From the NCBI GenBank assembly GCA_002104945.1, contig MCFH01000003.1:310001-374000 (forward strand): a stretch of 64,000 nucleotides of DNA, written 5' to 3'. This stretch comes from Piromyces finnis finn. Lineage: Eukaryota; Fungi; Neocallimastigomycota. Of this stretch, positions 1 to 64,000 are shown one piece after another. The notes beneath the pieces were generated by a model, which worked only from the letters and a program-made list of their open reading frames with translations, was not told where the DNA came from and did no database searches. Made by a program: the position numbers and the translations under genes. Each line of letters starts with the position of its first letter. Position 1 is the first letter of the stretch.

Positions 1-3000
1 GTAACCCGTAGGATTAAGTTTTATTAAAAAAAAAAAATTATAAAAGATAATTTTTATTTATTTATTTATTTATTTATAATTTATATAAAATAGCAGTAGT
101 TATTAGTAACAGTAGTAGTAATTATGTATTGAAAAGAAAATAATTATTATCAATAAACACTATCGTATTTATTACAAATAAATAAAGTTAAAAAAAAAAA
201 AGAAGCGTATCTTTATTAGCATAATATACATTAAATATTTTTTTTTAATAGAATTTTGATGATGATGACCAAGGGACTAGATAAATATAGAAATACTTTT
301 ATTATTATAAATTGCTCTTTATATTTTTTTAACAGAATATTAATTTTTCGATTTTATGGATTCATTATCTATTTAGCCATATTGTTTGAATATTAACAAT
401 GATATCAAAGGTATATCATTAATAAAAAATAAATAAATAATACTCTGTAAAAAAAATAAAGAGTAGAAAGTATTCCTTTTTTTAAAAAAAATGAATCTAA
501 TAAAAAGTTTTAAATTGTTTAGAGTAAATTTTTATACTTTTATATTTATTAAGATAATAAGAATTGGTTTAGGAATAGATAAAATTATCATTAATATATA
601 TATACATAAAATGAAAATAAAAAAAAAAAAGATTAAATATTTTAAAAAGGGATAAGTTTATTCTATTAAAGTATTATTTCAATTTTGGTAGGTTCAATTA
701 ATATTATAATCTTTTTCTTCTTTATATTTATGATTTATTTAGATGCATTTATTCAATTCTATTATGAAAATTTACTTTTTTTAACTTTAATTAAAAGAAA
801 AGAAAAAAGCTTTTTTTTTTTTTTTTACCATGACTCTTTTTCATTTTTAGGTTGCACAGGTTTTTTTTTAAATTTCATTCTCCATCTTATTTTACCAACA
901 TTTTTTAGTGTGACACATGTAAAAATTAATTTGAAAAAGGTTACACTAACATTTCCATAAAAGGTAAATTAAATACATATTTTAATGTACATTTTAATAT
1001 TAAAAGGATTAGGTATTAATAGATTTCTTCCATCACACACTTTTCTTTATCAATAGAAAAAATAAAGTTATCAATTTTAAATTAAAATGTGGAACGGAAA
1101 TTTTACCATTTTTAATTCTTTATAAATTTAATATAATTTTTCTATTGCTTTGTTACACATGATAAGAGAAACCAATCAAAATTTAAAATGAAAGATTTTT
1201 AAACATTTTCATTTTTTATTAAATTAAAAACTCATCATCATCATGGAAATGGAAAAATAAAAAATCTTCTTTAAATGGCCATAGAAACAAATGAATAAAT
1301 CATATATAAATCATATATATCATGTGATTATTAATGAATATTTTTCATAGATTTAAACCTTGAAAATTTTATGTTTTAGATCAATTTAAAATTTTATTGG
1401 CTATTTCTATTGATGATTTATTTTAATACTTGTGACTTTTTTTGATAATAAAAAAGTGGAGAAATATTAAAAAATAAATGATTTTTTTAAAGGCATCTTT
1501 AGAGAATAAACTTTTCTCTAATGCACTTTTTTTCTTTTATTTCTTTAAAATATTGTTTTAGAATTTTGATTAGAATTATAAAGTGTTATTGTATGGAATG
1601 ATTTTTTTAAAGTAATAATAATAACGACATTATGGAAGTAATAATCCCAAATTAAATTTAATTAAAATAAAATTGAAAAAAAAAAAAATATTGATACAAA
1701 ATGGTGGATTAAAATTTGGTAGCTAGGCAATAAAAATTCTGGCAATAAAATTGAATTCTTCTGACTCTTTGAATGAAAATTAAAGAAAAAAAAAAGTTCT
1801 CATTCTTTTACAAAGTCCTTTTATTTATTAAATAAAAATAAATATTCAAAGTTTAAAAAAGAAAAAATAGTTTTTTAAAATATGCTTAGCCAAAAAAAAT
1901 TATTAGAATTTGGCTTGATGATTTGAATTGTGGCGCATTTTGTCGGATAATTAATTTAATAGTGGTAAAAAAAATTTATAAAAAAATTTTTCCCCATCAA
2001 GGTCTCTAATGGTATAATTATTAAAGCAACATCTAGACACCTTTAAGAAGAAAAAAGGTGTTGGAATAAGAAAGGGAGGAGGAAAGTGATTTTCGCATAA
2101 TAAATTTACTAAATTATTAAAAGAGAAGTAAAAGAAAAATTATTTTTACATAGTTACATTAATAATGTATGTTTTATATTATATGCAAACATATATGCAA
2201 CATCACCTTTAATAAAACTGAAATAAAAAAAAAAAAGTACCATTATTCTATTCCCATGGTGACTTTTGTAGTAATTTATATGTATTTACTTTTTTTTTTT
2301 TTGTCCATTGAGACATAATTTGTCTGAAACATAAAAATAAAAAATAAAAATAATAAAGCCATTAACTTAAATCTACTTTAATCAACTTAACCATATCAAG
2401 ATATTATTCTTTATTTACCTTTAAATGAATGAAAAAAAAAAGACTTTTAAATTTTGGATTTTGTATCTCTATTATCACAATAATAAAAAGGCATATTCTT
2501 TTTTTTTTTCAAAAAAAAATAACAATAAATTGGTTTTTTAAATTTCATATGGAATAATGCTTTTTCATATTTATTCCTAAAAATAGAATAATATTAAATA
2601 TTTTAATATTTCTTTTTTTTTTTTTATTCAAATTACCTTTTCTGCTTCATTTTTAAAGGAAATCGTTGTAACTGCAATCTGCCATTTTCTTATTCCTGAT
2701 TATTTACTTTTTTCTCTATTTTATTTTGCACGCTTTTTCTATTCTTTCTTCTTTTAGAAAAAAAAGATTTAAAATGAAATATTTATTTTTAATAAAATTG
2801 TCTATATTAAATTAGAAAATAAATAAAACCCATTTAAAATCACCTTCAATAATACAATACAATATATAATGAATATATAAAAACTATATATATTTTTATA
2901 TGCAAATTTGTATGAATAATATATGGATAGTTTATGTAATACAAATTTGATTTACAATCATTTCTATGGATTCAATAGATCTATATATATTATAAATATT

Positions 3001-3773
3001 ATTTTATATATTATATATATATTAAATTATAATCAAATAATATAATTCTTTATATTTTTTACTTAATCTCTAAAAGCTAATATATTAAATATTGGTTTTA
3101 TGTTTGTTTTTATCATTTTATTATTTATATATTGAAAGATCCTATATATTAATAATATATTATTATATTTGAAATAAATAATAATTATCCTTTTATTATT
3201 ATAATTATTATTATTTGATGATTATGATTATTATAATTAATAATAATAATTAATAGTTATATCATCATTAATGGATGTAGCGGAAAAGTATAAAATACAA
3301 AAAATTTCTTTTTTTTTTTTTTAATTTTTATCGTTATTTATTTAAATTATTTTAAAAGGTAAGCATGAATAGATTGAATAAAATTAAAAGAAAAAAAGGT
3401 GAAATGGGATGTTAAAATGGGAAGAGTTTAGACAAAGAAAATGTATTAATAAAATAAAAATAAATATATTTATATATATGGATGATTGATATAAATTGAT
3501 TTTTATCTCTTTTTTTTTTATTTCTTTTTTTAAAAAAAAAAGAGATAAAAATAATAAATGATATAAAAAAGAAAAGACGATAGGAATAGTTAATATTTTT
3601 TAAATAAAAAGAATTATAATTATTTATATTTATAGGAAAAAAAGAAATAAATAAAACTTGTTATTTATATATATATATTCATCGATATTTATAAATTTAA
3701 ATATTAATCAATTCTATTTATTTATATATAATTATTTATAATATAAATATAACTAGAATAAATATTATACAAG

Positions 3774-4984
3774 ATGACTAAGTTAGGTAAAGATAAAAAA
3801 CACTATTGATCATATTTTTTTTTTATATAAAATTTTAAGTACTAACTATTTTCTTGTATAAATATAATTTTATATAAAAAAAATTAGATGTTAATGCTCC
3901 AAATTTCAACTGGGGTGAATTAGGTTTCGCTTACCGTCAAACCAACGCTCACATTATTTTCAAGAGTAAGGGTGGTAAATGGGACAATGGTGAACTCGTC
4001 ACTGAACCATTCCTTCAAATGCACATTGCTGCTACTGCTCTTCACTACGGTCAAACCTGTTTCGAAGGTTTAAAGGCCTTCAGAATGAAGGATGGTAAGG
4101 TTAGAGTTTTCAGACCACAAGCTAACGCTGAACGTATCATCCAAAGTTGTGAATACTGTATGATGACCCCACCATCCGTTGAAATGTTCTTAGATGGTGT
4201 TAAACGTGTTATCAAGGCCAACATTGAATACGTTCCACCATACGGTTCTGGTGCTTCCTTATACATTAGACCAGTTATGTTCGGTATTGAATCTAAGGTC
4301 GGTCTTTCTTCCTCTGATGAATATGCTTTTGTCATTTTCGTTACTCCAGTTAGTGATTACTACAAGGGTGGTATGTCTAACCCAGTTAAGTCTTTAATTA
4401 TGGCTGAAACTGATAGAGCTGCTCCATTCGGTACTGGTCACATTAAGATTGGTGGTAACTACGTTGCTACTGTCAGATCTTCTTACCTTGCTAAGAAGCG
4501 TGGATACCCAGTTCTTCTTTTCCTTGATTCTGCTACTAGAACTTACATTGAAGAATTCGCCACTTCTAACTTCTTCGCTCTTACTCCAGCTGATGCTAAC
4601 GGTAAGCGTGCTTACGTTACTCCAAAGTCCCACTCTATTCTTAACTCTGTTACCAACATGAGTTTAGAAATCTGTGCTAAGGAACTCTTAGGTTGGGATG
4701 TTGAAAGAAGAAGAATTGCTTACTCTGAAGTTGAAGAAGGTAAATTCGATGAAATCGCTGCCTGTGGTACTGCTGTCGTTATTACCCCAGTTGGTGAAAT
4801 CGATCACGAAGTTGTTAAGGAAGATGGTTCCGTTGTTGTCAACAAGCACGTTGTTGGTGATGGTGTTACTGTTGGTGAAGGTCTTAAGAAGTTATACAAC
4901 ACTTTAGTTGACATTCAAAATGGTGAAAGAGAAGATCCATTCCAATGGATGTGGCCAGCTAACGGTATTGAAGAAGAAAACTAA
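3774..4984 (+). CDS. ilvE: Branched-chain amino-acid aminotransferase (PLP fold type IV); join(3774..3786,3888..4984), about 369 aa
   Basis: ATG ACT AAG TTA G|gtaaag ... TACTAAC (3840-3846) ... ttag|AT GTT AAT splices in frame to the 4019 ORF, giving MTKLDVNAPNFNWGELGFAY. Family motifs: LHYGQTCFEGLKAF, LYIRP, KIGGNY (PLP lysine), EEFATSNFF, CGTAVVITPV. Strong TTC/AAC/TAC/GGT codon bias, typical of a highly expressed gene. Confidence 0.95.
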
Positions 4985-5482
4985 ATTTCTCTTTAAAAAA
5001 ATTCCATCCCTATCAAAATATATAAAAAAAACATTCTAGCTTTTAAATTTAACAATAGAATATAAGAAAGAATAATCTTTTAAAATAATTTTTTTAAGAA
5101 AAAAGCTATTAAATTATTTTTTTTTTGAAGAAAACGAAAAAAAAATATTATGTAAATTAAGAAAAATAACCTCGAAAATCAATCAAAAAAAAAAAAAAAA
5201 CGAATAGTGAATTATTTAATATTACTTCAAATTATAAAAATGAAAATTTTTAATTAATGTTATATAAATTACCCAAAGTATTTTATTCCATAATAGAATT
5301 CAATTTTTTTTTTAAAAAAAAAATAGTAAATAAAAAATAAAACAATTTACACATTTTAAAAATTAAACATTTCAAAGGTATTTTAAAAAAAAGGAATTTC
5401 AATTTTATTTTTTAAAGAAATATTTAAAAAAGTTTATTTGCATGGTGTTAGGTATTGTTTTTGCTAATGAGTAAGGAATAAT

Positions 5483-5525
<43 letters not shown>

Positions 5526-5691
5526 GGTATTTCTTTTAAAATATTTTAAAAGTATGGTATATTGTAGAATTTTTTTTTTTTTTTTACATTTATGAACTTT
5601 TAAAAAAGAAATAAAATAAGCTTATTATAATGAAAAAATGCATGAAATAAGAAAAATAAATAAATAAAAAAAAAAAAAAAATTAAAAATTA

Positions 5692-7236
5692 TTAATTGAT
5701 ATTTGTAACAGTTGAATTACTTATAAAATCAAATGAAGAATTGATAGTAGATGATGATGTTGGTGAAGAATTTGATATTGAATTATCTTGTGGTAGAGTA
5801 ACATTTTTCTTTTTTGATTCAAATAAATTATAAAATTGATATATTGATTTTACAAAAGATACTCCGATATGTTTTAAATGTTTGGGATGATAATGTTCTT
5901 GCTAAAGAATAAAAGTATATTTATTATAATTTTAATAAAATAATAGAGTAAAAAGAAAAAAAATTGTGTGTATTTTTTAATCTCTTTTATTACCTTATTT
6001 AATTTATTTTCATAACCAGCAAAACTACATTCTAATGTATAACTATAATTCGTTTTCATTTCTTTATAACCTACAACTCTTGCGGTTGATTTTTTATAAT
6101 CTTCAATAACATATTTACAAGAATCAATATCAAAATAATTTGAATGATTATTCATTTGATTTGGGAAAGTCTTTTATTTATTTTTTTTTTTTTTAAAAAA
6201 AAAAAAAGTTAATGATCATTGATATTATTTGAAATAATAGATCTATTCATTTTATGATTTATTGTATCTTAATCTTTTTATTTTTTATTTTTTTATTTTT
6301 TTTAAAATGTAGGTTTACCTTTTCAGTGATATCTCCTAATATCTCTGATTTATCTAGTTCACATCCATATAAAAATACATTTTTTTTTCTAGAATGACCA
6401 TGAAAATCACAATAAAGCTAAATATTATTAATAATTAATTAATATACATGTATATATACACATTGATTTTTAATATGAATGTAATGAAAAAGGTGTTTAG
6501 ACGGTTGAGGTCTATTTATTCTTACCAAAACTTTTGAACCAAGACCTTTTTTATCATCAATAATATAATTCCATAAAGATTTTGTCCAATATATAGTTGG
6601 TGACATTTTAGATGAAACCTTATTTTCTGACCATTGTCGATTAAGATCTAAACCAGCAAGATTACATCTTTGACTATTTAATATAAAACATTTTCATTTA
6701 TTTAATAATTTAAATAGGTCTTTAATATATATTATTTATTGTAATTTATATGATGTATGTATATTTGAAATATGAATTACTAACCTTCCTAAAATAACAC
6801 CATCCTATTGCAGTAAAATCAATAGTCATTATAATAATGAAAATAAATAATTAATAATGTATTTAACAAATAATTGTAATATAGTTTAATTTTATATATA
6901 TAAACTATAGTATAAAAAAAAAATTTTTTTTTTTTTTTTTTTTTTTTTTGAATATAATACATACAGGGTTTAACATTGGAACAATTTTGAAAATAACATT
7001 ATGCCTTAAAAATACAGCTTTTGGATGAGAACTTACCAGGAAATCAATTAAACCTTCTATAATGAAACTGGAATTTGATTCTCCAGGATGAACTCTTCCC
7101 GTTAATAAAACATAGGGTTTGTCTACCTTTTTATTATCTATATATACATAGAATATATATATTGTTATAAATACTGAATTGAACTATCATTTTGATTATA
7201 TAAAGAAAAAAAAATTTTTTTTTTTTTTTTTTTTGA

Positions 7237-7289
<53 letters not shown>

Positions 7290-8618
7290 TTAAATGACTT
7301 ACCAAAATCTGTAATGGTTAATAAATCACAATCATTACCCATGATGGTTTGACATAAGGTTTGACGAATTAAAATGTTTTTAGGTATTTCATTAGTTAAA
7401 CTTTTTAAATATCTCTATTGTAATTATTATGTTTTATAACAACAACGAATAAGAGTATAAATATATTAATATATTTATTTAAAGAATTATCGGTTTTTGT
7501 TAAATTATATTTAAAATTTACCTGTAAATCAGAATAGGTATATGGATAATGATATGAAAAATATACACAATCATTTTCATAAGGGGTATACGCAGTAAAG
7601 GATAAAGTAGAATAGTATATTGTTGTCATTTCTAAAAAAAAAAAATCATTATTATTATTTAAATTAAAATAAATATTACTATTTATTTATTACCATTCAA
7701 TATGAATGATAATATATATATTTGTTTGTTTTTTTTTTTTACCTTTTTCTAATTCATTTGTAGTTTCTTCCGATACAGCATTTATACATTCATTAGTATC
7801 ATGAGTAGTACTATCATCTTTTTCTGTTATTTTATCAGATTTAATCATATTTTCATTTTTATTCTTTTTATTTTTTGTATAATCATCATTATCTGTATTA
7901 TCTTCATCATCGTCGTCGTCATCGTCGTCATCGTCGTTGTCATCATCATCATCATATACTATATCTGATTCATAATTATTTTCATTTTCTGCATTCTTCT
8001 CATTATCTTCAATCTCTTTTTCAATTGAATTAATATCATTTTCAAGATCATTTTCAAGATCATTCTCATTTTCGTTTTCATGATCTACCACACTATTATT
8101 TATTATAATGTCATTTTCATTTTCATTTTCATTTTCATTTTCATTCTCATTCATATCAAGATCATTATTGTCATTTTCATTCTCATTCTCATCATTATCA
8201 ATATCTTCGAATAAATTATCTTTCTTTTGCTCCTCATTATTTATATCATTGATAATTATATTATCTTCTTCTTCCTCTTCTTTATTATTATTTTTATTAG
8301 TATTCATTGAATCTTTACTTTCGGAGGTAACATTGGAATTATTGTTTGATTTAGATTCTTCTTCATCCATCTTTGTTTTACTACCTATAAAATATAATCG
8401 GAATATTTAATTTTTAATTATTATCATTGAATACATGTAAAAATGAAATAAATTAATCTATAATGCAATATTACTATTATTTTTATTTTTAGATAATTTC
8501 CGTTTTCCTTTAGTTCTAATATAATTGTTTTTATAGTATTCTATATGACTTCCACTTCTTTTCCATATTTTTTCTTTTGTTGAATATTGAAGTGGTAACA
8601 TTCCTATATTCATCATTT

Positions 8619-8664
<46 letters not shown>

Positions 8665-8945
8665 CGTTATTATTTAATTACTTTTATTTTACTAGATAAT
8701 TAAAAAAAAGGGAAAATCATTAATTCTATAATAATTAAATGTTAATATTAATTTACCTGATTTGAATTGACTATAATATTGTCAAATAATAATAAGATAT
8801 TATAATTTAGTATAAAGAGGAAAAATGCTAATATTTTTATATTTATAAGAAAAATAAAGAGAAAAAGAATATTTTACCTATACATTTTAGTCATATTAAT
8901 GATATTAAATCTATACATAACATTTGGTACCATTTTTCTTATTAT

Positions 8946-8980
<35 letters not shown>

Positions 8981-9141
8981 ATTATTAATATAAAACCTTT
9001 TTTTTTTAAAAAAAATTTCTATTATTAATTATATTAATAGATACATACGATACTGAAAAATAGAACCATTGATTATGTTGTCCTCGTTCAACATTAATAT
9101 CAGATTGTAAATACAAATCATATTCATTATCTAAAACCTAA

Positions 9142-9172
<31 letters not shown>

Positions 9173-12053
9173 GGAATAAACTTGTCAATATTTACTTACT
9201 AATATATATTGAATAAATCTATATGGGTTACCTTTACTGCAAGTTCAAGATTACCACTTTCAAAATTGGAATCAAATTTTAATATACTTTATAATACATA
9301 CATACATTAATATATATATATTTATTAAATATTTGATATTTTTTTATGGGTTGTATAATAAATTATTTAATAGGATTATTTATGAAAATTTATAATTCAT
9401 TATTTTTTATTACTTTGGATCGGATAAAAAGGATTTTGCAACAGATTCATTACACTTATCATATACTAAAATGTTCATAGGATGCTTTTCTTGAGAAATA
9501 TATTTATTAATTTCATTTAATAATATATATCGTATTGAACTAGCATTTTTTTTGATAAGAGGTTCACTAATATCATATACTGTATTTCCTAAAGTTTTTA
9601 TAATGGTATTCGATGTTATATTAGTATTGGAATTGAAACCAGATATTGATGAAGTTTGACCATTATTATTATCATTACTATTTTTTTTTAATATCATTTA
9701 ATAAATATTTAATATAATAGAAATAGATAATATAAAATAAGTTATAGATTAATAAATTTAAAAAAAAAATTGAAATAAAATGAAAATTTTGATAAAGCTT
9801 TTTTTTTTATTATTATTATAATTTTTTTTTAAAAATATAATACTTTAAATAATTTTCTTCTAGAGGATAAATTTCTGGGAAATATTGAGATAAATTTTTT
9901 TTATCAATAATATAAGTTTCTTCTTTACTTTCCATTTCTTTATGAAGTGTATATAACGAAGATATATTTTCATTTATTTGAATTAAACTATTATAGAGAT
10001 ATGGATTTTTGGCTATATTATAAATATTATTAAAACTGTTATTTTCATTATTTTGTAAATTGTTATGGTCATTACTATGACTATCGTTTGAATTTTCGTT
10101 ATTATTATTATTAATAGTCGTTGTAGTATTAATAGTGGTGTTGGAACCATTTTTAGATGATGATAGTGATCTTATATTCATATCCTTATCTATAGATTTT
10201 AATTTCAATTTAGAAACATTATAATATTTCCAACTTTTTAATAATGAATTATATGGTAATGATGTTTTTGGTAGACAGCTTCGGGTAATATCTATCATCA
10301 TAAGGTATAATTCAATAATTTTCTTTTTATTTTTATTATTTTCAATTAGGTTACCAGAAGGTAAACTTTTAGTTTTGTGATGAAATAGTTTCATTCCATT
10401 TGATTCTAAAAATGATTGCTTTCCTTTTTCTTTTATATATATTATATAAAAAATAAATATTTAATTATTTAAAAATTTATTACATAAATATATATATATA
10501 TATATTAAAAATAACATATTTATATATTAGAAAGGAGTATGGGGAGAAGACATTTACCATCAAGAATTAAACATTTTATTATTTTTAATAATGATTTTTG
10601 ATTTGCAATATCTTTTTCCATTGAAAATATTTTCAATATATGATTCATCGAATAAATGGATAATATTTTTTTCTATATTTTTCTAATTAATATTAAATAT
10701 ATATATATAGTTTTTTATTTTTTTAGCTAAACTTTTTAAAACTTTCAAAAATTTATAGTAATAATCTATAGTAATTGATGGATATTAAGATTTACAAAAA
10801 ATAAATAAATATATTTACTTTGAAAAACAAAACATTGAAGTAAATTCAAAAGACAAGCATTTCTTGTTTTTGAAAATTTGGTCCATTTTTGAAAATAGAG
10901 TTTATGAATATGTAATATATTTGTTGAATTCAATAATTCAATAACGTTATTCACTAGAAAACCAAAATTGAATGAATAGATAGGATGTTAATGTTTATAT
11001 TGGTATAATAACATAGATTTATATTATACTTTTTTTTTTAAAAAAAATATATATATATATCATCAAATAAAAATTTTTTATTATTCTTTTTTTTTTTTTT
11101 TTTTTTTTAAATACCATTTTTAGACATTGCATTTAAAAAATAGAAACATTGGATAACTTTCTTATCTTGATTTAAATTACTCCATAAAAATATTAAACTT
11201 ACTATAATAGGTAAACAATTTTTAATTCTTAATTATTTACAGAGAAATGTTAATAAGGGTAATTATATATATATAAATTATATTAGGTTTTTATATAATA
11301 ATAATAATTATCTATATTACCTTGAAGAACAATGAATTCTTTTTTCTTTTATAGAAATATAAAAAATAAATATCATTATAATTTTATTAATTCATTAATG
11401 AAATGTAAAAATTATCAATATATTTTAAAATTATATACTTTATATATAATTATAAAAAAAATGTATTCTTTAGATTGATAAAACTATTTACCTATAGTAG
11501 ATAGTAATAAAAGTGTTTCAATGGAAATATGAAGAATACAATATAATACTTTTTGTGAACTTTTTTGTATGGGTATAAAGGAGTTAGAAGTATTTATTTT
11601 TGATATTTTATATTCATCATTTAATTTGAGTAAAACTTTCAAAATTTTATTTGTTAAATTCAATTTTGATAAATAGGCAAGACTTTGAGAAGATATACGA
11701 GCAAAATTAAATACAATTTTAAAAACATTATAATAATCATTTAAATCCTTAATAATCTATTATTTATAATTAAAAAAAAAAAAAAAAAAGAAAAAAAATG
11801 TATATTAAATTTCTGGTGTTATCATTTTTTTAAGTATCAACTTTTTTTTTTCCAAATATATTTACATTAAAACTATTAACAATTGAATCAATATTTGTGT
11901 TACTTTTTGAGGTTAATGAAGTAAATAATGTGATAGCTGAGATTAATAACGTATTTAATATTGATAATTATATAAATTTTAATAATTATATAAATTTTAT
12001 ATAAATAATATATAAAATTGGTATATGAAATATTTATATAATATAAAAATATA

Positions 12054-12110
<57 letters not shown>

Positions 12111-15100
12111 CAAAATATATAATTTTAAATTACGTTGGGATGATAATTTAGTTATATGATCCTGTATTTCTGATATATTATTCCTTAGTTTTTTAATTTC
12201 AATATTATTTCCATGAGAATCGTCATTATTGTTACTGCCAGATGATTCTTTCTTTTTATTTAAGGATTTATTTGATTTAACCTTTAAGGGTGATGCGGAT
12301 TTAACACTTGATGAAAATGGTCTTTGGGCTACTATTTTTTTAGCCTTTTTTGCTTTTGAAAAAGATAGTAATTTTTTTGTTGTTATGAATGAATTATTTA
12401 TTTCAGTCGATGAGTTTATATCATTGGAATAAATAAATTCGGATTGATCCCTAATATTATTGTTATTTAAAGAATCTTTTTTTCTGCTTTCCTGTTCATA
12501 ATGATTCGCCATTTCCATGCTATTGGAGACATTGGTATGATGCTTTATGGTAGTTTCTGTATTATTTACATTATTATATTTTATTTCTTCTGTGTTCACC
12601 TCACTCATGCCTTGCACATTATCAGTATTAAAATGAATAGATTCATATATAATAGGATCGGTGTTTAATTTGTCATTATTACTGTCATTATAATAAATGT
12701 TATCATGATCATAATGGGATTGATTAGTATCCGAAGTAATAATTATTATATCATTATCGGAATCACTATTATCATTAAATAAAATCTTTCCATTAACATT
12801 ATTATCTTCAGAATCTTTTTCTATACTGATATTTTTATTATTAACATCATTTTTAGATGATTTATTTTTCTTTTTTTTATTGTCTTTTTTATTTTTTTTT
12901 ACTATTTTTTATCCCAATAAAAGTATTCCATTTAATTGATATATATAAATTTCATTTTTATGATTAGAATTATTATATATTTTATATATAATTAAATTTT
13001 TGTATTGTTATAATAGTGAAAATTTGTAATATTTATTTTTTTTAGTAATTTCCATAATAAAATAAAAACTTTTTTTATTTACCTTCTTTTTTATTTTCTA
13101 AATTAGTAGATTTTGTAGAATAACTTTTAATATTTATTGCTTTTAATATACCAAAAAAAAAAATTTTTTTTTTGTTTATTATTAATAATAATATTATATG
13201 TATATTAGTTTGAATTGATATTGTTATTTATAGTTGAACCATTATATAGAGTTATATATAAATTAAGTTAGGATTCATATGAATTTTTATTTAATAGCAT
13301 TAATATTTAAATAAATATAGAGAAATATGACATACGTAATACATTTTCTTTATTCATAATTTTATTTTCTTTATTTCGCCCCAATAAATTTATATTATCA
13401 AAATATAAATTACTACCTAGTTTCATTGATGATAATGGTTCATCTCGCATACCGTTTATTTTACTTTTTTTAACATAACTATCATTTATTCCACTTCCTG
13501 CGGCTGATAATGGTTTATATATCATATTATTGAATTGATAGAGAACGTTTGTTTTTGTAAAATTATCTAATTTTGAATAAAAATTCTTTTGAAATGCCTT
13601 TATTTTTAAATTCTTTTTATCTATTTCATTCATAAATATAGGTGTATTTTTATTAATCTTTTTTTTTTTAATTAATTCACTTTCATCTTGCTTTATATTT
13701 TCATTTTTTTCTTTTTGTCCCTTGATTTCTCCCTTTTTTTTATATTCCAATGCCATTTCCTTATTTTCATCATTATCCCCTCTTAAATCATCCTCCGAAA
13801 TTTGTTTTGTTTCATTGTTATATTTATTTTTTATATTATCTATATTAATATCACTATTACTTAAACTTTTATTTTTCCCTATTACATTAATATAGTTTTC
13901 TAAATTATCACTATCATATTATTTATTTAATAATGAATTATTTTTTTTTTATTATTAAAAAAACAGGAGGAATTATAAAATTTAATATAAAGAAATTTAT
14001 TATAATTTTTTAAACGAATTATATTTTTTTTTTCTTATATTTTTGAATATTAATATTGTATTCTTACTTTTTAAGCCTTACACTACTATTTATACTGCTA
14101 TTAATACTGCTATTAATACTGCTACTACTGCTACTATTTCTACTACTATTACTGCTATTTTGATTTTGTATACTTTGATCATCATCATTTAAATTTATTT
14201 CAGATAAAGAATTAAAGCTATTTTTCTTTAATTTATTATCTAGTTTAAATTTTAAATAATCAATATTTCCAAATTTTTCATTGTCATATGCCTTCCTTTT
14301 TGACAGTTTATAATAATCCAATATTTTTTTAGAATTTTTTAATGAAGATGAAGATAAATTTATTAATGACGATAAATTTGAACTTTAAAAGTTATATCCA
14401 TTTTTGTTATTCAAAAATATATATACATATATACATAAAAAATTATATTAAAATAAAAATTATGTTAAAATTCTTCAAACTTAATGTATATTATAGGATG
14501 TTTTTTTTTTAAAAAAAAAAAAAAAAAAGGAATTAGTATATTTAAAACATACTTTTTATTTTTTGAATATATTTGGTTATTTAATTCACTTTTTTTGGTA
14601 AGAATAGGAATAAATGATGTTACGGGTGTATTCTTATTTTCAAAACTATTTGAAAATGTCTTAGGTAATAATGAATTTAATGAATTATTTTTAGATTTAT
14701 TAAATATATTATATTTGTCTTCAATTATTTCAATTTCTGTCGATGGTTTTGATGAAAGTGTTTCGTAATTTTGTTTTAATTGTTTTTGATATAAATCAAG
14801 AGCAATACTATATTTATCAATGGATGAGCCTAAAATAAATTTTAATAGAATGAATATATTTAAATTTAGAATAATAGTAACAATAACATCATTATCATCA
14901 TCAACTATCATTATTATTTGTTATTGTCATTATAATTTAAAAAAAATTGTATATATTATCAATTATCAATTTACTATTTTTCTTTTTATTTCCTTTTCTC
15001 TTTCTTCTCTTCTTTTTTGAACTTTTTGAATTTTGACTTTTCTTTTTCCATAATAAACTTGAATAATTAATTTTTTTATCACTTACATATAATTTGTTTT

Positions 15101-15351
15101 TACTTTTAATAACTTCATCACTTTTCATGGGAAAGTATATATTTTTATTTTATTAAAGTCATTTGCAATAAAAATGTTAAAATATAAAGAAGTATTAAAA
15201 GTAGTTTTAATATTTATTAAAAATCAAATTTATTTTTTTTTTTTTTATCTTTTTATAATTTTTTTCTATTATTCTAATTATTCTATATTTACCCATTTTC
15301 GTAAATTTTACACTTTTTAATATTTAATAAGAAATCATCCTCGCTCTTCAT
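5692..15351 (-). CDS. CCP1: Cytosolic carboxypeptidase, M14D family (CCP1/AGTPBP1-like tubulin deglutamylase); multi-exon, 5' end uncertain
   Basis: Spliced minus-strand exons give [18 protein letters not shown] (~9235-9290), [10 protein letters not shown] (~9060-9090), [21 protein letters not shown] (~8500-8605), [14 protein letters not shown] (~7520-7565), [35 protein letters not shown] (6965-7130), [33 protein letters not shown] (~6370-6410) and STARVV..YTLECS (~6020-6090). Zinc ligands and catalytic Glu are intact. Upstream segments [12 protein letters not shown] and EPLIKK..LVYD resemble the CCP1/4 subfamily as I remember it. Stop is at 5692-5694. Exons from 11.9 to 15.4 kb are low-complexity, and their membership in this gene is less certain. 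Confidence 0.85.
12055..12110. repeat. (ATT)n microsatellite in an intron of the carboxypeptidase gene
   Basis: About 18 perfect ATT units downstream of a CAAC|gtaatt donor on the minus strand; it explains the poly-Ile tail of ORF 11997..12617. Confidence 0.9.
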
Positions 15352-15623
15352 CTTGTCTATTATTAATTTTTTTTCTATTTTCAAAATGCTCTATATAATT
15401 TTTTTTTATATTGGAAATTATGAATAATATACTACTTTTTTTTATTTCCTATTTCATTTGTAGTAACTTTGAATTATAATCTAATAAATTATTGACAGAT
15501 ATTTTTTTTACTTAAAGATAAAATATGAAATTTTGAAAAATTGTTGTATTAATAGGTTATTCCTATTTAAATAATATTTAAAGTTTTAAAGAAAATTATT
15601 AATAAACTAAATATTTAAACTAT

Positions 15624-15658
<35 letters not shown>

Positions 15659-16803
15659 AAAAAGTATTTATTTTTAATCAATATATTAATCTATAGATGA
15701 ATAATAACCTTTAAATTATGAAAAAGAGGAAAAAAGAAAAGAATAAAAAAAAAAAAAAAAAAACAATAAGTTTAGATTTTTTAAATTAATACAAGATAAT
15801 ATATTTAATTTTTTTTTTTACTTTAATAAACTATTTTATATATTTCGTTTTGTCAACAAAAGTGGTGCTAATTCATAAGCACTAAAGAATGTTAATTTGA
15901 AACAATATGTATATTTCACTTTTAACTATAATTCTTTAATATATCTAACATCTAATACTATAATTTTTTTTTCTTTTAATAAGAACAGATATTCTAAAAT
16001 TTTATAATTATAATTATATATTACTTAAATATTATATATATTCAAGTAATATATAATATTTAATTTTAAACATAATCCATTTTTGACGTTTATATGAAAT
16101 GGAATATTTTGAAAATTTACTTTTTTAACAATAACATTTGCATAAAAGTTATTTTTTTAATAAATTTTAATTAATATTGGTTTTTTTTAGTTTATTACAC
16201 TTAAAAATTAATCAAATACTTTTAACTTTTATCTGTTAATATATATAGCACAAATATTTCTCTCTTTCTTTTTTTTTTTTTTATACACAAACGTTTCAAT
16301 AAGGATTTTATCAGTTTTCATCCACTTTAAAATAAATATTAATAAAGAATTTTTCTATTGGTTAGATTAAAATTAAATTTTCAAAAATGGATGATTTTAC
16401 TTTGCACCAAAAGATATAAAGCATTAATGATTTTATATCAACTTTATGTCATTACTTATGTTAAAAAGTATTTAATGAAATATTATAGGATTTAAACAAT
16501 ATTGTTAAAATAAATTTTAAAAAATGTAATTATATACTATATCGCTATTATTAAAATTTCTCTCTCTTTTTTTTTTCCTTCTTCCTTGTTGAATGATAAT
16601 GTATAAATTTTATTTAAAATAACATTAAATATAAATTTTATTAATTAAAATATTTAAATAATGTTTATTAATAAAAAACACATGTAAAAAATGTTTATTA
16701 ATAATTTTTTTTTAATATTAAATATTCTTTATTATTATCTGAAAATAGAGGTTGTCAAATTGGATATATATAGAAAAATTATAATACATAATAAATAGCT
16801 ATC

Positions 16804-18037
16804 ATGATAAAAGAAGGTATATTATCTATATTATTAAAATAATATTATATACTTATATATATAACTAAATAAATAATAAATACAATGATATTTTATAAAA
16901 TATTCAATTCAATATTAGAAATCGAAATTGATTTTAATACTTTAAAAATTTTTAGTTTGACATCACAGGATATAAAAAATATTAAAAAAGAAAATATTAA
17001 AAGGTAATTACAAAACTAAAGAAATATGTATATATTTAAAAGTATTGAAATTGATTTAACCTATTTTCAAATTTTAAATTTCAAAAAAAAAAAAAAAAAA
17101 AGGTATAATGATTTAGAAATTCAAATTAAGAAATTAGGAGATGAAAGTGCAAAATGGCAAAAATTAAGATATGCCATTACAACTTTAGATATTATTGAGG
17201 AGAACCCTGAACAAAAACTATATATAATATGTGGTCAAAATAATGATTTAATTGGATATATTAAAATTGGAAAAAAAAAGTTATATTTATATGTTAGTTC
17301 AAATATTATTATTTTACTGCGAAAATATTCAAAATTGAAATAACTTATTCATACATTATTATTATACTTGTTATTTATGGAATAGGATAAAGATGGTGTT
17401 TGTCATGAATTAGTACTTCAAACAATATTAGATTTTCTAATTACCACAATTTATCAGAAAAAAGGTAAAATAAAGTAGTAAGATAAAAGTGTTTAATGAT
17501 ATTTAAAAGAATGCTAAAATAAATGTTTAATAATTATTAGGTATAGGTCATCATCTTTTTGAATATGTATTAAAGGTAAATTATAAAAAAAATTATTATG
17601 TGTATTTTTATTTATTTATTAATTTTTTATTAATTTTATAATATTCAAAATAATAAATATAATAGAAAGAAAATCTTAAGGAAACCAATATAGCATATGA
17701 TAGACCATCAGACAGACTGATAAACTTTTTAAGTAAAAATTGAATTATAATTAATAAATATATAAAAAAAGAATTAATAAAATAAACAAAGTTCTAATGA
17801 TTTAACTATTTATTGTATTAATGATATATTTTAAATTCAATAGAAAAACATTATAATTTTACAAAGGGTAATTACTAATTATAATATGTTTATTTAAAAA
17901 TTTATATAAACACATTTAATATTAAATGGATGAAAACTAATAAAAAAATGTATACTCTTTACTATTCATAAATAATATAAAAAATAGACATTCCGCAGTA
18001 TAATAATTTTATGATATTTGAAAATTTCAATTTTTAA
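16804..18037 (+). CDS. ATAT1: Alpha-tubulin N-acetyltransferase (MEC-17/ATAT1 GNAT family); multi-exon
   Basis: Exons read EIEIDFNTLKIF; KLGDESAKWQKLRYAITT..LIGYIKIGKKKLYLY (17101-17291); DKDGVCHELVLQTILDFLITTIYQKKG (17386-17464); IGHHLFEYVLK; IAYDRPSDRLINFL; KHYNF; DIPQYNNFMIFENFNF* (stop 18035-18037). This matches the ATAT1 motif series (SA.AQ.L, G.LKVG.K.L, ILDFY, Q..G.G, DRPS, KHY, PQ.NNFV.F). The start at 16804 (ATG ATA AAA GAA G|gtatat) is tentative; 16885 is an alternative. Confidence 0.9.
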
Positions 18038-18747
18038 ATAATGAAATATCATTAAACCATAACATACCCAAATTATTTTAATTAATGAATAAAATAAATA
18101 AATAAATAAATATTGAATTAATAAATTATAATAAAAAATAATAATATTAAAATCAATAATTATTGAATATGTAAAAAAAATGTTTTTTTTTTTATTCATT
18201 TTTGTGTCTTTTTCTTTTTTAAATTAATAGTAATATCAGCAGTAAAAAAAAATTAAAATCCTATTTAATTTTTAATATTTTTCTTTTTTTTAAAAATTAA
18301 TATTTAATTAATTTTGTTTTTTTTTTTTTTAAATTTTAATTAAAAATTCATTTTAAATTTTATAATAAAATTAATATAAAATTTTATTATATATCAATTT
18401 TTACTTTTTTAATTAATTTTGATTTCAAAAACAAAAAAAAAAAAAAAAAAAAAGAAAAATAAAATAAAATATAACAATTATATTTTTATTTTTTTTATTT
18501 TTTACTATTTAAAAAATTTATCAGTAATATTATACAAAGAGATAGGAAATAAATAATATAATAATATTAACAATTGAATACACTCTATAAAGTACTTTTA
18601 ATCATACTTAATAAAATAGAGAAATTTTTAAACACTACATTTGCATTTACATATATCATAGCTTTATTATCTATATTAGATTTTTGGTATTATGTATATT
18701 TAAAGATTATATGAATCAATATTTTTAGACAATAGATAATCATAATC

Positions 18748-34933
<16,186 letters not shown>

Positions 34934-36112
34934 AAATAATTTTATTAATGCTTTTTTATTTTTAAATTATAATTATAATTATATAACTTTCTCTATTATT
35001 TAAAGTGAAAAGAACAACAAATATATATATATATTTAATATATTTTCATTTATTTTATTTTTTTATTAGTTACTATTATAATTATACCAAATTTTTTTTC
35101 TCTAATTCCATTTTGAAATTAAAAGTTTTTTTTTTTATTATTATTTTATTATTAATTTATTTCCTCTCTCAATATACATACATAATGTTTATCATTATTA
35201 TATAACATTGATATTAATGAGAGTCAAATTATTAGTATATACCTTTTTAAAAACACTTTATATATATTATTAAATATATTCCAACAATAACTATTGAAAA
35301 ATTAAAAACCTTGACAAATAAATAAAATAAAAAATTTAAAAAAAAAAAAAAAAAAAACTTGTATAATATTAAATAATTTTATTATATACATATACTTATT
35401 TATTTATTTACTTTTTATTTATTTTATTATTTTTACTTTTTGAAATTATATTTTATTTTTTTTTGTTTTTCTTTTAACTATTTTTTTTTTAGTAAAAGTT
35501 ATTCGATTAATGATTAACATGCATATTAATGATGCTAATATTAAATTTTCTATAATTAATTTTTTTTTATTCTTTTTTCTTATTTACTTTTCTTAATTAT
35601 TTATTTTTAATTTTTATTTTATATTTCTTTTTCTTTCTCTCTTTTTTTTTTTTTTTTTTTTATTCTTATTATTTTGATTTTATAATAATATATATATATT
35701 AATTTTATATTTTCATTTCCTTATTAAAAAGTTTAACAATTAAATAAAAAAAAAAAAATTATTATTTTAAAAAATTTTATCGTTTCTGTTTTATTTTGTT
35801 TAATTTTTTCTTTTCTTTCTTTCTTTTTTTTTTTTTTGAGATTTTTGAGTTTTTTTTAGAAAATAATATTTTATTTATTTTTATAATGATTATATATTAA
35901 ATGGATGTTTTTCGTGATATTTATTTATATATTTGAATACATGTATTAAAAAATGTTTTTAATTTGAATGTTGGTTTTTGTTTTAATAAATATATTATAT
36001 TATATTATATTATTAGTTATTAATTTATAAATCATTGAATTAATATTTCGGAAAATAAATGCTGGCATTATTTTTGAAAAAAACGTTAGGATAACATTGT
36101 TATTTATTATGT

Positions 36113-38424
<2,312 letters not shown>

Positions 38425-38900
38425 TTTTATCTTTTATATTTAATTTTTTTTATCTTTTTATAATACAAAATTGGATTTTTTTGATAAAAAGAATTATTTG
38501 ATAAAAAAAAAAAAAAGGAGACAATAAAATGTTATTAATAATTTTATTTTCTTTAATTAATTATAAATTTAATAATAGAATAATAAAATATGTTTAAATG
38601 CTATATTGTATGTGTGTTTATGTGTAGAAGTGAGTTTGTTATTAATATTTTATTCAGTTTATACTGTCATATAAATAATTATTTGGAATGATGAATATAA
38701 TATTATATTATTAAAATGTTTTATTGTTTTATATTTTAAATTTTAGTATTTCTTGTATACATTTCATTTTACTGCGTAATGGAATTGTAAATGGACAAAT
38801 TAACATTTAATGAAATTCATTTTTCTTTTTCAACTTTAACAACAAATATATAAATAGTCTTTTTATCATTATTTAATTATATCTTTAAAAAATACACCTT

Positions 38901-38938
<38 letters not shown>

Positions 38939-41086
38939 AATACTTATTTTTTTTCTTCTTTTTTTTTTAACTTTTGCTTATAACTTTACACATTTCATTT
39001 TATAAAAAATTTATATTTCATTGTTTTATGAATTTGTAAATGCTTATTCATAATATAAAAAGATCATTTATTTTATTTTTAGGTACTTCCTACTTTTTTT
39101 TTTTTTTTTAACAATAATAATTACTTTTTTTTTTTTTCTTGATTTCTTTCTTTCTTTTTATTAATTCGTTTTTTTTTTTTTTTTTTTTATGCTTGTTTGT
39201 GTTTTTGCCTTGGTTAAATAAATTCTTTTCTTTACAAAAAAAAAATAAAGTAATTGAAAGATCGTTTTTTTTTTTTAACTTTATTTTCTTCTTTTTTTTA
39301 AAAAAAAAACTTTTTAAATAGTGATAAAATATATGAATGGATATATAAATAGAATAATAAATAAATTTATAATAAAATAAGATATTAATTAGATGAATGA
39401 TAATTTAATAAATAAATAAATTAATCCATAAGAATTTTATTTTAAAAAAAAAAAAGAAATAATAAAATCAAATATATTAATTAAATTGAAAGAATACTAT
39501 TGTTAATATATATTAATTATAAAAATAAATTAAAAAAATAAAAATTCTAAAACTTTAAAATTAACAAATTTTTATATTTAAAATTTTAATTATTAAAATA
39601 TAAATGAATTTTTTTTTTTTTTAAATTACGATAAAGAAAAGACTTTTTATTTAAAAAAAAAAAAAAAAAAAAACGCATTATAAAGACATGAAAATAATGA
39701 AAATAATAAAAATAATTCATTTAAAAAAGTTGTATAATGGAAAAAAGAATAAATTAATAAAAAAAAAAATACAAGCAACAATGAAATTTGGTAAGGAATA
39801 TATATAAAAAATGTTAAATGAAATGGAATAAATGGAATCCTTTATTCTTTTCTAAAATGTTAAAAAAACATTGTCGATTGTCATAATGTCACGATGTCAT
39901 TTCTAAAATAATTGAATTTTATTTAAAGTAAACTCTATTTCATAAGATGTCTTTTTTAAATAAAAGAAACAAATATATCTATAGGTATATATAAGTATAA
40001 CAAACAAAAATTTTTTTTTTTTTAAATTCAATAATTATTATAATAATAATAAAGATATTTTTTTAATTATCACTTGATAAAACCATTTCAAAAGTAGAAA
40101 AATAAAATATAAAAAAACCTTAAACTTTAATTAAAATAATATAAAAACTATAAAGTTTTTAAGATTTTTTTAAAAGTACTATTTTTTTTAAAAAAAAAAA
40201 AATAAAAATAAAAATAATTGAAAATAATTAATAAAAAAATGATATTAAATATTTATAATTTAGTCTAAACTTTATTATGTATACAGTATATATCATGGTT
40301 CATAATTTCTCAAAGAATTAAAATTATATATCATAAATCAATGTTGATGTATAAAAATATGCAATAGATCACATGCAATCATCTTTTAATTTCAAATTAA
40401 ATTTTTATGGGATAAAAGACATAAATGAAAATTATCTTTTTTTTTTAAAAAAAAATAAAAAATGAGATTCTATTAAAGAAAAAAAATTAAAAAAAAAAAG
40501 ATATACAGTTGAATAGGAAAGAGGGTGATGAGGTGGAGGGAAGAATTTTTATTTTAAAAAAGAATGTCTTTATTTAAATGTGATTTTTATTTTTTTATTT
40601 TTTTTTATAAAAAAAATACACATTTTTAGCTTTAAACATATAAAGTAAAAAAAAAAAAAAAAAAAAGAAAAAAAATATGGATAATACCTTAATTTATTTG
40701 ACTATAATGACTGACTGAAAATTATATATATTTATAAAAAGAATATATGAGTGTTTATTGATTAAAATCCTATATAAATAAGAATATATATATATATAAA
40801 AATAAGAATAGAGATCGCATTTCAAAAAATAAAAATTCTATTTTTTTTTTTTATAGTGTTCCATTTTTTTAAAAAAAAATAAAAAAAAAAAAGAAAAGAA
40901 AAAAAAAAAAAAAGGCATTTTAAAATTATAATTTAAAGTTTTTTTTTTTATTATTATTATTTATTTTATTTTCTTTTTCTTTTTTCCTTTATATTGTTTA
41001 TTTTTAAAATTGTTTTTTTTTTTTTTAGCTTTTGAAATGGAAATGGATCATTTGGGCGCTAAATATATAAAATAAATATATTCAAC

Positions 41087-42582
41087 TTAGGCAAATTCAT
41101 CAAATTCTTTTTCTTTTCTCATATTCTTCCAATAGATTAATGATAATGCAATAGCAACAAGATAAACAATACAAAAGACATAGTTTAATATATACATATA
41201 CTTTAATTTCTTTTGAATTAAAGGAACAAGATATTCCTTACAACCATAAGCTTGGGATATTGCTAAATCATCAATACTTTGTACTGTTTGAGTTTGTTGA
41301 ATTTGTTGACGTCTTTCTAATCCTTCACTTCTCTTCCATTGAAAACCACCACCGTTATTTCCACCATCCATCATTGGATCTTGTTGTACATTATCTTGAG
41401 GTTGGAAATTATCTTGTTGTTGAAAATTATCTTGTTGTTGGAAATTATCTTGTTGTTGGAAATTATCTTGAGGTTGTTGTTGTTGTATTTGTGGTTGTGG
41501 TTGTTGTTGTTGACCACCAACAGTACTGTCAGAATCAACAACACTATCTGCAGTACTAAATTTATTTCTGTAGGAATCATTCTTTAATACATTAGCTGGA
41601 TTTTTAATACCTTGAGAGTATTGATTAATAAAATCAACATCTGTACTTGAACAAAATCCAGAAGCTACTGGTAAATCATTATAGGCTAAATAACCACAAC
41701 AATTATATTCATCTTGAATTCTCATTCTGATAGGATCAGTGTAAACATCCCACCATGATATAGCCATATCTCTTTGAGTAAATCTTGTTGCATCCAATAA
41801 TTTTTTGGCAACATATAAATGTCCTAATAATGCCATGGAAGCTAAAACTGAAAAAGTTAAAATGATAGGCTTCCAATTAGTGTATGCCCCAGAGTATCCA
41901 GTGAAGGATACAAATATTACAAATACTGCCAATATTATCATAGCATATCTACAATTAGCATTAATATCGTTTAAATCTTTACCAGAAAATCCACCACGAA
42001 TAATGACAAATAAAGAGAAAAATAACAAGTATAAACCAACAATAAGTAATATAACACATATGATTTTGAATTGTTTTCTTCCTTCAATATTAGGTACAGA
42101 TCTTTTATTTTTATCATTTTCATAGGTATAAATATGTTCTTGACTTCTTTCGGCTAAAGGGAATGAAGCTTCTGTTGCAGGACTATTATTACTTATCTTT
42201 CTATGAATTAATTTATTTTGACCTTTACGCTATAATAGGAAAATTAAGTTCATATTTAAAAATAATTTTATTGAATAAAAAGGGGGAAGAAAATATTTAT
42301 TAATAATTTATAATATTTATCAATTGTTGTTACTATTAATTATTAATTATATTTTTATTTCTTTTTTTTTATGTAAAAAAAAAGAGATAAACACTAACAT
42401 CAATATTATTTTCATTTATATTTTCATTTTCTTTTCTATTTTCATTTATAATATTATCTTTACTATTATTCTATATAATTTTAATATAATATACATTTAT
42501 ATTAATATTAAAATAAAAAGGGGGTTTATTTTTTGTAACACTTTAATTATATATATACATTAATACTTACAATTAAATCCAT
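41087..42582 (-). CDS. Tetraspanin-like four-transmembrane protein (paralog A); join(42582..42571,42229..41087), about 384 aa
   Basis: ATG GAT TTA ATT|gtaagt ... ttatag|CGT AAA GGT; the frame is open from 42229. TM1 ICVILLIVGLYLLFFSLFVII, TM2 YAMIILAVFVIFVSFTGYSGA, TM3 IILTFSVLASMALLGHLYVA, large loop with IQDEYNCCGY..GFC..GCKEYL, TM4 YILNYVFCIVYLVAIALSLIYW. The CCG motif in the loop between TM3 and TM4 is the tetraspanin hallmark. Confidence 0.85.
41392..41472 (-). repeat. 18-bp coding tandem repeat (QQQDNF)n in tetraspanin A
   Basis: Plus-strand unit GAAATTATCTTGTTGTTG, three near-perfect copies plus variant flanking copies. Confidence 0.85.
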
Positions 42583-45500
42583 GTTATATATATGTTACAC
42601 TATAAATATCAATATATAAATAATCAATTAAAAAACATAAAACATTAGTAATTTACCTCTTAAATTATTATATTATTATGTTATGATTATCGTTTATTAT
42701 CATTATTATTATTTCATTTGAATAATACTTACAAAATTACTTTTTTTAAAAAAAATAAAAAAATTAAAATATTGAATGAGGTGATATATAGATAGTATAT
42801 ATACTTATTTTAATTTAATGAGAATAAAAAATATATATATTTTTTTTTAAATTATTTTTTTTTTACTACAGTTTATTTTGACCAAATTAAATTATTTTTA
42901 TTGTTTAAAATGGAAAATATTATTATGTATATAATGATGTTAATTATATATTCTTAAGGTAAAAAATAATAATGGTTTGGTGTTTAAAATAAATAATACT
43001 TTAAATAAATGTAATTTATCTAGATCGGATATAAAATATTTTTTATTTATTATTTATTTTGTTGGCTTTTGCTAAAGTATAATTAATGTAGAGTATTAAT
43101 GGCTATTTACTGTTTTGTTTTTTTAAAAAAAGTTTATAATTTTTATTTTAATGTTTATTTTTTTTTCTCTAAATCTTTTGAAAAGAATAGTTCTTTTTTT
43201 GTTGTTGTTGTTGCTTTTTTGTTTTTATTTGCTTAATTTAACAGAGAATTGCCTTTGAATTAAAATAAAATATAACTTTTCTTTTAAATCTTTTTGATGC
43301 AAAAGTCACTTTTTTTTAATTATTATTATTATTTTATATTAGGTCACTTTCTTTCATTTTAAAAATTTTTTTTAGAAAAAAAAAATTCTTTGTTTTTATA
43401 TATAAAAAAATCATCACCATATAAAAATATTTATTCCTATTATTTTTCAATTATGATACAATCATTGATTTTTTATTAATTAAATTCACCGTCTTTTTAA
43501 TAAAATATATAGAAAATATATTATAATATATCATATAATATATTATATATTTTATGTAATACATTTTAATACATTATAATACATATTTTTTGTTTAGTAA
43601 TAAAGTTAGACGTTTCTTTATTTTCTTTTCAAATATTCATATATTATTATATTTATTGTAGTTTACTATAATATATTATATTATTATTTAATTATTTTAT
43701 TACCTTAATTTTAATAAACCAATATATTAATAATATTATTATAATATATTATTAGTAGGACAAATTAAAGGTAGCCAATAATATTCATATATTTTAAATT
43801 AATATTTTTAACTTATTATAATTTAATATATTGTATAATATATAAAATAATTTCATAAAAAGAAAAAAAGAAGGTTGAGTTTAAAATTAAATTTCTATTT
43901 CTATTTTTTAATTGACTACAAATATATTAAAATATATTAACTCAATATAATTTATTTAAATAATAATATATTAAATTGGATAAATATATCATTGAATTCT
44001 CTCCACCATCCAAATTTTTTTGTCTGGCCAAATAAAGAGCAACAATAAAAAATAAAGAAGGACAGCAGTAGCAGCAGCAGTAGCAGATTTGTCAATAAAA
44101 AAAAGGCATAGTATTAAAAGTTAACTGGAATTCTAGCGATAATTTCATTGAGCCATTAAATAAATGAAGCTTCTTTTTTTTTTAGTTACAATAATAATAA
44201 ATTATATCAAAAAAAAAATGTATCTCTTTTTTTTTTTTTTACAGTAAAACAAAGGCAAAAAAGAAAAACTTTATATGATGGCCATTGAAATTAAAAAAAA
44301 AAGACAATTCATAAAGACTCTAATAATTATTCATTAAAAAATAAAAGAATTCTTTCATATTTGAAAGCAAATGCTTTTCCTATTTTTTTCTACTCTATAT
44401 ATTACTATTAATAGAATTATTCTCTTCTAAATAAAGTTGAAATATATTTTCTGATGCATCTTTTTAAAAAAAGAAAAAAAGTTACATTTTTTATCCTTAG
44501 CAATAACCAAAATTGGCATATATAAAACTACACATATTTCTAAAGATTCTAAAAAAAAAAAGAAACTCTGTAAACTTTTTCAAAGTTTTTTCTAATAAAA
44601 TAGTCAAAAAGAAAGTTACACAAATTACATCGTAATACGTTATGTATACATTATAAATGATTTATTTTTTTTTTTTTTTTTAAAATGGAAACCTTTGTTG
44701 ATTATAAAAAAAAAAAAAAGAAAAAGAAAATAGATAAAAATATAGATATAAATAGGTTATGAATTAAAATAATTGAATAATTGAAAAAGATTTTTAATTA
44801 TTTCTAGTTTTATATACAAAGTGTAACTAATCACATCTTAAAAAAAAATAATAATAAATAGAGTTAACTTGTTAGTGAAAAAATATTTACATAATTTAAA
44901 TGTGTTATTACTATGATATATTGTTTGCTTTTAAATTTTTTAAAATTAATTATTGATGATTCATATCGACACGATATGATGGTATAAGATAGTTATTTAA
45001 TAATCAATTATTCTGATCATTAACCATATTAATATTTTAAATAATAAAATATAAAGTTGCATAATAACTCAATGAATATTGCTGTTTATACGGTGTAGTA
45101 GGATAGTGTGTGTGATGTACATCCAACCCTCATTCATGAATTCTTGATATTTTTTAATCAATGAAATATCAACATTGAAGCCCTGATGTACAAAAAACAT
45201 TAGGATTGTTCCTTTGCCGTTCCCTTGATAATGTTAAATGGTCTTACTAAAGGAAATACGAATAATAGGAATTATTTTTAGTATGGAAAATCCTCTATCT
45301 ATCTCTTGCAATCTTGCAATGAACTTAATAAAAGTAATTCATTCAAATATTTTTGTTTCGCTTCATCGATATCGATATATACTTTAATAGCATCTATTTT
45401 TTTTTTCTGATAATACTACATTATTATTACATTAGTTTCATTAGATTTAACAAAAAAAAAAAAAAGAAATTTTTGCTTTTTGCTTTTTGCTTTTTGCTTT

Positions 45501-46172
45501 TTTTTTTTTTTTTTTATTTTATTTTATTTTATTTTTAGTAATTTTTTTTTATTTTATTTTATTTTAATTTTTTATTATTATTATCATTTTTTAGTTTATT
45601 TACTGATAATAAATAAATAGGACGATGTTGTTTAATATTTTTAAAATTAAAAATAATAATGAATATATAATATATATAATATGTTTTTATAAAAGGTAAA
45701 GAAAAAAAAAAAAAGATTAAAAAGATTATTTTATAATCTGACAAAATATAACTAATTCCCTAAACGTATAAAAGATTTGATTGAAAAGTTGATTTATGAA
45801 AAAAAAAAAGATATCTCTTATTAGTTATATATAAAACATAATAATTTATAATAATAATTATATATTTCTTAATTTTTTTTCTAAAAAAAAGTTTATATTT
45901 AAAATAGGTATTTGTATACATGGAAACATATATACTTCCCATTTTCATAAATAAATAAATAAAAAATTTAAAGTCTATAATAGTTAATTATTTTTATATA
46001 TATTACTATTATTATTACTATTTATATATAATATTTATTTTCTTTTTTTTTTTCAAAAGAGATATAAAGTGTTAGGATTATAATCTTTTATGATAGTTGT
46101 TACTGAAAAAATAAAAGTAGATTTTTTTTTTGAATAGGAAATTATTATATGGGTATTTTTTAAAAGATTAGC

Positions 46173-47562
46173 TTATGCAAATTCATCAAATTCCTTAATT
46201 CCACGAAGAGTTCTCCAATAAATGAATCCCATAATAGATCCAAGAACATAGGGTACAGTTAAACCAGCTAATGCAAGATAGACAGTTTTTAATTTACCTT
46301 GGACTAATGGAGATAAATATTCCTTACAACCCTTTGGTGTACTTTCATCAATTTGTTTTGAAACTGTTTGTTGTCCATAATTTTGTTGTCCATAATTTTG
46401 TTGTCCATAATTTTGTTGTCCATAATTTTGTTGATCTACTACTGGTTGTTGGACTACTGGTTGTTGTTGGTTCATTCCAGCATCACCTTGGAAATCTTCT
46501 TGTCCTTCTTGATTCATTCCAGCATTATCTTGTAAATCTGGTCCACCTTGTGGAACGACTTGTCTCTTTTTCAAGTCTCCAGCATTTCCAGTATAACCAG
46601 TATTGTCATCTACAATATTACCTGCTTGATAGTTTGCAACATTACCATTTCCAACATTACCATTATCAACATTGCCAGCTGTGTAATCAGTTGTATCAGT
46701 GGTGTAATCATTTGCACCATTTGCACCATTTCCAGCATTTCCAATATCACCATTAAATCCAGTATTGCCAGTATTACCAGGAGTACCAGGAGTACTAACA
46801 GTACCTGGACTAGTTTCAATAGTAATTTTATCTTTGTGATGTTGGTAATAGGAATCCTTCTTTTTAACATCAGCTGGTTCAGTGATATCGGCTGAAACCA
46901 TTGTATAAGAATCAATAAGTTCCTTTGGACAAAAATTTGAAGTAACTGCAAAATCTTTAATATTTAAATAACCACAACAAGAATTACTATCTTGTATTTG
47001 TACTTTAACTTCATCTTCAATGTCATCCCACCATGCTCTAGCCATATGAATAGTAGAAGAATCAGCAGCATGATAGAAAATGTATGTAATATATGCGTGG
47101 AAAGATAAACACATCAATGAAAGAATTGAGAAAGTAACAATTAATGTTTTCCAGTGGGTAAAAGCACCAAATCCTCCTATTACTGAAGTAAATATAGCAA
47201 ATACGGCAAGCATAAATAAAGCTATTTTTATATAGTATTATAATGGTTATACGATTAATATTATTATGTTGGTATTAAATTATAAAAAAAACTATAATAT
47301 TTTTTAAAATATATAAAAAAATTATTATTTGGTCTTTACCTGTTTTAGCTTCTGAAGGAACATCATAATAACCTTTACCAGACCAACCCTTTTTAAAACC
47401 AATCATTATACCTAAAAAGAAAAGAACAATACCTACTACACCGATTAATCCATCTAAAAAGTAAAATATTTTTCTTTTGCTTGAGTCAACATTGCTATGT
47501 TTTTGACCACGCTTAAAAGTGCGGTTATATGATTCATTATAAAGTAAACTTTGATTCTCCAT
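46173..47562 (-). CDS. Tetraspanin-like four-transmembrane protein (paralog B); join(47562..47340,47221..46173), about 423 aa
   Basis: Exon 1 MENQ..IFYFLDGLIGVVGIVLFFLGIMIGF..AKT G|gtaaag; acceptor aaaatag|CT TTA TTT ATG. TM2 and TM3 follow, then a loop with IQDSNSCCGY..NFC..GCKEYL, TM4, and the C-terminus KEFDEFA* shared with paralog A. Confidence 0.85.
46368..46432 (-). repeat. 15-bp coding tandem repeat (QQNYG)x4 in tetraspanin B
   Basis: Plus-strand unit TTGTTGTCCATAATT repeated about four times. Confidence 0.9.
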
Positions 47563-50500
47563 ATTATATATCTATTTTATTATATTACTGTTTTAATTAT
47601 ATTTCCTTTAAAAAAAATGTAATATTTTAACTAAAAATAATACTTTTTATTCCTTTTATACAGCTTTAAAACTTTTATTTTTACTGTAAATTTAATTCTT
47701 TATTTTTAAAAAATAAAATATTTATTGTATATAATAAATATAAAAGAAAAATAATCTTTTTAATAAAATAAAAAAAAAGTTAATATTTTTTAAATTTATT
47801 TCTATTTTTAAGTAAAATTTAGCAATTTTTATATACATACCTCGATTTATACTGTATATAATGGTTGTAAACAAATCTATAATTACTTCTATTGTGGGTA
47901 TAATTTACTTTTTTTTTTTAAAATAAAAAACGATTTGTTTATATAGTATAAATTTGGTTGTTGTTTTTTTTTTATTATTTATATTTACTGAAAATAAAAT
48001 TTGTTTATCTATTAAGTAACAGTTTTTTTATCTATTTTTTTAAAATAAAAAACTTTTTCTATATGTTATTTTTATTTGCAAAACAGTCTTTTTTACTTTG
48101 CTTATTCAATAATTAATTTTACTTTCTTTTATATATACATATTAAATTTGGAGTTTTTTTTTTTATTATTATTTTAAATATTTTTAAATTTTTTATTTAA
48201 AAATATTAATACTTTTTATTATTATTAATTAATTAAAAAAAATTTCTTAAAAAGTAAAAAAAAAAAAAAAGGGAATAATTTAATATTTATATAAAAAAAA
48301 TTTTTTTTTTGATTGATTAAAAAATGACGAAATTTTTATAGAAAATAAAATTTATTCCCTTTTTATTTTTTCTAAAAAATGGTTATGATAACAGCGGTAA
48401 CAATAAAAAATGAATGGAATCTTTAAAACAATTAACACTTATTTTGAATAGTTTCCTTATTAATGTTATTGCTACTAACATTTTTAATAGCGAAATAAAA
48501 ATAATAAAAACCTTTATCAAATGCGCTTAAAAAAAATTATATCTGAATAAAAAAAAAAAGGATAGTAAATTAATAAATAAATAAATAATATATAATTAAA
48601 TAAATAACTAATTAAGGCCGTTATAATTAAATAAATAAATTAATTAATAACTAAATAAATAGTTATGTCAATCGAATAATTTAATTTATTTACATATTTA
48701 CATACTAGAAAAACAATCATTAAAAATGTAAATACTATTTATCTACCTATCTATCTATTCATTTATTTATTTAGTATATATTTATTTAGATGATTAATTA
48801 TTTATTCATTTATTATAGATTTATTTATTTAGTTACTTATTCATTGACTTTTATACCAAAAGAACAAGACTTAATATATGAGCAACTTAGTTCCAATAAT
48901 ATACATAATAAATTATCAATTTAATAAATTATATTATAAATACCAAGATTAATATATTAAAATTTATTGTACATATAGATAAATACTTTTAATATTAAAC
49001 ATAGAAGTGATAATAATATATTAATCTATATTAAATGATATATAACAAAACTAATAAATTAAACTAAATGGAATAATTAATTTATTTAATATATACAAAA
49101 ATAATAATAATATAATTATTATAAATTAAAAATTGATGAATAAACAAAAAGGATCCATAACAAGTTAAAACTATTAAACTTTAATTATTAATAAATTCAT
49201 TAAATCTACATTTTTTTATTGTTTTTAATTTATCTATAATTTACTATTTTAATATATTTTGCCTGATTTAATATATTATTTTACTTGTTAATTTTTAACA
49301 ATTAACAATTATTATCATATATAAAATAAATTAAAATTCAAACCAACCTATTTATAAATATATTGATACTATATATTACAATATATTGATTACATAATTA
49401 AAATTAATTAAAGACGAGTATTTCCTTTTTTTACTAAAAACTATTAGTGTTATTAGTTTTGTCAACGTTTAAATAAATAGATGATATATTAGCAATACTA
49501 TTTGAATATATATATTTTTATAATTTATGCATTTTCAATTCAAAAAATATATTAAAAGTCATATAATTTTCTTTTTCATTTCTTGAAAATAAAAATAAAT
49601 TTAACCAATAGAGAATGGAAAATACACGTGATACTAACATTATTTGATACACCATGCTTTCAATATTAGCATGGACCGCTATAAATTCCAAATGAGTCAA
49701 GCATTCTTTGGTAACAATAAAACAATACCCATTGTAACACAAGCATAAAAAATAAAAACATTAAAAGAAAAGAAAAAAAGGATAGTAACTTAAGGCAAAA
49801 AAAAAAAGGTAGAAAAAAAGAAAATAAAATCATAATTAAAAAAGTGGGAAAATAAATAAAAAGGAATAGTGTCACTTTAAAAATAGCATCATCCTACACT
49901 ACCAAAAGTTTTTTTTTAACTCATATTGAAATGATAAAAAATAAATTATATTAAAGAGATTTTTTGATAAAAAAAAAAAAGTAACCATGCTTGGTTGGTA
50001 ACATGCAAAAAAAAAAAGGATTTCTTTTATGTTTTACAAATAAAATTTTCCATATTAATTAATATTGACCGTTTTTTTTTTTTTTTTAATGATAAAATTA
50101 CTATAATGCTTTTTTTTTATGTGTATATAAAAAAAAAAGAGTTCATTTTTACTTTTCTTTATAGTGCATTAATTTCATTTACTACCCGCCCACTACCACT
50201 ATCTAATACCATTATCCATAATTAAAATGAAAAAAAACGCTTTTATTTTCAAGATTTTCAAAATTCAAGTTTTGATTTTGAAAGTATAAAAGAAACGGCT
50301 AATTTTGAAAAATATAAAAATTAATAATAAATAAAGTTTTAATTCAATATTAATTATTTGAATATAGTTTCAACCCTATTTTATATTAAATCATAAATAT
50401 AATAAATTAGTTTTTATGTTTTAATGGTGATACAAAATAAATTAAAATGATGTGTCATTATAATTATTTATTTTGATTAAGGGGATACTTTTAAAAAAAT

Positions 50501-52569
50501 AAAGAATTATAAAATGTATACAATAATGTAATGTAGAATGTGGATAAATTATAGAAGGAAACAAAACTTGAAAGAGGATGATTAATAGATTTTACCGAGT
50601 TTTAATTGATAAACACAAGAAATATTGATTAGTGTAATGGCTCTTTTTAAATAACAAATGTAATATTGGTTTATGTTTATTTTAATGTTTAATAAGAAAT
50701 TAAAGTTACAGATAAAGAATATGTTGAAGAAGAGAAAATAAATTGTTGATGATAAATTCTATGATCTTTGGGTACGATCTTTCATTAATATATTTAAACT
50801 CAATATTCTATATTATATCATTAACAAGAAAGATGGAATGTTTAAAAAGGAGATCTATAAAAGTTATAATATAATCAAATTATAATAACTTGATAGTATT
50901 CATTCTATTCATTTCATTCCAACTTTTCATAATAATATATTAATACATTTTTCAAATTAAAGTAAAAAAAAAGAGACTTTAAGCATTTACTTTGTCTTTT
51001 TCTTACTTTTACTATAATTTATTAATTTTTTTCCTTCACCTAAAAAAGTTTACTTTTTTTTTTCTTTTCACCTTAAAAGTTACCAAAAAAAATTTTTTTT
51101 TTCCTTTTTTAATTAAATTTTGATATGATATAAAAATAATATGTGACTTGAACATATTATTATATTAGTAATTTTTCCTAATATTAAATTTATATAGTTT
51201 TATTATAATATTAATTGTTTCTACAATGTACAAGAATGTAATGAAAATGTACGACAAATGTAAAATCATGTAATGTAAAAGAGTATTGTAAATGAATGAT
51301 CCATATAGTTCCAGCCTTATAATTGGACAATTAATTATTAAGTAAGCCTCATTAGTATAAATAGATTAGAATAAATATTATTAAAAAGGGCTTCTTGTTT
51401 TAGTTAGAATTTTAATATTTGACAACGACAGAACGTTTTAGTATTTAGACAGAATAGAAATATTGGAACGTAATAAATAAAATTATTAATAAAATATATA
51501 TTAATTAAAGTTTAATTCTTTCTACATAAAATTAACCCGTATCAGATAAATGGTCAACAAATTTATAAATTAAAAATTTTAATTTAAAATGTCAAAATTT
51601 GTTTTATTTTTAAAAGTTGATTTTTATAAAAAAAAAAAGAGTTAAAAAAGTCATTAAAGATAGGATATTTTATTAATTATCATTATTATTATAAGTAGTG
51701 GGTAGCAGAAGTATTATATTTAGTTTTAATAATGATTATTATTATTCATTTCTTGAATGAAAATATTAAAAATCTTACTAGATTTTATCTAGAATAGAAT
51801 ATTGGCTAAAATTTAAAGAAAAAGGAAAATGATTTTTATCATATACTTGTATTTTTAAAGTATAATAAATAATAATAATAATAAAATCATATATAAAAAA
51901 AAGTAGAATTAAAATGTTTTTTTCTTTTGATAGTTGAAATCAAATAATTAATACTAGATATATAATAATACTTATGTTAGATGTTAGTTTTTTAAAGTAA
52001 TAAATATTTATTATGGGAGAAGAAGAATTTAATGAGAATAGTTTAATTATTTAAAATAATATTTTTTAATAAATGAAATATAAAAAAAAACTTTTTTCTT
52101 TCTTAAATATTATTAATAAAGTATAAAACTATTTGTTTTGATTGTACTCGTTTAAGATTGGATTAATTATAATATTTTTTAATTATGTTATTAGCTAAAA
52201 GATAATTAAAATCTGTATGAATTTATATAAAATATAAAAAAATGTAATTAAAACATTTTAAAAGACAATTACATAAATGTTAAAAGACAATTAATGTTAT
52301 CAATAGTGTTATATATATATAAATAAGAAACTTAATTTAACTTTATTTATATAATGAAAAAAAATATATATAAACACAAAAGAAATCTCTATAAAAAATA
52401 AACAATATATATACAAATCTAAAAAAAATTTTTTATATAACAATTTTCAAGATTTAAAAAATAACAACTATAATAATAAAAATTACGCATTTATTCTTTT
52501 TATTATTTATTTATTTTTTCATTCGGCTCGTATTAATAAAAATGTACTCACTTGACAGTATGATGTTTG

Positions 52570-53183
52570 ATGGGAGAATTGGAAGGTTTAAAGGAAATAG
52601 TTAAAGAAGAAATTGCAAATGTATTACTTTATAATACTGTAAAAAGTTATATTAAGGATCGTATAACTTCGTGGGTAAGAATAAATGAAATTCGTTATAT
52701 ATATATATATATATATAGGAAAATAAAATTATCTTACCTTATCATTATTATCAAATAAATTCTATAAATAATAAAATATAAAAGGATAATGATATAGATC
52801 CAGAAGGTGTCGAGTTAATCCTAGATACAATATTCATGTTTCTTCCAGATGATATAACATTTGAAAGTTTTTTATATAAAGTTTATGATATGAAAGGAAA
52901 AGTTTTACAAGCGATAAAAAATATAAAATACATTGCTTTACAATTTGATAGCACCATTGAATTATGGGAACAAATATTTAATCATCCAAACTATAAAGAA
53001 TGGAAAAATCAATACTTTGCATCAATTATGGAAACACCTACTATTATGGATAATTTATATTCTTTAGCTCATCAAGAAGATGTAGTTGATCAAATTAAAC
53101 AAATTGCTAATCATCCAAACTTTAATATATGGAAAGAAGAAATGATAAATAATCCAAGTAAATTATTAAATTTGTTTTTCTAA
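52570..53183 (+). CDS. Hypothetical protein, 167 aa; join(52570..52674,52785..53183)
   Basis: MGELEGLKEIV..RITSW|gtaaga ... aaaag|GAT AAT GAT joins in phase 0 to the 52836 ORF. Coding-like composition; helical; internal duplicated motif I(F/A)NHPN(Y/F)xxWK. No family recognised. Confidence 0.7.
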
Positions 53184-54121
53184 AATATATGTTAAAAAGG
53201 AAAACAAGAATTTTTTATATAATAATTGTATCGAAAAAAAAAAAGAAAAAAAAATATCATTTTATATAATAAAATATAATTTTTAATAAATTAAATATTA
53301 AAATGTTATATTTCTTTTTTTTTTTTTTTTTGTTGTTGTTGCTTTTTAACTAAATTAAAAAAAAAAAAAAGAATAAAAACGTTATTCATTTTATGTTTGA
53401 TAAAATACTTTTTTTTTTTAAAAAACTGTATTGTTGTTGCCTAATTTATATTAATATTTAATGTTTTTAAAAAAAAATGAATGAAATCCTAATCAGTAGG
53501 CATTACTTAATTTAAAAATTATCAAATTTTATTTAAATATTATTGAAAAAAAAAAAAAAAAAAAAAAAAAAAAGAATATTTATTTTACTTCCATTTGAAA
53601 AATAGTTAAAACATATACTTAATCCATATAAATATTATCTGATACTACAATGAATTGGGAATTGGTATTTATTGAAATTTTAAAAAGGTAAAAATTCTTT
53701 TTTTTTTAATAAAAAAAAAATTAAATTTCTTTTAAAAAAATAATATAAAAAAATGTTAATGATTAATTTTTTTTATTTTATATTTTTATTTTAATACATC
53801 TTCATTTACTATTTTATCAATATGTCTTTAATAATATTTAATATTTATCCTCTATAAATTCAATATAAATAAAGTATACTATCAAATTAAAAAGAAGTAA
53901 GAAATACGAAATACTACTATACAGAAATTAAATTTTATTTATAAAAAAAAAATAAAGGAAATTTTTATATAAAAAGTTATAATTTCCTATATTTATAGAA
54001 TTATAAATTTTAATTAATGTTTATAAATTAATTAGAAAATATATATATATATACATATAAAATAAAGAAAAAAAAAGTGGTTATGATACCTATCAAAATA
54101 TTTAAATAATATTAATCAAAA

Positions 54122-55834
54122 ATGTTGATAAAGTTGATAAATAATTTTACCATAGTATTATTCTTCCTATATTTTAGTTACCCCATCAATGCTTATTATA
54201 TTCAATATCATAATGAAGATGGAAAAAAGAATAAACATCATGATGGACGTATGGAAAAGGATGAAATAAGCATTGCTTTAAAAGGTTATCAAAATAAATA
54301 TATGGATTATTATAATTTTTGGAATGAATCTTCTACAATTATTGAAATGCATGCAATGGATGCTTCCATTAATATTCTTCAATTTGACGAAAATTTTTAT
54401 CAACAACTTAATGAATTTGAAAAAGATATTTATGATCGAGTGTACAAAGTGTCCAATAAACTACAACCTGATGTAAAATTGGTGATTATTTATTCGTATA
54501 AAGTTGCCTCTAATGTCTTTGATTTTGAAAAAATATTTTCGTGTATCATTTTGGATCATCCAAAATTTTGGTGGATTTCTCAATATTCTGTAAGTATGCG
54601 GTATGAAACCACAACAAAAGATAATAAAAAGATCACCACCACGCGTATTAGTATTGATCTTTTAGATGAAGATAGCATTTTTGCTGGTTACAGTAGTGAA
54701 GATTTTCATACCATGAATGTTGCTATCGAAGAAGAAAAAAAAAAATTGGTTTCAAAAATTAAAAAATTAAATTTGAAAACAAAATACGAAATATTGAAAT
54801 ATTTACATGACTATTTAATAAAAAATATTAGTTATACCACGGCTGTAACAAATCCAACAATGTATACTATCTATGGTGCTTTAGTTAAAAAGGAATGTGT
54901 TGGGGAAGGGTATGCAGAAGCAATGAAATATATTGCAGATGAATTTGGAATAAATTTGGTCACAGCAAGAAGTAATTCACATGAATGGAATTTTGCAGAA
55001 ATTAATAATAAATGGTATGTTATAGACGTAGCTCTTGATGATCCCACCCAATTTAAAGTTTATACGGATCAAGAAAGTAATGAAACCGTCATAGAATTAG
55101 TTGATCCTAAACCCGGAGATGATTCTAACCTTTCTTATAATTACTTTTTAATTGGATCAGATACTATCATTAAAAAAAATAAAAAATATTCTGATGATTT
55201 AGATCATCAATTGTTATATTCTGCTTATTCAACCGGTAATCATAAAGTAATATATCCAATAATAGAAAAAGAAGCTTTTATTTACGGTAAAGATAAAGAT
55301 GAATTGGCAGATATTTATATTACAACAACTACCACCACCACTACAACTACCACTACTACTACAACTACTACTACAACTACAACAACTACCAATACTACAA
55401 TAATTCCTTCCAATGTTATAGAAACATTATTTAATGTTGAAGAAGAAATAACAGGATTTTTATCAGAGAAGGAAGTTGATTTATATACCAGCAGTTTTAA
55501 AGAGAAAGAACAAATAACAACAACCACTGTTGATTTTATAGAAGAAAAAGAAACATCAACTATTCCCTCTCTATCAACAAATACTATTGAAAAAAGTATG
55601 GATCCTAATCAACCTTCATTTGAAATAAATACTCTATGGAAAACAGTAGATGAAGAAGAAACTAGTTATTATTATAATACCGATGATGCTCATTGGAATG
55701 AGGTAGAAACCACCTCATTTATTATTAAAAATAATACAATGATTACCAATATTAGTTATCAACAAAATATTAATCTTATTTGTATTTGGACCTTTAACCT
55801 TCTCATCATACTAATTACCCTCTTTCTTTTTTAA
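54122..55834 (+). CDS. Secreted, probably GPI/membrane-anchored transglutaminase-like (Transglut_core) protein with a Thr-rich stalk; catalytic Cys apparently replaced
   Basis: Single 570-aa exon. N-terminal signal peptide; DHPKFWW; LHDYLIKN..Y; YGALVKKECVGEGYA; HEWN..INNKWYVIDVALDDP; YNYFLIGSD; poly-Thr run at 55320-55395; hydrophobic C-terminal tail. Confidence 0.85.
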   Translation: MLIKLINNFTIVLFFLYFSYPINAYYIQYHNEDGKKNKHHDGRMEKDEISIALKGYQNKYMDYYNFWNESSTIIEMHAMDASINILQFDENFYQQLNEFEKDIYDRVYKVSNKLQPDVKLVIIYSYKVASNVFDFEKIFSCIILDHPKFWWISQYSVSMRYETTTKDNKKITTTRISIDLLDEDSIFAGYSSEDFHTMNVAIEEEKKKLVSKIKKLNLKTKYEILKYLHDYLIKNISYTTAVTNPTMYTIYGALVKKECVGEGYAEAMKYIADEFGINLVTARSNSHEWNFAEINNKWYVIDVALDDPTQFKVYTDQESNETVIELVDPKPGDDSNLSYNYFLIGSDTIIKKNKKYSDDLDHQLLYSAYSTGNHKVIYPIIEKEAFIYGKDKDELADIYITTTTTTTTTTTTTTTTTTTTTTTNTTIIPSNVIETLFNVEEEITGFLSEKEVDLYTSSFKEKEQITTTTVDFIEEKETSTIPSLSTNTIEKSMDPNQPSFEINTLWKTVDEEETSYYYNTDDAHWNEVETTSFIIKNNTMITNISYQQNINLICIWTFNLLIILITLFLF

Positions 55835-56404
55835 ATAAAATAGTTTATTTATTTATCAACCTTATATATCTAATCCTAATTTAAAAAAATAATCATCATA
55901 AATTTTATCTATACCTTTTATACCATGATTATATATATATTACTATTATTTTATTATTATTATTATTATTATTAATAATTATCGATTTATTATTTATATT
56001 AAGAAAGAAAAAAAATATTCTTCCTTATGAATTATTTTAAATATGTATATACATTTAAAACAATACTTTAATAGTACCTAATTATTATTAAAATTAAATA
56101 AATATCTTAAATTTTATATACTTGTATTATTTTTTATGTTTGCCTTTTAGTCTTTACAAATATCAAAGATATATTTTTTTTCGGAAAAATAATTCAAAAG
56201 TTAAAATGAAAAAAAGTAATACACCAAATGCAAATGTGAATTTAATGAAGATAAAAAAAGGGGGAGGTGAAATAAGGAATTTAGAATGTCATTGACAACT
56301 TTGAAACCTAACAATAACAAATAAAAATACAAAAAAAAAATAAATAAATAAAAACTTATCGAAATAAAAAAAAATCTTTATAAATATACATATATATTGA
56401 AGCT

Positions 56405-56490
56405 TTTTATTTATTTATTTATTCATTTATTTATTCATTTATTTATTTATTTATTCATTTATTTATTTATTTATTTATTTATTTATTATT
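56405..56490. repeat. (ATTT/ATTC)n tetranucleotide microsatellite
   Basis: Run of attt/attc units between the two transglutaminase-like genes. Confidence 0.7.
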
Positions 56491-56735
56491 TGGTTATTTG
56501 GTTAGTTGTTCATTCATTAAAAAAAAAATAAATAAATTTAAAAAAGTAAATTTTTAAAGTTATAATAAATATATAATATCATATAATTCATAATTTTATA
56601 TTTTAAAAAAAAAAAATTGAAAAAAAGAAGGAATAAATATAATAAAAAAGAGTATAAATTTAATATTTAAATATGTATTTATATTTTTATTTATATTTAT
56701 AATAAAGAAAAAAAAAGGAAAAAAAAGAAAAAAAA

Positions 56736-58022
56736 ATGAATTGTAATTTAATAATTCTCCTTTTTTTATGGACAAGTTTTATTTTATTAACATATTCTCA
56801 AAAAGTAGTAGAAATAGAAGAATTCAATGACAATGATGATGATGATGAAACGGTTTTTACCGGTACCATTATTAAATATTTAAATGTAACTGAAGAAATG
56901 GAAGCTGAGAAGGAAGAAAATGAAGTTACTACAAGTGCTACCGTCAAAATATTTAATGAAACATTTTATCATCAATTAAATAGTAATGAAAAGTTACTAT
57001 ACGATTTTTTGTATGAACAATGTAGTCAGGAAAGACCAAAAACTCGATTTGTTGCATTAATTGATGATTACATTGATAAAAGTAAAGTAACGATGGAGCG
57101 TGTCATGACAAGTTTTGTTTTTGATAATCCTCAATTTTGGTGGATTGAAACGTATACTATTACAATAAAAAATGCATGTCGACGTTTAGAAGATAATAAC
57201 TATAAAATTTTAACCAATGTTACGGTGGATTTTGTGTCAAAAAATAGTATTTTGAATTGGATCACGGACGAAGATATTTATAAAATGAATCAAGAAATTC
57301 AATTAGAAACTGATATTCTTCTCTATCAAATTGAATTGTTGAATATTCATACGAAATACCAGTTATTACAATACCTTCATGATTATATTATTCGAAATAC
57401 CGTTTATAATACCACTGCCCCTAGTTATGTTCATACTATCTATGGTCCCTTGGTAAAACATGTTGGAGTATGTTCAGGTTATTCTGAAGTATTTAAATAT
57501 ATTGCTTCCTTTTTCGGTATTAATGTTGTCCTGGCCAGGAGTCTTACACATGAATGGAATTATGTGAAAATAAATGATAAATGGTATGTTATTGATGTCA
57601 CCTGGGATGATCCAGGAATTCCTAAACAATTGTATGACTATATAAAAAAGGAATGGAAAAAGATTATTCATCGACCCAATAAAGGAGATTATTCTAACCT
57701 CTCCTATGACTATTTCTTAATAGGATCAAATACTCTTAATGAAGATTTAGAATCCAGTAAAGAACATACACTGATTTATTCCAATTTTAAAAATAGTAAT
57801 GTTATTGTCTATCCAACAACAGAAACGAAGGATTATGTTTATAATCCTTTATACTTTGAATATGTGGAAAGAATCCGGGAGGAAAGTACCAATATTTCAG
57901 ATATTAATTTAAATTCAACAGAAAATTCTTTACCCAATAATGATAATGCCAAAAAAGGAAATCTTTCTTATTATTTTGCTTTACTTACACTTTTATCTAT
58001 TTTTATTAACATTGTTTTCTAA
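56736..58022 (+). CDS. Secreted, probably GPI-anchored transglutaminase-like cysteine protease/transamidase with intact Cys-His-Asp triad
   Basis: Single 428-aa exon. Signal peptide; DNPQFWW; LHDYIIRN; YGPLVKHVGVCSGYS (Cys codon 57471-57473); HEWNYVKINDKWYVIDVTWDDP; YDYFLIGS; C-terminus NNAKKGNLSYYFALLTLLSIFINIVF* fits a GPI-anchor signal. Clear paralog of 54122..55834. Confidence 0.88.
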   Translation: MNCNLIILLFLWTSFILLTYSQKVVEIEEFNDNDDDDETVFTGTIIKYLNVTEEMEAEKEENEVTTSATVKIFNETFYHQLNSNEKLLYDFLYEQCSQERPKTRFVALIDDYIDKSKVTMERVMTSFVFDNPQFWWIETYTITIKNACRRLEDNNYKILTNVTVDFVSKNSILNWITDEDIYKMNQEIQLETDILLYQIELLNIHTKYQLLQYLHDYIIRNTVYNTTAPSYVHTIYGPLVKHVGVCSGYSEVFKYIASFFGINVVLARSLTHEWNYVKINDKWYVIDVTWDDPGIPKQLYDYIKKEWKKIIHRPNKGDYSNLSYDYFLIGSNTLNEDLESSKEHTLIYSNFKNSNVIVYPTTETKDYVYNPLYFEYVERIREESTNISDINLNSTENSLPNNDNAKKGNLSYYFALLTLLSIFINIVF

Positions 58023-59283
58023 TATTTAACCTTCTTTTGACATTAATAATAAACTTTCTTAAGCCATTTTATTAATATACACATGACCTATATGGTTATT
58101 TCATAAACCGCATAATGATTCACAAAGAAATAACAAACAAACAAATGAAAAAGCTTTATAAAAGATTATTGATTAATTACTTTAAAAGTTTTTTTTTTTA
58201 TAATATTATAAAAATTTGTCCATTTTTATCTATTATCATATAATTATTTACAAAATATACTATTGCAAAAAAAAAAAAGATTATGGAAAATTAAAATATT
58301 AATTATTTTATTAATTTCTTTATTTTATTTTTTAATACTAGGTATTCATTATATTTTTATTATAATATTATTCAATCTATTGATTATTGAATTCTTAATC
58401 CTTTGCAATATCTTTTTATTGTTAATAAAGTTTGCTTTTTATTCTCTTTTAATTTACTATTTTTATATATTTTAATAATTTTAAAATTGAAGGTTGAATC
58501 ATTTTTAAACTTAAAAATAAACTAAAAAGGTTACACTAAAAAATTTATATTTTTGGTTTTTTCATTATTTAAATGTTCATTCTTTTTTTTTTTTAAATAA
58601 AAATTAATGATGAATGGAATTTCAATTAATTCTCAATAAAGAATAATTATTAATATTAAAAAAAAAAGTTCATATGACTTTTATGAAGATATATGTGCGT
58701 TGTATGTTCTAAAATGTTATTTAATAATTTTTATAATGTTTTAACATTTCATAATGAATAGGATAAATATGCCATAAATTTCATTGAAAAATATTATTTA
58801 ATAATGTTATTAATATTTATAATGGATCAATATATGAATATATAATCTTATTTAATAATAAAAAGTTTATAAAATATTATTATAACGATACCGAGGAATA
58901 TAATGAATTTACATCTTTTTTTACATAGCCGCCATTATTAATACATCATTTTGAAATATATTAAAAAAAAAAGAAAAGTAATTATATATATATATATAAT
59001 AATTATAATACTTAAAAAAGTGTATATAAAGTATTTGATTTCCATTAAAAAGTAGTAAATAGTATCAATTCAATAATAAATATAATATAATAATTACAAT
59101 TATTTTGTAAAACTTGTAATTAATAATACTTAAATAAAAAAAAAGAAAAAATATTAAATTTAGCTTTTTTTTTTTTTTTTTTTTGTTATTGTTATTTTTT
59201 TATCTAATAAAGATTTTAAATATATTCAAAGTTTTTGATCTCTCTCTCTCTACATATCATTTTTTCATTTTTTACCTAAAAAA

Positions 59284-61472
59284 ATGTGTTTTCTTGACAG
59301 TAAAAAAGTAAAAATACTTCATAATTTCACTTTTTTTTTTTCTTCGTATTACACAAAATAAATAATTTTTATTTTTTTTTTTTTTGTGATAAATATTTTA
59401 TTAAACTAATTTATTTTATTTTTATATATTCTTTCTATTATATCTAGTCTGAATGTATTTATTTCACTGAAGTTTGGTCTGAACTTCAAAAAATATCTAA
59501 ATCAGATACTACCTATTCTGTTATTTCTTCCACTTTTAGTGAATTAGACGTTCAACATAATTATGTCATTCAACTTATCTCAAGTCAACGTCAACCAACT
59601 AAAAAAGAATTTCAATCACTCCTTAGAATTATTCTCTTTCCAAGTCGTCGTTTAATTCGTTTTTTAGAAGAAAATCATTCCGTTACTAGTTTAGATAGTA
59701 AAAGAAAGACACAAGTCGCCATTCCATCTGATCTTGAACAACTTATTTTGGAATTATCTAATGAAACTTTTAAAACGACCACTACTAATAATAATGTTAT
59801 TAATAACGATAAAGATACTACTTTAATTTTTGGTCATCATCATGATTTTAATATTCCTATTATTATGAATACCTTTTCTCAAGAATCCGTTGTAAATGAA
59901 GCAACAATTAATGTCGATTCTACTTATCTTTACAAAGTTAAAGGTGAAGAAGATGAAGATGTTGAAAAAGAAAGAAAAATTAATAAAAACACCTATGATT
60001 TTTCTTCCCTTTCTTTCGAAGACAGAATTATTTTAAATGGAATTTGTGTAATGTTACAACATTTTTATCAAATATTTAAAATATTTTTCCCAAAATTTGA
60101 TTTTGATTATCGTTACACCAAATTCACCACCCTTCGCAACAAAAAATCAAAAAGGAATGAAATCAAAAATAAAAATAAAAAATTAGATTCTTCAAATTTA
60201 TTAAGTGAACTTGCTGCTTTCTCCACATCTGATCTTTCTATTTCACCACCAGTGATTCCTTCTGCTATATCCAATCAAATTTTTAATAGCAATAATAATA
60301 ATAATCATAATAATCTATCCATGATCAATCCTTTGATCCCTACCGCCACCACAAAATACGATGCTTATGATCCATTCAACTATTCGGATCTTTCAACAAA
60401 TTTAAAAATAGAACAAAACCACAATCCCATAAATCAAATTTATTTTACAGATTCCAACCCTTCCTACACCACTACACCATCCTCTTTACCGAACCACAGT
60501 ATATATTCTGTTTCTAGTGATGAGATGGTGCCTTCTTTCATTCCAAATTACCCAACTCTTCCATCTATAAACTCTACTAATAATTATAATACTATTTATT
60601 CCTATGGAACAACAATGCCTGTTCCATCTTATCATCACGACTTTACATCAACTATGCCATCCATTATATTGAAATCCAATGATGATAAAGCATTTAATGA
60701 TATTATCCTACCCTCTACTCAAACACAATCTCATTTATCTACTCAAGCTCAAACTGATTTTGATACACTTAGTTGTCATGCTTTTAATCCATCAATAGAA
60801 GAAATATATGTTGAAGATAATAAAAGAAAACTTTCTTTAGATTACACTCCTGGCATTGATACTACTAAAATATTTGAAGAAAGAAAATCATCTTTATTAG
60901 TAACACCAACTATTGGTAAGTGTTAATAGGATTAATAAATTTATTTATCTTTATATAGAAAGACATAAAATATATAAATTTATAAATTTTTAAAAACATA
61001 AAAAATTATTCATTTTTCTTTTTTTTTTTTTTTTTTGTTTTATTTAAACTCTAATAATAGGAGATAAAAAATTATTTATTGCTGTAGATGATATTTTCAA
61101 TTATATGGATTATTTAGAAAAATTAGCTATAAAATTAAATTGTTTCAGAGTTCGTCATATCTTACCAAAAGGAGCTTCTAAATTTTTAATGAAATGGATT
61201 AAAGAACATCGTCATCATCCTTATCCTACAAACACCGAAAAAGAAATGATGTGTAAGGAAACTGGACTTTCTAAAAAACAAGTAATTATCTTATTATATA
61301 TTTATATATATATAAATATATTACTATTATTATAATATTTGAATAAAAAAAATATATATATATATATATATAGGTATACTCAATTTTTTATATTTTTTAT
61401 TATTATTATTATTATAATTGGATATAGTTAAATTGTTGGTTTATTAATGCCAGAAGACGTTATATCAATTAA
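59284..61472 (+). CDS. TALE-class homeodomain transcription factor with the homeodomain at the extreme C-terminus; 4 exons (about 59284..59307, 59448..60915, 61061..61281, 61428..61472)
   Basis: Spliced homeodomain RHILPKGASKFLMKWIKEHRHHPYPTNTEKEMMCKETGLSKKQ|LNCWFINARRRYIN* has the PYP three-residue loop and WFIN helix 3 (Ile50). Exon 2 is open from the tctag|TCT acceptor at 59448. The first exon (MCFLDSKK|gtaaaa) is tentative. Confidence 0.88.
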
Positions 61473-62086
61473 CATAAAATGAATTTCATTTAATAATACA
61501 TAAATGTATTATTATTACTGAATCTTTTATATATAAAGAATTAAAACTATTAAAATACATAGCAATTTAATTATGATTAAATTTATCTCTGTATTTTTTT
61601 TTATTTTAACAAAAAAAAATAGCTTTATCCTTTATTGAATACATGTATATAATATAATAATAGGATATAAAACCCATAAATTCTAATTTTTATCTATTTT
61701 TTTTTCTTTTATTAATAAATTACATTACAATAAAAATCAACAGTTGAATAATAAAAATGTTGAATAATAAGAATAAAAGTATATAATTATAAATATATAT
61801 ATCAAATAGTATTATAAAGTTTGTTTCTTCTTTTTTTTTCTTCTCATTCATTATTTTCTTTTTCCCTTTTAGAAAAAAAAAAAACTTTTATGATTTATTA
61901 TTTATTCTGTCCCTCTTCATCCCATCCTAAAAGAAAATCTGTTAATTATTTTTACCTTTAATAGTATAACTGTGATTGTGATATTTCTTACTATTATTAA
62001 AAAATAAATAAAGGGAGTTTGAACGAAATAATTAATTACAAAAGGAATAATTTATCAAAGTAATAGAATTAATTATTACTATTACT

Positions 62087-62800
62087 GTGATTATTACCAT
62101 CTACCACTTACTACCTATCACCATTACCACTACTACGATGATTATTACTATCTACCACTTACTACCTATCACCATTACCACTACTACGATGATTATTACT
62201 ATCTACCACTTACTACCTATCACCATTACCACTACTACGATGATTATTACTATCTACCACTTACTACCTATCACCATTACCACTACTACGATGATTATTA
62301 CTATCTACCACTTACTACCTATCACCATTACCACTACTACGATGATTATTACTATCTACCACTTACTACCTATCACCATTACCACTACTACGATGATTAT
62401 TACTATCTACCACTTACTACCTATCACCATTACCACTACTACAATGATTATTACTATCTACCACTTACTACCTATCACCATTACCACTACTACGATGATT
62501 ATTACTATCTACCACTTACTACCTATCACCATTACCACTACTACGATGATTATTACTATCTACCACTTACTACCTATCACCATTACCACTACTACGATGA
62601 TTATTACTATCTACCACTTACTACCTATCACCATTACCACTACTACGATGATTATTACTATCTACCACTTACTACCTATCACCATTACCACTACTACGAT
62701 GATTATTACTATCTACCACTTACTACCTATCACCATTACCACTACTACGATGATTATTACTATCTACCACTTACTACCTATCACCATTACCACTACTACC
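62087..62800. repeat. 51-bp minisatellite, 14 nearly identical copies plus a degenerate 15th
   Basis: Unit ATGATTATTACTATCTACCACTTACTACCTATCACCATTACCACTACTACG. The first copy differs slightly, and one internal copy has ACG>ACA (~62443). Confidence 0.95.
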
Positions 62801-64000
62801 ACTATGATGACAATTACCTACTACCTACTTCCTCCTACAACTTTTTTCTTTTATTCCTAAAAATGAATTCCATTTTGTTCTTTAGCCTTAACCCTTTCAA
62901 ATTTTCCATTTTTCATTTTTCTTTTCTGTCACCATCTTCATCTCAATAAAAAGTTTAAATTTCATTTATTTTCATTATAATCTACAATATATTAATAGTA
63001 TATTAAATATAATATTTAATATATTATAAATATGAATATATTAAAATTATTATCAATTTCTATTTTTTATCAAGGAATAGTTGTTAATATAATAAATACA
63101 TATTATGATTATAATGAAATATATTAAAAATCAATTATAATAAATTCTATTGAATATTATTGGTGGGAATAAATCATGAAAATTTTAAAAGTCAGTTTTT
63201 TTTTTATTGATCAAAAAATGAAACAAGAGCAGAAAAAGTATAAGAAAAAAAGAGTGGAAAAAGAGGTTATTCTAAGTTATAATAAAAAAACAATATGAGT
63301 AGGGATGATGAAGAGAAAGAAAAGAAAAAAAAGAATTATTAATAAAAGGTAAAATAATTAATATAAATAGTTGATTCAAAATTCATAGGATTTATTGAAA
63401 AAAGAGAAAAAAAATAAAAATTCAAAAATCAGTACAAATAAAAAAATTAAAATTTGTAGCACTTTTTTTTACTACTTTTTTATGTTTTTATGGTGATTTA
63501 GTTGAATTGAATTCAGCTAAACTTCTGCCTAAAAAAACCTTTTTTTTTTTACTCTTTTCATTTTAAAATTTTTTCATTTTTGAAATGTCACAAAAAATTT
63601 CTCCAATTTCAATTACATCAACGTATTACATTTAATTACATTAATGTAATAAATGTTTTTAATTAAAAACCAACTTTATATTCTAAAAAAGGAATGATGA
63701 AAAAAAACTTTTTTTAACGATAACTTTGTGAATGAATAATGAAGGATGATAATAATGGTTTTTATACTATAAAATATTTATAATTGTTATCATTATTATT
63801 ATGATTATAATTACCACCATCATAATAATAATTATTACCTCTACCATTATAGTTTAATTTTTATATAAAAGTTTAACTTTTAAAAATATATTAAATTCTT
63901 GTTTATATTAAATAAATACAGAACAAACTTTTTTATTTTTTTTATGGTGTTAATAAATATAAATGTATATATAATGCCAACATAAAATAAAGTAATTTTT

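Follow-up and report, generated by a model that had tools for sequence, protein, structure and literature searches.

Introduction

In animals, plants and fungi alike, tetraspanins organise vesicles, the microdomains of membranes and the events of adhesion or fusion, and the variable region of their large extracellular loop, EC2, sets partner specificity. In solved animal tetraspanins such as CD81, a disulfide joins the first and fourth EC2 cysteines. Some animal tetraspanins have an enlarged EC2 (peripherin-2/ROM1, uroplakins Ia/Ib and TspanC8), which is again the variable, partner-binding part of the protein. These enlarged loops, which carry additional cysteines and disulfides, are folded and not of low complexity, and they are not known to be cleaved; the furin in those systems acts on partners (UPK2, EWI-2) and not on the tetraspanin. 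The known substrates of Kex2/kexin proteases fall into two groups, secreted precursors that are soluble and membrane proteins of type I. The Kex2 sites of fungal secreted enzymes consist of KR or RR with an aliphatic residue at P4, and they are often followed by a Gln that becomes pyroglutamate.

Among fungal tetraspanins, Tsp2 has the signature CCGY-x(12)-CY-x(5)-GCK (Lambou et al. 2008, PMC2278132, Additional file 2). In Basidiomycota and Rhizopus, the EC2 of Tsp2 is 72 aa long, with about seven residues between Cys3 and Cys4 (CY-x(5)-GCK) and no dibasic site, and the tails are long, 78–292 aa at the N-terminus and 48–94 aa at the C-terminus (PMC2278132). In the engineered tANCHOR/ENCOREP system, a foreign segment is placed between protease sites in the large loop of a tetraspanin, which in this form still arrives at the surface, where it can be cleaved (PMC13015245).

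Here we analysed a window of 64,000 nucleotides from the horse-gut fungus Piromyces finnis (contig MCFH01000003.1, positions 310,001 to 374,000), in which two neighbouring tetraspanin genes, A and B, carry long EC2 inserts with a dibasic motif. All coordinates below refer to this window.

Results

Genes A and B both lie on the minus strand, about 3.6 kb apart, and the intervening DNA holds no convincing gene. The main exon of gene A (41087..42229, minus strand) is an open reading frame of 380 codons plus stop, which encodes four TM helices, EC2 and the C-terminal tail. A first exon of 12 nt encoding Met-Asp-Leu-Ile (42571..42582, minus strand), followed by a GTAAGT donor, was inferred from the spliced metatranscript L009. 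This transcript is orthologous to A and agrees with it in the 5' context, and in it MDLI is followed directly by RKGQ; the acceptor AG lies immediately before 42229. Gene B consists of exon 1 (47340..47562, minus strand; N-terminal tail and TM1), with a phase-1 GT donor at 47339, and exon 2 (46173..47221, minus strand; TM2–TM4, EC2, tail and stop). It corresponds to P0017, an annotated P. finnis protein of 423 aa, with which the summed exon lengths agree.

Both proteins matched the Pfam Tetraspanin family PF00335 above its gathering cut-off of 32.1 bits (A, 42.3 bits; B, 40.0 bits), and they share 39–46% identity in the conserved core. The AF2 model of A contains helices at residues 51–78, 91–117, 120–149 and 331–372, and hydropathy plots showed four peaks in P0017 and in P0001, an ortholog of A. 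The layout is that of a tetraspanin: there are four TM helices and a large EC2, EC1 is small and the inner loop is very short. The CCG, Cys3 and Cys4 are invariant across all aligned members, and the insert contains no additional Cys. A Foldseek search of the PDB using the A model returned tetraspanins at all of ranks 1–10 (CD53, CD9, PRPH2/ROM1, Tspan15, uroplakin and CD81), so that animal tetraspanins with an enlarged EC2, which share the fold, are among the top structural matches. The E-values, from 8e-3 upwards, were weak as a consequence of the disorder in 40% of the A model. The original prediction of tandem four-Cys tetraspanins is thus borne out. On balance, A and B appear to be Tsp2-type tetraspanins that form an ancient tandem pair, as part of the explanation developed below.

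Like fungal Tsp2, A and B have four TM helices, a four-Cys EC2 with CCGY-x(12)-C ... GCK, a short EC1 and an inner loop of 2–4 residues, and several gut-fungal and Spizellomyces relatives bear the UniRef label 'Tetraspanin Tsp2'. However, exactly 136 aa (A) and 200 aa (B) separate the third from the fourth EC2 Cys, in agreement with the approximate lengths of the original prediction; this spacer contains a conserved L-x-[KR]-R-Q and brings the total EC2 to roughly 190–270 aa. Although CCGY-x(12)-C and GCK are present, this spacer is too long for the full Tsp2 EC2 motif. Long tails of the Tsp2 type were also not found in A and B: the N-tails have about 54 aa (A) and 37 aa (B), and the C-tails have about 15–18 aa and end in an invariant KEFDEFA. 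The L001, L002 and L004 paralogs have long N-tails.

The insert of A (41243..41650, minus strand) has 34% Q+N and is predicted to be disordered, with pLDDT below 50 at residues 225–323 in the AF2 model, and that of B (46329..46928, minus strand) is rich in G, Q, N, D and T. A tandem-repeat search found five copies of an 18-bp unit with 88% matches in A (41381..41470), encoding QQQDNF units, and 4.5 copies of a 15-bp unit with 100% matches in B (46367..46433), encoding QQNYG units. Short 15-bp and 9-bp repeats also occur in the G/N-rich part of insert B (46633..46795, at 46633–46677, 46709–46740 and 46759–46795). The dibasic motifs are located as originally described. Gene A has two, F-Q-W-K-R followed by S (41327..41344, minus strand) and L-E-R-R followed by Q (41306..41320, minus strand), the latter being the family-wide L-x-[KR]-R-Q motif in the alignment. 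Gene B has one, L-K-K-R followed by Q (46560..46574, minus strand), which was also found in the B-clade alignment. The repeats of the two genes are unrelated and lie upstream of the dibasic site in A and downstream of it in B. With four hydrophobic segments, a net acidic EC2 and net basic tails, family topology and charge distribution place the insert, as predicted, on the lumenal or extracellular side. The surroundings of the sites are therefore predicted to be lumenal, and also disordered, which suggests that a protease could reach them; AF2 confidence in the loop does not suffice to assess exposure directly. In its AF2 model, the L002 paralog has a short loop that is likewise a low-confidence coil.

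Conservation of the dibasic site in orthologs, the check that had been set beforehand, was found over a wider range than proposed. A [KR]R between Cys3 and Cys4 is present in every tetraspanin clade of the anaerobic gut fungi, with a weak site in the P0048 clade, and in a separate chytrid-type clade that includes Spizellomyces SPPG_04810 ('Tsp2'). All five tetraspanin genes of the P. finnis genome carry the motif. In the B clade, [DE]-L-[KR]-[KR]-R-Q is the sole conserved island in about 190 hypervariable columns. In the A clade, the site ahead of Cys4 is kept in all members and the upstream [KR]R site in 8 of the 11 listed sequences. Among 81 sites in 52 proteins, P4 is Leu in 48, P2 is Lys in 66 and P1' is Gln in 31. 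Three sequences carry Met, Tyr or Asn at P4 where the motif has Leu. L-x-[KR]-R exceeded chance expectation in 31 of 34 family members (per-sequence shuffle, p 0.0006–0.03). It occurred in 8 of 109 other tetraspanin matches, and at least six of these eight belong to the chytrid-type clade or are a fragment of the gut-fungal short-loop clade. The tree contained gut-fungal, chytrid-type and unnamed tetraspanins only. Having only about seven residues between Cys3 and Cys4, the Tsp2 proteins of Dikarya and Rhizopus could not hold such a site.

Many members have two or three sites in tandem, a few residues apart. Paired sites separated by 6–21 residues occur in the A, L002, L004 and chytrid-type clades, with short inter-site peptides that are poorly conserved between clades, and only one site is present in the B and L001 clades. 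The insert varies in length and composition, being Q/N-rich in P. finnis and G/A/N-, A/P- or T/D-rich in orthologs, most of which are G/A-rich. The dibasic sites are equally well conserved in a paralog clade whose loop is only 36 aa long and lacks a low-complexity insert. Therefore, the conserved feature is the site and not the arms.

By sequence comparison, the P. finnis genome encodes a kexin. Three P-domain loci were found in the genome; L006 combines an S8 domain with a P domain, and its best PDB match was yeast kexin (E 8e-108).

Discussion

A strictly conserved motif within a fast-evolving insert suggests that cleavage may turn these proteins into two linked chains. The explanation that we favour, by a modest preponderance, is that A and B are Tsp2-type tetraspanins with a kexin-cleaved EC2 loop, in which the flanks of the site expand freely by slippage. 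The N- and C-termini would be cytosolic, with EC2 facing the secretory lumen or the outside, and a Golgi kexin would cut the disordered loop at one or two conserved sites of the consensus L-x-[KR]-R followed by Q. One chain would then comprise TM1–3 and the EC2 head and the other the stalk and TM4, held together by TM packing and, by analogy with CD81, by the disulfide between the first and fourth Cys. Gln, as the new N-terminus, could cyclise to pyroglutamate, and in two-site members (A and the short-loop paralogs) a linker of 6–21 residues would be removed. Because the loop would be cut, its flanks would be under little structural constraint, and replication slippage in this genome of 20% GC could lengthen them, both before and after the site, by low-complexity sequence that differs between lineages. 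This would account for the unrelated repeats that flank one conserved motif on opposite sides in A and B. The wider proposal is more tentative, with slightly less than an even chance in our estimate: in tetraspanins of zoosporic fungi (gut fungi and chytrids), kexin maturation inside the disulfide-closed EC2 loop would be obligate and yield two chains, the cut loop would have become a freely evolving site for low-complexity arms, and paired sites would also excise a short peptide.

Other readings concern the insert itself. Deposited Neocallimastix models (P0009, P0012 and P0023) miss part of the region, as they might if the inserts were unrecognised introns or artefacts of assembly or annotation. 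However, both inserts are in frame and free of stops, with coding-like GC against 8–15% GC in noncoding DNA. The spliced L009 transcript, from an ortholog of A, retains its insert in frame, the annotated P0017 contains the B insert, and Neocallimastix lanati genomic DNA is colinear with the 465-aa protein P0022 over the whole B insert, which leaves the artefact reading with a negligible probability. The N. lanati DNA also encodes the B-type dibasic site, which the deposited gene model skips. Gene predictors splice out such low-complexity loops as these, a practical warning, and the deposited Neocallimastix models therefore lose the motif or its flanks. The original prediction had instead seen the Q/N/Y/G repeats as arms under selection, prion-like or adhesive, that the proteins display on vesicles or the cell surface, for example in zoospore attachment or encystment. 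The best 60-aa windows reach 53% Q+N in A and 45% Q+N, with 12% charged residues, in B, and B has four perfect QQNYG units resembling the oligopeptide repeats of Sup35. However, the Q+N richness is species-specific, with best windows spanning 12–53% across orthologs, and the QQNYG units, with copies that are 100% identical in their DNA, are very young products of recent slippage. In A the window is also 12% charged and 8% Pro, and the site is kept equally in paralogs that have no low complexity. This part of the prediction was not upheld, and we consider such arms highly improbable.

It is also conceivable, though rather unlikely, that the L-x-[KR]-R-Q island is a short linear motif that is not proteolysed, serving in partner docking, as a basic patch for glycan or lipid binding, or in folding and quality control, and that the protein stays a single chain. 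A conserved basic motif alone is no proof of proteolysis, and the P4 exceptions and the weak P0048 site speak against cleavage. A strong preference for Gln at P1' is, to our knowledge, not required by kexin and might mean that something else recognises the motif; with the frequent acidic P5 of the B clade, it exceeds the kexin requirements that we know of. The AF2 model of A has a weak helix across the site (residues 302–313), which would also fit this reading. However, the A (LERR and WKR) and B (LKKR) sites fit the fungal kexin preference for an aliphatic P4, basic P2 and Arg P1, and they lie in predicted disordered lumenal sequence that would pass the Golgi of an organism with a kexin gene. 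Moreover, sites repeated two or three times are typical of processing and would be odd for binding. If the motif is cut, the tetraspanin might serve as a membrane-anchored precursor, from which either a bioactive short peptide or a long arm is shed into the medium. The recurring paired sites would agree with this, and engineered tetraspanin scaffolds with protease sites around loop cargo do release peptides (PMC13015245). We nevertheless regard it as quite improbable, since the inter-site peptides are short and differ among clades, no repeated cargo units are present, and the single-site B and L001 proteins would release nothing while the disulfides hold.

The favoured reading, cleavage into two linked chains, sets A and B apart from described systems. 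Their sites resemble those of Kex2 substrates in the dibasic core, the aliphatic P4, the Gln that often follows and, in some members, the tandem arrangement. However, they lie in a disulfide-closed loop of a polytopic protein, and cutting would give a two-chain membrane protein and not a released product. Traits of Kex2-processed repeat proteins (KEPs) were not found in A and B, which lack a signal peptide and whose repeats are not bounded by sites. The tANCHOR/ENCOREP constructs are synthetic, use TEV sites and are evolutionarily unrelated, and prove only that the architecture is viable. In agreement with the original prediction, our literature search found no paper describing tetraspanins of this architecture. 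The searchable literature reports proteolysis of tetraspanin partners but never of a tetraspanin loop, and the search for tetraspanins in early-diverging fungi found nothing.

If true, two-chain maturation by kexin would be a step unknown in the tetraspanin superfamily. A site fixed across gut-fungal genera and a chytrid-type clade amid changing surroundings would define a new regulatory step, and the loop would be the natural counterpart of the cleavable display loop, a recent construct of protein engineers. Spizellomyces punctatus has a member of the family and is genetically tractable (PMC7213984), which makes the cleavage idea directly testable, and such a processing step would give a first functional handle on the tetraspanins of early-diverging fungi.

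Structure of genes A and B

Genes A and B lie on the same strand (minus) of a stretch with a GC content of 16-30%, in a P. finnis assembly of 56.46 Mb in 232 contigs. Gene B comprises two exons, 47562-47340 and 47221-46173, joined at a phase-1 junction. Their summed lengths give the annotated 423 aa, and the translation is 100% identical to the annotated Piromyces finnis protein P0017 (BCR36DRAFT_316933, 423 aa). Gene A has a main exon of 380 codons (42229-41087, minus strand) and a putative first exon of only 12 nt (42582-42571, minus strand), which encodes Met-Asp-Leu-Ile and is followed by a GTAAGT donor. This short exon is supported by the metatranscript L009 (1360 nt, JGI) of an A ortholog, which has the same 5' context and in which MDLI is spliced directly onto RKGQ. 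In the analyses below, A was represented by its 380-codon main exon, and B by its separate exons and the record P0017. A word search of 5.8 billion proteins found no 100%-identical record for gene A (window 41087-42582), suggesting that this gene may be missing from the P. finnis gene set.

The two genes are separated by about 3.6 kb in which nothing is convincingly coding, so that their original description as a tandem pair holds. The search for a gene between them yielded no convincing ORF, only two small rises in GC content at 43950-44200 and 45000-45400 (0.26-0.32, in a spacer otherwise of 8-15%) and a stop-free stretch of 54 codons at 45072-45233 on the minus strand (GC 34%). This stretch could represent a short exon, the remnant of a gene or a regulatory island. 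When the tandem arrangement was looked for in Neocallimastix lanati, the A ortholog did not lie within 10 kb of the B ortholog, although both models are assigned to one 2.34-Mb contig.

The large extracellular loop and its inserts

Both proteins exceed the Pfam Tetraspanin threshold and, with the insert left out, are 39-46% identical to each other. The AF2 model of A contains four confident transmembrane helices together with the helices of the large extracellular loop (EC2). A Foldseek search of the PDB using this model returned only tetraspanins as the best ten matches; since the E-values were weak, the fold assignment leans on the ranking of the matches and on Pfam. EC2 contains exactly four cysteines, and the third and fourth (Cys3 and Cys4) are separated by 136 aa (A) or 200 aa (B), matching the original description, which was borne out in all its elements. 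Insert A contains an 18-bp tandem repeat of 5 copies (88% matches) and insert B a 15-bp repeat of 4.5 copies, which must be very recent because its matches are 100%. Smaller 9- and 15-bp repeats are also present, and the tandem repeats are products of slippage. The dibasic motifs are WKR followed by S and LERR followed by Q in A, and LKKR followed by Q in B. The repeats are unrelated and lie on opposite sides of the site, but both genes have kept it.

Both inserts are stop-free, in frame and of coding-like GC content, with flanking non-coding DNA of 8-15% GC. The possibility that they are introns or artefacts was rejected on two observations: the spliced L009 keeps its A/P-rich insert, and the N. 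lanati genome encodes a full B-type insert colinear with the 465-aa protein P0022. In the deposited Neocallimastix models P0023, P0009 and P0012, part of the low-complexity insert has been spliced out. P0023 has thereby lost the conserved dibasic motif, although it is encoded in frame at the N. lanati locus (L012:10374-11627). The missing part is an annotation artefact, which would conceal the dibasic site from proteome-based surveys.

The predicted extracellular or lumenal position of the insert follows from the topology of the tetraspanin family, and the charge distribution is consistent with it: the tails are net basic and EC2 of B has 17 K+R versus 34 D+E. The insert has a pLDDT below 50 in the AF2 model and is therefore probably disordered.

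The original prediction also saw prion-like or adhesive arms in the inserts. The best 60-aa window contains 53% Q+N in A and 45% in B. For most orthologs the figure is 12-40%, their inserts being rich chiefly in G/A/N, A/P or T/D. Judged by these compositions, Q/N richness is a peculiarity of P. finnis. Prion-like composition as a conserved trait was rejected, as composition varies widely among orthologs; a prion-like or adhesive role, lineage-specific at best, is not supported.

Conservation of the dibasic site

Our main result is that the dibasic site ([KR]R) is the conserved feature of these loops. In the B clade (nine proteins from several gut-fungal lineages), the inserts differ in length (145-243 aa) and in composition (Q/N-rich to G/A-rich); the island [DE]-L-[KR]-[KR]-R-Q is kept in all nine and is the sole stretch with at least 85% identity in about 190 alignment columns. 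All members of the A clade carry a [KR]R site, mostly L-x-[KR]-R-Q, located 16-27 residues before Cys4, and a second dibasic site 7-13 residues upstream is found in eight of the 11 A-clade sequences listed. Each of the five tetraspanin genes in the P. finnis genome encodes, between Cys3 and Cys4, a [KR]R whose P4 residue is Leu. Pooling 81 sites from 52 proteins gave Leu at P4 in 48, Lys at P2 in 66 and Gln at P1' in 31. Shuffling of each insert gave p = 0.0006-0.03 per protein for L-x-[KR]-R. Among 109 other tetraspanin matches, 20 had any [KR]R and eight had L-x-[KR]-R; of these eight, at least six are members of the chytrid-type clade or a fragment belonging to the gut-fungal clade with the short loop.

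In 1.84 billion representatives, a full profile search identified 508 tetraspanins at E ≤1e-3, of which 19 at ≤1e-30. Among the 150 matches listed, a distinct clade ending in NHIYD, which contains Spizellomyces punctatus SPPG_04810 and the ortholog from S. 'palustris', carries between one and three sites in tandem in the same loop, ending in KR or RR followed by Q. This chytrid-type clade emerged solely from the full profile search; word-limited protein searches returned gut-fungal relatives only. The Kex2-site proposal is both strengthened and widened. A quick maximum-likelihood tree placed the A and B clades as sisters (SH-aLRT 84) within a gut-fungal group and separated the chytrid-type clade from tetraspanins lacking the motif; its deep branching is indicative only, because insert columns occupied in at least 30% of rows were included.

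Two further P. finnis tetraspanins, L001 (1435-3030, minus strand, 531 aa) and L004 (820-2799, plus strand, 659 aa), have inserts of 74 and 243 aa, respectively, each with L-N-K-R. The cytosolic N-tail is of low complexity and very long in both, being rich in Pro/Asn/Gln or in Ser/Asn. The clade of a third paralog, L002, has a loop of only 36-37 aa with no low-complexity sequence and with two conserved dibasic sites 20-22 residues apart; its Anaeromyces and Neocallimastix relatives are labelled 'Tsp2' in UniRef. In alignment A4 (L002:1078-2184, plus strand), an invariant N-x-S sequon lies 5 residues upstream of the second site (N303, S305, L306, K308, R309), and a glycan there could gate cleavage. 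This clade also has a long Arg/Asp/Asn-rich N-tail, with YRxDN-type repeats in some orthologs.

The cytosolic tails of A and B contain conserved motifs as well. The C-terminus K-E-F-D-E-F-A (41090-41122 in A and 46176-46205 in B, minus strand) is almost invariant in every protein of the two clades, with R371, K374, E375, D377, E378 and F379 at least 90% conserved, and resembles a motif for sorting or docking (a di-acidic export signal or a C-terminal ligand). The conserved N-tail motifs, E-H-I-Y-T-Y-D-N-D-K-N-[KR]-R-S-V-P in the A clade (about 42080-42140) and L-L-Y-N-E-S-Y-x-R-T-F-K-R-G in the B clade (47500-47545), may serve in tyrosine-based sorting or as phosphorylation sites.

Proposed maturation by kexin

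Fungal kexins prefer Arg at P1, Lys or Arg at P2 and an aliphatic residue at P4, and a junction of LEKR followed by Q is typical of secreted fungal enzymes. By sequence, the tetraspanin motif matches this specificity. Kexin-like proteases are, by homology, encoded in the P. finnis genome, which has three P-domain loci; one of them, L006, combines an S8 and a P domain and has yeast kexin as its best solved relative (E 8e-108). A disordered lumenal loop with such a site would be expected to be cut in transit through the Golgi. In solved four-cysteine tetraspanins such as CD81, the first Cys of CCG pairs with the last EC2 Cys and the second with the third; with this pairing, cleavage in the Cys3-Cys4 segment would leave two disulfide-linked chains. 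Given the motif fit, the kexin genes, the predicted disorder of the loop and the disulfides expected by analogy with CD81, we favour, with moderate confidence, the reading that these are kexin-matured two-chain tetraspanins; it hinges on one presumed step, the actual cutting of the site. The flanks of a cut loop would become dangling, weakly constrained ends, which slippage would expand independently from lineage to lineage, the genome being AT-rich; this would explain why unrelated repeats stand on opposite sides of a common site.

Described fungal tetraspanins have an EC2 of 70-81 aa, with Cys3-Cys4 spacers of 10-19 aa in Pls1, 9-10 in Tsp3, 12 in Tsp4 and about 7 in Tsp2, whose EC2 signature is CCGY-x(12)-CY-x(5)-GCK (Lambou et al. 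2008, PMC2278132, including Additional file 2). The CCGY-x(12)-C and GCK elements of Tsp2 are also present in A and B. However, the spacers of A and B are 136 and 200 residues instead of about 7, and these two proteins do not have the long tails of Tsp2. No dibasic site was found in the spacer of the Coprinopsis Tsp2 sequences (PMC2278132 supplement); with this and the short spacers, the described Dikarya and Rhizopus Tsp2 proteins do not have a loop of the putatively cut type. Among the sequences compared, such a loop has so far been found only in gut fungi, Spizellomyces and metagenomic relatives of Spizellomyces. Full-text literature searches gave no account of a tetraspanin loop being cut by kexin or furin, EC2 proteolysis included, in agreement with the original remark that no described system was known, and nothing on the tetraspanins of chytrids or Neocallimastigomycota. 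Where furin cleavage appears in the tetraspanin papers retrieved, it concerns partner proteins. An engineered analogue is tANCHOR/ENCOREP, a tetraspanin with TEV sites on either side of the large-loop cargo (PMC13015245). Were the natural proteins cut, the effect could be a looser EC2 lid, new termini available to a partner, or the loss of a short linker.
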